From assembly GCA_944376905.1 (NCBI GenBank), contig CALWEA010000001.1, positions 144,487 through 208,486 on the forward strand: a stretch of DNA of 64,000 nucleotides. The letters run 5' to 3'. The translations under genes were made by a program, and so were the position numbers. The notes under the pieces are model-generated. The model saw nothing but the letters and a program-made list of their open reading frames with translations, made no database searches and was not told the DNA's origin. Positions 1 to 64,000 of this stretch are shown here, piece by piece. Within the stretch, counting starts at the first letter, position 1. Each line of letters opens with the position of its first letter. The stretch comes from an uncultured Clostridia bacterium (GTDB taxonomy: Bacteria > Bacillota > Clostridia > Christensenellales > UBA1242).

Positions 1-2395
1 CACTAGATTGTTTTTGAATTCCAGAAAAAGTTTGTTTTAAATTTGAAATTTCTGTTAAAATACCAAAACCATTTTGTTGAAATTCATCTAATGAATTTCC
101 ATTCATTTCTGCAACAAACCATTCTATGTTTTGATAGCCTGAAAGTGGGGCGGCACCTGAATTAATAACAGGTTGTAGTTCCAAATTAACGCTTGAATTT
201 TTTTCCAAAGAAAATGTTCCATTAGAAGAAACTTGTCCATTCATTGTTATATTGTAATATGGTGTCAAATTAAATTGGTTATTAACAAAAGTGTAAACTG
301 ATGTTAAAAGTTTAACAGTATTTCCGCCCCAAACTGGGTTTAAAGTTGGAATTGATTCAAAATTCCATTTATCAAAACTAGCAACTTTTAATTCAGATAT
401 TGTGCAGTCAAAAGTTGTTTCGTTAAGATTTTCCATAATTGCGGTTATTAACATTTCGCATTCAGGTTGCCAACCAATAAAATTTTTATTATTATCTAAA
501 CGGCCATAATAATCAACTGGTTTACTTGGTGCATCAACGCTATAACCTAAAAATTTAATATCAGTATTAGAATTAACAGCAATCAATGGACTTTGTGATG
601 TTAATAAAACTGATTTGAAAGTTAATTGAGATGGTGATTTGTCATATAAAACACTATTAGTGCTTGCCATATAATATTGTAATGTTGTTCCATTTCTGTT
701 TATATTAACGGGATAAGCATTAGTATAATTAACATTTAAAGTGGCGCCATTTTTTAATTTGAGTGCTTGACTTTCCGTTAAAACGAATGAGGGTGTATTT
801 ATAATTTCTGTTGAAGTGTTATCGCCACTTATTTCATAATATGGAAGACCAATTTCTGTTATATATTGTGAATTATAATTTTGTGGAACTTGACTGTTAA
901 CAACAATATCTTTTGAAATAGTTTGTCCTGGGGTTAAGCGAATTTCCTGAGTTGAAATTCTTTTTGCCTGAACGTCAGTTGCTGTTATATCATATATATA
1001 TTCTTCAAGCGTGGTGGTTATAGTTGTTGTTATTGTGTTAACATCAATCAAGAAATGTCCTTGACGGGCTTTATCTGTAAAAATATCATTAACTTGAAAA
1101 GAATAAGATGTAGTGTCTAAATTTTTTTCAAAATAACCAAAGTCATTTCCTTGTGGGTTGTAATTATTGTCATAAACAGGTTGATAAACTTTAACATTAG
1201 TCAATTTATAATCAGTATTAGCATTTATTGTTATAATTGGGTTTTCGCCAAGTGAGAAAACTTGTTGTCCGTTTGGATATATTATAGTTGCGTTGAGAAC
1301 ATTTCCATTGCTAAAAGACTTATTTCCAACACCTTTAAGAACATAATTATTTCCTTGTAAAATCCATTTATCTGCACTTATATTTCCAGAATCATTTATA
1401 AATCCACTCTCAAAAGTTGATAACATATAAACTTCTTGAGGAGATGAGTGATATCTTAAATAATAGTACCAAATACTTTGATTTTCTTGTTCTTTGTAGT
1501 AGGAGTATCTAAACTCAATTAAACTACTATAAGCATCAGCAACAAATTGATAACCAAAGGCATAACAATATTCAAAATATATATAGTTATCAGATAAACT
1601 ATTATATCCACCAACTAAACTACCAAAAAGAATGTTATTTGAGATAGTTGTTGGTTTTGTTATATTATCAATTCCACAACTTTTACAATATGTTCCTGTT
1701 GAATTAAAACTACCAATTAATCCACCAATATAAACATTATATGCAGAACTATCACTTTTTACTTGAAAATTAATTCCAGAAACATAGACATTTTCAATAG
1801 TGCATTGATTTTTTGTGTATCCAGCAACTGCTCCTATATATGTTTCATTATCAACTGTGAAATTTGCTTGAACGTTTCTAATTTGCAGATTTTTTATAGT
1901 TGCATTTTTAATAAATCCAAAAAGTCCGTTATATGCGAAAGTGTGATATAGGGTCAAATTGGAAACTGTGTAGCCGTTGCCATCAAAATAACCTGAAAAT
2001 GCTCGAGCGCTAGTTTCGTTTGGAACACCGATATAGGATTCTATTCCAATGGGAACCCACCAAGAATTTTCGGTTAAACTAGAAAAATCTATGTTGTTAG
2101 TCATGATAAAATATTGGTTAGAATAAGAATATCCTTCGTTATTGACCATATTACTTAAAGTAACCATGTCTTGAAGAGAGGATATTTTATAAGGGTCTTG
2201 TTTAGAACCCGTTCCGCCACTGTAATTTGAGTTTAAAACTTCACTATTTGATGACAAAGTGTTGATTGTAGTTTGGTTTAATTTTAATTGATTATTTGAA
2301 TTGTAACCAAATAAGATAAAAACACTTGTCAAGATTAGCGAACAAATAACAAAAAAACATATTATGGTGAATAAAAATTTTTTCTGATGTAGCAT
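1..2395 (-). CDS. Large secreted/cell-surface beta-helix repeat protein (GLUG-motif-like, adhesin/IgA-protease-N-terminal-like); partial, C-terminus lies left of the window
   Basis: Absent from the ORF track because the frame runs off the window edge. Minus strand from ATG at 2395 (RBS GGAG at 2402-2405) reads MLHQKKFLFTIICFFVICSLILTSVFILFGYN (signal/anchor), then GSKQDPYKISSLQDMVTLSNMVNNEGYSYSNQYFIMTNNIDFS...WVPIG...FSGYFDGNGYTVSNLTL...YNGLFGFIKNATIKNLQIRNV, the pattern I associate with GLUG-type beta-helix surface proteins. Confidence 0.8.
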   Translation of the reverse strand, partial: MLHQKKFLFTIICFFVICSLILTSVFILFGYNSNNQLKLNQTTINTLSSNSEVLNSNYSGGTGSKQDPYKISSLQDMVTLSNMVNNEGYSYSNQYFIMTNNIDFSSLTENSWWVPIGIESYIGVPNETSARAFSGYFDGNGYTVSNLTLYHTFAYNGLFGFIKNATIKNLQIRNVQANFTVDNETYIGAVAGYTKNQCTIENVYVSGINFQVKSDSSAYNVYIGGLIGSFNSTGTYCKSCGIDNITKPTTISNNILFGSLVGGYNSLSDNYIYFEYCYAFGYQFVADAYSSLIEFRYSYYKEQENQSIWYYYLRYHSSPQEVYMLSTFESGFINDSGNISADKWILQGNNYVLKGVGNKSFSNGNVLNATIIYPNGQQVFSLGENPIITINANTDYKLTNVKVYQPVYDNNYNPQGNDFGYFEKNLDTTSYSFQVNDIFTDKARQGHFLIDVNTITTTITTTLEEYIYDITATDVQAKRISTQEIRLTPGQTISKDIVVNSQVPQNYNSQYITEIGLPYYEISGDNTSTEIINTPSFVLTESQALKLKNGATLNVNYTNAYPVNINRNGTTLQYYMASTNSVLYDKSPSQLTFKSVLLTSQSPLIAVNSNTDIKFLGYSVDAPSKPVDYYGRLDNNKNFIGWQPECEMLITAIMENLNETTFDCTISELKVASFDKWNFESIPTLNPVWGGNTVKLLTSVYTFVNNQFNLTPYYNITMNGQVSSNGTFSLEKNSSVNLELQPVINSGAAPLSGYQNIEWFVAEMNGNSLDEFQQNGFGILTEISNLKQTFSGIQKQSS

Positions 2396-3029
2396 AATTA
2401 ACTCCTTAATTTTTTACGTGCTATTAATCTACATAAATTTTTTAAGATTTTTAACCAAGTTAAAAAGTTTTGAATAGTTAAAAATTGTTTACAAAAAAGT
2501 TAAATTAAAAAGCAAAATTATTTGTTGATATAGCAGTAACTATTAATATAAATTGATAATACTTAATATAGTTTCTTGCATATTAAATATATTATACTCA
2601 ATATTGTGGCATATTTCAAGATATTTTTTCAAAATATTTTAAGTTTTGAGTTTATTTGAGTTTATATGATATTTATTAAAATTTTTATCAATATTTAACT
2701 ATTTAATAGAAAAAATAAAACATTTATGATATAATAAAAATGTATGATTAAAACAATTATTGAGAATTTATATGTGACAACGATTTTTTATAGTTTGTTA
2801 TAATTGTGCGTTAGAATATTAAAAAATAAGAATTTGTTACAAATTTTTCTTATGATTGTTTGATAAAATATTTGCTGTTCTTGTTTTTTTAAATATTAAA
2901 ATTATTCAAAATATTGTTTGTATTTTAATTTTTGTTAAAAAATTTTTCATTCTTTTAATTATTATAATTTTAATTTAGTTATAATATAACTTTAATTTAA
3001 TAATTAAAAGGGTAATTTTAAATATTTTT

Positions 3030-3092
3030 AAAAGTTAAATATTTAAAAAGGTAAATATTTTTAAAAGTTAAATATTTCAAAAGTTAAATATT
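3030..3092 (+). repeat. Four tandem direct repeats of AAAAG(T/G)TAAATATT, period 16-17 bp, 78-140 bp upstream of the response-regulator gene
   Basis: Units start at 3030, 3046, 3063 and 3079, followed by the palindrome GTTAAAAATTTTAAC (3093-3107). A single extra AAAAGTTAAAT copy is at 2495-2505. Confidence 0.85.
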
Positions 3093-3169
3093 GTTAAAAA
3101 TTTTAACTCAAACTTTAAGAAATATAAGGTCTTAAAGGTATCAAAAATATTAAAGGATAAGAAAGGTTT

Positions 3170-3850
3170 ATGAATAAAATATTGGTTATTGAAGATGATA
3201 AAATGCTTAATGAAATGATTGCTGAGATTTTAATAAAAAATGATTTTGAGGTTGATTGTTGTTTTAATGGTGAAATGGCCTTGAAAAAAATGGAGCATGA
3301 GTGTTATTCCTTAATTATTTCTGATATCATGATGCCTGTAATGGATGGATTTGATTTTATCAGTCAAGTAAGAAAAAACAATAAATTTTTGCCTGTTTTA
3401 TTTATTAGTGCAAAGTCTTCTTTTGAAGATAAACAAAAAGCATTTGAAAGCGGTATAGATGATTATATGGTTAAACCTGTTGATTTAAACGAATTATTAT
3501 TGCGTGTTAATGCATTATTGAGAAGAGCGAAAATTTCTGTTGATAAGAAAATAATTTTTGGAAAAACTGTTCTTGATTATGATTCTTTTGTTGTTTTAGT
3601 TGATAATAATCCTATAAATTTAACACAAAAAGAATTTTTATTACTTTTTAAATTACTCTCTTATCCTAATAAAATTTTTACTCGTCGACAATTAATGAAT
3701 GAAATTTGGGGATTGGAAAATGAAAAGACAGGAAGGACTGTTGATGTTCATATTACAAAACTTCGCGAAAAGTTTTCAAATAACAATGATTTTGAAATAG
3801 TAACAATTCATGGTTTGGGTTATAAAGCAATCAAAAAAAGAATTATTTAA
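3170..3850 (+). CDS. OmpR/PhoB-family response regulator
   Basis: Receiver domain (N-terminal EDD, ...SDIMMPVMDG..., ...KPVD...) plus winged-helix output (LTQKEFLLLFKLL, GRTVDVHITKLREK, GLGYK). RBS AAAGG upstream of the ATG. Confidence 0.9.
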   Translation: MNKILVIEDDKMLNEMIAEILIKNDFEVDCCFNGEMALKKMEHECYSLIISDIMMPVMDGFDFISQVRKNNKFLPVLFISAKSSFEDKQKAFESGIDDYMVKPVDLNELLLRVNALLRRAKISVDKKIIFGKTVLDYDSFVVLVDNNPINLTQKEFLLLFKLLSYPNKIFTRRQLMNEIWGLENEKTGRTVDVHITKLREKFSNNNDFEIVTIHGLGYKAIKKRII

Positions 3851-3898
3851 TCTATAAAACAATAAAAAAATATTTGATTTATAAAGGAATTTTCAACT

Positions 3899-5164
3899 TT
3901 GGATAAAAAAATAAATTTTGGTTTAAAATTTTTAATTAAAAATAAAAAATATCAAAATAAAATAAAAAAAAGTAAGTATAACATTAAAAGAGCCTTTAAG
4001 AAATGTAAAATCAATCAAAAAGGGGATAATATACTTAAAAACAATTTAGATGTTAATTATATTATAAATAATCAAAAGAAATCAAACAAAAAAAGAAGGA
4101 AATCTTTTATTTTTAAATTAATTTTATTGGTTTTATCTGCCATTTTTGTTACTGTTGCCATTTATTCTTTTTTTTCTTATTTGTTTTTTAAAAACTTTGA
4201 ACAATATTTTTCGCAGTTTGAAATTTTGGGTATAAAAGCGAGTCCTATTATAATTTTGGTTTTTATATTTTTAATTAGTACATTATTAGGTTGTGTTTTA
4301 TCTTTAATTATGATTAAGGGTTTTTATAAGCCAATTAATAAATTAAAAAATGCTATGAATAAAGTTTCAAAAGGTGAGTTTGAGAAAGTTGAAAATAATA
4401 ATAGTGATGACGAGATTGCGGAACTTATTGAGATATACAACAAAATGGTTAGTGATTTGAAAAATATGGAAATAATTTCTAATGATTTTGTTTCTGCTGT
4501 GTCGCATGAAATAAAAACGCCTTTGAGTTCAATAAAAGGTTATGCGTCTATGTTAAAAAATCAAGATATTAGCAAAGATGAAAAATTAAAGTATATTAAT
4601 AAAATTTTAATAGCAACAGATAATTTGTCTAACTTAACTAATAACATATTAAATATTTCTAAAATAGAAAACACTGCTTTAATTAAAAATAAAAATTTTT
4701 CATTAGACGAACAACTTCGAGAATGTATTCTCCTTTTGGAAAATAAATGGTCAGAAAAAAATTTAAACTTAGTTATTAATATAGAACCTATTAATATTTT
4801 TTCTAATAAAGAACTTTGTCAAAGTGTTTTTGTCAATATTCTAGAAAATGCAATTAAATTTACACCAACTAACAAAAATATTAAAATTAATCTTTTTAAA
4901 ATTTGTAAAAATAGTAGTGATTATGCAGTTTTTGAAGTACATGATTCTGGGGTTGGTATTTCTCAAAAGAATTTAACTAGGATTTTTGATAAATTTTTTC
5001 AAGCCGATTCATCAAGAATGACAGAAGGTAATGGTCTGGGACTTGCTTTGGTTAAAAAAATAATGGATAGATTAAATGGTATAATTGAAGCTGAAAGTTC
5101 GCTTGGAATTGGAAGTTGTTTTAAAGTATATTTTCCCTTAAATAAAAAAAATAAAAAATCTTAA
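3899..5164 (+). CDS. Sensor histidine kinase (HisKA + HATPase_c), partner of the preceding regulator
   Basis: H-box SAVSHEIKTPLSSIKGY, N-box ILENAIKFTP, G-boxes HDSGVGI and GNGLGLALVKKIM, with two hydrophobic helices before a HAMP-like linker. TTG start after AAAGGA. The start is uncertain (Lys-rich 70-aa N-terminus). Confidence 0.85.
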   Translation: MDKKINFGLKFLIKNKKYQNKIKKSKYNIKRAFKKCKINQKGDNILKNNLDVNYIINNQKKSNKKRRKSFIFKLILLVLSAIFVTVAIYSFFSYLFFKNFEQYFSQFEILGIKASPIIILVFIFLISTLLGCVLSLIMIKGFYKPINKLKNAMNKVSKGEFEKVENNNSDDEIAELIEIYNKMVSDLKNMEIISNDFVSAVSHEIKTPLSSIKGYASMLKNQDISKDEKLKYINKILIATDNLSNLTNNILNISKIENTALIKNKNFSLDEQLRECILLLENKWSEKNLNLVINIEPINIFSNKELCQSVFVNILENAIKFTPTNKNIKINLFKICKNSSDYAVFEVHDSGVGISQKNLTRIFDKFFQADSSRMTEGNGLGLALVKKIMDRLNGIIEAESSLGIGSCFKVYFPLNKKNKKS

Positions 5165-5184
5165 AGATTTATATTAAGATTTTT
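5154..5184 (+). terminator. Intrinsic terminator hairpin of the kinase gene (copy 1 of a duplicated 31-nt hairpin)
   Basis: AAAAATCTTAA / 9-nt loop / TTAAGATTTTT, a perfect 11-bp stem overlapping the stop codon. Confidence 0.6.
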
Positions 5185-5303
5185 CAGAGTGAAAACAAAT
5201 TCAAATTTGTACATTGCTATACACAATATATGCTAATTTAATAATTAAAATTTTATATATTTAGTGTGTTATATGTGCAATAGTTTAGTTTTTCTACAGC
5301 CTG

Positions 5304-5336
5304 AAAAATCTTAAAGATTTACATTAAGATTTTTTT
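5304..5336 (-). terminator. Intrinsic terminator hairpin downstream of the DUF378 gene (copy 2 of the same hairpin)
   Basis: Same AAAAATCTTAA ... TTAAGATTTTT stem with one loop substitution. A/T runs on both sides, so it can work in either direction. Confidence 0.55.
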
Positions 5337-5357
5337 ATATGATAATTTATTTTTTTA

Positions 5358-5576
5358 TTATTTTTCTTCCATAAATTTAAGTCCACGATTATATATTGCA
5401 GAAAATATAAGCCAAAGTGCACTTAAACCAACTAGAATATAAATTATTCTGCTTCCAACACTTGTTGTTGAACCAAATATGCCGGCAACTAAATCAAAAT
5501 TAAATATTCCAACACATAGCCAGTTTAAACCACCTATTAATAATATTATAAATGTTATTAAATTTGCTATTCTCAT
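5358..5576 (-). CDS. DUF378 (YuzA-like) small membrane protein
   Basis: 72 aa, two TM helices, and the signature GGLNWLCVGIFNFDLVAGIFG typical of DUF378. Confidence 0.75.
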   Translation of the reverse strand: MRIANLITFIILLIGGLNWLCVGIFNFDLVAGIFGSTTSVGSRIIYILVGLSALWLIFSAIYNRGLKFMEEK

Positions 5577-6070
5577 AATGTTAACCTCCTTACAAATAGA
5601 ATGTATTAAATATTATTTTTTATGCAATTTTTATTTTTATAATTTAAACAAATTGTGTTTTTATTTGATAAATATTTTATTTATTAATTTTGATAATTTT
5701 TTGATATTTTTTGTTTTTATAAATAATTTTTATTTTACATATTAATTTTTTTATTAATAAATTTTTTTACATATTAATTTTGTTTTTATTAATAATTTAA
5801 TTTCAAATATTAATTTTGATTAAATTAAGATTTTTTTATAATAAATTAATGTATTTTTTAATTTTTTTATATTAAATAAAAATAAAAAAATAGTTGGTTA
5901 TTATTGATATTTTTAAATTTTTTATTTATAATGAATTTAATAATTTTGAAATATTGTAACATTTTATTCAATAAAATTGCTATTATTATAAAAATGTTAA
6001 ATTATTTTTGTATCTAATAATCTTAAAATTTAAATTAAATTATAATTGAAATTAAGATGGTGGATTTATA

Positions 6071-7573
6071 GTGAAAAATATAAGTAACAATCAAGTAGTA
6101 GTTGAAATTCAAAATTTAGGAATGAACGGGGAAGGAGTTGCCAGATTTAATGGTAAGGTTTTATTTATTCCTTTTGCTTTGAAGGGAGAAATAGTGCTCG
6201 CAGAAATTGTTAAAAATAAATCTAATTTTGCTATTGGTAAAATTATTGAAATTTTGAAATCTTCGCAATACAGAATAAAACCCCAATGTCCTTATTTTAT
6301 GGAATGTGGTGGATGTTCTCTTCAACATTTAAAGTATAATCAGCAATTAGATTTTAAAACTAATTTAGTTTGTGAAACAATTCAAAAAATTTGTAAAATC
6401 AGTGTTAATGTTTGTTCTTGTGTTCCAAGTTTATTAGATTTTAATTATAGAAATAAAATAACTTTATATTTTGGATTGTTAAATAATAAAGTTATTTTGG
6501 GATATTATCATGAAAAAACTAAAAACCTTATTTCTATTGAAGAATGTTATTTAGCACCATCGTGGTTTATGATAGTTATTAAAACTATTATTGATTTTGT
6601 TGATTCTAATAATATAAGAATTTATAATTACTTAAATAAAACTGGTTATTTAAAAGGTGTAAGTGTTAAAATTGTTGGTACTTCCATCTTAATAACCTTT
6701 ATTAGTTTCTCTAAAATTAATTTAAAAGTAAATTTATTAGTTGATGAATTAATCAACAAATTAAAGTTATACAAGATTAATAATGTTTCTATTTTTTTAA
6801 ACGTTAATTCAAAAGAAGATACAAATTTTTTAACAACTGAAAATTATGTTATTTATGGAAATAATTTTGTTGATTATAATCAATTCGGTTTGACTAACAA
6901 AATTGGAAATTTAAGTTTTTGCCAAGTTAATAATGACATAAAAGACAAATTATATCATAGTGTTTTAGAACAGATAAATAATGATGATTTTGTTATAGAT
7001 GCGTTTAGTGGAACAGGGCAACTTTCCGCGTTATTAGCAACAAAAGCCAAAAAAGTTATAGGAATTGAAATAGTTAAACAAGCATGGGAAAGTGCTGAAA
7101 TTTTAAAAAAAGAAAATGGTTTGTTTAATTTGGAAAATATTAATGGTGATTGTGAAATTGTTTTACCTCAATTATTGCAAAATTTAAATCTTTTACATAA
7201 AAATAATTATGTTGATGCGGGTAGTAGAAATAATCAGTGCAATAATGTAAGAGATGGTTTTTTCAATAATTATTTTGAAGTTAAAAACGATAAATCTGTT
7301 AATAAAAATACTGGCAATATTGTTTTAGTTCTCGATCCGCCAAGAGTTGGGGTTTTGGATAATGTTTTAAAAGCAATTAACAAATGTTCACAAAAAAACA
7401 ATAACTCTCTTGTTAAAATAAATAAAATTATTTATATTTCTTGTAATCCTGTTAGTTTGGCTAAAAACTTAAATTCTTTATTAGAAAATTTCAAAATAGA
7501 AAAAATTGTACCTTTTGATATGTTTCCTCAAACATCAAAAGTTGAAACATTAGTTATTTTAAAATCTCGTTAG
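6071..7573 (+). CDS. 23S rRNA (uracil-C5)-methyltransferase, RumA/RlmD/TrmA family
   Basis: TRAM-like N-terminus, Fe-S cysteine cluster CPYFMECGGCSLQH, SAM-MTase motifs DAFSGTGQLS, LDPPRVG, ISCNP. GTG start. Carries an N-rich insertion (about 7187-7322). Confidence 0.85.
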   Translation: MKNISNNQVVVEIQNLGMNGEGVARFNGKVLFIPFALKGEIVLAEIVKNKSNFAIGKIIEILKSSQYRIKPQCPYFMECGGCSLQHLKYNQQLDFKTNLVCETIQKICKISVNVCSCVPSLLDFNYRNKITLYFGLLNNKVILGYYHEKTKNLISIEECYLAPSWFMIVIKTIIDFVDSNNIRIYNYLNKTGYLKGVSVKIVGTSILITFISFSKINLKVNLLVDELINKLKLYKINNVSIFLNVNSKEDTNFLTTENYVIYGNNFVDYNQFGLTNKIGNLSFCQVNNDIKDKLYHSVLEQINNDDFVIDAFSGTGQLSALLATKAKKVIGIEIVKQAWESAEILKKENGLFNLENINGDCEIVLPQLLQNLNLLHKNNYVDAGSRNNQCNNVRDGFFNNYFEVKNDKSVNKNTGNIVLVLDPPRVGVLDNVLKAINKCSQKNNNSLVKINKIIYISCNPVSLAKNLNSLLENFKIEKIVPFDMFPQTSKVETLVILKSR

Positions 7574-7599
7574 ATAAAAAAACAACCTCTTTCGAGGTT
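7574..7599 (-). terminator. Terminator after the initiator tRNA (shared convergent terminator with the methyltransferase gene)
   Basis: AACCTC-tttc-GAGGTT hairpin. On the minus strand it is followed by GTTTTTTTAT. Confidence 0.6.
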
Positions 7600-7602
7600 T
7601 AA

Positions 7603-7679
7603 TGGTTGCGGGAGGTGGATTTGAACCACCGACCTTTGGGTTATGAGCCCAACGAGCTGCCGGACTGCTCTATCCCGCG
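7603..7679 (-). tRNA. Initiator tRNA-fMet (anticodon CAT)
   Basis: Reverse complement is CGCGGGATAGAGCAGTCCGGCAGCTCGTTGGGCTCATAACCCAAAGGTCGGTGGTTCAAATCCACCTCCCGCAACCA. It forms a cloverleaf with a C1:A72 mismatch and three consecutive G-C pairs in the anticodon stem, both initiator hallmarks. CCA is encoded. Confidence 0.95.
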
Positions 7680-8021
7680 ATATTTAAAACAATTACTGTT
7701 AACAAAATGCGTTTTTTATTTATTATTTTATATGCAACATATTTTTTCATTTCAATTTGAAACTAAAAATAATACTAATTAATAAATTAATAAATAAAAA
7801 ACCATTAAATCATTAACATGTTTAAGAATATCATATAAAAATTGGTTTGTCAATAGTTTTTATGTAATTTTTATAATTTACTTTTTTTATTTTTTTAAAA
7901 ATTCATACTGTGATTTATTTTATTTTTCATTTTTTATTTTTTTATTATTCGTAGTTATTAAATTTATTGCGTTTTATTTTTTTAACTTGAAAATTTAATT
8001 TAAAAATGATATAATTTTCTT

Positions 8022-8843
8022 ATGAAAAAATTTTGTATTTTTGGTGGTGTAATACTTGGTATTTTAGTTGTTTTTGTTATTCTTTGTTTTACACTTTTTG
8101 GTTTATCTTCTATATCTATTAATTTTAAAACTTCAAGTTTGGTGTTTGATGAAAATTCTTATGATGAAATAATAGAAAATTCAGGTTTAAAACAAGGTTC
8201 ATGTGTTTTATTTTTAAACAAAAAACTTGCAGAAGAAAAATTGGAAAAACAATATCCATATTTGAAAATTATAAATATTGAAACAGTATTTCCAAATAAA
8301 GTAGTTATTCATTGCGCTGAAAGAGAAGAAGTTTTTGCAATTAATTTAAATAATAATAAATATGCAATATGTGATGAAAACTTGAAAGTTTTAAATATAA
8401 CAAATATTGAAAATTATGAAAGTGTTCAATCAAATCCAATATTATTAAATTTATTTTTAAATGAAACTCAACAAAATATTTCTGTAGGAGATGTTTTTAA
8501 TTTTTATGAAAATTCTTTAGATTTTTTAAAAAAGATAGGTGAGGCTTTTAAATTGAATAATCGTAGCATTGTTGAAATAAAAGGTCTAATTAAATCTATT
8601 GATATTGAATATATTCCCAGTGTTAATCAGTTTAAGAATTTACCCGCATTAGTTTTGCAAGATTTTCAAAATTATAAAACAAAAATTGTTGATAGTAACA
8701 ATTTACTACCAGAAAAAATTAGTGCTTATTTGGAAGTTTCTTCTCAACTAACTTTTCAAGATAAGCAAAATTCATATCTTTATATTTATCAAGATACTAA
8801 AACAGGAAAAATTATTTCTCATTTAGTTAAAGAAAATATTTAA
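8022..8843 (+). CDS. Cell-division protein DivIB/FtsQ-like (N-terminal TM + POTRA)
   Basis: Single N-terminal TM. POTRA-like segment ...ISINFKTSS...NSGLKQGSCVLFLNKKLAEEKLEKQYPYLKIINIETVFPNKVVIHCAEREEVFAI. Sits upstream of ftsA-ftsZ. Confidence 0.55.
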   Translation: MKKFCIFGGVILGILVVFVILCFTLFGLSSISINFKTSSLVFDENSYDEIIENSGLKQGSCVLFLNKKLAEEKLEKQYPYLKIINIETVFPNKVVIHCAEREEVFAINLNNNKYAICDENLKVLNITNIENYESVQSNPILLNLFLNETQQNISVGDVFNFYENSLDFLKKIGEAFKLNNRSIVEIKGLIKSIDIEYIPSVNQFKNLPALVLQDFQNYKTKIVDSNNLLPEKISAYLEVSSQLTFQDKQNSYLYIYQDTKTGKIISHLVKENI

Positions 8844-9037
8844 TATTATAGTTTAAAATATTAAAAAAAGATTATTTCAATTTTATAATTAAATAATTTA
8901 TTAAAACATATTTTATAAAAATCTATAAAAAGTTTTAAATTATGATAATAATTTTTTTTATTTTATTATCAAAATTCTTTTTTTATCTTTTTTTATCTTT
9001 GTTTTTATGTAAGATATAAAATAATATAAATTATGTA

Positions 9038-9066
9038 TTGACAAATTCAAGTAAGTGGTTTATAAT
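9038..9066 (+). promoter_or_regulatory. Perfect-consensus sigma-A promoter (TTGACA-17-TATAAT) about 350 nt upstream of ftsA
   Basis: TTGACA 9038-9043, 17-nt spacer, TATAAT 9061-9066. Confidence 0.7.
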
Positions 9067-9418
9067 TATAAAAAAAATATATAATTATGCAAAATTTCTC
9101 TTTTTGCTCACTTTATATTTTTTTATTAAAAGTCATGTTTGTAATAATTTAAGGCAAATAAATTATCTATTATGTTGTATTTATTTTTTATTAAAAATTA
9201 AACAAGATTTGTAACAAGATTTGTATTTGTATCAATAAAGTTTTATTGTAGTTGTTGTCAATAAAGTTTTATTATAGAAAAGGTTTTTAAAGATATAAAT
9301 ATAAAAAATTCTATTTAGAAAAAATTAATATCAAATATAACTTATAAAGTTAAGGTGTCTAAATTTTATGATGAACTAAATAGTTGATTTTTATAAATTT
9401 TAGGAGGAAAAACCAAAG

Positions 9419-10570
9419 ATGGCAAAATCTATTTCTGCGATTATGGATATAGGTTCTGGAAAAATAACTGTTTTAATTGGGGCGAAAGGTGTTAACAATT
9501 CTTTTATTGTTTATGGGAAAAGCAGTGTTCCTTATGGTGGTTTTGCGAATGGTGAATTTCTGGAACCTGAAAAACTTTCTAATGTTATTGGAAAAGCAAT
9601 TGAAAATGTTGAAATAGCAACGAGATTTTCAATTAAAGAATTAACAGTTTCAGTTCCAGCAGAATTTTGTTTATGTAGAAACAAGAAAATTTCTGTTACA
9701 TTTCAGTATAATAAAAAATTAAATGAAAATATTATAGATGAAATATATGCAAATGCTGTTGAATATATAGATAATTATACTCTTATAACAACTGAACCAA
9801 TATACAATTTATTAGATGATGGTAGAAAATTGTTAAATGTTGTAAATCAAAAAACAACAAAATTAACTTGTTTAGTGTCTACTATATATGTTAATAATGA
9901 TTTTTTAAAAATAATGAATAACTGTTTAAGTGCTCTTGCTATTCAAAAAGTTAATTATGTTAATTCAATTTTTGCAACTGCTTCTTATTTGTTGCCTCCT
10001 GAAAAATTAGATGGTAGTGCTGTTTTAATTGATGTTGGCTACATAACAACTGACCTTGCAATTGTTAAAGGTGGAGGGTTGATTTCTTTAAGTTCATGCT
10101 CAATGGGTGGTGGACATGTTATGGCCGATTTGGCAGAGTGTTTAAAATTAGATTATAAAGACGCAGAAACTTTAAAAAGAAGAATTGTTTTATCTTTACA
10201 AACTTCCCCAAACGATATTTATATTGTTGATAGTTGTCAACCAAATCAAACAAAAACTATTTTTGCAAAAGTTGCAAATCAAATTGTTTTTGATAGACTT
10301 GATGTTATTGCTTCTTTTATTAAAAAAGCTATTCAAGAAGTTACAGAAGATGAATTTATGCCTATATATTTAACAGGTGCAGGAATTTCGTGTATAAAAG
10401 GTGCAAAAGAATATATTTCTTCTGTTTTAAGTCAAAATATTGAATTGATAACGCCTAATTTAGTTGAATTTAATAAACCAAGTGATTCGTCGCTAATATC
10501 TCTTTTAGACTTTTCTTTAAAAAAGTTAGAAAAAAAACATGGCGGATTGCTTGCAAAACTTAAAAAGTAA
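9419..10570 (+). CDS. ftsA: Cell-division protein FtsA (actin-like ATPase)
   Basis: MDIGSGKITVLIG phosphate-1 motif, VLIDVGYITTDLAIV, MGGGHV, YLTGAGISCIKGAKEYI. RBS AGGAGG. Directly upstream of ftsZ. Confidence 0.8.
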   Translation: MAKSISAIMDIGSGKITVLIGAKGVNNSFIVYGKSSVPYGGFANGEFLEPEKLSNVIGKAIENVEIATRFSIKELTVSVPAEFCLCRNKKISVTFQYNKKLNENIIDEIYANAVEYIDNYTLITTEPIYNLLDDGRKLLNVVNQKTTKLTCLVSTIYVNNDFLKIMNNCLSALAIQKVNYVNSIFATASYLLPPEKLDGSAVLIDVGYITTDLAIVKGGGLISLSSCSMGGGHVMADLAECLKLDYKDAETLKRRIVLSLQTSPNDIYIVDSCQPNQTKTIFAKVANQIVFDRLDVIASFIKKAIQEVTEDEFMPIYLTGAGISCIKGAKEYISSVLSQNIELITPNLVEFNKPSDSSLISLLDFSLKKLEKKHGGLLAKLKK

Positions 10571-10711
10571 TAGTATAATAAAGGTATTAACATAAATGGT
10601 GTAATATAGTATAATTATGTTATCAGTTTAATAAAAAATATTTTAAATATTACATAATTTTATTTATTTTAAGTTAATGATAACTTATTATAATAAAAAA
10701 AGGAGTTTTTT

Positions 10712-11917
10712 ATGTATAACAACACAAATATAGGACCAGTTGCCAATATTAAAGTTATAGGAATTGGTGGTGGCGGAAATAACGCTGTTAATAGAATGAT
10801 TAATGCGAACATAACGAGTGCTAGTTATGTTGCTATTAACACTGATAAACAAGATTTATTGATGAGTAATGCTGACCAGCGTCTTCAAATTGGTGAAAAG
10901 ATAACTCGTGGATTAGGCGCTGGGGCAGAACCTGAAATTGGCTTAAAGGCGGCAGAAGAAAGTAAGGCTAGTATAAGCGAAATTTTGAAAGACACTGATT
11001 TAGTTTTTATAACAGCAGGTATGGGAGGTGGAACGGGAACTGGTGCGGCTCCTGTTGTTGCTCAACTTGCAAAAGAAATGGGAATTTTAACTATTGCTGT
11101 TGTTACAAAACCTTTTAGTTTTGAAGGTAAAAAACGTATGGAAAACGCGGAAAAAGGATTAGAAAACTTGAAAAAGTATGTTGATACCTTAGTTATTATT
11201 CCTAATGATAAACTTTTTCAACTTGTTCCAAAAGATACTCCTGCCGTTGAAGCATTTAACTATGCTGACGATGTTTTGCGTCAGGGAATTCAAGGTATTT
11301 CTGATTTAATTGTAACTCCTGGTTTAATAAATCTTGATTTTGCTGATGTTCGTTCTATTATGAAAAATAAAGGCTTGGCACATATGGGAATAGGGCATGG
11401 AAAAGGTGAAAATAAAACCATTGAAGCAGTTAGACAAGCTGTTTCTAGTCCATTACTTGAAACAACTATTGAAGGAGCAACTGGTGTTCTTATCAATGTT
11501 AAAGGTGGTATGGATTTGCCATTAAGTCAGGTTTATGAGGCTGCTGATTTAGTTAAACAAGTTGTTGACCCAGAATGTAATATAATTTTTGGAAGTGGTA
11601 TAGATGATGCAATGAATGATGAAGTTGAAATAACCATTATTGCAACTGGTTTTAATGATGGGAAAAATGCTTTAACCCAAGATAATTTAAGTAGAGCAAA
11701 AGAAGAGGCTGAGGCTTTTGGTGGGTTTAAGTCTAAAAATCTTTTTGGAAATGTCAATAATTCTTCAAACAACATGACAAATAATGCTTTTGCTAATCAA
11801 AATTATCAGTTTGGTGGAGACCATAAAATAACAAAAACTGAAAATTCATCTATTTTTAAGGTGGAAGATGCAGATATTCCTCCTTTCTTAAAAAAACTTA
11901 GAAAAGATAAATTTTAA
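10712..11917 (+). CDS. ftsZ: Cell-division GTPase FtsZ
   Basis: [13 protein letters not shown] and the tubulin signature [16 protein letters not shown]-terminal IPPFLKK peptide after an N-rich linker. Confidence 0.97.
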
Positions 11918-11952
11918 TAAATTTTGATTCATATAAAATAAAGGAGTTTTTA

Positions 11953-12351
11953 ATGAGAACTTACATAATGTTAAAGCCAGATGCTTTAAAACGTAGACTT
12001 GCTGGTGAAATTATTTCCAGAATAGAGAAAAAAGGTTATGAAATAACCGATATGAAAATGTTTACATTAACAGAGGATATTTTAAAAGAACATTACGCAC
12101 ACATTGCAAATCTTCCTTTTTTTCCAGATATAGTAAAATTTATGACAAGTGGACCAGTTATTGGCATGATTGTTGAAGGTCCAGATGTTGTTCAAGGAAT
12201 GCGTAATTTAATGGGGGCAACTAAATGCTTAGAGGCAACTGCTGGAACTATTAGGGGGGATTTTGCTTTTACAAATGGTGAAAATTTAATTCATGGTTCT
12301 GATAGTCCCGAAAATGCAGAAATAGAAATTGCTAGATTTTTTGGTAAATAA
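11953..12351 (+). CDS. ndk: Nucleoside diphosphate kinase
   Basis: YIMLKPDA..., NLIHGSDS active-site His region. 132 aa. RBS AAAGGAG. Confidence 0.93.
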   Translation: MRTYIMLKPDALKRRLAGEIISRIEKKGYEITDMKMFTLTEDILKEHYAHIANLPFFPDIVKFMTSGPVIGMIVEGPDVVQGMRNLMGATKCLEATAGTIRGDFAFTNGENLIHGSDSPENAEIEIARFFGK

Positions 12352-12357
12352 TTAATT

Positions 12358-12386
12358 AAAGCCTTTTAGTTGAGGCTTTTTTTGTG
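12358..12386 (+). terminator. Intrinsic terminator after ndk
   Basis: AAAGCCT-tttagttg-AGGCTTT followed by TTTT. Confidence 0.7.
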
Positions 12387-12538
12387 TAAAAATTATTTTA
12401 AAAAAATATTTTTTTGATGTATAGCGGTTTAATATTTTTTTTAATCATGTTATGTTATATTATATCGTATTATATACTAAATCTTATTTAAATTAGTCAA
12501 TGTTTAGTTAGTATGTTTGAATTGGTTAAGGTGGTAAA

Positions 12539-13663
12539 ATGAAAAAGGCAGAAGAAACTAAAAAACAAGTTGAAAAAGCGTTTTTGATTGGTGTTATTTT
12601 TAATAACAAAGAAGATGTTGATGCTAATCTTTTTGAACTTGAAAGACTTGCGGAAACAGCGGGGTTAGAAGTTGTTGGAAAAGATTATCAATTAATTAGA
12701 ACGGTAACTCCCGCAACTCTGCTTGGTAGTGGAAAAATAGAGGAAATAAAACAACAAATTAATTTTTTAGATGCTAATGTTGTTATTGTTGATTACTCTT
12801 TAACTGGTTCACAAATGAAAAATTTGTCTGATTTACTTGATGTTAAAGTTTTGGATAGAATGGGTTTGATATTAGATATTTTTGCTATGCGTGCAACAAC
12901 TTTGGAAGGTAAATTACAGGTTGAATTGGCACAGTTAAAATATTCTCTTCCTAGGCTTTCTTCTCTTTCAGGAACTAGCGGTAGATTTGGTAGCGGTGGA
13001 GTTGGTATGCGTGGGCCTGGTGAAACACAATTAGAGTTGGACCGAAGAAATATAGAAAACAAAATTAATCGTCTTGAAAAAGAAATTATAAAAATCAAAG
13101 AACAACGAAATTTAAAGAGAAAACAAAGAAATCTTGGTAATAAAAAATTGGTTGCAATAGTTGGTTACACTAATGCAGGAAAAAGCACATTGCTAAATTT
13201 AATTTCAAAAGCAGGTATTTATGCAGATGATAAACTTTTTGCAACATTGGAAACAACGAGTCGTAATGTTTGGTTAGATAGTGAAGTTCAAATAATATTA
13301 ACTGATACTGTTGGTTTTATTAATAATTTGCCACATTCATTGGTTGATGCTTTCGCAAGCACACTTGAAGAAGCAAAGTTTGCTGATTTGATTTTGCATG
13401 TTGTTGATATTTCAAGTAAACATTATAAAAAACATATGGAAGTTGTTAATAAAACTTTAAGAGAAATTGGTGCACAAAACATTCCTGTTTTAGTTGTTTA
13501 TAATAAAATTGACGCAAGAGAATGTGAGAATTCATTAAGCGATTGTAATAATATTTCAACTATTTTAAAGCCTAATGAAGTGTTGATTTCTGCAAAGAAT
13601 AATATTGGCATAGAAGAATTAAAGAAAAAGATTATAGAAGTTTGTAAAGGTCTAAAATCTTGA
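12539..13663 (+). CDS. hflX: GTPase HflX
   Basis: HflX N-domain with GPGETQLELDRR. G-domain GYTNAGKST, DTVGF, NKID. Confidence 0.92.
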   Translation: MKKAEETKKQVEKAFLIGVIFNNKEDVDANLFELERLAETAGLEVVGKDYQLIRTVTPATLLGSGKIEEIKQQINFLDANVVIVDYSLTGSQMKNLSDLLDVKVLDRMGLILDIFAMRATTLEGKLQVELAQLKYSLPRLSSLSGTSGRFGSGGVGMRGPGETQLELDRRNIENKINRLEKEIIKIKEQRNLKRKQRNLGNKKLVAIVGYTNAGKSTLLNLISKAGIYADDKLFATLETTSRNVWLDSEVQIILTDTVGFINNLPHSLVDAFASTLEEAKFADLILHVVDISSKHYKKHMEVVNKTLREIGAQNIPVLVVYNKIDARECENSLSDCNNISTILKPNEVLISAKNNIGIEELKKKIIEVCKGLKS

Positions 13664-13823
13664 CTCAATAAAAAAATTTATTAAACTAATTTAATAAATT
13701 TTTTATTTTTATATATTAAACTTTTTTTTATTTTTCAAAATTATTATTTTATTAATAATATTTTTATATAAAATTTTTATTTTTTAAAAATGTTTTTGAA
13801 TTATATTTTTAAATGTTTTTTGT

Positions 13824-14360
13824 TTAAATATTTTTGTTTATATTATTTTTTGAAAATATTGTGTAAAGCAACGCTCCACCAAACACAAAAATTAAAGGTG
13901 TTATCGCAATTGAAATTAATAAAAAGTCGGAAAATCCTTGTATTTGAATAGGTTTTATTTCAACATCTAATCTAGTTGTATTTAAATTTATGTCTTTGGG
14001 TGTTAAGTTTAAATTTTGCGTATCAACAAAAAAGAAGTTTGAATAGGAAGAAGTATCTTTTGTATTATTTAAACTTATATTTTGTGAGTGTAACAATTGG
14101 TTGGTTGGAAGGTAATAAAATTTGAGATTAATACTGAATTGATTAAAGTGTTGATTTGTGGTGTTTTTTATATCCATAGAAATATCATATTTAACATTAG
14201 CGGAAAAGTAATAATCATTGTCTATTTCTATTGTTATATTCCTTGGATTGATTGTTATTTTGTTATTATTATCAATAATAAAAAGAGTTATAGTTGATGC
14301 AAGTGTAAGAAAAAGTAAGATTGAAAATAATATTATTTGAAATTTTTTATTTTTAATCAT
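13824..14360 (-). CDS. Hypothetical membrane-anchored protein (N- and C-terminal TM)
   Basis: 178-aa ORF with hydrophobic N-terminus FQIILFSILLFLTLAST and C-terminal TM. Overlaps the upstream gene by 8 nt (operon-like). Confidence 0.6.
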   Translation of the reverse strand: MIKNKKFQIILFSILLFLTLASTITLFIIDNNNKITINPRNITIEIDNDYYFSANVKYDISMDIKNTTNQHFNQFSINLKFYYLPTNQLLHSQNISLNNTKDTSSYSNFFFVDTQNLNLTPKDINLNTTRLDVEIKPIQIQGFSDFLLISIAITPLIFVFGGALLYTIFSKNNINKNI

Positions 14361-14799
14361 TGTCTTTCTCCTTTTTAAAACAGAATATTAGTAATAGTTT
14401 TGTTACTAATAAAACAACAACACAACCAAGCGTTGTTAAATTAGACATAAAAAATGATGCTAGTAGTTGAGGAATATCATGATTGGTGCTTATAATAGTT
14501 AAAACAATTAAAAGAACAAGAGTTGCGCTGTGCATTGCGACCTCAATCCAATTAATATTCTTTTTTAGAAAGAAATTAACAATAATTGTTATTACATCAA
14601 GTGCAATAAAAATAATTGTTAATATGTAGCAAAAATTTAAAGTGTAATTTAAGTAACTAGATGAAATGTCTTCTGCGTAAATTAAAACGCCTATTAATGT
14701 AAATATTGTTCCAATAAGGGAAAAGAATGCAAGTATGTAAATTAGAGATATTATTTGTTTTTTTGTTGCGATATTCATAAATAAATCTTCCTTTTGCAA
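14353..14799 (-). CDS. Hypothetical multi-pass membrane protein
   Basis: 148 aa with about four hydrophobic helices. Translationally coupled to 13824-14360. Confidence 0.6.
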   Translation of the reverse strand: MQKEDLFMNIATKKQIISLIYILAFFSLIGTIFTLIGVLIYAEDISSSYLNYTLNFCYILTIIFIALDVITIIVNFFLKKNINWIEVAMHSATLVLLIVLTIISTNHDIPQLLASFFMSNLTTLGCVVVLLVTKLLLIFCFKKEKDND

Positions 14800-14999
14800 T
14801 TTATATATTTAAAATATTACAATATATCTTAATAAATGTCAAGATTTATATAACAAAAAAGCAAAAATAGATTTGCTTTAAAATTTCAGTATTTTACATT
14901 TTAATCTTGTATTAATTATATTTTATTTAAATTATAAAATTGTTTTTTTATTTTAATTATTGCTTTTGATTTTTTTAAAAGTTGTTGAAGTTATTTGTT

Positions 15000-15671
15000 T
15001 CAAGAATTTAAGATTTTTCCATTTGTGTCTATAATGACACAGACATTTGTTCCATCTGTTCCTAGAATACCAAAATACCAAAAATAGTTATCTAATATTG
15101 CCTTTTCGTCATATATAATTTTTACATAAACCTCAGCATTAAACTTCTTTTTGGTAAAAAAATTATTGATTTCATCTTTTAATGTTTCCATACCTATTAA
15201 AAATGCATCTTCGTATTGGACTGTCCAATTTTTACTTTGGCAAATAAGTTGAATATCGTTTTCAATACCTTCTAAAGAAAGAATTAAATTTTCATCATCA
15301 CTAAGAATGGTTTGAATATCTGTCATAAAAGAACCGTTGCGTGGATTTCTTTCTAATTGCCCTGTGTATGTTTGATTTGATGTGTTAAGTGTAAAATTAA
15401 TGGTTTCGTTAGGTATGGAGTCGTATAACATAACGGTTATAACGCCAAATTCACATTTTTCTTCCGAATATCCATTATAAGTGTAGGGATTTTCTCTCAT
15501 TCCGCACATAATATTGGTTTTTAGTTTGCTTGTTTTTGCATCAAATAAATTATATCTTACATCACTTATATTTTTTCTAACTTCATCTTCAATTTGTATT
15601 CCGCAACCGCTTAAAGAAAAACAAATAATTGTTGCAATAATAACTAAAACTAAATATTTAACTTTTTTCAT
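15000..15671 (-). CDS. Hypothetical lipoprotein
   Basis: Signal peptide ending in the lipobox LSGC (MKKVKYLVLVIIATIICFSLSGCG). Confidence 0.7.
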   Translation of the reverse strand: MKKVKYLVLVIIATIICFSLSGCGIQIEDEVRKNISDVRYNLFDAKTSKLKTNIMCGMRENPYTYNGYSEEKCEFGVITVMLYDSIPNETINFTLNTSNQTYTGQLERNPRNGSFMTDIQTILSDDENLILSLEGIENDIQLICQSKNWTVQYEDAFLIGMETLKDEINNFFTKKKFNAEVYVKIIYDEKAILDNYFWYFGILGTDGTNVCVIIDTNGKILNS

Positions 15672-15828
15672 ATTAAACTATATTCTTTTGTTTAAAATAA
15701 TAGAACCAATTATTAAAATAAGAAAAATAAAAAATATGTTAAAAAATAAAAACATATTTTTTTAAAGGATAAATTTATAAAAAAACAAAATATTTTATAT
15801 TTTTTATTTTATAATCTTTGTTTAAATA

Positions 15829-16185
15829 TTAATTCAATTTTGCAAATCCTAAACTAATCAATAACGCTCGATTAATTTCTTTCATTTTGTTATAATCTAA
15901 AACAGATAATTTTTGTTTTAATCTAGTTTTGTCGATTGTTCTAATTTGTTCTAATAAAACAACAGAATCTTTTGGTAGCATGTATGTTGAAGCAGATAGT
16001 TCTATGTGTGTTGGGATTCTTGCTTTATTTATTTGACTTGTTATTGCTGCAACTATAACTGTTGGTGAATATTTGTTGCCGATATCATTTTGTAGAACAA
16101 CAATAGGTCGAACTCCCCCTTGTTCACTTCCAACAACAGGGGATAAGTCGGCATAGTAAATTTCTCCGCGTTTAATTTCGTCCAT
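15829..16185 (-). CDS. mazF: MazF/PemK/EndoA-type mRNA interferase toxin
   Basis: [58 protein letters not shown] closely matches the MazF/EndoA pattern. 118 aa. Confidence 0.92.
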
Positions 16186-16468
16186 TAGTTATGTCGTGCA
16201 ACTCCTTTTCGTATTTTTCCAAACACTTTAAATCTGGATTTAAAAATTCATCTTCCATATTCATATTATGAAATATAGTCTGTAAACTGTTAATCTTTTC
16301 CAATTCACTTTTATAAGATGTTAATTGATTGTTTAAATTTTTAGAATTTTTTATATCATTTATAAAATATTCTTTAAAAATAACATCTTCTAATGAGCCG
16401 TATTTTGATTCAAATATTTTTATTTCATTTTCCAAGTATCTATTTATGTTATTTAAAAATTCTTTCAT
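16172..16468 (-). CDS. Putative cognate antitoxin of MazF, not recognisably MazE/RHH/AbrB-like
   Basis: 98 aa from ATG 16468 (RBS GGGAG). Its stop overlaps the mazF start by 14 nt. Helical, with an acidic C-terminal part ([21 protein letters not shown]). Confidence 0.6.
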
Positions 16469-16647
16469 ATTTTCTCCCAAATTTAATCTTTTTAAACATA
16501 TATTTACTAAATAAATTAAATTAAGTTTATGTTTAAACGTAAAAATTATGTAAAAAAATAAAAAAGTAATAAATTTTAATAGACATCTTATACTATGTTT
16601 GATATACTTAAACTGTAAAAATTTGATTATTTTTTGTGGAGGATGAA

Positions 16648-17895
16648 ATGGAAAAGAGTGTTGCGAGTCTAAAACTTTTCAAAATAACAAAAATTTTAAT
16701 TTTAATTTTAATTATACCTGCTTTAATACTTGGTATTTTTAGTGGGGTAATGATGTTTAAAGCAAAGGCAAATGGAGGTTTCCCTTCAATGTTTGGAATT
16801 GCCTCTTTACAAATCAACAATGATAAATTTTATAATGAATTAACTGGTGAATATAGTAAGGGCTCTTATTATGGATTTTCTGCTAAAGAAGAAAATGAAT
16901 ATGCTTTAGGAGATTTTGTTGCTTATTATGTTGGTGAGTTGATTGAAGAACCAGTTGAAATAATATCAAAAGAACCTTATCCTTTTGAAGAAACTAGTCA
17001 AACTTCAACATTAAATTTTAATGGTGATTATGACAAAAATTTAATAAAATCAAATTCACCTTTTATAACTTCATCAGATTTTTCTGCAAACAATGATGTT
17101 TTAACAATAACTGATAAAGAAAAAGAATATAATAATGGTGCAGAAGTTAAATTTGGTATTATAACAAATCGTTATATTGGTTATGATGCAGAAAAAAATA
17201 GATATACTTGTTTTACAATTTATGATTGTAGTGAAACATATGATCCTAATAGAACTGACATAGATAATTATATTTTAGCAAAAACTATTATTGGTGCCCA
17301 AACAGAAACATCCGCATCACTTCTTGGATTTATAAATTTTTCTGCTAGTGTATTAGGTTTTGTTGTTTTAATTTTAGTTCCTTGTATTTTAATGTTAGTT
17401 TTCTATATAATTAACATTTCTTCAAAAGCTGTTTATGAAAAAGAGGAAAAAGAACTTAAAAAGAAACTAATTTTAGATAAAGAAATTGTTAAAGAACAAG
17501 ATAATATTAAACCTGAAAAAAATTCAGTTATCAATCAATTTGAAAGTGAAACTGATTTGGCTAAAAAGGTTGAAGGCTATGAAGCGAAAATAGATAAAAA
17601 TAAAGAAAAACAATCAACAAATGCTTCTCAAATTTTAAACAATACACAATCAACTAATAGTATTAGTGATAAACAAACGGTATCTTCTACTCAATCTTCA
17701 ATTCCACCAAAACCACCTGCAAAGCCAAAGCCACCTGTTAAACCAAAAACAACTGGAACAACCAAAACAAGTTCTAAAGATGCCCCTAAAACGAAAACAA
17801 CAAATTCAAATAAAAAACCTAAAAAGGAAACTTCTAGTTCAACAACTTCAATTCCTCCAAAACCTCCAACACCTCCAAAATCTTCTAAAAATTAA
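16648..17895 (+). CDS. Membrane protein resembling archaeal-type signal peptidase SipW (S26B) but lacking the catalytic Ser/His, with a long Pro/Lys/Thr-rich tail
   Basis: N-terminal TM, then KANGGFPSMFGIASL (compare SipW ASGGEPNLFGYQL). GIITNRYIG where SipW has AVTHRIV. C-terminal TM LILVPCILMLVFYIINISS (compare SipW LLIVPGVMLLVYAFVTISS). No His in the first ~260 aa. Tail is PPKPPAKPKPPVKPK. ATG 16648 follows GGAGG. The SipW comparison is from memory. Confidence 0.45.
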   Translation: MEKSVASLKLFKITKILILILIIPALILGIFSGVMMFKAKANGGFPSMFGIASLQINNDKFYNELTGEYSKGSYYGFSAKEENEYALGDFVAYYVGELIEEPVEIISKEPYPFEETSQTSTLNFNGDYDKNLIKSNSPFITSSDFSANNDVLTITDKEKEYNNGAEVKFGIITNRYIGYDAEKNRYTCFTIYDCSETYDPNRTDIDNYILAKTIIGAQTETSASLLGFINFSASVLGFVVLILVPCILMLVFYIINISSKAVYEKEEKELKKKLILDKEIVKEQDNIKPEKNSVINQFESETDLAKKVEGYEAKIDKNKEKQSTNASQILNNTQSTNSISDKQTVSSTQSSIPPKPPAKPKPPVKPKTTGTTKTSSKDAPKTKTTNSNKKPKKETSSSTTSIPPKPPTPPKSSKN

Positions 17896-17922
17896 AAGTT
17901 TATTTAATATAAAAAATATTAA

Positions 17923-17952
17923 AGTTGTCTTATAGACTAGACAACTTTTTTT
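17923..17952 (+). terminator. Intrinsic terminator
   Basis: AGTTGTCT-tatagact-AGACAACT followed by TTTTTTT. Confidence 0.75.
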
Positions 17953-18100
17953 AATTTATTTATAAAATTTTTTATAGCATTTACAATTTAAATTGTATTG
18001 TTTAATTACTTTTAATTTTTCTTTATTTATATATTATATATTTTATTAAACGTTTGCGAAAATTTTTTTATTTTATTGGTGCTATTTTGTTTTTATTTTT

Positions 18101-18172
18101 ATAGTTTTGTTTATATAGTTTTGTTTATATAGTTTTGTTTATATAGTTTTGTTTTTATATAGTTTTGTTATA
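18101..18172. repeat. Tandem 14-bp repeat (ATAGTTTTGTTTAT), about 5 copies, upstream of murA
   Basis: Read directly: atagttttgtttat x3, then two degenerate copies. Confidence 0.85.
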
Positions 18173-18373
18173 TTATTATTTATAAATATTTTTATAATAA
18201 TTTAATTTTGAAGGTTTATTGATTTTTTTAACAAAATTTTTATGTTTAAAATTTTATTATTAAGAGTAATAAGTTGTTTGAAAATATAATATAATAGTAA
18301 AAAAATAATAGTTAAATAATATGGAAGTTAACTTTTTATAACAATGTTCCATAATATGTATTGGAGATTACAA

Positions 18374-19633
18374 ATGGAAAAATTACATATTAAAGGTGGA
18401 AATAATTTATATGGAACAGTTGAAATAGGAAGTGCTAAAAATGCGTATTTGCCAATTTTGGCGGGTGCAATTTTATGTTCTGGAAAAATTGAATTAAATA
18501 ATTTTCCTTTTTATCGTGATACAATAAATATGACTTCCATTCTTAAAGAACTAGGTGCTAAAATTGAAATTGATGATAAAAAATTGTTTTTAGATATGCA
18601 ATCATTAAATAAATTTGAAATTCCTAGTCAATTAGCAATGTTAACCAGGTCTTCTATTTTTAGTTTGGGTGCAATTTTGGGTAGATTTGGAAAGGCGCGT
18701 GTTGCATATCCAGGGGGTTGTGATATTGGTTCAAGACCAATTGACTTGCATCTTAAAGGATTAGAAAAACTTGGTGTTAAAATTATTGATAAACATGGTT
18801 ATATAACTTGTGATGGCAGAAATTTGCATGGCAATCTTATTCATTTAGATTTTCCTTCCGTTGGAGCAACTGAAAATATCATGATGGCAGGTGTTTTGGC
18901 AAAAGGAACAACTAAAATTGTTAATGCAGCAAAAGAACCTGAGGTCGTTGACTTGCAAAACTTTTTAAATAAAGCGGGTGCAAAAATTAGAGGGGCGGGA
19001 ACCGAAGTCATAACAATTAAGGGTGTTGAAAAACTTCATGATGTTTCTTACACGCCTATAACAGATAGGATAATTGCCGGAACTTATGTTTTAGCAACTT
19101 GTATTTGTGGAGGCGAAATATGTCTGGAAAATGTTAACCCAACTCATTTGCAAGCACTAACCAGCAAGTTGACAGAAAATAATCCGTCAATAAAAATTAA
19201 TAGCAAAAATAATTGTATGTTTATTAAGTCATGTGGCAAATTAAAGGCAATAAATAAAATAGAAACCATGCCTTATCCGGGGTTTCCAACAGATTTACAA
19301 CCTCAAATGGTTGCTCTTCTTTCAATATGTGAGGGTACTTCTGTTGTTGTTGAAAATCTTTTTGAAACCCGTTATCGTTATACAACTGAATTGGCAAAAA
19401 TGGGCGCTGATATAATTATAAAAGATAGAAGTGCTATTATAAAAGGTGTTAAAAATTTATACGGTGCACAAGTTTTTGCGAGCGATTTAAGAGGCGGTGC
19501 TGGACTTGTTTTAGCAGGTCTCATTGCAGATGGATACACGACAATTGGAAACATTGAGCATATACAAAGAGGTTATGAATCAATACAAACTGATTTGAAA
19601 AAATTAGGTGCTGATATAGAACTTGTTAATTAA
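18374..19633 (+). CDS. murA: UDP-N-acetylglucosamine 1-carboxyvinyltransferase MurA
   Basis: MEKLHIKGGNNLYGTVEIGSAKNAYLPILAGAIL, active-site Cys loop YPGGCDIGSRPIDLHLKG. Start moved to ATG 18374 (GGAGA RBS) rather than the track start at 18344. Confidence 0.93.
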   Translation: MEKLHIKGGNNLYGTVEIGSAKNAYLPILAGAILCSGKIELNNFPFYRDTINMTSILKELGAKIEIDDKKLFLDMQSLNKFEIPSQLAMLTRSSIFSLGAILGRFGKARVAYPGGCDIGSRPIDLHLKGLEKLGVKIIDKHGYITCDGRNLHGNLIHLDFPSVGATENIMMAGVLAKGTTKIVNAAKEPEVVDLQNFLNKAGAKIRGAGTEVITIKGVEKLHDVSYTPITDRIIAGTYVLATCICGGEICLENVNPTHLQALTSKLTENNPSIKINSKNNCMFIKSCGKLKAINKIETMPYPGFPTDLQPQMVALLSICEGTSVVVENLFETRYRYTTELAKMGADIIIKDRSAIIKGVKNLYGAQVFASDLRGGAGLVLAGLIADGYTTIGNIEHIQRGYESIQTDLKKLGADIELVN

Positions 19634-20004
19634 TGAATGTTTATCTTTTATTATCAACAACTGATAATTATTATAATAATCAACAAAAATCTTTTAATAC
19701 CATATAAAAATTTTAAATTTTTATTATTAAATAATATTGTTAATTTGCTCGTTAATCTTATTATAGTTTTTTTTAAATGCTTTTATAAAGATTGAACGCT
19801 TTTAAAATCAGTAAGAAAATAATATAATATAAAATAAAATGAAATAATATAATATAATATAATGTAAACTTTATCTAATTGAAAGTAAATTTGTTAAATT
19901 GGTAAAGTTTTTCTTGTTTATTAAAAAATATTAAATTAATAAAAGTGGTTTTTATTTTGAGAATAATTTGAATTTTTAATTATAAAAAAGAATAAAATAG
20001 GGTA

Positions 20005-20033
20005 TTGAAATTTAAGAAAAATTATGATATAAT
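20005..20033 (+). promoter_or_regulatory. Sigma-A promoter with extended -10 for the 1433-aa gene, followed by a perfect palindrome
   Basis: TTGAAA 20005-20010, 17-nt spacer, TGaTATAAT (TATAAT 20028-20033). The 15-bp palindrome ATTGATATTATCAAT at 20051-20065 lies in the leader. Confidence 0.6.
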
Positions 20034-20140
20034 GTTTGAAAATATAAAATATTGATATTATCAATGTAATTTTAGTTTGCATAATGATAAAAAATTAAGA
20101 AAAAATTAATTTTTATAAATAAAAAATTAAAGGAGTTAAA

Positions 20141-23100
20141 ATGTTGGAAAATAAAGGAAAAAAATTAAAAAAAATTGATTTAAGTAAAGTTTTTGCTTCA
20201 TCTACTTACAAGGATATTGAAGATTATATGAATACTAATAAAGACGCAATAGCGATGTTTGATTATGGTGCTCCTGAATTTTATTCATCAGAGCAAATTG
20301 TCAATCGTTTTCAAACATTGGCAGACCCTCAATACCAAACTCATTCTAGTCTTCGAAATAATTGGTCTGCAAATGATGGTAGAAGTCATTTTCAAAAAAT
20401 TGATAATGCCAATAACTATATCAATGATATGGTTAATTCGTTCGTATTAAAAGACAATCTTTTTAATTTAGATAGCGTAACTTTTCCTCTTCGTGGCTCT
20501 CTCTTCGATATTAATAATAATTATTTTCAATCAGGTGATATAGGTGAGGATAAATATAACTTTATAAAAAATCAGTTTAAAAACTCTTTTAATATTTCTT
20601 TAATTGATGGTGCTGTTTCTAAAAATATTATTCAAACAAAACTTGGATTGATTGAAAAAATTAATCAAATTGTTACTTCCAAAATTAAATCAGTTGGTAA
20701 AATTTATAAAAAATTAATAAAGCCAGTTGTTCCTGACATGATTAATTGTAATTTAAAGTCAAAACCTTCAAAATATTTTCGCCCTAAAACATTAGTTTTA
20801 AGTAATGGAAATGCCAATACTAAATTTACATCAGCAGATAAAATTGTTGCACTTGTTGATTATTTTACTGGAAAATCTATTCAATTGTACGAAGATGAAG
20901 GTGCTGAAAAATTTGGAGAAACACCAAATCCAACCAAGGCAAAAGAAGCCTCACAACTTTTGGCAAATATTTTTGTTTGTCAAGCGTTGGATATGGGCGG
21001 AAATGGAGAAGCAAATAGAAAAGTAGACAATGCTTTAAAACTACAATTTTCTAACGAGATAGCATGTTTAAGTGATTTTTCTAAAAATGATTTTGATATT
21101 ATTGCAGTTGCTGCACACAATGCAACAACTAATGTTTTGCGACATCTTGGTTTAAGTTTTGATAAAATAATTGAAAATCGTCAAAAATATTTAGGGCAGT
21201 CTTATATGGATAATATTGATTTAACTGATTCTCGTAATGTATTATTTGGCAGAACTAAAGATAATAAATTTCAATTGGAAAAAGAGCCAGTTGTTAATAT
21301 GGAATCTGGGGCAGTAGAAGAAAAAAATAAAATTTATTATGTTGGTGAAAGTTCATTTTTTGATAAATACATAATTCGTGACAATGAACAAATATTAGAA
21401 GATTCAGTTCCAAGAGAAATAAATAATAAAAATATTGTTAGTGATTTATCAAACGAGTCTAATCATCAAAACATACAAAAAGAAGAATCTAATAGTGATA
21501 TTATCACAACAAAAGACACTCCTTTAAAAGATATTGCTTCTTTTGACTTAATTGATACCAATGAACAAAATAATCTTGAAACAAATGCAAAAGAAAATAT
21601 ACAAGAAAGAGATGAAAGTGAAAATATTAAAACTACAATTAGTGAAGAGCCAATTGAAACAGATAAATTTGATTTGAATGAAAAAGTTGAAAAATTCAAT
21701 AATTATGAGTCATTTGATAATCAAACATTTCCTACTGCTGATGATAATGGTTCTATACAAAATGCTGATTATAAGATTTTATATAGTGATGTTCCAAGTA
21801 ATGTGCCAGAACAGAATATTGAAAGTGAAAAAGATGTGGGTGATATTGTTATAAAAGAGTCTCAAAATGCAGATTATGAGATTGTACATGGTGATGTTCC
21901 AAGTAATGTGCCAGAACAGAATATTGAAAGTGAAAGAGATGTAAGTGATATTGTTGTGACAGAGTCTCAAACAAAAGCGTCTGAGGAAGATTTAAAAAAA
22001 TTAAATGATTTAGAGTTGAGAGATGATTGGGGCTTTTATAATCCAGATACAAATAATGACAATGACAATTTACAAGATATTAAAAAGTATAACATTGAAA
22101 CAGAAGTTGAAAAGGACAAAGTCAACAAAGAAGAAATTAGTAAGGGAGAGGATAAAATGAATGAATTTATTGAAATATTAAAAAATCAAATGGCAAATCA
22201 GGAAGTTTACAATGCAACTCAAATAGGCCTTTTATCTCAAATTTTAACTGAATTGGAAGAATTAAAGGAAAATAATAAAAATTTGGAAATAATTCCAATT
22301 GAAAATAAAGTTAAAGAAGATGTACACGAAAACTTGGATAATGAAGATAAAGCAGAAAATATGTCAAATGAAATTAAAAATTCTTCAAATAAACCTTTAA
22401 AAATAGTTAATGGTCAACTTTATGTTGCTTCTCCAAACTTAACTTCTGATAATATCAAAGATGAAGATTATCAAAAAGTTGTTGTTTCACAAAAAGCGTT
22501 AAATTCTAGACGCAAACAAAATATAAAAAATTTTAAAGACAATTATAAAGATTATCTTGATAATGAAAATAAAAAACAAACTAGGTTAGATGATTTTATT
22601 AAAAAAGAATTAACCGCTGAAGAGAAAATTAAAATTTTAAATGACCTATTGGAACAATTTGGCTATAATATTAAAATAACAGATAAAGAACAAATCAGAT
22701 TGGTTGATTATGATGATATGTATAAAAAAGTTGAAGAAGCGGAAAATGGTAAATTAAATTTTGTAAAAAATGCAGTTAATAATTTAAAAGATAACAATTT
22801 AAATGATATACCTTATTCAAAAGAAAATGCAGAAAGACTTTCTAAAATAGCGGAAAAAAATCCTTTTGATGTAGAAAGAATACTAAATGCAAAAAATCAA
22901 GAATTTTCTTATAATGATGTTAAAGAAATGGTAAAAGAAAATAATCAAAAATCTAAAGAGTTAATATCTTCTTTAACAGGCAACAATAATTCTGTTGTAA
23001 CTAATATTTATAAAAAATTAACAACAACACCTGAATTTGATGCTAAGAAAATTTTGGAAAATATAATTGCAGAAAAGAAAGCAAAAGAAAAAGAAGAATT

Positions 23101-24442
23101 TTATCAAAGATATAAAAATGCATCTAATAAGCTTCGTCAGCAAAAAATTTCAAAATCAGTTAATTTTGCAAATAGTGAAGAATTAAAAAATTTAACTCAT
23201 GAAGAAGTTGCAACTAATTTAGACAACCAAAACGCATCTGTAACATCATCTTCTCAAAATATTCAACAATCTAATGAAAGTATTGACACTAATAACGACT
23301 GCGTGGAAAGTGGAAATGTTGTTGACTTAAATGATGAATTAAAAAATGAGATTAACCAAAAATTAAAATTGGCGATTTCTTCTAGTTTGGCGTTAAAAGA
23401 AAGACTTGGAGAAAATTGTATTAAAAAAACTGGAACTAAAATTGAAGTTGATACTTTAAAAGCAAAAATTATTACAAATAATCCTAATTATACAGAGAAA
23501 TCAGTTAGAGCAGAAATTGATAAAAAAGTTAAAATTGTCATTGATGAGTTTAAAAATACAAATTTAAAAGTTAAAAATAATCAATTTAATAAAATATTAA
23601 CAAAAAAATCTAAAGATGGAGTTGAAAATAGTCAATCAAACTTTTCAAATAAACCAAACGGAATAGAAAGAGGTGTTGCCGATTGGTTGGGTGATATTTA
23701 TTGCTCTCCTGCTTTTAAGATTGATAATTATTTAAATGTTCCAGATGCAAAATTAGCAAAAGAAATTTCTTTAAAATTTGATGATGTTGTTGAAGATGTT
23801 TATAATACTGTTCTAGAAAATAATAGAGTTTTGCCTAAAATTGTTGATGGTAAACGAGTTAGTATGATTATGTATATTAATAAAACAATACAAAATTTAA
23901 ATGAAGAAGAGGATATAAAAAATAAAGATTTAAAATCATACTTAAAATATAAATTAAATGCAATAGTTGATTTGGTTAAAAACAGTAAAACAAGCAATGA
24001 TGAAACTGACAGCAATTCTAATTCTCAATCAAACAAAAAAATATCAAGTAAAAAGAAGTTGCAAGATTTACAATTGTCAAATAGCGTTCAAATGGAAAAT
24101 GCTTTATGTGAAGAAAATGTTGAATCTGAAACATCAAAAAAAGAAGATGAAAAACCTACGGAAATAATAACTGAAAGTAAAGAAATTGAATGTAAAACAG
24201 AGGAGAAAAAAGAAAAAAATATTTTATATGAAAATGAAGTTGATGTTTCTTCTGAAAAGGCTAAAAGATTAGATAACGCAGTTGTCAAAACAGAAAATGA
24301 AAAATCAAAAAAGAAAACTCTTAAAAAGGTTAGTTCAAAGAAAAAACTTGATAAATCTTTAATAAAAGTTAAAACAAAAGAATCTTCTAATAAATCTAAA
24401 TCCAATTCTAATTCTAAAAAAGATGATACATTAACTAAATAA
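20141..24442 (+). CDS. Giant (1433 aa) acidic/Lys-rich low-complexity ORFan; no signal peptide or TM detected
   Basis: Uninterrupted ORF with RBS AAAGGAG. The first ~400 aa look globular; the rest is E/K/N-rich and coiled-coil-like. I recognise no motif. Confidence 0.75.
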   Translation: MLENKGKKLKKIDLSKVFASSTYKDIEDYMNTNKDAIAMFDYGAPEFYSSEQIVNRFQTLADPQYQTHSSLRNNWSANDGRSHFQKIDNANNYINDMVNSFVLKDNLFNLDSVTFPLRGSLFDINNNYFQSGDIGEDKYNFIKNQFKNSFNISLIDGAVSKNIIQTKLGLIEKINQIVTSKIKSVGKIYKKLIKPVVPDMINCNLKSKPSKYFRPKTLVLSNGNANTKFTSADKIVALVDYFTGKSIQLYEDEGAEKFGETPNPTKAKEASQLLANIFVCQALDMGGNGEANRKVDNALKLQFSNEIACLSDFSKNDFDIIAVAAHNATTNVLRHLGLSFDKIIENRQKYLGQSYMDNIDLTDSRNVLFGRTKDNKFQLEKEPVVNMESGAVEEKNKIYYVGESSFFDKYIIRDNEQILEDSVPREINNKNIVSDLSNESNHQNIQKEESNSDIITTKDTPLKDIASFDLIDTNEQNNLETNAKENIQERDESENIKTTISEEPIETDKFDLNEKVEKFNNYESFDNQTFPTADDNGSIQNADYKILYSDVPSNVPEQNIESEKDVGDIVIKESQNADYEIVHGDVPSNVPEQNIESERDVSDIVVTESQTKASEEDLKKLNDLELRDDWGFYNPDTNNDNDNLQDIKKYNIETEVEKDKVNKEEISKGEDKMNEFIEILKNQMANQEVYNATQIGLLSQILTELEELKENNKNLEIIPIENKVKEDVHENLDNEDKAENMSNEIKNSSNKPLKIVNGQLYVASPNLTSDNIKDEDYQKVVVSQKALNSRRKQNIKNFKDNYKDYLDNENKKQTRLDDFIKKELTAEEKIKILNDLLEQFGYNIKITDKEQIRLVDYDDMYKKVEEAENGKLNFVKNAVNNLKDNNLNDIPYSKENAERLSKIAEKNPFDVERILNAKNQEFSYNDVKEMVKENNQKSKELISSLTGNNNSVVTNIYKKLTTTPEFDAKKILENIIAEKKAKEKEEFYQRYKNASNKLRQQKISKSVNFANSEELKNLTHEEVATNLDNQNASVTSSSQNIQQSNESIDTNNDCVESGNVVDLNDELKNEINQKLKLAISSSLALKERLGENCIKKTGTKIEVDTLKAKIITNNPNYTEKSVRAEIDKKVKIVIDEFKNTNLKVKNNQFNKILTKKSKDGVENSQSNFSNKPNGIERGVADWLGDIYCSPAFKIDNYLNVPDAKLAKEISLKFDDVVEDVYNTVLENNRVLPKIVDGKRVSMIMYINKTIQNLNEEEDIKNKDLKSYLKYKLNAIVDLVKNSKTSNDETDSNSNSQSNKKISSKKKLQDLQLSNSVQMENALCEENVESETSKKEDEKPTEIITESKEIECKTEEKKEKNILYENEVDVSSEKAKRLDNAVVKTENEKSKKKTLKKVSSKKKLDKSLIKVKTKESSNKSKSNSNSKKDDTLTK
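21761..21970 (+). repeat. In-frame tandem duplication (2 x 105 nt = 2 x 35 aa) inside the giant ORF
   Basis: NADYKILYSDVPSNVPEQNIESEKDVGDIVIKESQ / NADYEIVHGDVPSNVPEQNIESERDVSDIVVTESQ. Confidence 0.9.
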
Positions 24443-24454
24443 TTATTATTAATT

Positions 24455-24486
24455 AAAATGTGAAAATTTATTTCACATTTTTTTAT
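24455..24486 (+). terminator. Intrinsic terminator after the giant ORF
   Basis: AAAATGTGAAA-attta-TTTCACATTTT followed by TTTT. Confidence 0.75.
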
Positions 24487-24603
24487 TTAAAGTTTTTAGA
24501 TAAATTTGTTAATTTATTGGTTACATTTTTTGTTATTTATTTTACAAATTCCGACAAATTAAAACGTAATTTGATAAAATTTTAATAATTTTCGTATAAA
24601 TTC

Positions 24604-24632
24604 TTGACAATGTTAATAATATATAGTAGAAT
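24604..24632 (+). promoter_or_regulatory. Sigma-A promoter of the sdpR/sdpI-like operon
   Basis: TTGACA 24604-24609, 17-nt spacer, TAGAAT 24627-24632. Confidence 0.65.
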
Positions 24633-24633
24633 C

Positions 24634-24655
24634 TATTTAGATAAAAATCTAAATA
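24634..24655. promoter_or_regulatory. Palindromic operator candidate TATTTAGAT-AAAA-ATCTAAATA, immediately downstream of the -10
   Basis: Perfect 9-4-9 inverted repeat between the -10 box and the RBS of the ArsR/SdpR-like gene. Confidence 0.6.
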
Positions 24656-24674
24656 TATTAGGAGTTGTTTGTTT

Positions 24675-24941
24675 ATGAAAACGGTTTGGGAAGGAATGAG
24701 TGATGTAACAAGAAGAAAAATTTTAACACTTCTTAGAAATGGTAGTATGACGGCAGGAGAAATATGTAGTTATTTTGATTCTCGTCCGGCAACTATAAGT
24801 CATCATTTAAGTATATTAAAAGAATCTAATTTGGTAACGGCTGAAAAGAAAGCGCAAGTCATAACATACAGTTTAAATGTTGATGTTTTGCAATCAATGA
24901 TAAAAAAATTAACAGCATTTATTAATAATAGAAATGTTTAA
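24675..24941 (+). CDS. ArsR/SmtB-family (SdpR-like) winged-helix transcriptional repressor
   Basis: DVTRRKILTLLRNGSMTAGEICSYFDSRPATISHHLSILKESNLVTAEKKAQVITYSLN. ATG 24675 follows AGGAG. Confidence 0.85.
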   Translation: MKTVWEGMSDVTRRKILTLLRNGSMTAGEICSYFDSRPATISHHLSILKESNLVTAEKKAQVITYSLNVDVLQSMIKKLTAFINNRNV

Positions 24942-25022
24942 TTTTTATTTTAAAAAACATTTATATTATCACTTTAAAATTTAATAAAATTACATAAAAA
25001 CAAATAATTTTGGAGGTTATAA

Positions 25023-25736
25023 GTGAAAAATGATATTTGCATGCTGGGTTTATCTTTAATTAATTTTATAGGTTCTTTAATTGTTATATTTTTAATGCCT
25101 AATATTGTTCCTATTCATATCAATATTGATTTAGTAATAGATGCTATGGGGTCAAAATGGATTAATTTGGTTTGGGCTATTATTCCTCTTTTGTTTGTCG
25201 GTTCAATGCTTTTATTTAAGCATAAAGTCGGAAATAATTTGCAAAATATTAAATCTTTTAATGCAACTATGATAGTTTTGTGTGTTTTTTTTATCTATTT
25301 AAATTGGGTTTGGCTATTTTTTACAAATTCAAATTTGCAGTTAGGTGAGAAAATAAATGTTCCTATTTCTTTGATTGTTGGTATGCCTATTGGAATTTTG
25401 TTAATTTTTATGGGTTATTTACTTCCTTATATTAAGCAAAATAAATTTTTTGGGATAAAATTGCCTTCAACATTAAAAAATGAAAAAGTTTGGAATGAGA
25501 CTCATAAATTTAGTGGAATTGTATGGATTTATACTGGTTTTATTATTATAATTTCCGCTTTAATTTGTCATGTTTTAAATGAAAATTTAATTTTTATAAT
25601 AATAATGTGTTCTTGTTTGTTGATTTTAGTTATTTTAATTCCTACAATTTATTCAATTAAAATTCAAAGTAAAATATCTAAGGATAAAATTGTTTGTGGA
25701 ACTTGTGATGAAGATGTTTCAAATGAAAAAAAATAG
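25023..25736 (+). CDS. SdpI/YhfL-family membrane protein (DUF1648 + SdpI-like)
   Basis: Multi-pass membrane protein with NKFFGIKLPSTLKNEKVWNETHKFSG, matching the SdpI motif N..GiR.p.tl...e.W...h...g. Paired with an SdpR-like repressor. GTG start after GGAGG. Confidence 0.7.
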   Translation: MKNDICMLGLSLINFIGSLIVIFLMPNIVPIHINIDLVIDAMGSKWINLVWAIIPLLFVGSMLLFKHKVGNNLQNIKSFNATMIVLCVFFIYLNWVWLFFTNSNLQLGEKINVPISLIVGMPIGILLIFMGYLLPYIKQNKFFGIKLPSTLKNEKVWNETHKFSGIVWIYTGFIIIISALICHVLNENLIFIIIMCSCLLILVILIPTIYSIKIQSKISKDKIVCGTCDEDVSNEKK

Positions 25737-25952
25737 AACGAAAATTAATAAGAATGTAATATAAGGTTTAAATTGTTTGTTTTTTATTTTTTTGTGTTTG
25801 ATTCAGGCAAAGGAATAAAAAACAATATTTTATTTATATTAAATAAAATTACTAAAATTTTTAAATTATATTTACAATTTGTAGTTTTTTTAGTTAAAAT
25901 ATTTTTATTATTAAAAATGTATAAAATTTAAATAAACTTGTTGGTTAAATAA

Positions 25953-26639
25953 ATGAATGGTATCTTATTTTTAATTATATTTTCTTTAATAATGTTTACA
26001 ATATTTTTCTTTGCTAGACATTTTTGGGGAAAGGACGCATTGTTTGTTGTTGGAATTGGTTGTGCAATTGGTTCCAATTTATATAATATTAATAATTATC
26101 CAATTATTATTGGTGATTTTGTTTTTGGTATGGATGCGGTTATTTATACCATTTGTATTTTTACAATGTTAATTATGTATATTGATTTTGGTGAATCTAG
26201 TTTAAAAAATATTTTATTTAGCACTTTGGGTTCATTATTTTTAACCGCATTATTATCCTTTGCGGGCAATTTTATGCTTTCTGGAATAACAAAAGATTTA
26301 ATTTGGAATTTCGTTTCTTACTTATTTAGTATTTTGGGGACATTGGTTGCTGTTTATATAATGATAATAATTTATAAAAAGTTAAATTCTTTAAAATTTA
26401 ATAATTATTTTAACATTGCAGTTGGATTATTTCTTGCGAGCATAGTTAATTCAATAATTTATTTTGGTTTAACATTTATTGTTTTAGGCAATTTGGGACA
26501 GGAATTTTTGATGGCTTTAATTAGTTCTTATATTTTAAAATTTACAGCAATAGTAATATGTATGTTGGCTTATTTGTTGGAGAGTGTGTGGGTGAATAGT
26601 AAAAAAAATAATAAAAAAAATGAAAATAAAAATGTATGA
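25953..26639 (+). CDS. Multi-pass membrane protein, possibly VUT/YhhQ (queuosine-precursor transporter)-like
   Basis: 228 aa, about six TM helices. Only weak resemblance to YhhQ (C-terminal SY..K...Y.L pattern), so the function call is tentative. Confidence 0.6.
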   Translation: MNGILFLIIFSLIMFTIFFFARHFWGKDALFVVGIGCAIGSNLYNINNYPIIIGDFVFGMDAVIYTICIFTMLIMYIDFGESSLKNILFSTLGSLFLTALLSFAGNFMLSGITKDLIWNFVSYLFSILGTLVAVYIMIIIYKKLNSLKFNNYFNIAVGLFLASIVNSIIYFGLTFIVLGNLGQEFLMALISSYILKFTAIVICMLAYLLESVWVNSKKNNKKNENKNV

Positions 26640-26668
26640 ATAACAATAAGGTATCATACATTTTTTTT
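26631..26668 (+). terminator. Intrinsic terminator
   Basis: AATGTATGA ... TCATACATT stem overlapping the stop codon, followed by TTTTTTT. Confidence 0.6.
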
Positions 26669-26781
26669 AATATAAAATTTCACAAAATTACTAAAATTTA
26701 TTGGTTATTAGATATTTATCTAAATAATATTGAAATTAAACAATATTAATTAATTTTTAATTAAATATTTAATATTACTTT

Positions 26782-27942
26782 TTAAATTTTTTCATAACCA
26801 AACCGATTGGTATAATTAAATTTAAAATTGCTTGGAATTTCTAGTTGCTTTTTGTTTAGATTGTAAAAATATTGGAATGTTGAAAATGATCTTATTGTAG
26901 TGTTTTGATAATATAAAACTATTTCTTCATCAATATCTAAATTTAACTGTATTTTTCCTGCTAAAGAAATTAGACCTTTTAATTTAGTTTTTCCACCAAT
27001 TTTAACTTCATCATAAATTTGTATTGATGATTTAGTGTTTCCGTTAATTTCTGCATTATCGCTAATTACTACATTATTAGTAATTTTAACATTACCTGTT
27101 ACTTTGGCATTATCTTTTATAATAGCATTGTCTTCAACTTGAATAGAGCCTTCTAATATTGCACATCCCTTTATTTGTGTATTATTTTTTATAAGTGAAT
27201 TTCCATTGATAAATGCATAATTGTAAATTTTTGCTGAATTTGTTATTTTTGAAAACCCTAAGACAAATGCTTTGTTAAATATTTGGGCATCATTTGTTAC
27301 ATATGCGTCTTGAAAAACCATTGCATCATCAAAAACACAAGCATTGTCGGAAACAACAGCATCATCTAGAATTTTTGCATTACCCCAAACTTTTGCATTT
27401 TTTCTAACAATACAAAAACCATTTTGACTTAAATTGTTTTCAGATTCCAGCCAACCACCCAATGTTCCTTTCTTAGTCTTTTCATTTATATCTTTGCAAT
27501 ATTGTATTCTGTGTAAAGTAACTGTTTTTTGTTCGTTGGTTGTGGGGTCTATATAAACATGCTGTAAGGTATTTTCTTCGCCCTCAAGCAATATATATTT
27601 TTTATCATCATCTTCTTCAATTTCAGTATCTGGTTCAATAACATCATGATTATTTTTATTAAGATGTGTCTGTAATTCATCGTTTTTACTATTGTCATCA
27701 ACTATTTCATAAGTTTTGTCTATTTTAGAATAATTTTCAATATTTTGATTAGTTAAATTATCTGATGGGGCAGTGTTGTTTTCCAAATTATTATTATCAT
27801 CAGATATCAAAGACAATTTTTCTGTTGTTAAATCTTTGTCTGTATTTTGTTGTTCACTTTTTAAAACTTGTTGAGTTGAATTCGTAGCATTTATTTTTTT
27901 TAATTTTGAAAATTTACTTTTTATAATTTTTAACAAATCCAT
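26782..27942 (-). CDS. YdcK-like left-handed beta-helix (hexapeptide-repeat) protein, paralogue 1
   Basis: Core TVTLHRIQYCKDINEKTKKGTLGGWLESENNLSQNGFCIV, then repeats of the form (D/G)NAxVxx. Resembles the E. coli YdcK N-terminal pattern (L.R..A..D....KG..GGW.....LSQ.G.CW). Has an extra N/D/E-rich insert of about 85 aa. Confidence 0.7.
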   Translation of the reverse strand: MDLLKIIKSKFSKLKKINATNSTQQVLKSEQQNTDKDLTTEKLSLISDDNNNLENNTAPSDNLTNQNIENYSKIDKTYEIVDDNSKNDELQTHLNKNNHDVIEPDTEIEEDDDKKYILLEGEENTLQHVYIDPTTNEQKTVTLHRIQYCKDINEKTKKGTLGGWLESENNLSQNGFCIVRKNAKVWGNAKILDDAVVSDNACVFDDAMVFQDAYVTNDAQIFNKAFVLGFSKITNSAKIYNYAFINGNSLIKNNTQIKGCAILEGSIQVEDNAIIKDNAKVTGNVKITNNVVISDNAEINGNTKSSIQIYDEVKIGGKTKLKGLISLAGKIQLNLDIDEEIVLYYQNTTIRSFSTFQYFYNLNKKQLEIPSNFKFNYTNRFGYEKI

Positions 27943-28150
27943 AATAATTCACCGTTTAATGTTTTTTTAATAGTATTTTTTATAATTTAAAATATTTATA
28001 TAAATTAATTTTCTTTAAAATTTAAACTGCTTTATTTATTGTTAACTATTTTATCTGTCAAGTTTTTTATATGAGAATAAATAATAACTTACTTTTTTTA
28101 CAAAATTTTAATAAGTTAATAAAATTTGTTCAAATTTTTTTAGTTTTACA

Positions 28151-29119
28151 TTATTTAACATTGTTATATTCTTTTTTGGCAATTTTTAAAGTTTTTTTCA
28201 AAAGATTATCATAATTCTCAACTTTTTTCTCATTCAAAACTGCTGAATTGTTATAAACTTCTGTATCATCAAAAACTGCTGAATTCTCATAAACTTCTGC
28301 ATTACCACAAACTTTTGAATAATCAAAAACTCCGGCATTACCATAAACTTTTGCATTACCATTAATTTCAGCATTATCATAAATTCCTGCACTGTCAAAA
28401 ATTTTTGCATTACCGCAAATTTTTACATAATCAAAAATTTCGGCATTACCATAAACTTTTGCATTACCAAAAACTTTTGCATTACCGAAAACACTTGCAT
28501 TACCACAAACTTCTGCATTACCGCAAATTTTTACATAATCAAAAACTTCTGCATTATCATAAACTTTTGCATTACCATTAATTTCAGCATTATCATAAAT
28601 TCCTGCACTGCCACAAACTTCTGCATTACCGCAAATTTTTACATAACCAAAAACTTTTGCATTACCATAAACTTTTGCATAATCAAGAACTCCAGCATTA
28701 CCGCAAATTTTTACATAATCAAAAACTTCTGCATTACCATAAACTTTTGCATAATCAAGAACTCCGGCATTACCGAAAACTTTTGCATTACCAAAAACTT
28801 TTGCGTCATTTTCAACAGTGCAAAAGTTTTTTTGACTTAGATTATTTTCAGATTCTAGCCAACCACCTAATGTTCCCTTTTTTATATTTTCATTTATATC
28901 TTTGCAATATTGTATTCTGTGTAAAGTAACTGTTCTTTGTTCGTTGGTTGTGGGGTCTATATAAACATGCTGTAAGGTATTTTCTTTACCTTCAAGCAAT
29001 ATATATTTTTTTTCATTTTTTTCATTTTTTTCAATTTTTGAAACTTGTTGAGTTGAATTCGTAGCATTTATTTTTTTTAATTTTGAAAATTTACTTTTTA
29101 TAATTTTTAACAAATCCAT
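28151..29119 (-). CDS. YdcK-like beta-helix protein, paralogue 2 (very regular GNAxVx hexapeptide array)
   Basis: Same first 26 aa and same core as paralogue 1, followed by about 35 consecutive 6-aa (18-nt) repeats such as GNAKVFGNAGVLDYAKVYGNAEVFDYVKICGNAEVCG. Confidence 0.7.
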   Translation of the reverse strand: MDLLKIIKSKFSKLKKINATNSTQQVSKIEKNEKNEKKYILLEGKENTLQHVYIDPTTNEQRTVTLHRIQYCKDINENIKKGTLGGWLESENNLSQKNFCTVENDAKVFGNAKVFGNAGVLDYAKVYGNAEVFDYVKICGNAGVLDYAKVYGNAKVFGYVKICGNAEVCGSAGIYDNAEINGNAKVYDNAEVFDYVKICGNAEVCGNASVFGNAKVFGNAKVYGNAEIFDYVKICGNAKIFDSAGIYDNAEINGNAKVYGNAGVFDYSKVCGNAEVYENSAVFDDTEVYNNSAVLNEKKVENYDNLLKKTLKIAKKEYNNVK

Positions 29120-29302
29120 AATAATTCACCGTTTAATGTTTTTTTAATAGTATTTTTTTATAATTTAAAATATTTATATAAATTAATTTTTTTTAAAATT
29201 TTAACTGCTTTTTTTATTGTATATTAACTATTTTAATTGTCAAGTTTTTTTGCTTGTTATGAGATGAAAGAACAATTTTCAACTTTTTAAAAAAGTATTT
29301 TT

Positions 29303-30376
29303 TTATTTTGTTTGTTCCATATTGTATTTGGAGGAATAAAGTAGGGTTGTATTTGGAGTTGTGTTTATTGTTTTTATTAAACTTTTTTTATTTGAATTTT
29401 CCAATGTTATTATTTCAACATCTTTAAGTTCTTGATTGAGTTCTTGACAATGCAAATCTGTTGTTAAGTTACCATTTCCGTGTATGTAACTTTTTCCTAA
29501 AATTGTTAATTTTCCGTTCAAATTAGGATTGTCATGGATAATGGTTTCTCCGCCGATAACAAGTTGTCCTGATAATTTTCCTCCAATTATTTGGCAACTA
29601 TCCTTAACAATTACATCATCTTGAAGTGTTACTGATTTATCAATTGATGCTTCATCTTGTACAATACAATTATCTGTTACTATTGTTTGGCCACAAACTC
29701 TACTTTTTCCTAAAACTTTTACATTGTTAGATAAATAAGCGCGTCCGCAAACATGAGCGTTTTGTGCTATAATACAATTATCGTGTAATTGTGCGAAATC
29801 ATCTAATTGAGAGTTATCTAATATGGCTGAATTTCCATACATTTTTGCATTTCCGCCAACCTTTCCGCCTAAAACTTTCGCGTTGCCATAAATCAAAGCA
29901 TTGCCACTAACTTGCCCACCCAATTTGTTTATAACCATTGCGTTTTTAAATATCCAGCAATTGCCATCTTGACTAAGAGCGTCTTGATTGTCAACCCAGC
30001 CTCCTAAATCACCTTTTTTTATATTTATTTCTGGTATATCTCTTATTGCCATAATTCTAAAAAGTTTAATTTTTTTTAATTTATTAAATGGTTGTTGGGT
30101 TAAAGGATTTATTAGTTCAAGTTCTTGATAAGTTGGAATTGTCATCTTGAAACGACCAACTCTAAAAGTAATGGGATTACTAACAATAACATATTTTAAT
30201 AATTTGTCATTTTCGTTTTGTATAATTTCATTAACGCTATTAATTTCATTTGTTGTTTTTGTGTTGCTTGATTGATTATTAATAGACATTTTATTAATAT
30301 CATATTTTTGTAATTCGCCTTGAACAAGTGATTTAGATTTTAATGATGTTTTTTTTGAAAATTTTTTTCTTTTCAT
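29303..30376 (-). CDS. YdcK-like beta-helix protein, paralogue 3 (divergent)
   Basis: LFRIMAIRDIPEINIKKGDLGGWVDNQDALSQDGNCWIFKNAMV, then GNAxxYGNAKVLGGKVGGNAKMYGNSAI repeats. Confidence 0.7.
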   Translation of the reverse strand: MKRKKFSKKTSLKSKSLVQGELQKYDINKMSINNQSSNTKTTNEINSVNEIIQNENDKLLKYVIVSNPITFRVGRFKMTIPTYQELELINPLTQQPFNKLKKIKLFRIMAIRDIPEINIKKGDLGGWVDNQDALSQDGNCWIFKNAMVINKLGGQVSGNALIYGNAKVLGGKVGGNAKMYGNSAILDNSQLDDFAQLHDNCIIAQNAHVCGRAYLSNNVKVLGKSRVCGQTIVTDNCIVQDEASIDKSVTLQDDVIVKDSCQIIGGKLSGQLVIGGETIIHDNPNLNGKLTILGKSYIHGNGNLTTDLHCQELNQELKDVEIITLENSNKKSLIKTINTTPNTTLLYSSKYNMEQTK

Positions 30377-30896
30377 AAATACTCCAAACTTTTTGTAATA
30401 TTATTTTAACACCTTTTTAATTGATATTAAAAATCTTGCGTTATACTTATTTTATCAAACTAATTAAACATTTGTTTTATATCTACTTAAATATCCATTT
30501 ATATATCATTTTATATATTTCATCTATGAGTTGTTAAATTGATTATTATATAAACTATTTTAAATTTTAAATTTTTAAATTAATTTATTTACTAATTTAA
30601 AATCAATTGTATGACATTATTGGTAAATGATTTATTTTAATTTACATAATTAAAATCAAATCAATAAATATGATTTAAGATGAAAATGAATATTGTTTAA
30701 GATTAAAGTATTTAAGTTGCTTGATTACATAATTAATTAAATATCAACTAAAATATTCATCAAAATTAATATTGTTCTATAACATACTTTCATTTTATCA
30801 TAAATTCAACAAAAAATCAATAGTCACAATTTTTGATTATTTAATTTGATTATTTAAATAGAAGAGTAAAAAAATATAAAATAAAATAAAAAACTA

Positions 30897-30925
30897 TTGA
30901 CTTTATATTGTTTTTATGTTAAATT
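30897..30925 (+). promoter_or_regulatory. Sigma-A promoter with extended -10, about 270 nt upstream of rpsL
   Basis: TTGACT 30897-30902, 17-nt spacer ending in TGt, TAAATT 30920-30925. Confidence 0.6.
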
Positions 30926-31128
30926 CATTCCGTAAAGATTATTTCTTTACCAAAAAGTTGTCTTGGCTTTTTGAAAACTTTAACGGCAGGTGTTGTTATT
31001 GTGAATTGAATTTTAAATTTGTGTTGAATCTAGGTTTCAAGTGAAATTTAAATATTTTGCAAAACAATTCATTAAACACTGAGTATGTTCGTGAAGTTTT
31101 TACTTTTTAATCGCCATAAAACTTTTTG

Positions 31129-31167
31129 ATGAATTGAAATAAAATTTTCAATTCATTTTGTTTTTTT
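31129..31167 (+). terminator. Terminator/attenuator hairpin inside the rpsL leader, 28 nt before the start codon
   Basis: ATGAATTGAAA-taaaat-TTTCAATTCAT (perfect 11-bp stem) followed by TTTGTTTTTTT. Confidence 0.6.
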
Positions 31168-31195
31168 ATAAATATTCTGTAAAGGAGGATAAACT

Positions 31196-31573
31196 ATGCC
31201 AACAGTTAATCAACTTGTTAGGAAAGGAAGAAAAACTTTTAACAGAAAAAGCAAATCTCCACTTTTGGAAAATAATCCTCAAAAACGTGGTGTTTGTTTG
31301 TCAGTTAAAACAACATCTCCTAAGAAGCCAAACTCTGCACTTCGTAAAATTGCCCGTGTTAGACTTTCAAACGGTTCAGAAGCAACATGTTACATTCCTG
31401 GTATAGGACACAATCTTCAAGAACATAGTGTTGTTCTTGTTCGTGGCGGTAGAGTTAAAGATTTGCCAGGTGTTCGTTATCACATTATACGTGGTGCTCT
31501 TGATGCTTCAGGTGTTGCAAAACGTGCACAAGGTCGTTCTAAGTACGGTGCTAAAAAACCTAAAAAACAATAG
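31196..31573 (+). CDS. rpsL: 30S ribosomal protein S12
   Basis: [13 protein letters not shown]...[10 protein letters not shown]...[27 protein letters not shown]. Confidence 0.98.
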
Positions 31574-31860
31574 AAAAATATGTAATAAGCAATCTACAAC
31601 TACAACTAATTTAGACTAATTAAACTATATGTTTTTAATTTATATTTTAAACTAATTTAAGAAATCAATTTTCTTATCATTACATTTAAAAAATTATTTA
31701 TATCTTAACAGATAACTTTATTTCTTTATTTCTTTAAAATTTGTAAAATTAAACTTTTTTGTTGTAGTTGATAACTTACTTGATGTGAGAATTATTATTA
31801 CAAAAATCAATTTGATTTTATTTGAGTAATCGTTTCGTTTAGAAACTAAAAGGAGAAAAA

Positions 31861-32334
31861 ATGGCAAGAAGAAATAGTGCAGTTAAAAGAGATGTTCTTC
31901 CAGATCCAGTTTTTGGAAGCAAACTTTTAACAAAACTTATTAATCAAATTATGCTAGACGGTAAAAAAGGAACAGCAGAAAACATCGTTTATGGCGCATT
32001 TGATATTATTAAAGAAAAAACAGGTAATGAACCATTGACTATTTTTACACAAGCATTAGAAAACATTAAACCAGTTCTTGAAACAAAAGGTCGCCGTGTT
32101 GGTGGTGCAACATATCAAGTTCCTATTGAAATTCGTCCAGACCGTCGTCAAACATTAGGAATCCGCTGGCTTGTTCTTTTCGCAAGAAAACGTAATGGAG
32201 AAAGAACAATGAAAGAAAAACTTGCTGGTGAAATTATGGATGCCTATAATAATACTGGTGCAGCGGTTAAGCGTAGAGATGAAATGCATAGAATGGCAGA
32301 GGCAAATAAAGCATTTGCACATTTCCGTTGGTAA
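31861..32334 (+). CDS. rpsG: 30S ribosomal protein S7
   Basis: [20 protein letters not shown]...[16 protein letters not shown]...[10 protein letters not shown]. Confidence 0.98.
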
Positions 32335-32567
32335 TATTTTTGAATTAATTTTTTTAATTAGTATTTTTGAAAAAATTTATTTAATAATTTAATAAAAAAT
32401 ATTTAATCTTTAAAATTAAATTTAAATTTTAAATATTTTTAAATATTATGATTAATTATTTTAATAATAAAGTTTAATTGAAATAATTATAGTATTTCAA
32501 TTAATTTAATTATTTGTTTTTTTATTATGCACTTTTAGTGTATGAAATTTTTTTAGGAGAAATTATT

Positions 32568-34646
32568 ATGGCAAAAGAACCATTAACAAAAACCCGTAAT
32601 GTTGGTATTATGGCTCATATTGATGCTGGTAAAACAACAACAACAGAAAGAATTTTGTTTTATACGGGTAAAAGTCATAAAATCGGTGAAGTTCACGACG
32701 GAGCCGCAACTATGGATTGGATGGAGCAAGAACAAGAACGTGGGATAACTATAACATCTGCTTGTACAACTTGTTCTTGGAAAGACCACAAAATTAATAT
32801 TATTGACACACCTGGACACGTTGATTTTACTATTGAAGTTGAACGTAGTTTAAAAGTTCTTGATGGGGCAGTTTTAGTTCTTAGTGCAAGAGATAAAGTT
32901 CAACCACAAACAGAAACTGTTTGGAGACAAGCAACAAAATATAAAGTTCCAGTTATAGTGTATATCAATAAAATGGATAGAGATGCTGCTGATTTTGATG
33001 CGTGTGTTGAAAGTATTCGCACTAGATTACACACAACTCCAATTCCAATTCAAATGCCAGTTGGAGAAAGTGAAACATTTAAGGGGATTATAGACCTCTT
33101 CACAATGAAAGCAGAAATTTATAAAGATGACCAAGGTAAAGAAATTGAAATTATTGACATTCCAGAAGAATTAAAAGCAAAAGCGCAAAAAATGCATGAT
33201 GCAATGATAGAAGCAATTGTTGAAACTGATGATGCTTTATTGGAAAGATATTTTGGAGGAGGAGAGATATCTGTTGAAGATTTAAAGAAAACTCTTCGTA
33301 AAGCAACTATATCTAAAAAATTAGTTCCTGTTTTATGTGGTTCTTCATATAAAAATAAAGGTGTTCAAATGTTGCTTGATGCGATGGTAGATTATTTACC
33401 TTCACCTCTTGATATTGACGCTGTTAAAGGTATTAATCCAGATACAGATAAAGAAGAAGAAAGAATTGCTAGTGAAGATGCACCTTTTGCTGGCTTAGCA
33501 TTTAAAATAGCAAATGACCCTTTTGTTGGAGGATTGACATTTTTCCGTGTTTATAGTGGTCTTTTAAAAGCAGGTTCTTATGTTTACAATTCTATAACAG
33601 GAAAAAATGAAAGAGTTGGTCGTTTAATTCGTATGCACGCTAATAATCGTCAAGAAATATCAGAAGTTGGTGCGGGTGATATTGCTGCTATTGTTGGTTT
33701 GAAGGACACAATTACAGGACACACTCTTTGTGATGAAAAACATCCAATTGTTCTTGAAAGTATGGATTTCCCAGACCCAGTTATTCAATTGGCTATTGAG
33801 CCAAAAACAAAAGATATGCAAGAAAAAATGGCTCTTGCACTAGCAAAACTTATGCGTGAAGACCCTTCTTTCAAAGTTTCAACTGATAAAGAAACCGGAC
33901 AAACAATTATTGCCGGTATGGGCGAACTACACCTTGAAATTATTGTTGACAGATTAAAACGTGAATTCAAAGTTGAGGCTAATGTTGGTGCTCCTCAAGT
34001 TTCATATAAGGAAACTATTAGAAATGCTTGTAAGGCGGAAGGTAAATTTATTCGTCAAAGCGGTGGTAAGGGGCAATATGGACATTGTCTTATTGAAATG
34101 GAACCACTTGAACAAGGTGCTGGATATGAGTTTATAGATAAAACTGTTGGCGGTTCTATCCCTAAAGAATTTATTCAACCTATTAATAACGGTATTAATG
34201 AAGCAAGACAAAATGGTATATTGGCTGGATATGAAACAGTTGATTTTCGAGTTACTGTTTATGATGGTTCTTATCATGATGTCGATTCTAGTGAAATGGC
34301 GTTTAAAATTGCAGGCTCTCTTGCATTTAAAGATGGTTGTGCAAAGGGTGGTGCTTATTTACTAGAACCTATTATGGCAGTTCAAGTTGAACTTCCTGAT
34401 GAATATCTTGGAACTGTTATGGGTAATTTAACTTCTAGAAGGGGAATTCTTTTGGGAACAGAAACAAAACCTGGTGTTCAAATTATCAATGCAGAAGTTC
34501 CTTTGGCTGAAATGTTTGGATATGCAACTGATTTGCGTTCTCAAACACAGGGTCGTGGAACATTTACTATGGAATTTAAAAAATATGGAGAAGTTCCAAA
34601 ATCAATTAGTGAAAAAATAATTGGTGAACGTGCAAAAAAAGCATAA
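32568..34646 (+). CDS. fusA: Elongation factor G
   Basis: [30 protein letters not shown]..., [13 protein letters not shown]. Start set at ATG 32568 (AGGAG RBS), not the upstream TTG of the track. Confidence 0.98.
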
Positions 34647-35093
34647 TTTTAAAATTTAAAGCATATTTTTAAATATTAAAGTATAATTTTAAATTTATAA
34701 ATTGTTTAAATTTTAAAAGCAACTTTTTTTGTTAAAAATAAGTTTTAATTTAATAAATTAAACTCTATTTTAATTTATGATTTTAATTTGTTTTACTATT
34801 TAATTTAATTGATTATTTGCTAAATTAACTGTTAAATTAATGATGTGTTGATAATGTACTGATAGAATTTTTAAATTAAAAGTTGATATTAATATAATTT
34901 TATAGAAGTTAATATTATTTTATATAAATTTTAAACTTTAATTTTATAAAAAATTTAACTTTAATTTTGTAAAAAAATTATATTTTCAATATGATATTTT
35001 TCATGTTTAACTTTCAATTTTGCAAGATATACTTTAATCTAAGTAAAAATAAATTAAAATTTTTGTAAAAATATAAAAATTATTTAAAATTGC

Positions 35094-35122
35094 TTGCTAT
35101 TTTGTATGTGATTTGATATAAT
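35094..35122 (+). promoter_or_regulatory. Candidate internal promoter for tuf (extended -10)
   Basis: TTGCTA 35094-35099, 17-nt spacer ending TGa, TATAAT 35117-35122. Confidence 0.55.
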
Positions 35123-35175
35123 TTTGATGTTAAATTAAATAACAATATATTAATTTTTTAAAGGAGATTATTTAA

Positions 35176-36378
35176 ATGGCAAAGGAAAAATTTGACAGAA
35201 CCAAGGCCCACGTAAATGTTGGTACTATTGGACACGTAGACCATGGTAAAACAACCTTAACTGCCGCTATAACTTTCTACAGTTCTTTAAGAGGATTGGC
35301 TGAAGCTAGACGCTATGACCAAATCGATGGAGCTCCTGAAGAAAGACAAAGAGGTATCACAATTAATACTGCACACGTTGAATATCAAACTGATACTCGT
35401 CACTATGCTCACGTTGACTGTCCAGGGCATGCTGACTACGTTAAGAATATGATTACTGGTGCAGCGCAAATGGATGGAGCAATTCTTGTTGTTTCAGCAG
35501 CGGATGGTCCTATGCCTCAAACTCGTGAACACATCTTGCTTGCTCGTCAGGTTGGTGTTCCTTACATTGTTGTATTTATGAACAAAGTTGACCAAGTTGA
35601 TGATCCAGAACTTCTTGAACTTGTTGAAATGGAAATTAGAGATTTGTTAACAGAGTACGGATTCCCTGGTGACACAACTCCAATTATTAAAGGTTCAGCT
35701 CTTAAAGCACTTGAAGCTTGTCAAGCTGGCAAAGTTGATGATCCTGCTTGCAAACCTATCCAAGAACTTCTTGATGCTATTGACAGTTATATTCCAGAAC
35801 CAGCACGTGAAACAGATAAGCCATTCCTTATGCCTATCGAAGACGTTTTCACTATCCAAGGTCGTGGAACCGTTGTTACTGGTAGGGTAGAACGTGGTGT
35901 TATTAAACTTAATGACACAGTTGAAATTGTTGGTATGGGGTCAAACAAACAAACAGTTGTAACTGGTGTTGAAATGTTTAGAAAACTTCTTGATGAAGCA
36001 AGAGCAGGAGATAATGTTGGTCTTCTTCTTCGCGGAATTCAAAGAAACGAAGTTGAAAGAGGTCAAGTTATTTGTAAACCTGGATCAATTAAACCTCACA
36101 CTAAATTTACAGCCGAAGTTTATGTTTTGAAGAAAGAAGAAGGTGGACGTCATACTCCATTCTTTAACGGATATCGTCCTCAATTCTATTTTAGAACAAC
36201 AGATGTTACAGGAACTATTGAACTTCCTGCTGGTGTTGAAATGGTTATGCCAGGAGATAACATTTCTATGACTATTAACCTTATAACTCCAATCGCTATT
36301 GAACAAGGATTGCGTTTCGCTATTCGTGAAGGCGGAAGAACAGTTGGTTCAGGTGTTGTTTCTTCAATTATTGAATAA
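35176..36378 (+). CDS. tuf: Elongation factor Tu
   Basis: [45 protein letters not shown]. 400 aa. Confidence 0.99.
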
Positions 36379-36416
36379 TTTATAATGAAAATTTATAAAA
36401 CCCAATAAATTTTTAG

Positions 36417-36451
36417 AAAAAGCAGTTTAAAACCCAAAACTGCTTTTTTTT
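36417..36451 (+). terminator. Intrinsic terminator after tuf
   Basis: AAAAAGCAGTTT-aaaaccca-AAACTGCTTTTTTTT. Confidence 0.85.
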
Positions 36452-36628
36452 ATGTAATAAAAAATTATAACGTTATGTAATTTTAAAATATTAATAAAAA
36501 AAGAAAAAAAGGATAGTTTTTAACTTTCCTTTTTCTGTTTTATTTATTTTTTCTATTTTATTTATTTTAAATGAAACTTGTCAATTAAATTGTTGCTAAT
36601 TTTTAAATTTTAATTTTAACAACTTTTA

Positions 36629-37786
36629 TTAGTGATGACAACCACAATCGCAAGAATCATCACAGCAATCATCATTGCATTCGTCGCAATCACAACCATC
36701 AAATTCAACAACTGTTAAATCTTGAATAAAACTTGGAGTTGGCATTTTTTCAGTTGTTATATAACCTGGTATGCTATCTAATAAATCTGCAATTCTATTA
36801 ACAACTGTTGCACAAGTTAACTCAACTGTTTGTGGACGGTCAACAACAATGCTTGTTGTTGGTTCTCCTTCAACTGTCCATTGGTTGCTATCAAATTCAT
36901 CAGGAGCATAAACCTTGCCAATACATTGTGTTTCAATAACAATACCTTCTTCTGTTTCAGTTGTTACGACGGCACTCATTCCAGTTGCGTCACCCGCTTT
37001 TATTGTCATGCCTAATGTTGAACTTTGTAAATCAGAATTGTGTGTTTGTGGCACACATTTTTGAGTTTGTTTTTTAACAGTGAGTCCCAAATGAGAAGCA
37101 AGCCAACCGTTAGTGTTCCACATATAACTTGGCAAAAATTCACCTTTTTCAATTAAGTTTTGTCGTTCTTCTTCTGAAATATTATCTGCGGACGCTATTT
37201 CTTTTTCAAATTCTTTTAAAGTTAAACCGGCCCCATGTGCTTTTGCAAGAGCGATACCGTAATCTTCAACATTATATGAAGTTTTGCCAATTATTTTTTT
37301 AATACTTTGTGTTGATGATGCAATGGCAGTTATTAAATTTCCCCAATAAATATCCTGATACCCAGAGCCACAAATTGTACAATTATTTTCAATAGCGGTT
37401 TTATTAATTTCTTCTGTTATTTTAGGATTACTATTCCAAGGATAAAACGCTTCTTCGCAAGTTGTTATTGCATTAATTCCTAATTTTGCCAGACGAAGTA
37501 AAGTTGGACCAACATCGCTCATCAAACTCATAGTTGCAACAATGCAAACATCAGGACAAGTTTTTTGAATTTCTTTTTCTAGTTCATCTGCATGTTTAAT
37601 AACAATTCCAATTTTTTTATAGTTATTTCCTATAATCTCAGCAATGTCTTTTCCAATAATATCAGGCGAAATATCAAATGCACATACTATTTCACCTTTT
37701 TTTTCTAATACATATCTCATAAGATAAGCAGACATTTTGCCACATCCAAACATGGCAACTTTAAGTTTTCTTGTTTTTTCTTCCAA
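36629..37786 (-). CDS. DapB-N-like NAD(P)-dependent amine dehydrogenase (2,4-diaminopentanoate dehydrogenase-like) with a Cys/Asp-rich C-terminal tail
   Basis: Rossmann start LKVAMFGCGKMSAYLMRYVLEKKGEIVCAFD. TTG start after GGGAGG. C-terminus GCDCDECNDDCCDDSCDCGCHH. Family assignment is by resemblance only. Confidence 0.6.
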   Translation of the reverse strand: MEEKTRKLKVAMFGCGKMSAYLMRYVLEKKGEIVCAFDISPDIIGKDIAEIIGNNYKKIGIVIKHADELEKEIQKTCPDVCIVATMSLMSDVGPTLLRLAKLGINAITTCEEAFYPWNSNPKITEEINKTAIENNCTICGSGYQDIYWGNLITAIASSTQSIKKIIGKTSYNVEDYGIALAKAHGAGLTLKEFEKEIASADNISEEERQNLIEKGEFLPSYMWNTNGWLASHLGLTVKKQTQKCVPQTHNSDLQSSTLGMTIKAGDATGMSAVVTTETEEGIVIETQCIGKVYAPDEFDSNQWTVEGEPTTSIVVDRPQTVELTCATVVNRIADLLDSIPGYITTEKMPTPSFIQDLTVVEFDGCDCDECNDDCCDDSCDCGCHH

Positions 37787-37937
37787 TTTAAACCTCCCAA
37801 CATTTTTAGTTTACTACAATTAATATAGTATTGTCAAATAAAAATACATTATGTATGTTTAAATTTAAAAATAATTTCTATATTTAAATTTATTTTGTTT
37901 TTTAAACTGTTTTATTTATTTTTTTTTTAATTTTTTC

Positions 37938-37971
37938 AATAAAAAAATCATTATTTATTAATAACGATTTT
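37938..37971 (-). terminator. Candidate terminator downstream of 38003-38491
   Basis: 12-bp A/T-rich stem (one G-U on the minus-strand transcript) with a 4-nt loop and a U-rich tail. Confidence 0.45.
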
Positions 37972-38002
37972 TTATAAATAATGATTATTTGTATTTATTA
38001 AA

Positions 38003-38491
38003 TTAATTCATCTTAATTTGATAATCTTGTTTAGATTGTTTATTATACATATCATATAACTGTTCAATTGAAAATTGAGAATAATAATCAGGATTTTGAG
38101 TTCCAAAAACTCTGGTCAAAATGTTAATAAAATCTTTTGATAAGTTTGTATTTTCGAATAATATATCTGTTTTATCATATAAAATTTGACCGTTTTTATC
38201 GGTTATTTTCAATATAAAGGTATTTAAATTTTTTGAAAGAAAAGGCAGTGTTCCAGCACTAGTTTCTATTTTATCAAATGGTTTGACATCAAGAAGTTTT
38301 GTTTCAATAATATGGGGTATTCCATCTTTACAATAAGAAATTCTTATTGTTTGTTCTTTGCTTTTTGTCAATGTTTTAAAAGTTGCTAAGGCTATTCCAA
38401 AATAAAAATTTGCGTAAACATCTCTCATTAAATTTGAATTAGTTAAAATTTCCTCAGGATTTTTAAAATTGTTTAAATTTGAATATTTCAT
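38003..38491 (-). CDS. Hypothetical protein (162 aa), no recognised motif
   Basis: ORF with RBS AAGGAGA. Its upstream region carries the same palindrome as the sdpR-like promoter. Confidence 0.6.
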   Translation of the reverse strand: MKYSNLNNFKNPEEILTNSNLMRDVYANFYFGIALATFKTLTKSKEQTIRISYCKDGIPHIIETKLLDVKPFDKIETSAGTLPFLSKNLNTFILKITDKNGQILYDKTDILFENTNLSKDFINILTRVFGTQNPDYYSQFSIEQLYDMYNKQSKQDYQIKMN

Positions 38492-38552
38492 TTTTTTCTC
38501 CTTATTTGTTTAAATAAAAATTTAATTAATCAAATATTATATTTAGATATAA

Positions 38553-38572
38553 ATTTAGATAAATATCTAAAT
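38553..38572. promoter_or_regulatory. Palindrome ATTTAGAT-AAAT-ATCTAAAT, 62-81 bp upstream of 38003-38491; extra half-site at 38541-38548
   Basis: Perfect 8-4-8 inverted repeat with arms identical to the 24634-24655 element. Confidence 0.55.
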
Positions 38573-38913
38573 ACTTATATATTTTTAATTCTAAGTAAAT
38601 GTTATCAAATTTAATTAAAATAGTCAATCAAAAATGAGTTTTTATACAAAAAAATGTTATTTTTAATTATTTTTCGCTTGTATATAAAATAATAAGATGT
38701 AAATAAAAAATTTATTGTTAAAAACTATTTTTAAAACATATGATTAAAATTTGTTATTAAAATTTTATATTTTTTATGTTTTTGTTTTAATTTTGATGTT
38801 ATTTTTTATTGAAAATCTATTATAAGTTTTAATAATTAACCTTGCATTTTTTTTATTTATGTGATAATATATTTTGTATTAATTTGTAATGTTATAAAGG
38901 TTGGGGGAGTTTT

Positions 38914-39177
38914 GTGGACAAGCAAACAAAAAGAGCAGTTAAAAAAAATTCTAAACATTTTTTATGGTTTTTTCTAATCGCGTTTCCAATATTATTAATA
39001 GTTTGTTATTTGCTTTATTCAATGGCTGAAGATTTTTTTCTCAAAAATCAATGGGCTGTCATTATGATTCTAGTTGTTGTTGGAGGAATTATTTTTTTGA
39101 TTTATGATATAATTCGTCGTAAAGTTGAACAAAAAAGAATAAATAAACTAAAAAATGATGACCCTTATGCTGATTAA
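38914..39177 (+). CDS. Small two-TM membrane protein
   Basis: GTG start after GGGGGAG. Two hydrophobic helices (LWFFLIAFPILLIVCYLLY, AVIMILVVVGGIIFLIY). Confidence 0.55.
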   Translation: MDKQTKRAVKKNSKHFLWFFLIAFPILLIVCYLLYSMAEDFFLKNQWAVIMILVVVGGIIFLIYDIIRRKVEQKRINKLKNDDPYAD

Positions 39178-39218
39178 TGTTACAAAATTTTTTAAAGTGT
39201 TAAAATTTGGGAGGGAGT

Positions 39219-40853
39219 ATGAAACAAAAGCCTAAAATGTTGCCACATAGTATGGAGGCAGAACAAGCAGTTTTGGCTTGTGTTTTAATTGATGAGGAAG
39301 CACCTTTAACTATTTTAAGTTTGCTTCAACCAGAAGATTTTTATAGTGAATCTCATAAAATTATTTTTGAGAATATGAATCGTTTGAATATTGATGGTCA
39401 ACCTATTGATTTTGTTACATTGGTTAATAAGTTGGAAAGTGCTGGAAAGTTGGCAGAAGTTGGTGGTTTGGATTACATAACTACTTTGACAAACACTTTG
39501 CCTAGTGCTGTTAATTTTAAGCATTATGTTGAAATTGTTAAAAATCATTCTCGTTTAAGACAATTAATTTTAGCAGGACAACATATAACCGAAAAAGCTT
39601 ATGAAGATGTTGACGGGTTAGAAGTTCTTGCTTACGCTGAAAAACAAATTTTTGATATTGGTGAAAAAGAAGATACTTCTTCGCTTGAGCATATTGAAAA
39701 AGGTTTGAAAGCGGTTATGAATAAATTTGAAATGCTTGCAAAAGATAAAAATGCTTTAAAAGGAATTCCAACAGGTTTTGCGCAATTTGACCAAATAACT
39801 AATGGTTTGCAAAATAGTGATTTAATACTTCTTGCCGCTCGTCCTGGATTTGGTAAAACCAGTTTGGCAATGAATATGCTTAACTATGCGGCAATTAATC
39901 ATGGAAAATCATGTGCAATTTTTTCTTTGGAAATGCCGGTTACTCAACTTGTTCAGCGTTCTTTGTGTAGTGTTGCATGTGTTAATATGGCCGATGCTTT
40001 AAGTGGGAATTTAAAAGATGAAGAGTGGAATAAGATTTGGGTCGCAAATAAAAAATTAAATGATGCAAAGATTTATATTGATGATTCAAGTATAAATACA
40101 CCTCGTGATATATTATCTAAATGTCGTCGTCTTAAAAGAGAAAGGGGATTAGACATAGTTATGATTGACTACTTACAGTTAATGAAAAGTGGAATAAAAC
40201 AAGATAATAGAGTTTTGGAAATTGGTGAAATAACAAGAAGTTTGAAAATTGCCGCTAAAGAATTAAATGTTCCTATTATTTTGCTTTCACAACTTTCAAG
40301 AAGTGCGGAGTCGCGTAAGGACCATAGACCTATGCTTGCTGATTTGCGTGATTCAGGAGCAATTGAGCAAGATGCTGATATTGTGCTTTTTATTTACAAA
40401 CCAGATATGTATAATGATGTTGTTAATGAAGATGGCGAAGGTATTTGTGAAATAGAAATAGCAAAACATAGAAATGGTTCTTTAGGAAAAGTTAAAGTTC
40501 GTTGGGTTGGTGAGTGGGTTACATTTTTGGATATGAATGCAAATTATCCTAAAAAACAAAAACCTAGTTCTCAAATTAATAATTCAAATTCAACAGATTC
40601 TTCTAATAATCAAGGTGATGGCTTTAATGACAATTATGATTTTAATCACATCAATAATAATCATGCGAATGGGGAACAAAATGAAGATTATTCAACAGTT
40701 GAAAATTTAGCATCTTTGGAAGATGAAATGAACTATACTGATGCAGATGCTCCTATTCAACAAGAAGATAATGTTTTTTTAGGAACTAATGAAGAATTAA
40801 ACGAATTAATGAATAAATTTTCCTCAAATGATGAAGATGATAAAAAAGAATAA
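39219..40853 (+). CDS. dnaB: Replicative DNA helicase DnaB (DnaC in Bacillus nomenclature) with an ~100-aa N/D/E-rich C-terminal extension
   Basis: PHSMEAEQAVLACVLID, Walker A AARPGFGKTSLAMN, IDYLQLM, SQLSR, RDSGAIEQDADIV. ATG 39219 follows GGGAGGGAG. Confidence 0.95.
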   Translation: MKQKPKMLPHSMEAEQAVLACVLIDEEAPLTILSLLQPEDFYSESHKIIFENMNRLNIDGQPIDFVTLVNKLESAGKLAEVGGLDYITTLTNTLPSAVNFKHYVEIVKNHSRLRQLILAGQHITEKAYEDVDGLEVLAYAEKQIFDIGEKEDTSSLEHIEKGLKAVMNKFEMLAKDKNALKGIPTGFAQFDQITNGLQNSDLILLAARPGFGKTSLAMNMLNYAAINHGKSCAIFSLEMPVTQLVQRSLCSVACVNMADALSGNLKDEEWNKIWVANKKLNDAKIYIDDSSINTPRDILSKCRRLKRERGLDIVMIDYLQLMKSGIKQDNRVLEIGEITRSLKIAAKELNVPIILLSQLSRSAESRKDHRPMLADLRDSGAIEQDADIVLFIYKPDMYNDVVNEDGEGICEIEIAKHRNGSLGKVKVRWVGEWVTFLDMNANYPKKQKPSSQINNSNSTDSSNNQGDGFNDNYDFNHINNNHANGEQNEDYSTVENLASLEDEMNYTDADAPIQQEDNVFLGTNEELNELMNKFSSNDEDDKKE

Positions 40854-40878
40854 GTTTGATTTATTCTTTTTTTTTATA
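40845..40878 (+). terminator. Intrinsic terminator after dnaB
   Basis: AAAGAATAA-gtttgat-TTATTCTTT followed by a T-run. Confidence 0.65.
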
Positions 40879-41056
40879 TTTTTTTTCATTGTTTTTTAAT
40901 TTTGATTTATTTAAAGTTTAATTATTTCTTATAATTAAATTTTTGTTAAAATTTTTTACATTTTATAATATTTGTTAATTTTTAATTTATTTTTTATTTA
41001 CTTATAACTATCATTTTTTTATGAATAATTTATAAAATTTAAATAAAAATAAAATT

Positions 41057-41665
41057 ATGAAATATTTTTTTTCTTATTTTTGTATTTGCTTAATATTCTT
41101 GTCTTGCGGTTTATCTGCAATTTTTTCTTATCCAGTTTTTTCTCAAAGTGGAACTTTAACAAGTAATCAACAACAAATAATTAATGATGAAAACGAAGAT
41201 GAAAAATATGTTGTTGGAGGTGTTCAAAGATTAAAAGTTATAAGTTTAAATTGGTTTGATGCTGTTAATACAATTTTTACTAAATATAAAAATACAAAAG
41301 TTATTGATGTTCAAACAGGAACGATTTATTATGTACAAAGAACTGGTGGATATAATCATGCAGATGTTGAGCCAATAGATAAAGAAAATATGTTGAAATT
41401 TTATGGAATCTATAATAATGAGTGGAGTTGGGTGCGTCGACCAGTATGGGTTGAGATTAATGGAATGTGGGTTGCTGGTTCAATTAATGGTATGCCACAT
41501 GGCTATTCTCTTATTACAGATAATGGACAAGATGGCCACACTTGTATACATTTCGAAAAAAGTAAAACCCACGGAACAAAACGCGTTGATGAGGCGCATC
41601 AAGAGGCGGTGCAAACAGCACTAAAAAGAGGAGATGAAATAAATTATATAAATTTAGATGAATAA
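41057..41665 (+). CDS. Hypothetical secreted protein
   Basis: N-terminal signal sequence MKYFFSYFCICLIFLSCGLSAIFSYPVFSQ. His-rich conserved-looking core (GGYNHADVEP, GMPHG, GHTCIHFEKSKTHG) that I cannot assign. Confidence 0.65.
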   Translation: MKYFFSYFCICLIFLSCGLSAIFSYPVFSQSGTLTSNQQQIINDENEDEKYVVGGVQRLKVISLNWFDAVNTIFTKYKNTKVIDVQTGTIYYVQRTGGYNHADVEPIDKENMLKFYGIYNNEWSWVRRPVWVEINGMWVAGSINGMPHGYSLITDNGQDGHTCIHFEKSKTHGTKRVDEAHQEAVQTALKRGDEINYINLDE

Positions 41666-41713
41666 TTTTTAAGTTTAAGTTGAAGTTTGTAAGAATTTAA
41701 ATAGTTATAAAAT

Positions 41714-41752
41714 AAAAAAAAGATTTCATATCAAATAGAAATCTTTTTTTAT
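41714..41752. terminator. Bidirectional terminator between convergent genes
   Basis: AAAAAAGATTTC-atatcaaata-GAAATCTTTTTTT. Confidence 0.75.
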
Positions 41753-41881
41753 ATAAAATTAATATTTTTAAAATATTATTTATAAAACTTAGTTGTTTTT
41801 CATATTTTTTTATTTAATGAAATTAATTTACAATTTTATTTTAATAATAGTTATAATAAAATATAAATTATACATTATACA

Positions 41882-42238
41882 TTAATCTGCTTTATAAGGA
41901 AGAATTGCCATATTACGAGCACGTTTAATTGCTTTTGCAAGCATTCTTTGGTGCATTGAGCAAGTTCCTGTTTGACGACGAGGTAAAATTTTTCCTTTTT
42001 CTGTTATAAAATGTTTCAATTTTGCTGAATCTTTATAATCTATTTGGTTTGATTTATCAACGCAAAAAGCACAAACTTTTTTGCGTCCCTGTCTTTTAAA
42101 TTTTTTTGGACGTTCTGCAAATTCTTTAACAGAAACTTTCTTTTCAGTTTTATTTTCTTGTTTGTCGGTTAAATTTTTTTCTTCATTTTCAACTGTTTCA
42201 CTAACTTCCAAATTTTTGTTTTCAATATTTTCTGCCAT
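41882..42238 (-). CDS. rpsR: 30S ribosomal protein S18 with an ~40-aa acidic N-terminal extension
   Basis: [64 protein letters not shown]. Start set at ATG 42238 (AAAGGAG RBS), not the track start at 42349. Confidence 0.93.
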
Positions 42239-42263
42239 TTTGACTCCTTTTAATAATTTCAAT

Positions 42264-42671
42264 TTAGAAAGGAAGACTATCGTCTTCAATAGGTTCAAGT
42301 TCGCTAACTTCAGATTTTTCTGGTTTTGAAATCGGAGTTTCTTCTCCATTTTGACTGCGAGAGTTCAAAAATTCAACTTCATCAGCAACTATTTCGGTTA
42401 TATATTTTTTTGTTCCATCATTTGCTTCATAAGAGCGAGTTTGAATACTTCCAACAACTCCACATTTACTACCTTTTTTCAAATACTTATGACAATTTTC
42501 GGCTTGATTTCTCCAAACAACAATGTTTAAAAAATCTGTTTCTCGTTCTCCTGTTGAACTAGGAAAGCGTCTACTAATAGCAATAGTAAAACGACAAACA
42601 GAAATACCACTATTTGTTGTTATAAGTTCTGGGTCTTTTGTTAAATTGCCAACTAAAATAACTTTGTTCAT
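42264..42671 (-). CDS. ssb: Single-stranded DNA-binding protein
   Basis: [16 protein letters not shown]...FTIA OB-fold start and acidic C-terminal tip EDDSLPF. Confidence 0.95.
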
Positions 42672-42703
42672 AATTTCTCCTTTTTTTAAACAAACGCGAA
42701 TTA

Positions 42704-42988
42704 CTAATCACGAACAGTGAACATTTTTCTTATAATTGATTCTGTTATATTCATAACATTATCCATTTCACGAACAATACTTGGTTCTGCTTCAAAATTC
42801 ATTAAAACAAAATATCCTTCATTTTTGAATTTAATAGGATATGCAAGTTTTTTCATTCCCCATTTATCAATTCCGAGAACATTACCTTTTTTGTCTTCAA
42901 CAAATTTTTTAAATTTGGCAATTAAGGCTTCTCTTTGTTCTTCTGTTGTATCTTGAGAAATAGCGTATAGAAGTTCATATTTTTTCAT
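42704..42988 (-). CDS. rpsF: 30S ribosomal protein S6
   Basis: MKKYELLYAISQD...KWGMKKLAYPIK...GYFVLMNFEA. Heads the rpsF-ssb-rpsR operon. Confidence 0.95.
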   Translation of the reverse strand: MKKYELLYAISQDTTEEQREALIAKFKKFVEDKKGNVLGIDKWGMKKLAYPIKFKNEGYFVLMNFEAEPSIVREMDNVMNITESIIRKMFTVRD

Positions 42989-43058
42989 GTTTACCTCCTT
43001 TTGGACTTATGGTGTTTAATCTTTAAACACAAGGACGAATATAAATTAATATTCATAG
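42989..43058 (-). promoter_or_regulatory. Structured rpsF 5' leader (candidate S6:S18 autoregulatory leader)
   Basis: The minus-strand transcript has hairpins GAAUAU-uaauuu-AUAUUC and GUGUUUAA-aga-UUAAACAC. UCCUU upstream of the second hairpin can pair with the AAGGA of the RBS. Assignment to the known rpsF-leader class is tentative. Confidence 0.4.
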
Positions 43059-43063
43059 CGAGA

Positions 43064-43092
43064 AGTATATCATATTTTAAAATAAAATGCAA
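43064..43092 (-). promoter_or_regulatory. Sigma-A promoter of the rpsF operon
   Basis: Minus strand TTGCAT (43092-43087), 17-nt spacer, TATACT (43069-43064). Confidence 0.6.
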
Positions 43093-43411
43093 TAGATTTT
43101 GTTAAAAGACTGTAAAAACTTATAAAAATTTCACCAAAATCAATAAACAAAAATTATAGATAGAGAATTTTGAAAGTGATTAATGGTTGTGAAAAATATT
43201 AATATTTGTAAAAATCATTAAAAATAATAAAAAATACATAGATGGTTGTAAAAATTTATAAATGATTAATTAAAAAGTTTTTTAAGATAATTTGAAATAA
43301 GTTTAAAATAATTTTAAAACAAGGTTAAAATAAAAAATAATTTAAAACCAAATTTAAAATAGTTTTAAAAAAGTTTTAAAACAATATTTATAAATAATAT
43401 TTTGTATAAAA

Positions 43412-45214
43412 ATGTCAAATGTGAATAAAAAAAAATTACTTTCAAAAAATAACTTTGTGAAAAATGATATAGCAAAAGGTGCTTTAATTTTAATTATTGC
43501 TGGTATTCTTGGTAAAATCTTAGGGGCTATTTATCGAATTCCTCTTTCAAATATTTTAGGGGCTGAGGGAATTGGTATTTATCAAATGATTTTTCCAGTT
43601 TTTTCTTTGGCTTTAATTATTAGTTCTAGTGGTGTAAGTGCTAATATGGCGCAAAGCATTGCTAGATGTAGAGCAGAAAAAATTGGTTGCATAAAAAAAA
43701 TATTTATTAGTGGTTTTATTTATTCTTTAATAGTTGGTCTTATTTTTGCCGTTATTATGTTTGTGTTGGCAAAAGATATTTCTTTATTACAGGGAAATCA
43801 ACTTGCAACGCAAGGTTACAAAATTATGGCATTAGCTTTGATTTTTGCAAGTTTGCTCGCACCTTTTAGAGGTTTTTTTCAAGGTTATCAAAATATGGTT
43901 CCAACTGCGACAAGTCAAATTTTAGAACAATTATTTAAGGTCGCCTTGGGTTTGACTCTTGCTTTTATTTTAACAAAACAAAGTTTAGAAATGGGTGTTG
44001 TTGGGGCTTTTTTAGGAATAACATTTGCAGAATTTTTTGCGATGGTTTATTTAATTATAAAATTTTTTATATTTAAACATTCAAGCAAAACTAATTTTTT
44101 ATTTAATGAAAATAAAGACAAACTAAAACTAAAAGAAAAATTTGATTATTATAATCAAGAAGATTTAAGTAATAAAAAATTTTTAATTTATAACAAAAAT
44201 ATAAAATATATAATTAATAATAAAAAATTAAATATAAATTTAACAACTGAAAAAACAAGTGGGGATATTAATAAGAATTTGTTAAACAAAAACAAACAAT
44301 CAAGTATAAACAACAAATCTTTCTTTCTTCATAATATAACGTTTACATTAAGTTTTTTAATAATTCCTCTAATTACAGCATTTGATAGTTTTGTTGTTAT
44401 CAATTTATTAAATAAAAATTTTGTTGACAGTTTTTCAACGGCATTATATGGTTTGCAAAGTGGAATTGTTAATTCCTTAATTAATTTTCCAGTTATTATT
44501 TCGGTTGCTATTTCTTTATCTCTTTTGCCGTCTTTAACTTATCTTTTAACAAAAAATAAAATTGAAGAAGCGTCTTTGAAAATAAAAAAAATCTTTTCAA
44601 TGTTGTGGATTGTTATTATTCCTTGCGTTATTTCTTTTGTTATTCTTGCACCTCTAATAATGAATTTGCTATATGCAGATATAGAACCTTATCTTCTAAC
44701 TATTTCTTCACAGTTATTACAAATTAGTTCTATTCAAATTCTCTTTATAAGTTTACTTCAAATATGTATTGCAGTTTTTCAAAGTATGGGCAAAGAAAAT
44801 GTTCCAATTGGAATTATGAGTATAGGTGCTTTATTTAAAGTTGGACTAACAGTTTTATTAGTTTCTTCCTCTAAATTTACTATTTTCGGTTTAGCAATTT
44901 CTAATTTAATTTTTTATGCTTTTTCATCTATATTTTGTTTAATTTTAATTAAAAAAGTTTTTAATTTTACTTTAAGTTTTAAACTTCTTTGTGTTTCGGC
45001 GGGCTCATCTTTAATTTTAGCATCAAGTTTTTATATTTTAAATGTATTATCTATTGGAATTTGGGCAAAAATTAGTTTGATTGTAATTTTTGGTGGTTGT
45101 TTTTATATTATTCCTTTATTTTTATTTGGTATATTAAATTTTGAAGAAATAAAAACAATGTTCAAATTAAAGAAACAAGATAATAAGAAATTAAATGGAG
45201 TTAAAAATGAATAA
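43412..45214 (+). CDS. MOP-superfamily flippase (MurJ/SpoVB/YtgP-like lipid II or polysaccharide flippase) with an ~80-aa N/K-rich insertion
   Basis: 600 aa, about 14 TM. ILGKILGAIYRIPLSNILGAEGIGIYQMIFPVF and FRGFFQGYQNMVPTA are typical of this family. Insert is at about aa 222-305. Confidence 0.8.
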   Translation: MSNVNKKKLLSKNNFVKNDIAKGALILIIAGILGKILGAIYRIPLSNILGAEGIGIYQMIFPVFSLALIISSSGVSANMAQSIARCRAEKIGCIKKIFISGFIYSLIVGLIFAVIMFVLAKDISLLQGNQLATQGYKIMALALIFASLLAPFRGFFQGYQNMVPTATSQILEQLFKVALGLTLAFILTKQSLEMGVVGAFLGITFAEFFAMVYLIIKFFIFKHSSKTNFLFNENKDKLKLKEKFDYYNQEDLSNKKFLIYNKNIKYIINNKKLNINLTTEKTSGDINKNLLNKNKQSSINNKSFFLHNITFTLSFLIIPLITAFDSFVVINLLNKNFVDSFSTALYGLQSGIVNSLINFPVIISVAISLSLLPSLTYLLTKNKIEEASLKIKKIFSMLWIVIIPCVISFVILAPLIMNLLYADIEPYLLTISSQLLQISSIQILFISLLQICIAVFQSMGKENVPIGIMSIGALFKVGLTVLLVSSSKFTIFGLAISNLIFYAFSSIFCLILIKKVFNFTLSFKLLCVSAGSSLILASSFYILNVLSIGIWAKISLIVIFGGCFYIIPLFLFGILNFEEIKTMFKLKKQDNKKLNGVKNE

Positions 45215-45476
45215 AAAAAATGTTGTTAAGATTTTAAGTAAAGAAGTTAATATTCCTAAAAATAGAGTTGAAAGACTTTTAGATTCTTTACAAATTTTAA
45301 TTCTAGATGCATTAAGAAAAGGTGAGGTTATTAATTTTACAGGTTTTATTAAATTTTATACTAGGCAAAGAAATGAAAGAGTTTTTGTTAATTTTCAAAC
45401 CGGCGAAAGTTTTGTTGCACCTGCAAAATTGGTGCCATGTGTTAAATTTTCAAGTAAATTTATTGAAAGTTTATAA
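45207..45476 (+). CDS. HU/IHF-family DNA-binding protein (divergent)
   Basis: MNKKNVVKILSKEV...FTGFIKFYTRQRNERVFVNFQTGESFVAPAKLVPCVKFS fits the HU fold pattern. ATG 45207 follows GGAG and overlaps the flippase stop by 8 nt. Confidence 0.75.
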   Translation: MNKKNVVKILSKEVNIPKNRVERLLDSLQILILDALRKGEVINFTGFIKFYTRQRNERVFVNFQTGESFVAPAKLVPCVKFSSKFIESL

Positions 45477-45565
45477 AAAAATATAATTAAAATTATTTGA
45501 ATATTATTTGAATATTATTATAATTTAATTTTTGTATATAACTTGTTCGATTTAATTAAAAATAT

Positions 45566-45599
45566 AAACTATTAAATTTTTTGTTTAATAGTTTTTTTT
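45566..45599 (+). terminator. Intrinsic terminator after the HU-like gene
   Basis: AAACTATTAAA-ttttttg-TTTAATAGTTT followed by TTTTT. Confidence 0.65.
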
Positions 45600-45767
45600 A
45601 TTGAAATATTATAAATTTTAATAAGCATTATTTTTAATTTTATTTCAAACTTAAGTTTAATTTGTATGGCAAAAAATATTAATACTTAAATTATTTTAAA
45701 AACTTGATTTGTCTAATAAATTTTGATAATATGTTTTTATAATTTTTGTTAATAGGGGTATTTACTT

Positions 45768-47006
45768 TTGAAAATTGATAAATTAAATTTTAAGCATAAT
45801 TTGTTTCTGGCACCAATGGCAGGAGTTACAGATTTTGCGTTTAGAAGTTTAGCGCGAGAAATGGGGGCAGATTTTTCTTATACAGAAATGGTTAGTGCAA
45901 AGGGCTTGGTCTTTAACCAGTTAAAAACTAATAAAAAATTATTAGATAAAAATCTAAATACTTGTTTTAATTGTGATAATTCTAATGATTTATGCAAGAA
46001 TAATGATATTTTAGATAATTGTCAAAACTTTTCTCTTTTAAATTCTTGCTTTGATGAAGAAAATAGTAGTTTAGAAAAGAATTTAACTGAATATGAAAAA
46101 ATGCTTTATACTTCTAAATTGGAAAATCCTGTTGCTGTTCAAATTTTTGGAAGTGATGCAGAATTTATGGAAAAAGCGGTTAAATTGCAACAACTACAAA
46201 AATTTGATATTATTGATATTAATATGGGGTGTCCTGCTCCAAAAATTGTTAAAAATGGAGATGGAAGCGCACTTTTAAAAGATTTAAAAAAGGCCGTTGA
46301 TGTTGCCAATGCTGTTGTTAAGTCAACAACTAAACCTGTAACAGTAAAAATGAGGTTGGGTTTTGGGGCTGATGAAAATAAAAGCGTTGAACTTGGAAGA
46401 ATGTTGCAAGATGTTGGTGTAAGTGCAGTATGTATCCATGGTCGAACTAGGGAACAATTTTATTCGGGTAAAGTAAATTTTGAAGCGATTGCAACTTTAA
46501 AATCTAAATTAAATATTCCTGTTATTGGTAATGGTGATGTTTTTGATGATGCTTCTTATTTTGATATGTTAAAAACTGGCGTTGATGCAGTTATGGTTGG
46601 AAGAGGTGCGTTGGGAAAACCTTGGATATTTAACCAATTATTACATTTTAAAAAGTTGTGTAAAAATAAAAATAATGAAAACAAACAATTAAATACTCAT
46701 TATGATGAATTGGATAATATTTTAATTAATAAAAATTTAGATAAACAAAAAGATGATGTTTGTTATGATAATTCTAATTTAATTAATAAAATAGATATAA
46801 CATCTTCATTTAAAAAAGAAATAATAAAAAAACATATATCTATGCTTCAAAAGGTTTATTCGGAAAAATTTATTGTAACGCATATGCGAAAACATTTATT
46901 ATGGTATGTTAAAGAAATGCCAGATGCAACAAAATATAGACTTCAACTATGTAAAATAAATAGTGTTAAGGAAGCGTTAATTTTATTAGACCAAATTTTT
47001 ATATAA
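45768..47006 (+). CDS. dusB: tRNA-dihydrouridine synthase (DusB-like) with two low-complexity insertions
   Basis: LAPMAGVTDFAFRSLAREMGADFSYTEMVSAKG, DINMGCPAPKIVKNGDGSALL, VTVKMRLG, IHGRTREQ, NGDV, VMVGRGALGKPWIF. TTG start. Confidence 0.9.
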   Translation: MKIDKLNFKHNLFLAPMAGVTDFAFRSLAREMGADFSYTEMVSAKGLVFNQLKTNKKLLDKNLNTCFNCDNSNDLCKNNDILDNCQNFSLLNSCFDEENSSLEKNLTEYEKMLYTSKLENPVAVQIFGSDAEFMEKAVKLQQLQKFDIIDINMGCPAPKIVKNGDGSALLKDLKKAVDVANAVVKSTTKPVTVKMRLGFGADENKSVELGRMLQDVGVSAVCIHGRTREQFYSGKVNFEAIATLKSKLNIPVIGNGDVFDDASYFDMLKTGVDAVMVGRGALGKPWIFNQLLHFKKLCKNKNNENKQLNTHYDELDNILINKNLDKQKDDVCYDNSNLINKIDITSSFKKEIIKKHISMLQKVYSEKFIVTHMRKHLLWYVKEMPDATKYRLQLCKINSVKEALILLDQIFI

Positions 47007-47492
47007 TTTTAAAGCATTTAAATTTTGTTAAATAATAATTTTGCAATTATTTTTAAAGTTTATATTTTTTACAATATTATACATATAAAGATTAGTTTTT
47101 CATACTGTTAAAATTAAATTTTAATAAAAATAATTTTTTTAAAAAATTAAAATGATTTAAAAATTTTTATAATTTATAAAAAAATAATTATATCAAATCT
47201 AATTTAAAGGCATTAAGTTTAAATAAATTTGTTATTAATAGTTAAAATGTTTAACAAAATTATTTAAAATAAATATTTTGATGTAATTTAATCTTGTCAA
47301 AAAGTTGACAATTTAATTTATTTGTTTTAATCTTATTAGATGTATTAATTTTGAAATATAATTTTAAATTATCTATTTTTTAATTATATTTTTATTTTAC
47401 ATTTTTATTTAAATTTTCATAATTTTTAATTTTATTATTTTATTTTATTTTATTTTATTATTTCAATGTTGTATAAAGTTTATGGAGAAAAA

Positions 47493-48518
47493 ATGGAAAC
47501 AAAAATTAACCTTTTAAAAGAAAAATTAAATCAGGAATTAAAGAATATAAATGATAGCAAAAGTTTGTATTCTCTCCAAAGTTCTTATTTGGGGAAAACA
47601 GGAGAAATTTCTTTAATGATGCGTGAGTTGGGAAAGGTAGATAAAGAAGAACGTCCAAAATTAGGTCAGATTATTAATCAATTAAAAGAGTGGGCTATAT
47701 CAAAATTTTTTAACGCATCTCAAACTATTAAATTAAACGAGTTGTTAAGTCGTTATAAAAATGAAGAAATAGATGTTACTTTGCCTGCAAAATCTCAAAA
47801 ATATGGTTCTCTTCATCCGATAACTTTGGTTACTAATGAGTTGTTAGATATTTTTACAGGACTAGGATTTTATGTTTATGAAGGACCGGAAATTGAAAAT
47901 GATTATTACTGTTTTACTGCATTGAATTTACCAAAAGATCACCCTGCAAGAGATATGCAAGACACTTTTTATTTATCAGAAGATTTATTACTTAGGGTGC
48001 AAACTTCTGCTGGACAAATAAGAGCAATGGAGCAAAATAAACCTCCGCTAAAAGTTGTTGTTCCAGGTAGAGTTTATCGTATTGATGATTTAGATAGTAC
48101 ACATAGTCCAATGTTTCATCAAATGGAAGGTTTGGTTATAGATAAACATGTTACGCTTTGTGATTTAAAAGGTGTTTTAGAGATTTTAGCAAAGAAAATG
48201 TTTGGTGAAGAAAGTAAAACGAGATTAAGACCTTCATTTTTCCCATTTACCGAGCCAAGTGTTGAAGTTGATGTAACATGTTGTGGTTGTGGTGGTAAGG
48301 GTTGTAAGATTTGCAAAAACACAGGTTGGATTGAAGTTTTAGGTGCGGGAATGGTCCATCCTAATGTAATAAAAAATGCAGGACTTGACCCCGAAATATA
48401 TTCCGGATTTGCATTTGGGGTGGGATTGGAAAGAATTGCTATTTTAAAATATGGAATTAAAGATTTGAAATGGTTATATGAAAATGATGTTAGATTTTTG
48501 AGTCAATTTAAGATTTAA
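47493..48518 (+). CDS. pheS: Phenylalanine-tRNA ligase alpha subunit
   Basis: HPITLV, DHPARDMQDTFY, LLRVQTSAGQIR, FRPSFFPFTEPS, GFAFGVGLERIA. Start set at ATG 47493 (GGAG RBS). Confidence 0.96.
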   Translation: METKINLLKEKLNQELKNINDSKSLYSLQSSYLGKTGEISLMMRELGKVDKEERPKLGQIINQLKEWAISKFFNASQTIKLNELLSRYKNEEIDVTLPAKSQKYGSLHPITLVTNELLDIFTGLGFYVYEGPEIENDYYCFTALNLPKDHPARDMQDTFYLSEDLLLRVQTSAGQIRAMEQNKPPLKVVVPGRVYRIDDLDSTHSPMFHQMEGLVIDKHVTLCDLKGVLEILAKKMFGEESKTRLRPSFFPFTEPSVEVDVTCCGCGGKGCKICKNTGWIEVLGAGMVHPNVIKNAGLDPEIYSGFAFGVGLERIAILKYGIKDLKWLYENDVRFLSQFKI

Positions 48519-48620
48519 ATTTGTTTAAATTCATATTTTTGAATATAACCATATTATATTTATTTTAATTATTAATTATATTATATTTGTTTAATTATAT
48601 TTGTTTTTAAAGAGGAGAAA

Positions 48621-51071
48621 ATGATGAAACTTCCTATTAGTTGGTTAAATGATTTTGTTGATATAAAAAATATTACTATTGATGAATTAAAAACAAAACT
48701 TTTTGATATAGGATTTGAGGTTGAAGCAATAATTGACGTTGGCAGAGAAATTTCCAATGTTGTTGTTGGACAAATTGAAAAAATAGAAAAGCATCAAAAT
48801 AGCGACCATTTACAAATTTGTATTTTAAATTGTGGGCATTTTGGACAACAAATTCAAATTGTAACAGGGGCTCAAAATGTTTTTGTTGGAGCAAAAGTTC
48901 CTGTTGCCCTTAATGGGGCAACTCTTTCAAACGGGGTTAAAATAAAAAATGGTAAACTTCGTGGGGTTGATAGCAATGGTATGTTGTGTAGTGGCACTGA
49001 ATTGGGAATTGATGAAAACTTTTTTGATGGTGCAGGGGTCGATGGCATATTAATTCTCCCTCAATCAACAGAAATTGGTTTAGACATTAAATCAGTTATT
49101 GGTTTAAATGATTTTATTTTTGATTTATCAATAACTGCTAATCGTCCTGATTGTCAAAGTATTTTGGGAATTGCTCGCGAAGTTGCGTCTGCTTTTAATT
49201 TAAAATTAAAAGAACCAGAAACAGATTATATGCTTCTTCTACAACAAAAACCTGCCAAGTTTTCAAACAATTTAACAGTTAATATTAATGCAAATGCAAA
49301 AGAAAAATGTTTGCGCTATATTTCAACAGTTTTGCAAAATGTTAAAATTGAAAAATCTCCAATATGGTTACGCCAAAGACTGTTGTTATGTGATATTATT
49401 CCTAAAAATAATGTTGTTGATTTAACTAATTATATTTTACTTGAATTAGGTCAACCAATGCATGCTTTTGATTATAGTCAAATAGAAAATAAAACTATTC
49501 AAGTTAGAGTTGCAAATCATCAAGAACAAATTGTAACTCTTGATAATAAAAATCAATCCTTAATTAATTCAGATTTAGTTATTTGTGATGGAATAAAGCC
49601 TATAGCATTGGCTGGTATAATGGGTGGGGCAAATAGTGAAATTCTTGATTCAACTCAAACAGTTGTTTTTGAAACTGCAACATTTACTAGAGAAGGTATA
49701 AGAAAAACTTCTCGTCGCTTAGGCTTATCCTCTAATTCATCTCTTAGATATGAAAAAGGTGTTGATGTTTATACAACTGGATTGGCGTCTAAAAGAGCAT
49801 TGTTCCTTGCTCAAAAATTACAAATTGGTGAGATAACTGATTTTTATTATGATAGTTTTGAATGTTTGGAAAATAATCAATTATTAAAACAAAAACAAAT
49901 TGAAGTTCCTATAACAAAGATTAATCAATTGCTTGGAATAGAAATTCCTAAAAAAGATATTATTGATATTCTTAATCGTTTAAATTTTAAAATTGAAGAA
50001 CAAAATGATAAATTAATAGCAACAGTTCCATTATATAGAAATGATATTTCTATTTACCAAGATTTAGCGGAAGAAATTATTAGAATGTATGGTTATTCAA
50101 ATATAAAGTCAACTTTGATGGAAAAATGTTCTATAACACAAGGTGGATTAAGTAATTATCAAAAACTAAGAAATTCAGTTAAAAATATTTTAGTTGCACA
50201 AGGAATGTATGAAATTAAAACCTTTTCTTTTTACAGTGAAAAACAACTTGACAATTTTAAAATTGATGTTAACGCAAAAGAAAGAAAAGTTATTAAAATT
50301 TTAAATCCTATAAATGAAGATTTAACTATTATGAGAAGATTGCTTGCTCCTTCTATGGTTGATATAATTAGTAAAAACTTAAAAAGAGGAGTTGACAATT
50401 CTAGATTATTTGAATTAGCAAATATTTACATCCCTAAAACAATTCCTCTTCAAGACTTTCCAGAAGAAAGACCGATTTTGTGTTTAAGTGCTTTTGGTGA
50501 TAATGAAAATTTTTATACTTTAAAGGGTTGTGTTGAGGCGGTTTTAGAAAGATTGAATTTACAAGCAGAGTATCAATCTTTTGAACAAAATTCTTTACCT
50601 TTGTTTTTGCATCCTTATCAAAGTGCAAAAATTTTGGTTAATGAACAAGAGGTTGGATATATAGGAACTATTGCTTATGATGTGTTAGAAAAATATGATA
50701 TAGAAAAGCCAGTTTATATTGCAGAAATTGACTACGATTTAATAATTGAAAAATTTAATAATAATTTTCAAGTTGTTCCAGTAAGCAAATTTCATAATAT
50801 TGAAAGAGATTTATCTTTCGTTGTGCCAGAAAATTTAATTTCTGGTGAAATTGAAAAAATTATAAAACAATCAGCCAAATATTTAAGTAAGGTTATTTTA
50901 TTTGATGTTTATAAGGGAGAGCAAGTTGAAAAAGGAAAGAAAAGTTTAACATATCATTTAACATTTACTCCAAAATTTGAAGAAGAATTGACTCACGAAG
51001 AGGTTGATAAGCAAATTCAAAAAATATTAAAAAATTTAAAAGAAAAATTACAAATAACAATACGTGAATAA
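48621..51071 (+). CDS. pheT: Phenylalanine-tRNA ligase beta subunit
   Basis: MKLPISWLNDFVD, tRNA-binding domain, B3/4 (ITANRPDC), B5 and FDX-ACB regions. 816 aa. Confidence 0.96.
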   Translation: MMKLPISWLNDFVDIKNITIDELKTKLFDIGFEVEAIIDVGREISNVVVGQIEKIEKHQNSDHLQICILNCGHFGQQIQIVTGAQNVFVGAKVPVALNGATLSNGVKIKNGKLRGVDSNGMLCSGTELGIDENFFDGAGVDGILILPQSTEIGLDIKSVIGLNDFIFDLSITANRPDCQSILGIAREVASAFNLKLKEPETDYMLLLQQKPAKFSNNLTVNINANAKEKCLRYISTVLQNVKIEKSPIWLRQRLLLCDIIPKNNVVDLTNYILLELGQPMHAFDYSQIENKTIQVRVANHQEQIVTLDNKNQSLINSDLVICDGIKPIALAGIMGGANSEILDSTQTVVFETATFTREGIRKTSRRLGLSSNSSLRYEKGVDVYTTGLASKRALFLAQKLQIGEITDFYYDSFECLENNQLLKQKQIEVPITKINQLLGIEIPKKDIIDILNRLNFKIEEQNDKLIATVPLYRNDISIYQDLAEEIIRMYGYSNIKSTLMEKCSITQGGLSNYQKLRNSVKNILVAQGMYEIKTFSFYSEKQLDNFKIDVNAKERKVIKILNPINEDLTIMRRLLAPSMVDIISKNLKRGVDNSRLFELANIYIPKTIPLQDFPEERPILCLSAFGDNENFYTLKGCVEAVLERLNLQAEYQSFEQNSLPLFLHPYQSAKILVNEQEVGYIGTIAYDVLEKYDIEKPVYIAEIDYDLIIEKFNNNFQVVPVSKFHNIERDLSFVVPENLISGEIEKIIKQSAKYLSKVILFDVYKGEQVEKGKKSLTYHLTFTPKFEEELTHEEVDKQIQKILKNLKEKLQITIRE

Positions 51072-51116
51072 AAATAAAAAACTTTTTAATTATAATATAT
51101 TTTATTTTATAACTTA

Positions 51117-51136
51117 ATTTAGATTTTTATCTAAAT
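51117..51136. repeat. Third perfect copy of the palindrome ATTTAGAT-TTTT-ATCTAAAT, between the convergent pheT and tpiA genes
   Basis: Read directly. Followed by AATATT as in the 26708-26731 copy. Confidence 0.8.
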
Positions 51137-51180
51137 AATATTATATCAAATATATTAATTTAAAAAGTTTTTTATTTTTT

Positions 51181-51256
51181 TATATTTTTTTTAATATTAA
51201 TTATATTTTTTTTAATATTAATTATATTTTTTTTAATATTAATTATATTTTTTTTA
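51181..51256. repeat. Tandem 21-bp repeat (TTAATATTAATTATATTTTTT), about 3.5 copies
   Basis: AATATTAATT recurs at 51193, 51214 and 51235. Confidence 0.85.
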
Positions 51257-51398
51257 AAAATTATTGTTTTTTTAATAATTATTAATTAATTATTATTTTT
51301 TTATAAAGAATTTTTCCATTTTTATATTTTTATATCTAATAAATATATTTACATTATATTTACATTATGTTGTTTATAAAATAATTTGTCAAAATTTA

Positions 51399-52157
51399 TT
51401 ATTCTTTAAAACAAGAATTTATAATAAAACTAAAATCTTTTGGATTTAGACTTGCACCTCCAATCAAAAATCCATTTAAATTTTTTATTTTATTTAATGA
51501 TTTGCAATTTTCCTGAGTAACGCTTCCTCCGTATAAAATAGGAGTGTTGTTTGATAGAGCAGAATTATATAATGAAGCCAAAATTTCTCTTATTAAATTA
51601 ATTGCTTCTTCTATTATTTTATTTGTTGCAACTTCTCCCGTTCCAATAGCCCAAATTGGTTCATAAGCAATTATTATATTTTTAAACTCATTTTCATAAA
51701 GACCATTTAATGCTTTTTTTAATTGATTAGTTATAACTTGTTTTGTTTTCAACATTTGTCTTTCATCTCTTGTTTCACCTATACACAAAACAACTTTAAC
51801 ATTGTATTTCATCATTTGTTTTATTTTTTTGTTAATGTCTTCGTCTGTTTCTTTAAAAAATTTTCTTCTTTCGCTATGGCCAATTAAAACTACATCTGTT
51901 TCACATTCTTTAAGCATAATAGCACTAATTTCCCCTGTATAAGCACCATTATCGGCAAAATGTACGTTTTGTGCACCAATTAAAATATTTTCATTTTTAA
52001 ATAAATGCTTTGTTTCTTTTAAACTAACATAAGGAACAAATAAAGCAATTTCATTTTTATCATTTATTTTAACTGTTTGAATAAAATTTTTGCAATAATC
52101 TTCAATTTCTTTAAAAGTTTTATTCATTTTAAAATTAGCATAAAAATGTTTTTTCAT
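51399..52157 (-). CDS. tpiA: Triosephosphate isomerase
   Basis: NFKMN, GAQNVHFADNGAYTGEIS, IGHSERR, AYEPIWAIGTG, GGASL. Confidence 0.96.
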   Translation of the reverse strand: MKKHFYANFKMNKTFKEIEDYCKNFIQTVKINDKNEIALFVPYVSLKETKHLFKNENILIGAQNVHFADNGAYTGEISAIMLKECETDVVLIGHSERRKFFKETDEDINKKIKQMMKYNVKVVLCIGETRDERQMLKTKQVITNQLKKALNGLYENEFKNIIIAYEPIWAIGTGEVATNKIIEEAINLIREILASLYNSALSNNTPILYGGSVTQENCKSLNKIKNLNGFLIGGASLNPKDFSFIINSCFKE

Positions 52158-52214
52158 TTTTCAACTCCTAATTAATTCTATATTTATTCAATATTAATTC
52201 AATTATATTAAATT

Positions 52215-53405
52215 TTATTCTTCTATATCTTCTATAACTTCAACACCAGGCAACATTTCACCTTCTAAAAGTTTCAAACTAGCACCGCCACCTGTTGAAA
52301 TATGATATATTTTATTGTCTAAACCAAGTAGTTTAATAGATGCAATACTATCCCCGCCACCAACAATTTGTTTTCCTTTTATTGATGCAACTGCTTTTGC
52401 AATTCTTTCTGTTCCTTCACTAAAATCATCAAATTCAAAAACTCCCATTGGACCATTCCAAATAACTGTTTGTGCCGATTTTATGATTTTGGAAAATAAT
52501 GACATAGTTTTTGGTCCAATATCCATACCAATATAACCATCTGGAATGTTAACATTTCTTGTTATTTTTGCTTTAACATTTGAAGAAAAAGTATTTCCAC
52601 ATTTATGGTCTATTGGCAACTGTATTTTAACTCCTCTTTTTTCCGCTTCAATTAGCATTTCTTTTGCCAACTCAACTTTGTCTTCCTCTATCATAGAATT
52701 ACCTATTTCATAACCTTGTGCTTTTAAAAATGTATAACTCATACCGCCACCTATTAAAATAATATCGGCTTTCTTTAATAAATTCATGACAACATAAATT
52801 TTGTCAGCAACTTTTGAACCACCTAAAATAACAACAAATGGGTGGTTTGGATTTTCAATAACATCTAATATTGTATTAACTTCTTTTCCCATCAAAAAGC
52901 CCATTGCGTTTGGTAGAAGTCGAGCAACTCCTGATATAGAAGCATGATTTCTGTGTGAAGTTCCAAAAGCATCATTAACATATATATCTGCCAAGTTTGC
53001 AAGTTTTTTCGCAAAAATTGGGTCGTTTTTTTCTTCTTCTTTGTGAAATCTTAAATTTTCCAATAGTAAAATTTCACCACTTTTCAATTCTTGAGACATT
53101 TGTTCTGTTTTTTTGCCAATGCAATCAAAAGCAAATTTAACTTTTGTTAAAGGTAAAATTGTTAATAAACGCTTTGCAACAGGTAAAAGCGACAATTTTT
53201 GATTTGGTTCCCCATTAGGACGCCCTAAATGAGAACAAATTATTAATTTCGCACCATGTTGTAAAAGATATTTGATAGTTGGTATTTCTTTTAAAATACG
53301 AGTTTCGTCAGTTATTTTGCCATCATCATTTATTGGAACATTAAAATCAACTCTTAATAAAACTCTTTTATCTTTAACATCTATATTTTCAATTGTTTTT
53401 TTCAT
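52215..53405 (-). CDS. pgk: Phosphoglycerate kinase
   Basis: RVDFNVP, SHLGRP, AFGTSHR, GGGMSYTFL, STGGGASLKLLEG. Confidence 0.97.
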   Translation of the reverse strand: MKKTIENIDVKDKRVLLRVDFNVPINDDGKITDETRILKEIPTIKYLLQHGAKLIICSHLGRPNGEPNQKLSLLPVAKRLLTILPLTKVKFAFDCIGKKTEQMSQELKSGEILLLENLRFHKEEEKNDPIFAKKLANLADIYVNDAFGTSHRNHASISGVARLLPNAMGFLMGKEVNTILDVIENPNHPFVVILGGSKVADKIYVVMNLLKKADIILIGGGMSYTFLKAQGYEIGNSMIEEDKVELAKEMLIEAEKRGVKIQLPIDHKCGNTFSSNVKAKITRNVNIPDGYIGMDIGPKTMSLFSKIIKSAQTVIWNGPMGVFEFDDFSEGTERIAKAVASIKGKQIVGGGDSIASIKLLGLDNKIYHISTGGGASLKLLEGEMLPGVEVIEDIEE

Positions 53406-53638
53406 AAAACCTCCAAATTATTTAATTAATTTTAATTAATCAAATTTTATTTTTGCTTAAAAATATTTGCTTAATTTTTGTTCTTCATGTGTTTAATATC
53501 TTATACAAATTCATGATAACAAATTTTTTTGTTAAATGCAAAGAAATTTATTAAAATTATGAAAAGTTAAGATATTTTCAAAAAAATAAACATTAAAACT
53601 TAATTTTATAACAAAGATTTTTTTAAACAATATTTAAT

Positions 53639-53667
53639 TTGACTTTTTAATTTGCATGGTTTACAAT
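53639..53667 (+). promoter_or_regulatory. Sigma-A promoter of the YhhN-like gene
   Basis: TTGACT 53639-53644, 17-nt spacer, TACAAT 53662-53667. RBS GAGGAGG follows. Confidence 0.65.
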
Positions 53668-53689
53668 TCGTTAGAGGAGGTTAAGTTTT

Positions 53690-54409
53690 ATGAATTATAT
53701 TTTCTATATTCTTTTAGGCGTTACAGTTTCTATGGCAATAGTTTTTATTGTTTTGTCAAAAGGACAAACTTCTTTAAAAAGTTTAGTTTTTAAAGCAATT
53801 GCTAGTTTTTTATTTACAGTATTGGGAATATTTGCTTGCTTTGCTAATGGTTATGGTTCTGGTTTAAACACAGAAACTGAAATTGCTTCAATGTTGTTTA
53901 TTTTAGGATTTATTGCAAGTTGTTTTGGTGATATAATATTGGCTCTTCCTGATTGGGAAAGAAATAGTGATATAAAAAATAATTTGATACTTTCAGGTGG
54001 TTTGGCTTTTGCAATTGCACATGTTTGCTATTTTGTTGCTATGATACTTCTTTTCGGTTTTGCTTGGTATATCATTTTAATGGCGTTAGTATTTGCTTTA
54101 TTTTTCTACTTATTTAATGTTGTTATTATGAAAGTTGACTATGGAAAAATGAAGTTGGGTATAGTTGTCTACGCTCTTTTTATATCCATTGTTACTTGCC
54201 AAGGAATTTATTCTCTTATAGCATTAGAAGGATCGCTTTTCTCAATTTTGCTAGCATTAGGTTTTTTGTTCTTTTATGCCTCTGATGTTGTTTTAATGAA
54301 TATCTATTTTGGAAATCAAAAGAAGAATAGTTTTCACTATTATTTTAACTTATCCTTTTATTATTTAGCACAAATATTAATTGCAACTTCATTATTTTTT
54401 TTAGTTTAA
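53690..54409 (+). CDS. YhhN-family membrane protein (lysoplasmalogenase-like)
   Basis: About eight TM. Conserved-looking K in TM2 (LVFKAIAS), FGDIILAL and FFYASDVVLM motifs typical of YhhN. Confidence 0.6.
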   Translation: MNYIFYILLGVTVSMAIVFIVLSKGQTSLKSLVFKAIASFLFTVLGIFACFANGYGSGLNTETEIASMLFILGFIASCFGDIILALPDWERNSDIKNNLILSGGLAFAIAHVCYFVAMILLFGFAWYIILMALVFALFFYLFNVVIMKVDYGKMKLGIVVYALFISIVTCQGIYSLIALEGSLFSILLALGFLFFYASDVVLMNIYFGNQKKNSFHYYFNLSFYYLAQILIATSLFFLV

Positions 54410-54791
54410 TAAATTTGTCTTTTTCTAAATAATTGATATAATTATTATTTTTATTGTTAATTATTCTTTTTTAAATCATTATTGTTTTATTTATTATTTA
54501 TTGTTTTATTTATTATTTGCGGTTTTATTTTTATTTTTATTTTTATTTTTATTTTTAATAAAAAATTTCTACTTTAATAATAATTTTAAAAATCTAACTT
54601 TTGTTTGATTTGATTTTATTAAATTTATTTTAAAAAAATGTGGTATAGAAATTCAAAGCCAACATCTTTAAAAAAATAAAAAACCATAAATTTAAAGATA
54701 TAAAAAGGTTATATTTTGTAATAACTTAAAAAATACTTTAATTATATTGGTTTTTTTATTATTTATTTTTATTTTAATTGTTATTAATTTT

Positions 54792-55568
54792 TTATATTAT
54801 TTTTTCGTTAGATAAATGATTTTTGTTTACAATTGGTGGGTCTACATAATAAGGATTATATGACAATAAAAAACTATTTTTTTCAACTTTTTTCATTTTT
54901 ATTAAAGGAAGTTGTTTGAAGGCTTTTTGAAACAATGTTTCAGGGATTAAAGACAAACTAACATTATGAGTATTGTTAAGGGCGAGTTGATGAATTATTT
55001 CACCTGAATCTGTAATACATGTCACTAATAAATTTTTATCATTAAAATTCTCAATTATTCTAAAAATATATTTTTTTTGATGTTGTTGATTTAAGATTGT
55101 GTCTAAAACAAATATTTGAGAATTTTTGCTATCGGGGAAAATTAATTTTTTATTATTGTCTTTGGAGTTAACTTCCAAATCGAGTTCTTTTTCAATAGGG
55201 GAAAATTGAAGAAATTTTAACCCTAAAATTTTATCTTTTTTTGTATTGTCTTTAATAAAAAATGATGTTATTGTGTATTGTTTTATTTCATCATTTTCTA
55301 TAATTTCAATCTTATACAACTCGCCTGTATAATTTTCATATTCAAGATTTGCTATTTTTTGTAAACTAATAGCATTGTCAAAAAATATCTTTAATTTTTT
55401 TATATTAATCATATTCAAGGGAGATTCTTTGCCTTCGAAAAGAGAAGAGAGAATGAGTTTTGCCTCTCTTGCCTTTATTGTTGAGTTTATATTCGACTTG
55501 TTTGTTGAAATATTTTTTATGGTTGATAAATTATTACTCAAAAATTTTTTTATTTTAAAAATTTTCAT
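54792..55568 (-). CDS. Hypothetical protein (258 aa)
   Basis: Long ORF with no TM and no motif I recognise. Confidence 0.55.
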   Translation of the reverse strand: MKIFKIKKFLSNNLSTIKNISTNKSNINSTIKAREAKLILSSLFEGKESPLNMINIKKLKIFFDNAISLQKIANLEYENYTGELYKIEIIENDEIKQYTITSFFIKDNTKKDKILGLKFLQFSPIEKELDLEVNSKDNNKKLIFPDSKNSQIFVLDTILNQQHQKKYIFRIIENFNDKNLLVTCITDSGEIIHQLALNNTHNVSLSLIPETLFQKAFKQLPLIKMKKVEKNSFLLSYNPYYVDPPIVNKNHLSNEKII

Positions 55569-55904
55569 GTTTCACCTTAAATTACTTTATTTTTAATTAT
55601 ATCATATTAAAAAAAATTGTCAATATTGAAAAATTTGCTAACCAATAAATTTACAATTTTACTTGATTTATGATAGTTTTGTTTATTAATTTTATTGATA
55701 GTATTTTTTTATTGCTTATGATACTTGACATATGATATTGATGAATAAATATTATTTGTATATATAAGAAAGGTTTTTGAATTTTGGTAATTTTATTTTT
55801 GCAATTAATTTAATTAATTTTTTTTATTTTTATTGTAATATTATTAAAATTATGGTATTCTTAAATTATGAACCTTAATTAACATAATTTTATTTATTTT
55901 ATAT

Positions 55905-55994
55905 TATTTAAACTTTTTTAAAATTTAACTTTTTTAAAATTTAACTTTTTTAAAATTTAACTTTTTTGAAATTTAACTTTTTTGAAATTTAAAT
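55905..55994 (-). repeat. Tandem 16-bp array, about 5.5 copies; minus-strand unit (T/C)AAAAAAGTTAAATTT
   Basis: On the plus strand the unit is AAATTTAACTTTTTT(A/G), with the C at 55913, 55929, 55945, 55961 and 55977 (exact 16-bp period). Shares the 11-mer AAAAGTTAAAT with the 3030-3092 array. Confidence 0.9.
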
Positions 55995-56172
55995 ATGATA
56001 ATAAATTTCTATTTACATTAAACTATTTATTGATTTTTATTTCATATACTCACTAAATTAAAATAATTAATATATAAACCAATATTAATTATGACATTAA
56101 AATAATTAATTATGACATTAAATTTATAACTATAAAAATTAAGTCAAAAATTAAGTAAAGGATAAGATTATT

Positions 56173-57465
56173 ATGAAAAAAATAAAAAAAGAAAAATTAA
56201 ATACAAATTTTCAATCAAATTCAAAAAGTTCTATTAACAATAAAGATATAAAAAGTTCTATTGAAAATAGTGATGTGAAAAAACCTTTGAAAATTGCACT
56301 TTTTATTGACACTTATTATCCTATGATAGATGGTGTTGTTTTGGTTGTCGATAATTATGCCAAAATTTTATCCAAGTTTGCTGACGTCGCAGTTTTTTGT
56401 CCTAAACCTGATGATAAAAAATATAAAGATAATTTTTCTTATAAAGTCGTAAGAAGTAAAAAAATAAGTGTTTTTTTTCTAGATTACAATTTGGGTATAC
56501 CGCAATTTGACAAAAAATTTAAACAAGCAATTATTAATTTTAATCCAGATATAATTCATATTCATTCACCTTTTAATATTGGTAAAATGGGTGCTAAAAT
56601 GGCGAAAAAATTAAACATACCTTTGGTTAGTACCTTGCACAGTCAATTTAAACAAGATTTTTATAGGGCAACAAAAAATAAATGGTTAACAAATAAACTT
56701 TTAGCGAAAACTATGAAAGTTTTTAATCAATGTGATGAATGTTGGGCTGTTAATGATTCTATAAAAGAATTGTATGAAAATGATTATGGATTAAAGGCTC
56801 CTTGTAAAGTTCAACAGAATGCAACTGATGTTAAACCAATTGAAAATTTAGATTTCGCTAAACAGCGTATGAAGGATTTGTTTAATATAGATGAAAATGA
56901 AAACCTATTTCTTTTTGTTGGTAGAATAAATGCATTGAAAAATATTTTCTTTATAGTTCAAAGTTTGAAAATTGTAAAAGATAAAGGTCTTCCTTTTAAA
57001 ATGCTATTTATTGGTTCTGGTCAAGATATAGAAAAACTTAAAGAAGAAGTTAAAAAACTTAATCTTGAAAATGAAATTATCATTGCTGGTAGAGTTGAAG
57101 ATAGAAACGATGTTGTTTTAGCGTATGCAAGGGCTGATTTATTTCTTTTTCCTTCCTTATATGATGCTAATTCATTAGTTCAAATAGAAGCAGCAACTCA
57201 AAAGACTCCAACTCTTTTTATTAGAGGAAGTAAAACTTCATCAACAGTTCAAGAAGATATAAGTGGATTTATGGCGAACAATAATGTTGAAGATTATGCC
57301 AATAAAATAATATCAATTATGAATAATAAAGATTACTACAATAAAGTTGCACAAGGAGCATTTGATAATCTTTATAAGAATTGGGAAGATGTTGTTAATA
57401 TAGCGTATAAAGACTATTTAAAGTTAATTAAAGATAAAAAAAATAAAAATAAAAATAAAATTTAA
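56173..57465 (+). CDS. GT4-family glycosyltransferase (glycolipid-synthase-like)
   Basis: LKIALFIDTYYPMIDGVVLVVDNYA N-terminal GT-B motif, FVGRINALKN, and C-terminal LFLFPSLYDANSLVQIEAA (E-x7-E region). Confidence 0.8.
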   Translation: MKKIKKEKLNTNFQSNSKSSINNKDIKSSIENSDVKKPLKIALFIDTYYPMIDGVVLVVDNYAKILSKFADVAVFCPKPDDKKYKDNFSYKVVRSKKISVFFLDYNLGIPQFDKKFKQAIINFNPDIIHIHSPFNIGKMGAKMAKKLNIPLVSTLHSQFKQDFYRATKNKWLTNKLLAKTMKVFNQCDECWAVNDSIKELYENDYGLKAPCKVQQNATDVKPIENLDFAKQRMKDLFNIDENENLFLFVGRINALKNIFFIVQSLKIVKDKGLPFKMLFIGSGQDIEKLKEEVKKLNLENEIIIAGRVEDRNDVVLAYARADLFLFPSLYDANSLVQIEAATQKTPTLFIRGSKTSSTVQEDISGFMANNNVEDYANKIISIMNNKDYYNKVAQGAFDNLYKNWEDVVNIAYKDYLKLIKDKKNKNKNKI

Positions 57466-57651
57466 AATTTTTAATGTAATTATGTTAATTTTTGTTTTTA
57501 TATTGAAAGTTTATAAGTTTTAATATTAAAACAATGTTCTATCATATAATATTATATGAAATAAATTCAAAATAATAAAATTAATTAATACTAAAACTAA
57601 TATATGGAGAGTAGAAAAATTTAATTTAATTTAATTTTTTTAAATAAAAAT

Positions 57652-58839
57652 ATGGAAAATAAAAACAGCAATAATTATAAAAAAGGAAAAGAAAAAAACA
57701 ATTTTTATTCTGCAAAATTGAAAAAACAAAAAAATCAAATAAATAATAATCTGTTAAATAATGAAAATAATTTTGAAAAAGAAAAAAAGAATGAAAGTTT
57801 AGAAAGTTTAAACACCTTAAACGATGATTTACATTTTCAACAACAATCATTAAGTGAAAATATTTTGGAAAAACAAAATAGTAATTTAAAAACAGAAAAT
57901 AAAATTGAATTATCTAAATTAAACTCTAATAATGAAAATATTAAAGAAAAAAAACAAGCAAACAAAATAGAGCGTAAAAGAAAAATTATAAGACTTTTAA
58001 TAACAACAATAATTTTAATTGTTGTTTGTTTGGCTTTTTATCTTCCACTTAAATTAACAGGAACTTTGGATAAAATTGATAGTTCAGAGGAGTTGATTGC
58101 GTTAATTAATTCTGGTGGAATGTGGAGTTATGCAATTTTTTTTATCTTGCAGTTTCTTCAAGCAACAATTTTTCCTATTCCTGCCATGGTAACAACAATT
58201 GCAGGTGCTTTGGTATTTGGTCCTTGGATAGCATCTCTAATTAGTTTTTTGGCTATTTTTTTTGCAAGTATTTTTATGTTTTATTTGGGGCGAAAAGTTG
58301 GTAAAAAACTTATTAATTGGATTGTTGGTGAAGAAGAAGCAAAAAAATGGGAAGAAAAATTAGGAAAAGGTAAATTTGTTTTTTTCTTAATGATGCTTTT
58401 CCCTATTTTTCCAGATGATATTTTGTGTTTAGTTGTTGGGGCAACAACAATTTCATTTAGATTTTTCTTAATAACTATATTGATTGCTCGTCCTATTGGT
58501 ATTTTAACAACTTGTTTCTTTGGTAGTGGTTCACTCATTCCATTCAGTGGCTGGGGCATACCTGTTTGGATAGTTTTAATTATTTTAATGGCTTTTGCTT
58601 TTTATGCTAGTATTAAATGGCAGAAACAAATTGAACAATTTATAATTAATTTAGGACGAAAAATGGGCATAAAGTCAAAATCAAATAAAAATAATGTGGA
58701 AAATAATCAATCGCTAGATAAATTAAAAATAAATGAAAATGTATCAGACAACAGTTTAGAATGTGATAAAAATGAAGACATTAACAATCAAGAAAATAAA
58801 CATAATGATAATAAAAAGTTAAATAATGACAAAAATTAA
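57652..58839 (+). CDS. TVP38/TMEM64 (DedA-related) family membrane protein with low-complexity N- and C-terminal extensions
   Basis: FLQATIFPIPAMVTTIAGALVFGPWIASLISFLAIFFASIFMFYLGRKVGKKLINW and FPDDILCLVVGAT are typical of the family. Start uncertain. Confidence 0.75.
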   Translation: MENKNSNNYKKGKEKNNFYSAKLKKQKNQINNNLLNNENNFEKEKKNESLESLNTLNDDLHFQQQSLSENILEKQNSNLKTENKIELSKLNSNNENIKEKKQANKIERKRKIIRLLITTIILIVVCLAFYLPLKLTGTLDKIDSSEELIALINSGGMWSYAIFFILQFLQATIFPIPAMVTTIAGALVFGPWIASLISFLAIFFASIFMFYLGRKVGKKLINWIVGEEEAKKWEEKLGKGKFVFFLMMLFPIFPDDILCLVVGATTISFRFFLITILIARPIGILTTCFFGSGSLIPFSGWGIPVWIVLIILMAFAFYASIKWQKQIEQFIINLGRKMGIKSKSNKNNVENNQSLDKLKINENVSDNSLECDKNEDINNQENKHNDNKKLNNDKN

Positions 58840-58948
58840 GATATTTTAAATATAAAAATTTTTTATTTGTTTATTTAAAATTTTATAATTATGTCGTATA
58901 TGATTAATAAAAAATACTATTATTAACAATAATGGAGTGGGGGATGTT

Positions 58949-59581
58949 ATGAGTGGCATTATAGTAGACTTAATATTTCTAGCAGTGCTAGCAATATTTG
59001 CTGTTGTTGGCATGTTTCGTGGTTTTTTTTCAACTCTTCTTTCATTATTAGGATTTGTTGGCGCCGTATTAATTGCATGGCTATTTAGAGAACAAACAGT
59101 AGTAATTTTAGATTCTTTATTTGGTTTGACTAATTGGTTAAATAATGTCGTCGGAGAAAATATTGCCAGTGTTTTAGCACCAGCAATAGCGATAATTGTT
59201 GCTTTTGTTTTGCTTAAAATAATAGTTTTTATTCTCGAACACACTTTGGGTAAATTGTTTAAAGGAGGATTGGTTGGAAAAATAAATTCTGTTTTAGGAT
59301 TAATATTAGGCTTAATAAAAGGAGTATTATTTAGTTTAGCATTTTTTGCAATAGTATGTGTTTTGACACTAATACCTTCTGTAAAAACTTTTGTGGACAA
59401 TACCATACAGGGAACATATGTTGTAAGTTGGGTTTATAATATAGTTAACGAACAAATATCAAACAGTTTTGGTAATGACGAAAATGAAAAGGGAGATAAT
59501 TCTAATGAAGAAAATGGGGAAAGTGGAGATGAAGAAAATTCGAATCAAGGAAATATGGGGAATGAGGGAGTTGTTGCTTAA
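58949..59581 (+). CDS. cvpA: CvpA-family membrane protein
   Basis: IIVDLIFLAVLAIFAVVGMFRGFFSTLLSLLGFVGAVLIAWLF. ATG 58949 follows GGAGTGGGGG. Acidic G/N/E-rich tail. Confidence 0.8.
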   Translation: MSGIIVDLIFLAVLAIFAVVGMFRGFFSTLLSLLGFVGAVLIAWLFREQTVVILDSLFGLTNWLNNVVGENIASVLAPAIAIIVAFVLLKIIVFILEHTLGKLFKGGLVGKINSVLGLILGLIKGVLFSLAFFAIVCVLTLIPSVKTFVDNTIQGTYVVSWVYNIVNEQISNSFGNDENEKGDNSNEENGESGDEENSNQGNMGNEGVVA

Positions 59582-59711
59582 TTAATAAAATAATAAAAAT
59601 ATTTAAAGAAAAAGCAATTTTTTTTAAAAAACTATTGCAAAAAGAAAAAAAAAGAGTATAATAGACGTATTGATAATTAATCATAAAGATTAAATAAAGA
59701 AATCAATTTAA

Positions 59712-59799
59712 GGAGAGTTGGCTGAGCGGTCGAAAGCGGCGGTCTTGAAAACCGTTGTAGTGAAAGCTACCTGGGGTTCGAATCCCTAACTCTCCGCCA
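59712..59799 (+). tRNA. tRNA-Ser (anticodon UGA), long variable arm, CCA encoded
   Basis: GGAGAGTTGGCTGAGCGGTCGAAAGCGGCGGTCTTGAAAACCGTTGTAGTGAAAGCTACCTGGGGTTCGAATCCCTAACTCTCCGCCA. Acceptor GGAGAGT/ACTCTCC, anticodon loop CTTGAAA. Confidence 0.95.
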
Positions 59800-59808
59800 C
59801 GAACTTGT

Positions 59809-59841
59809 CCATCCGTACTATTATGGTATGGGTGGATTTTT
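59809..59841 (+). terminator. Hairpin terminator after tRNA-Ser
   Basis: CCATCCGTAC-tattatg-GTATGGGTGG (10 bp with two G-U pairs) followed by ATTTTTAT. Confidence 0.6.
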
Positions 59842-59843
59842 AT

Positions 59844-59867
59844 ATAAAAAAGTGGTATAAACCACTT
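59844..59867 (-). terminator. Terminator of the 343-aa gene
   Basis: AAGTGGT-ataa-ACCACTT 3 nt after the stop. The minus-strand hairpin is followed by TTTTTT. Confidence 0.65.
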
Positions 59868-59869
59868 TA

Positions 59870-60901
59870 TTACTTTAATTCTTTAATTAAAAAGTTTGCA
59901 AGTTTTAAATCATTTGTCATTTCTTCAAATAGCAAATTAATATTATTCAATACATATCTTAAATACTTCATATTTATAAACAATAAAATTAACTTTATAC
60001 AATCTTCTTTTGTCGCTTTTTTATTGTATACACCATGAGCAAGATCATGTCTATTTATATTTCCTTTGTTTTGAATATTAGTATTAACATTGCATAATTC
60101 ATAAAATTCCTTAATTTTGCTCCACCACTCATCATAATAATGCATATTTAATTTTTCAATAAATTTATTTATTTGGTTTGTTCGAGTGTTCCTTTTGGCT
60201 TTTTCATCTGTTTCACTCATTTTCAAATATTCATTATCTATCAAAGCAAATAGAGTTCTAGCACACGAATTATAGCAACCATTTTCTAAACAAAATATTG
60301 CTTCTTTTAGATCTTCTATTTTATATTTTTGCAATTGACTATCAAAAGTTTTTATACTGAAAATTTCTGATAAGTTAAACTTTAAAATTTCAAAATTATT
60401 TTTAGAATATATATCTATAATATATTTTTCAAGATTTTCATCTAAAGTATTTTCTAGAATTTTATCCGGCATCATATAAAAATATAAAATATATCCTAAT
60501 TGTGCTAAATTTCTCATTTTTGAGATATATTTTTCACTAAACAATGTTTTTCTATCTTGATTAATTAATAATATGTATGAACATAGTTGTTTAAAATATT
60601 TATACTTTATTTCATCTCTCTTTTTTAATATATCATTTATTTTTGCAAATTCTGGATATTTATTAAAATCTTGAATTACCTTAGCAAATTTAGTGGGTTC
60701 AGTTTCTTTAATTTTAAGCGTTTCTTCAAAATTTTTGTTAATATCATCATAAAATGGAATGTTGTTGTTTTGTAAAATTTGTTCCAAAGGAATTGCTTTT
60801 ACTAATTGTTTATACTCATTCGTAATTTTTGATAATTCATCATCTAATTTATTTAATTTTTCTTCTTCCTCTAATTGTTTTTTTAATATACTTTCAAACA
60901 T
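59870..60901 (-). CDS. ORFan with a C-terminal Rx4H HEPN-type motif (Abi-like candidate)
   Basis: 343 aa, helix-rich. CYNSCARTLFALIDNEY ... GNINRHDLAHGVYNKKATKEDCIKLILLF (R codon 60050-60052). Confidence 0.6.
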   Translation of the reverse strand: MFESILKKQLEEEEKLNKLDDELSKITNEYKQLVKAIPLEQILQNNNIPFYDDINKNFEETLKIKETEPTKFAKVIQDFNKYPEFAKINDILKKRDEIKYKYFKQLCSYILLINQDRKTLFSEKYISKMRNLAQLGYILYFYMMPDKILENTLDENLEKYIIDIYSKNNFEILKFNLSEIFSIKTFDSQLQKYKIEDLKEAIFCLENGCYNSCARTLFALIDNEYLKMSETDEKAKRNTRTNQINKFIEKLNMHYYDEWWSKIKEFYELCNVNTNIQNKGNINRHDLAHGVYNKKATKEDCIKLILLFINMKYLRYVLNNINLLFEEMTNDLKLANFLIKELK

Positions 60902-61026
60902 ATATACCTCACAATAGCTAATTTGTTTATATAAATATATTTATATTCTAACACATTATAAAAAAAATTGTAGTTATAAAATAATGGTTTTTTTAATGAA
61001 TATATTGTCCTGTTAATAAAAATATA

Positions 61027-61046
61027 TGATATAATTTATCTATAAT
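61027..61046 (+). promoter_or_regulatory. Candidate extended -10 promoter(s) for the 542-aa gene
   Basis: TGaTATAAT (TATAAT 61030-61035) and a second TATAAT at 61041-61046. RBS AGGAG at 61053-61057. Confidence 0.45.
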
Positions 61047-61065
61047 CATCATTAGGAGTATACGA

Positions 61066-62694
61066 ATGAATATTTTAAAAAAATTAAACAAAGCAGAAGA
61101 TATTTATAATTTTAGTTTTTATGGGCTTAATGATTATGCAACAAACTTTGATGTTCAAGAAATTATAGATAATGTAGATCAAATCAAAGATTATTATAAT
61201 CATAAATCCAAAGAAATTTCAAATAGAGATGATTTCATAGATTATTTATACCTAAACAAATTTAATCAATTTAATGACTTAGAAAAATATATTGATGAAA
61301 AATATAAACAAAAATATAGCGATATTATTAAATTCTTAAAAACAGAATTTGATCAATACGATTCACAAAATTTAATTCAATATATTAAAAGCGAAGGAAT
61401 TTCTCTACTTAATGAAGATAAGTATTACTTAAATATAAATATTTTTGAAATATCTTTTAAATACCATAATGCTTTAAAAGAAATAATAGAATTTATTATA
61501 AAAAATAAATTTTATATGATTCTACATAACTTCAATGAGATTAAAAATGTAATTTTAAAGTATGAAGACTTATCATTAGAAATATTAAAAGTATCCAATT
61601 TTGAATATGCAAAGTGGTCTGCTTTAAAAGATTATTTTAAAATATTAAAGTTTTTCATAAATAAAAAAAAGTACAATAATGAAATAGATGAGAATATTAA
61701 AGTAATTGTATCTTATGGCAACAAAGTTTATGAAGAAATAAACGAAGATAATTATCTTCAATACAACTTGATTTATAATGAAATAGTTAACTTTTTAAGA
61801 GAAATCAATCATAAATCATATATACCCTTTGAACAGAAACTAAAGAAAATAAATAAAGTTAAAGATGATTATATAAAAAAACATGGACATGAATTTTCTA
61901 TCGAACTTCCTATACAAAAATTATTAGAATATTTTAAAAACGATAAAATTAGCATATTTAATAAAATGATAATGCTAACACACACCAAAAATGATAACTC
62001 CCCCCAATTAATTAGTTATTTTACATATATTGCTAATATGAAATCACAATCTTTAACGGACATTTTATGTTCAACAACAACGCCTCATGATGATTATTTT
62101 ACAATTAGTAAGCAACATACATTGAATTTATTTGATTATACTTATTTATCATGTTTGCAATATTATATTTGTAAAGATCGAATTAATCAATTCATTTCTT
62201 ATTTAGGAAATTCAATTAAAGAAATTTGCTATAGTTTTAAATTAGACTATGAAGAACTAGAATTGGAAACAGATTTTAATATTTTGTTAAATATGTTTAT
62301 GGAACTTTTTAGAGTTATTCAAAGTGAAAATGATTTTCTTATGTACGGAATGTATTATTCTATTTCAATGTTTGAAATGGCATTGATTGAAAAAATTTTA
62401 AGAAATCTATACATTTCAATAAGTGAAGAAAGTTTTATAAACTCTAAATGGGCATCTTTAGGCACATTATTATCGGCAGACAACAAAGAAATGTCAAATT
62501 TATTAGGTTCTGATAATGTTAAATATTATTCATATTACTTAATAAAATATAAAAATCAAATTGGATTTAATTACCGAAATAAATTTGCTCACTATAAAGA
62601 TATGCAAGTTAAAGATATGAATTTTGGAACTCTTTTAAAAATTAGCCAAATCATGCTTTGCATTATAAATGAATTAAATTTAAATAAAGAATAA
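61066..62694 (+). CDS. ORFan with a C-terminal RNxxAH HEPN-type motif (DUF4209-like architecture)
   Basis: 542 aa with a long helical N-terminal region. C-terminus ...MFEMALIEKILRNLY...SLGTLLSADNKEMSNLLGSDNV...GFNYRNKFAHYKDMQVKDMNFGTLLKISQIML (R codon 62575-62577). Confidence 0.6.
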   Translation: MNILKKLNKAEDIYNFSFYGLNDYATNFDVQEIIDNVDQIKDYYNHKSKEISNRDDFIDYLYLNKFNQFNDLEKYIDEKYKQKYSDIIKFLKTEFDQYDSQNLIQYIKSEGISLLNEDKYYLNINIFEISFKYHNALKEIIEFIIKNKFYMILHNFNEIKNVILKYEDLSLEILKVSNFEYAKWSALKDYFKILKFFINKKKYNNEIDENIKVIVSYGNKVYEEINEDNYLQYNLIYNEIVNFLREINHKSYIPFEQKLKKINKVKDDYIKKHGHEFSIELPIQKLLEYFKNDKISIFNKMIMLTHTKNDNSPQLISYFTYIANMKSQSLTDILCSTTTPHDDYFTISKQHTLNLFDYTYLSCLQYYICKDRINQFISYLGNSIKEICYSFKLDYEELELETDFNILLNMFMELFRVIQSENDFLMYGMYYSISMFEMALIEKILRNLYISISEESFINSKWASLGTLLSADNKEMSNLLGSDNVKYYSYYLIKYKNQIGFNYRNKFAHYKDMQVKDMNFGTLLKISQIMLCIINELNLNKE

Positions 62695-62713
62695 ATTTGG
62701 TTTCATTTTTTAT

Positions 62714-62743
62714 AAAAACCGTGCTTTTTAGGGCACGATTTTT
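62714..62743. terminator. Bidirectional terminator between the 542-aa gene and the recombinase gene
   Basis: AAAAAcCGTGC-tttttagg-GCACGaTTTTTT. Confidence 0.6.
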
Positions 62744-62748
62744 TATTG

Positions 62749-64000
62749 TTATCTTTTTTGAAGTACTGCAAAATATTCTTTTGAGTAGAATATTGATAGG
62801 TCTATGTTTTTATTTATTTCTTGTTCAGTTAATAGTTTTTGTTTTTCTTGTTCTAAATCAAAGTTGTCTATAATGTTTGTTATTGCACTTTGTGTATAGT
62901 TTAAATCTGTAAAGTTATAAAAGATTACAATTGCATCGTTATAAATAATAATTTGTTTAATAAAAGTTTTTACAATATGTTTTCTAACTTCATAATTTTC
63001 AATATCGCCACAAATAATTTTTTTGAAATATTCCATAACCATATCTTCTGTTAAAAATGATAAATTCTTTTGTTTTTCTTGTTCAATAGCAATATCGTGT
63101 TCTGCTATTTGCATTTCAAGTTCTTTTAATCTTACTTTTGTTTGTTCAGTTATAATTCCTAATTCAACAGCATTTATAAGATTTTGAGATGCTTTTAATA
63201 ATTTATCTCGACTTAATTCAAGTGCTTTAATTCTTGCTTCTTCTTCGTTATCACTTTGACATTCTATAATTCTTTTAGCAATCTTTTTTAAGTTATTATT
63301 GTTAGATAGCACTTTCCAAGTTATTTCCATAACTTCTTTTTCAAGTTCATCTTTCTTATTAGATTGCATTAGACAATTTAAATGCTTTCTTCTTCGTTTA
63401 GTTAAGCAAGAATAATATCTATATTTAATTACTTTTTTAATTTCTTTACCCGATTCTCCAACCATTTTATGTTTGCAATAACCACAAAATAATTTGCCAG
63501 ACAGAATATAATCATAAGAATCTTGTTTTCTTATTTGTGCGTGTTTATATGCCTTTCTTAAATCTTGTACTTTTTGCCAAGTTATTTCATCAATGATTGG
63601 TGGATAAATATTTGTGTAAACTGTATCACCATGTTGGACTTTTCCAATATACTTTGTATTAGCAATTATTTTATATATTTTCTTGTCATCTATTAAAACG
63701 CCTTTTTTAGTTCTAACATCTCTTGCTTTTAAGTCTTTGGCTATATCTACACCTGTATAACCTTGTGAAAATTTTGTAAATATTTCTTTTACAATCTTTG
63801 CTTCACTTTCATTAATAACATTTCGTTTTTCAACAACATCATATCCATATATTTGATTTCCACCTGTAAAGTAGCCTTTAATATAACTTTCATTTAAACC
63901 ACGAAGCACTTTTTGAGATAGTTCTGCTGAATAGTATTGATTCATACCTTCAAGCAAACTCTCTAAAATAATGCCTTCAGGTGTATCTGGTATGTTTTCC
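62749..64000 (-). CDS. Large serine recombinase (partial; catalytic N-terminus beyond the window)
   Basis: The reading frame continues past 63957 to the window edge (ENIPDTPEGIILESLLEGMNQYYSAELSQKVLRGL = end of the resolvase domain). Then a recombinase domain (YGYDVV...ESEAKIVKEIF), a zinc ribbon (LSGKLFCGYCKHKMVGESG...YRYYSC) and a coiled-coil. Confidence 0.88.
   Translation of the reverse strand, partial: ENIPDTPEGIILESLLEGMNQYYSAELSQKVLRGLNESYIKGYFTGGNQIYGYDVVEKRNVINESEAKIVKEIFTKFSQGYTGVDIAKDLKARDVRTKKGVLIDDKKIYKIIANTKYIGKVQHGDTVYTNIYPPIIDEITWQKVQDLRKAYKHAQIRKQDSYDYILSGKLFCGYCKHKMVGESGKEIKKVIKYRYYSCLTKRRRKHLNCLMQSNKKDELEKEVMEITWKVLSNNNNLKKIAKRIIECQSDNEEEARIKALELSRDKLLKASQNLINAVELGIITEQTKVRLKELEMQIAEHDIAIEQEKQKNLSFLTEDMVMEYFKKIICGDIENYEVRKHIVKTFIKQIIIYNDAIVIFYNFTDLNYTQSAITNIIDNFDLEQEKQKLLTEQEINKNIDLSIFYSKEYFAVLQKR

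Follow-up and report, generated by a model that had tools for sequence, protein, structure and literature searches.

Three adjacent minus-strand genes, which we term A, B and C, in a 64,000-nucleotide stretch of DNA from an uncultured Clostridia bacterium (the window) encode members of the YdcK-like superfamily, defined by a characteristic N-terminal domain (N-domain) followed by a left-handed beta-helix (LbH) solenoid and corresponding to PHROG families 5070 and 7964. The middle gene, B, is present in some strains of the species and absent from others, and its in-frame repeats are reshuffled between strains. We tentatively favour a reading in which the three products would be paralogous, cytoplasmic and non-enzymatic beta-solenoid rods of the YdcK/PHROG-5070 family, possibly acting as a scaffold tethered through a KFSK-containing tail.

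The ORF list places the three genes side by side exactly where the initial annotation had put them, with A (386 aa) at 26782-27942, B (322 aa) at 28151-29119 and C (357 aa) at 29303-30376, all on the minus strand, and with 208, 183 and 819 bp of intergenic space upstream of A, B and C respectively. Their position between an SdpI-like membrane locus and the str operon was likewise confirmed: one flank carries an SdpR-family repressor (NF033789, 100.5 bits, cutoff 100) and SdpI (PF13630, E 1e-18) and the other carries rpsL-rpsG-fusA-tuf. The locus lies outside any prophage and the SdpRI-to-str-operon synteny is kept in all strains. An operon with SdpRI or with a neighbouring gene for a 228-aa membrane protein was considered and rejected because both lie on the opposite strand and are convergent with the cluster. 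As first described, none of the three proteins has a transmembrane or signal-peptide-like segment, the maximum Kyte-Doolittle 19-mer scores being 0.84-0.97 compared with 2.8-3.3 for the neighbouring membrane proteins.

A YdcK-type N-domain and hexapeptide solenoid in all three proteins

The relationship to Escherichia coli YdcK put forward in the initial annotation is supported by several comparisons. The NCBIfam model YdcK_fam (NF040481) matches all three proteins at about 1e-24 to 1e-25, ranging from E 6.6e-24 for A to E 1.7e-25 for C, with bit scores of 84.4, 89.4 and 89.7 for the three copies, and the alignment is good only over profile positions ~17-143 in each of them. As the equivalog test for this model asks for at least 350 bits over the whole protein on a 326-position profile, scores so far under the cutoff make A, B and C relatives of YdcK and not orthologues. 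The YdcK crystal structures 2f9c and 2pig are matched at about E 2e-16 (C to 2f9c, E 2.4e-16), E. coli YdcK aligns to B at E 4e-17, and the YdcK peptide quoted in the initial annotation agrees with the PDB alignment. PHROG 5070 gave E values of 4e-47 for A, 2.4e-76 for B and 9e-53 for C, and matches to PHROG 5070 and 7964 taken together span E 1e-40 to 1e-76 across the three copies.

In order to compare folds we used an AlphaFold2 (AF2) model of residues 30-125 of B, which cover the N-domain (pLDDT 92.6). Foldseek superposed this model on 2pig and 2f9c at E 1e-5 with a probability of 1.00, an rmsd of 2.0-2.1 Å over 83-84 columns and 32% identity; YdcK was the sole match in the PDB, the next entry standing at E ~1, and the sole matches in BFVD were uncharacterised phage proteins. 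A search with the full-length model of C also placed YdcK at the top, with E 0.04 and TM 0.24, values that are uninformative because the register of a solenoid is ambiguous, a difficulty solved by using the N-domain-only model. The left-handedness of the solenoids is assigned by homology to YdcK and not from the models; the solenoid of C was modelled by AF2 at pLDDT 84-95.

Motif alignment bears out the description of a common core followed by hexapeptide runs in all three proteins. The signature LxRI...GxLGGW...NLSQxGxC is present in A, B and C; the core reads LHRIQYCKDINE..KKGTLGGWLESENNLSQ..FC in both A and B and LFRIMAIRDIPEINIKKGDLGGWVDNQDALSQDGNCW in C. The solenoid follows directly on the N-domain and is recognised in B by PF18836 (B_solenoid_ydck, 36.2 bits, cutoff 30) and in A by Pfam Hexapep (PF00132, 41.9 bits, cutoff 27), with C just under the Hexapep cutoff at 26.4 bits. 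B consists of a KFSK tail, a short linker, the N-domain (residues about 37-103), a solenoid (residues 104-296) and a basic C-terminal tail. A has the same N-terminal tail, then an acidic low-complexity linker (residues 27-113, pI 4.4), the N-domain (residues 114-180), a degenerate solenoid (residues 181-335) and a unique non-repeat C-terminal region (residues 336-386). In C a basic KFSK tail and disordered region (residues 1-53) precede a small beta domain and the YdcK-type N-domain (about residues 60-145), a degenerate hexapeptide solenoid (about residues 146-312) and a C-terminal tail.

YdcK of E. coli and Salmonella (NF040481, 2F9C/2PIG, PF18836) is likewise encoded by a standalone gene, has no assigned function and consists of a ~60-aa N-terminal beta domain with the pattern L-x-R-I...G-x-x-G-G-W...L-S-Q-x-G-x-C leading into a left-handed hexapeptide helix. 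Unlike YdcK, the window proteins carry a basic KFSK tail and 10-90 aa of disordered linker before the domain, A and B are missing the conserved Trp after the Cys, the solenoids differ in length with perfect repeats in B, and there are three copies rather than one. A partial match also connects C with the Svx/AvrXca family (NF040510), whose C-terminal positions 465-536 align to the N-domain and first helix turns of C at E 3.5e-10, so that the module is also found attached to a secreted virulence-associated protein; however the score of C, 39 bits, is far from the cutoff of 625 and the N-terminal body of Svx is missing here.

Hexapeptide repeats raise the question as to whether the proteins are LpxA-like acyl- or acetyltransferases. 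RefSeq labels E. coli YdcK a 'putative acyltransferase' and, alongside the Hexapep matches, models for LpxA, LpxD, NeuD, GlmU and CysE give weak matches, but these reach just 20-41 bits against cutoffs of 160-300 and cover repeat units only, so that the profile search assigned none of the three to a well-characterised acyltransferase, an outcome that would have spoken against the initial annotation. In alignments of 60, 43 and 139 sequences the invariant and near-invariant columns are confined to the N-domain, and no invariant solenoid column was seen in those of 43-139 sequences, a lack of conservation that holds family-wide. The solenoid of B is built of 32 contiguous perfect hexapeptides with no loops or insertions able to form a pocket and no His, and there is no His in the solenoid of A. 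The length of the solenoid is free to vary, and relatives carry modules joined end to end; the YdcK PDB entries contain 2 chains each, which neither supports nor excludes a trimer. Since only the cap domain is conserved and the solenoid is a loop-less rod without a conserved His, we infer that A, B and C are not acyltransferases and consider such an activity very unlikely. The same distribution of conservation argues against the 'acyltransferase' annotation propagated in databases.

Presence, absence and reshuffling of copy B

The three genes had been described as a single tandem triplication, which the alignments contradict. A and B are near-identical in their promoter, first 26 codons and N-domain and have unrelated solenoids, and C is only 26% identical to A. 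The 5' module of A (27864-28100, minus strand) comprises a promoter-like TTGACA box, a ribosome binding site (RBS) and the first 26 codons, and that of B (29041-29302, minus strand) a sigma-70-like site, an RBS and the first 26 codons; the predicted site in B, TTGACA-16-TACAAT at 29243-29216, matches 11/12 positions and is the region's best. The longest exact run common to the two modules is 118 nt, starting from 27864 in A and 29041 in B, and single nucleotide differences between them form a mosaic. The 5' module common to A and B is recently homogenised, and C is an old paralogue.

The A and B modules form direct repeats on both sides of the B body. Comparison of about 13 assemblies of the species showed B in 4 (the window, L002, L063 and L064 only) and its absence in 9, so the three-copy arrangement is not invariant, and in strains without B a B-type promoter is joined straight to an A-type body. 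Collapse of the repeats during assembly was ruled out as the origin of the two-copy form by the behaviour of Logan k=31 contigs, one of which (L011) spans the two-copy locus unbroken while those of B-carrying strains (L003-5, L065) end at the first exact A/B repeat of at least 31 nt. The presence/absence polymorphism is thus real, and the simplest explanation for how B is gained or lost is that the near-identical 5' modules of A and B recombine with each other.

Within B, the solenoid is encoded by an in-frame tandem DNA array at 28255-28804 (minus strand), which has periods of 18, 36 and 108 nt and contains the repeat families D1-D5; Tandem Repeats Finder (TRF) reports period 108 in 4.8 copies (81% matches, score 643) and period 36 in 15.3 copies. 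This array is a substrate for repeat reshuffling, and the hexapeptide order of the B solenoid does differ in L002. Since all B repeats are multiples of 18 nt, the length of the protein changes and its reading frame does not. Short-read assemblies break at in-frame 18-nt repeats of this kind, which have also been mis-annotated as CRISPR spacers in public records of Vibrio phages.

The two outer copies behave differently. Every full-length cluster member listed for C has 357 aa, and pN/pS for this copy is 0.21 overall and 0.10 in the solenoid. Strain variants of A range from 344 to 417 aa and differ in the disordered linker only, the solenoid length being constant, and pN/pS for A is 0.14; for comparison, tuf gives 0.04 and the neighbouring membrane gene 0.27. 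A and C, including their solenoids, are under purifying selection. The rapid divergence of repeat length proposed initially therefore holds between the paralogues and for B, but not for A or C.

These data bear on a further explanation, in which the cluster would be a contingency or antigenic-variation locus that joins a common 5' expression module to alternative solenoid cassettes at the 3' end, with repeat slippage tuning a surface-exposed protein. The common promoter, N-terminus and N-domain of A and B with their differing 3' bodies would suit such a system, as would the strain-dependent repeat order of B, its loss from most strains and the mosaic differences between the modules, which suggest gene conversion. 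However, signal peptide, transmembrane segment and anchor are all absent, the direct repeats are capable of deletion only, no invertible segment, recombinase or silent cassette was found near the locus, and A and C are stable. The on/off mechanism raised by the initial annotation is not indicated because every repeat is an in-frame multiple of 18 nt, and we consider a contingency locus very unlikely.

Phage relatives, the KFSK tail and a possible role

The family is large. A phmmer search with the 71-aa N-domain of C returned 3,760 cluster representatives (50% identity) from E. coli, Bartonella, Saccharibacteria, gut Firmicutes and many phages. Tandem or multi-copy relatives occur in Saccharibacteria, Christensenellaceae, Bartonella and large phages, and fused relatives with 2-4 N-domain and solenoid modules are common. 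As this habit is family-wide, the three-gene cluster is not the lineage-specific expansion it was taken for; tandem clustering and multi-module fusion together suggest that neighbouring paralogues work together.

Homologues are found in 72 phage records, with several copies in large phages. The best profile matches, with E down to 2e-76, are uncharacterised PHROG 5070/7964 proteins such as Sfi19 orf229, phiRM10 gp34 of an R. gnavus phage and the 'hexapeptide repeat transferase-like' protein of Bacillus phage phiAGATE, which have the same architecture and are often multi-copy. These phage genes begin at the N-domain whereas the window genes add a tail and linker, and they occupy early or accessory phage regions whereas A, B and C lie on the chromosome outside any prophage and keep their synteny from strain to strain. 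In S. thermophilus CHPC919/Sfi19, Javan318, phiRM10, LfeInf, phiXacJX1 and Vibrio 1.139.B they are placed among early or unknown genes, neighbouring cro/antirepressor, Gam, Erf, Rad52 and replication genes and never structural modules.

Such a setting is no less suited to interaction with a host than to a housekeeping scaffold, and it is possible, if on balance unlikely, that A, B and C are domesticated members of a phage or mobile-element family engaged in virus-host conflict (counter-defence, superinfection exclusion or decoy), binding or masking a host or phage target with the solenoid as a variable recognition surface and B as a strain-specific variant. The strength of the PHROG matches and the variable presence of B speak for this, as do single relatives fused to ART-PolyVal and to DUF3310 and the closest non-self relatives of C, which lie beside RusA and GmrSD_N on contigs of 236-248 kb whose genes are mostly unannotated. 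Set against it are the fixed, constrained A and C with their constant solenoid length and the chromosomal synteny described above. No PADLOC-DB 2.0 defence-system model matched A, B, C or two neighbours, and no partner gene was enriched among 149 neighbour ORFs in 13 genomes. The net charges of the solenoids (-8, +2 and -2) are inconsistent, which excludes DNA mimicry as a property of all three. The conflict-related role suggested originally is thus plausible from phage context and finds no counterpart in defence models or conserved partners.

The tentatively favoured scaffold reading starts from the N-terminal tails. KFSK occurs 3 times in the 16.5k aa of window ORFs, each time within the first 13 residues of A, B or C, and none of 289 other sampled family members has FS[KR] among its first 30 residues. 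Rather than sitting at the very start of the protein, the motif occupies residues 5-8 or 10-13 and reads KFSKLKK in A and B and KFSKKTS in C, within the first 16 residues and not at position 1-7. In A and B the tail is amphipathic (muH 0.55, net charge +5), a muH value reached by 3.9% of shuffles; that of C is basic but not significantly amphipathic. The abundance of Lys, Phe and Ser in a 25% GC genome counts against the significance of KFSK. Bactofilins are targeted to the membrane by the consensus MFSKKKK, in which the F and the lysines are critical (PMC12448750), and this motif is similar to the KFSK(L/K)K in the tails of the window proteins. Bactofilins (PF04519), which are nucleotide-independent membrane-bound polymers, and A, B and C are alike beta-helical rods that have ~18 residues in each turn and end in flexible tails. 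However, the bactofilin helix is right-handed, has ~6 turns and no YdcK cap domain, and carries its targeting motif at the very N-terminus; given the handedness and the missing cap no homology is implied. The Pfam Bactofilin matches (A, 27.8 bits against a cutoff of 27.9; C, 16.3 bits; B, none) probably reflect repeat periodicity.

Each protein has four parts: a lineage-specific basic tail with K-F-S-K invariant in all three copies, a disordered linker very different in length between copies, a conserved ~60-aa YdcK-type beta domain that may cap and nucleate the helix, and a left-handed hexapeptide beta-helix of variable length. On the scaffold reading the tail may tether the rods to the cytoplasmic side of the membrane, much as MFSKKKK does for bactofilin, which is the least certain step, and the rods would then serve as structural or scaffolding elements, possibly self-associating, with C and A as fixed components and B as a dispensable, length-variable one. 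An extension by the same analogy, which we consider improbable, is that in this uncultured low-GC lineage YdcK-type solenoids acquired a bactofilin-like KFSK membrane-targeting tail and became cytoskeletal or scaffold rods that attach to the membrane and need no nucleotide, a new class without homology to bactofilins, whose composition and rod length strains tune through gain, loss and reshuffling of B.

The YdcK-like family is very large and, with a crystal structure dating from 2005, still has no known function; we found no functional study of YdcK or PF18836 in the literature, where E. coli mentions are confined to expression-network lists. The locus is a fairly ordinary example of this large "dark" family. 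Should none of the hypotheses hold, it is an ordinary paralogue cluster of hypothetical proteins. Three facts from the locus are of use: conserved positions lie in the cap domain rather than the solenoid, paralogues cluster or fuse in ways that suggest joint action, and one lineage carries an added membrane-targeting-like tail. This tail offers a cheap, testable localisation hypothesis and, if a new class of membrane-attached rods were indeed present, it would give the first mechanistic handle on the whole YdcK/PHROG-5070 family.

Locus and flanking genes

The initial annotation described three consecutive minus-strand ORFs, and we place these at exactly its positions, A at 26782-27942 (386 aa), B at 28151-29119 (322 aa) and C at 29303-30376 (357 aa), each with the proposed core motif and the hexapeptide repeats downstream of it. 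An HMM of the YdcK-type beta domain ahead of the solenoid (N-domain) finds only these three copies over the 64 kb. The region is ordinary chromosome of ~25% GC that also holds PhoBR-like genes, ftsA, ftsZ, hflX, murA, dnaB and pheT. On one flank an SdpR-family autorepressor and SdpI-family membrane protein pair (within 24669-25736, plus strand; NF033789, at cutoff for SdpR) and a multi-pass 228-aa membrane protein without a family match (25953-26639, plus strand) run convergently with A, on the strand opposite to the YdcK-like genes and with synteny kept in every strain. The other flank of the cluster is formed by rpsL-rpsG-fusA-tuf. An upstream region of ~200 bp had been assigned to each gene, which holds for A (208 bp) and B (183 bp) but not for C, which is divergent from rpsL across a gap of 819 bp. 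This non-coding interval (30377-31195; 16-22% GC) is unusually long, no Rfam family reaches its gathering score within it, and long intergenic regions occur throughout the window. A hydrophobic segment is absent from all three proteins, in agreement with the earlier statement that they lack a signal peptide or transmembrane helix, with maximum Kyte-Doolittle 19-mer values of 0.84-0.97, the two adjoining membrane proteins having values of 2.8-3.3.

Family membership and architecture

The assignment to YdcK was right, as the NCBIfam model YdcK_fam (E 6.6e-24 for A, 1.9e-25 for B and 1.7e-25 for C), the Salmonella YdcK structures 2f9c/2pig (E 2.4e-16, the quoted YdcK peptide being visible in the alignment), E. 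coli YdcK (E 4e-17 with B) and the N-domain model all agree. This model, built from B, superposes on 2pig/2f9c with an rmsd of 2.0-2.1 Å over 83-84 columns (probability 1.00), and a structural search of the PDB with it returned no match below E ~1 besides YdcK. The YdcK_fam scores of 84-90 bits compare with an equivalog cutoff of 350 bits and the alignment covers only profile positions ~17-143; A, B and C are relatives within the YdcK superfamily, not orthologues of YdcK. PHROG 5070 and 7964, two families without an assigned function, match best (E down to 2e-76). In Pfam the N-domain is not modelled, and matches are confined to Hexapep, the YdcK solenoid repeat and, near threshold, Bactofilin. 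The family itself is already known from NCBIfam, a Pfam repeat, PHROGs and PDB entries; what is new here is the copy-number polymorphism, the conservation of the cap only, the habit of tandem or fused modules and the KFSK tail.

Each protein consists of four parts, a basic tail, a low-complexity linker predicted to be disordered (~10 aa in B, ~87 aa and acidic in A, ~45 aa in C), the ~60-aa beta domain and a hexapeptide solenoid, so that a cap domain and solenoid are combined with a tail and linker specific to the lineage. The sequences of A and B start with MDLLKIIKSKFSKLKKI and that of C with MKRKKFSKKTSLKSKS. In the AF2 model of C residues 1-53 are disordered and are followed by the small beta domain and a solenoid of pLDDT 84-95, and for B residues 30-125 the modelled pLDDT is 92.6. 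The solenoid of B is an unbroken run of 32 hexapeptides (~10.7 turns at 18 residues each) that lacks both insertions and His. It is specified by a tandem array in the DNA (28255-28804), in frame and with periods of 18, 36 and 108 nt. Those of A and C are degenerate, and A ends in a unique, non-repeat region of 50 aa. Opposite the B array a repetitive 90-aa antisense ORF ('HYHKLLHNQ...'; 28657-28929, plus strand) follows mechanically from the tandem repeat and does not indicate a gene.

Hexapeptide solenoids raise the question of whether these proteins are acyltransferases, which is unlikely. In the profile search proposed as a check on the initial annotation, models of characterised transferases (LpxA, LpxD, NeuD, GlmU, CysE) reach no more than 20-41 bits, their cutoffs being 160-300. 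We infer that A, B and C are not acyltransferases because the solenoid has no conserved positions and B forms a featureless rod.

The idea of a single tandem triplication did not survive comparison of the copies. A and B are near-identical in promoter region, RBS, first 26 codons and N-domain, with a longest exact common run of 118 nt, but their solenoids are unrelated and the long linker is confined to A, while C is just 26% identical to A. Gene conversion is suggested within the common A/B module by its SNPs, which form a mosaic pattern across A, B and strains.

Variation between strains and selection

Clustering at 90% identity places C in a group of 27 sequences, where the full-length members among those listed are all 357 aa and one further entry is a 125-aa fragment. 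Members of the A cluster range from 344 to 417 aa, differing in length in the linker only (an 81-nt duplication and a 12-nt indel), and their solenoids are essentially identical. The pN/pS ratio is 0.21 for the whole of C (0.19 in the N-domain, 0.10 in the solenoid, about 1 in the tail) and 0.14 for A, with values of 0.04 for tuf and 0.27 for the 228-aa membrane gene; A and C are kept by selection.

The exact B sequence was not found in the protein collection searched. By DNA comparison B is present in the window and in three further records (L002, L063, L064) and absent from nine assemblies (L001, L006-L011, L067, L068), in which C is directly followed by an A-type gene under a B-type promoter. 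Assembly collapse was rejected as the cause, as a Logan (k=31) contig, L011, spans the two-copy locus unbroken; Logan contigs of B-carrying strains (L003-5, L065) end at the first exact A/B repeat of at least 31 nt. The hexapeptide units of B follow another order in L002 than in the window, with a scaffold gap at the same place, and several contigs end within the repeat. Variation in B is based on four assemblies, two of them with gaps. B is an accessory copy; long direct repeats lie on either side of its body, which consists of in-frame tandem repeats. The rapid repeat divergence reported earlier holds between the paralogues and for B but not for the family members as a whole, C being constant in length and A varying in its disordered linker; the rapidly varying parts are therefore B and the A linker. 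That the cluster acts as a contingency locus, a reading to which the variable B lends itself and the constant C does not, is unlikely.

Other differences between strains were seen nearby. A 1433-aa ORF (20141-24442, plus strand), rich in Asn, Lys and Glu, of low complexity and with internal near-repeats such as NADYKILYSDVPSNVPEQNIESE, has no match in Pfam or PADLOC; its position is kept across strains at a length of 1433 or 1468 aa, with scaffold gaps interrupting some assemblies. In one assembly (L010, 19514-20569) an rve-family transposase, missing from the window and the other strains, lies between this gene and its upstream neighbour. A 385-aa ORF (36629-37786, minus strand), distantly similar to 2,4-diaminopentanoate dehydrogenase (NF040740, 119 bits; cutoff 400), is split in two (206 + 164 aa) in another, L009.

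Habits of the family and a possible role

At E<=1e-3 a 71-aa query from the C N-domain retrieved representatives of 3,760 clusters formed at 50% identity. Among the top 149, over half carry 2-4 modules of N-domain plus solenoid per chain and almost none has further domains, the exceptions being single fusions to ART-PolyVal, DUF3310 and DUF5758. A genome scan for KKGDLGGW found Bartonella (many), Saccharibacteria/Nanosyncoccus, Oxalobacter, Christensenellaceae, Acidaminococcaceae and others, frequently with tandem or clustered copies (4 at a Saccharibacteria locus, 3 at a Christensenellaceae locus, up to 5 in Bartonella). In 13 non-Bartonella genomes the neighbours are a mixture of housekeeping and prophage genes, and a Pfam census of 149 neighbouring ORFs showed no enriched partner. 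A literature search found no functional study of the YdcK-like family.

Homologues also occur in 72 phage records, some with 4-5 copies, and structural hits in BFVD comprise nothing but uncharacterised phage proteins. Inspection of six phages placed the gene amid early or unknown genes, where in some it adjoins cro, antirepressor, Gam, Erf, Rad52 or replication genes; it was never inside a structural module. These early positions, together with the ART-PolyVal fusion of one relative, speak for a phage-derived conflict function, the main rival to the reading preferred below and somewhat less likely than it. Against this rival, the locus is stable, syntenic and outside any prophage, is under purifying selection and matches no defence model (PADLOC returned nothing for A, B or C).

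Vibrio phage 1.139.B (L058, MG592511.1) has 'CRISPR spacers' annotated inside its YdcK-like gene (3833-4636), which is itself split into two CDS, and other Vibrio phage records are annotated likewise; these spacers are almost certainly mis-called periodic 18-nt repeats encoding hexapeptides. The closest non-self relatives of C (~30% identity, 585-610 aa) are on two mostly unannotated ENA contigs of 236-248 kb, L060 (7223-10746) and L062, which may represent a jumbo phage or another dark genome. On L060 a GmrSD_N protein precedes the relative, a second YdcK-like gene follows it and RusA is nearby.

The tail offers a further lead. When A, B and C are aligned, K-F-S-K stands out as an invariant block, the remainder of their N-terminal extensions being unrelated, and the motif occurs just three times in the window ORFs (16.5k aa), always in these tails. 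In a sample of 289 other family members no sequence contains FS[KR] within residues 1-30, and most start directly at the N-domain. The A/B tail is amphipathic (net charge +5; muH 0.55, a value reached by 3.9% of shuffles), and that of C is basic without significant amphipathicity. The block resembles the global consensus for membrane targeting in bactofilins, MFSKKKK, in which F2 and the lysines are critical (PMC12448750), although it is internal in A, B and C and the right-handed bactofilins are not homologous to them.

Our preferred reading, held tentatively, is that A, B and C are rods which the basic tail keeps at the membrane, where they would serve as structural or scaffolding elements, possibly acting together, as is suggested by relatives that fuse several modules. 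The locus provides one cheap, testable hypothesis for a family already catalogued.
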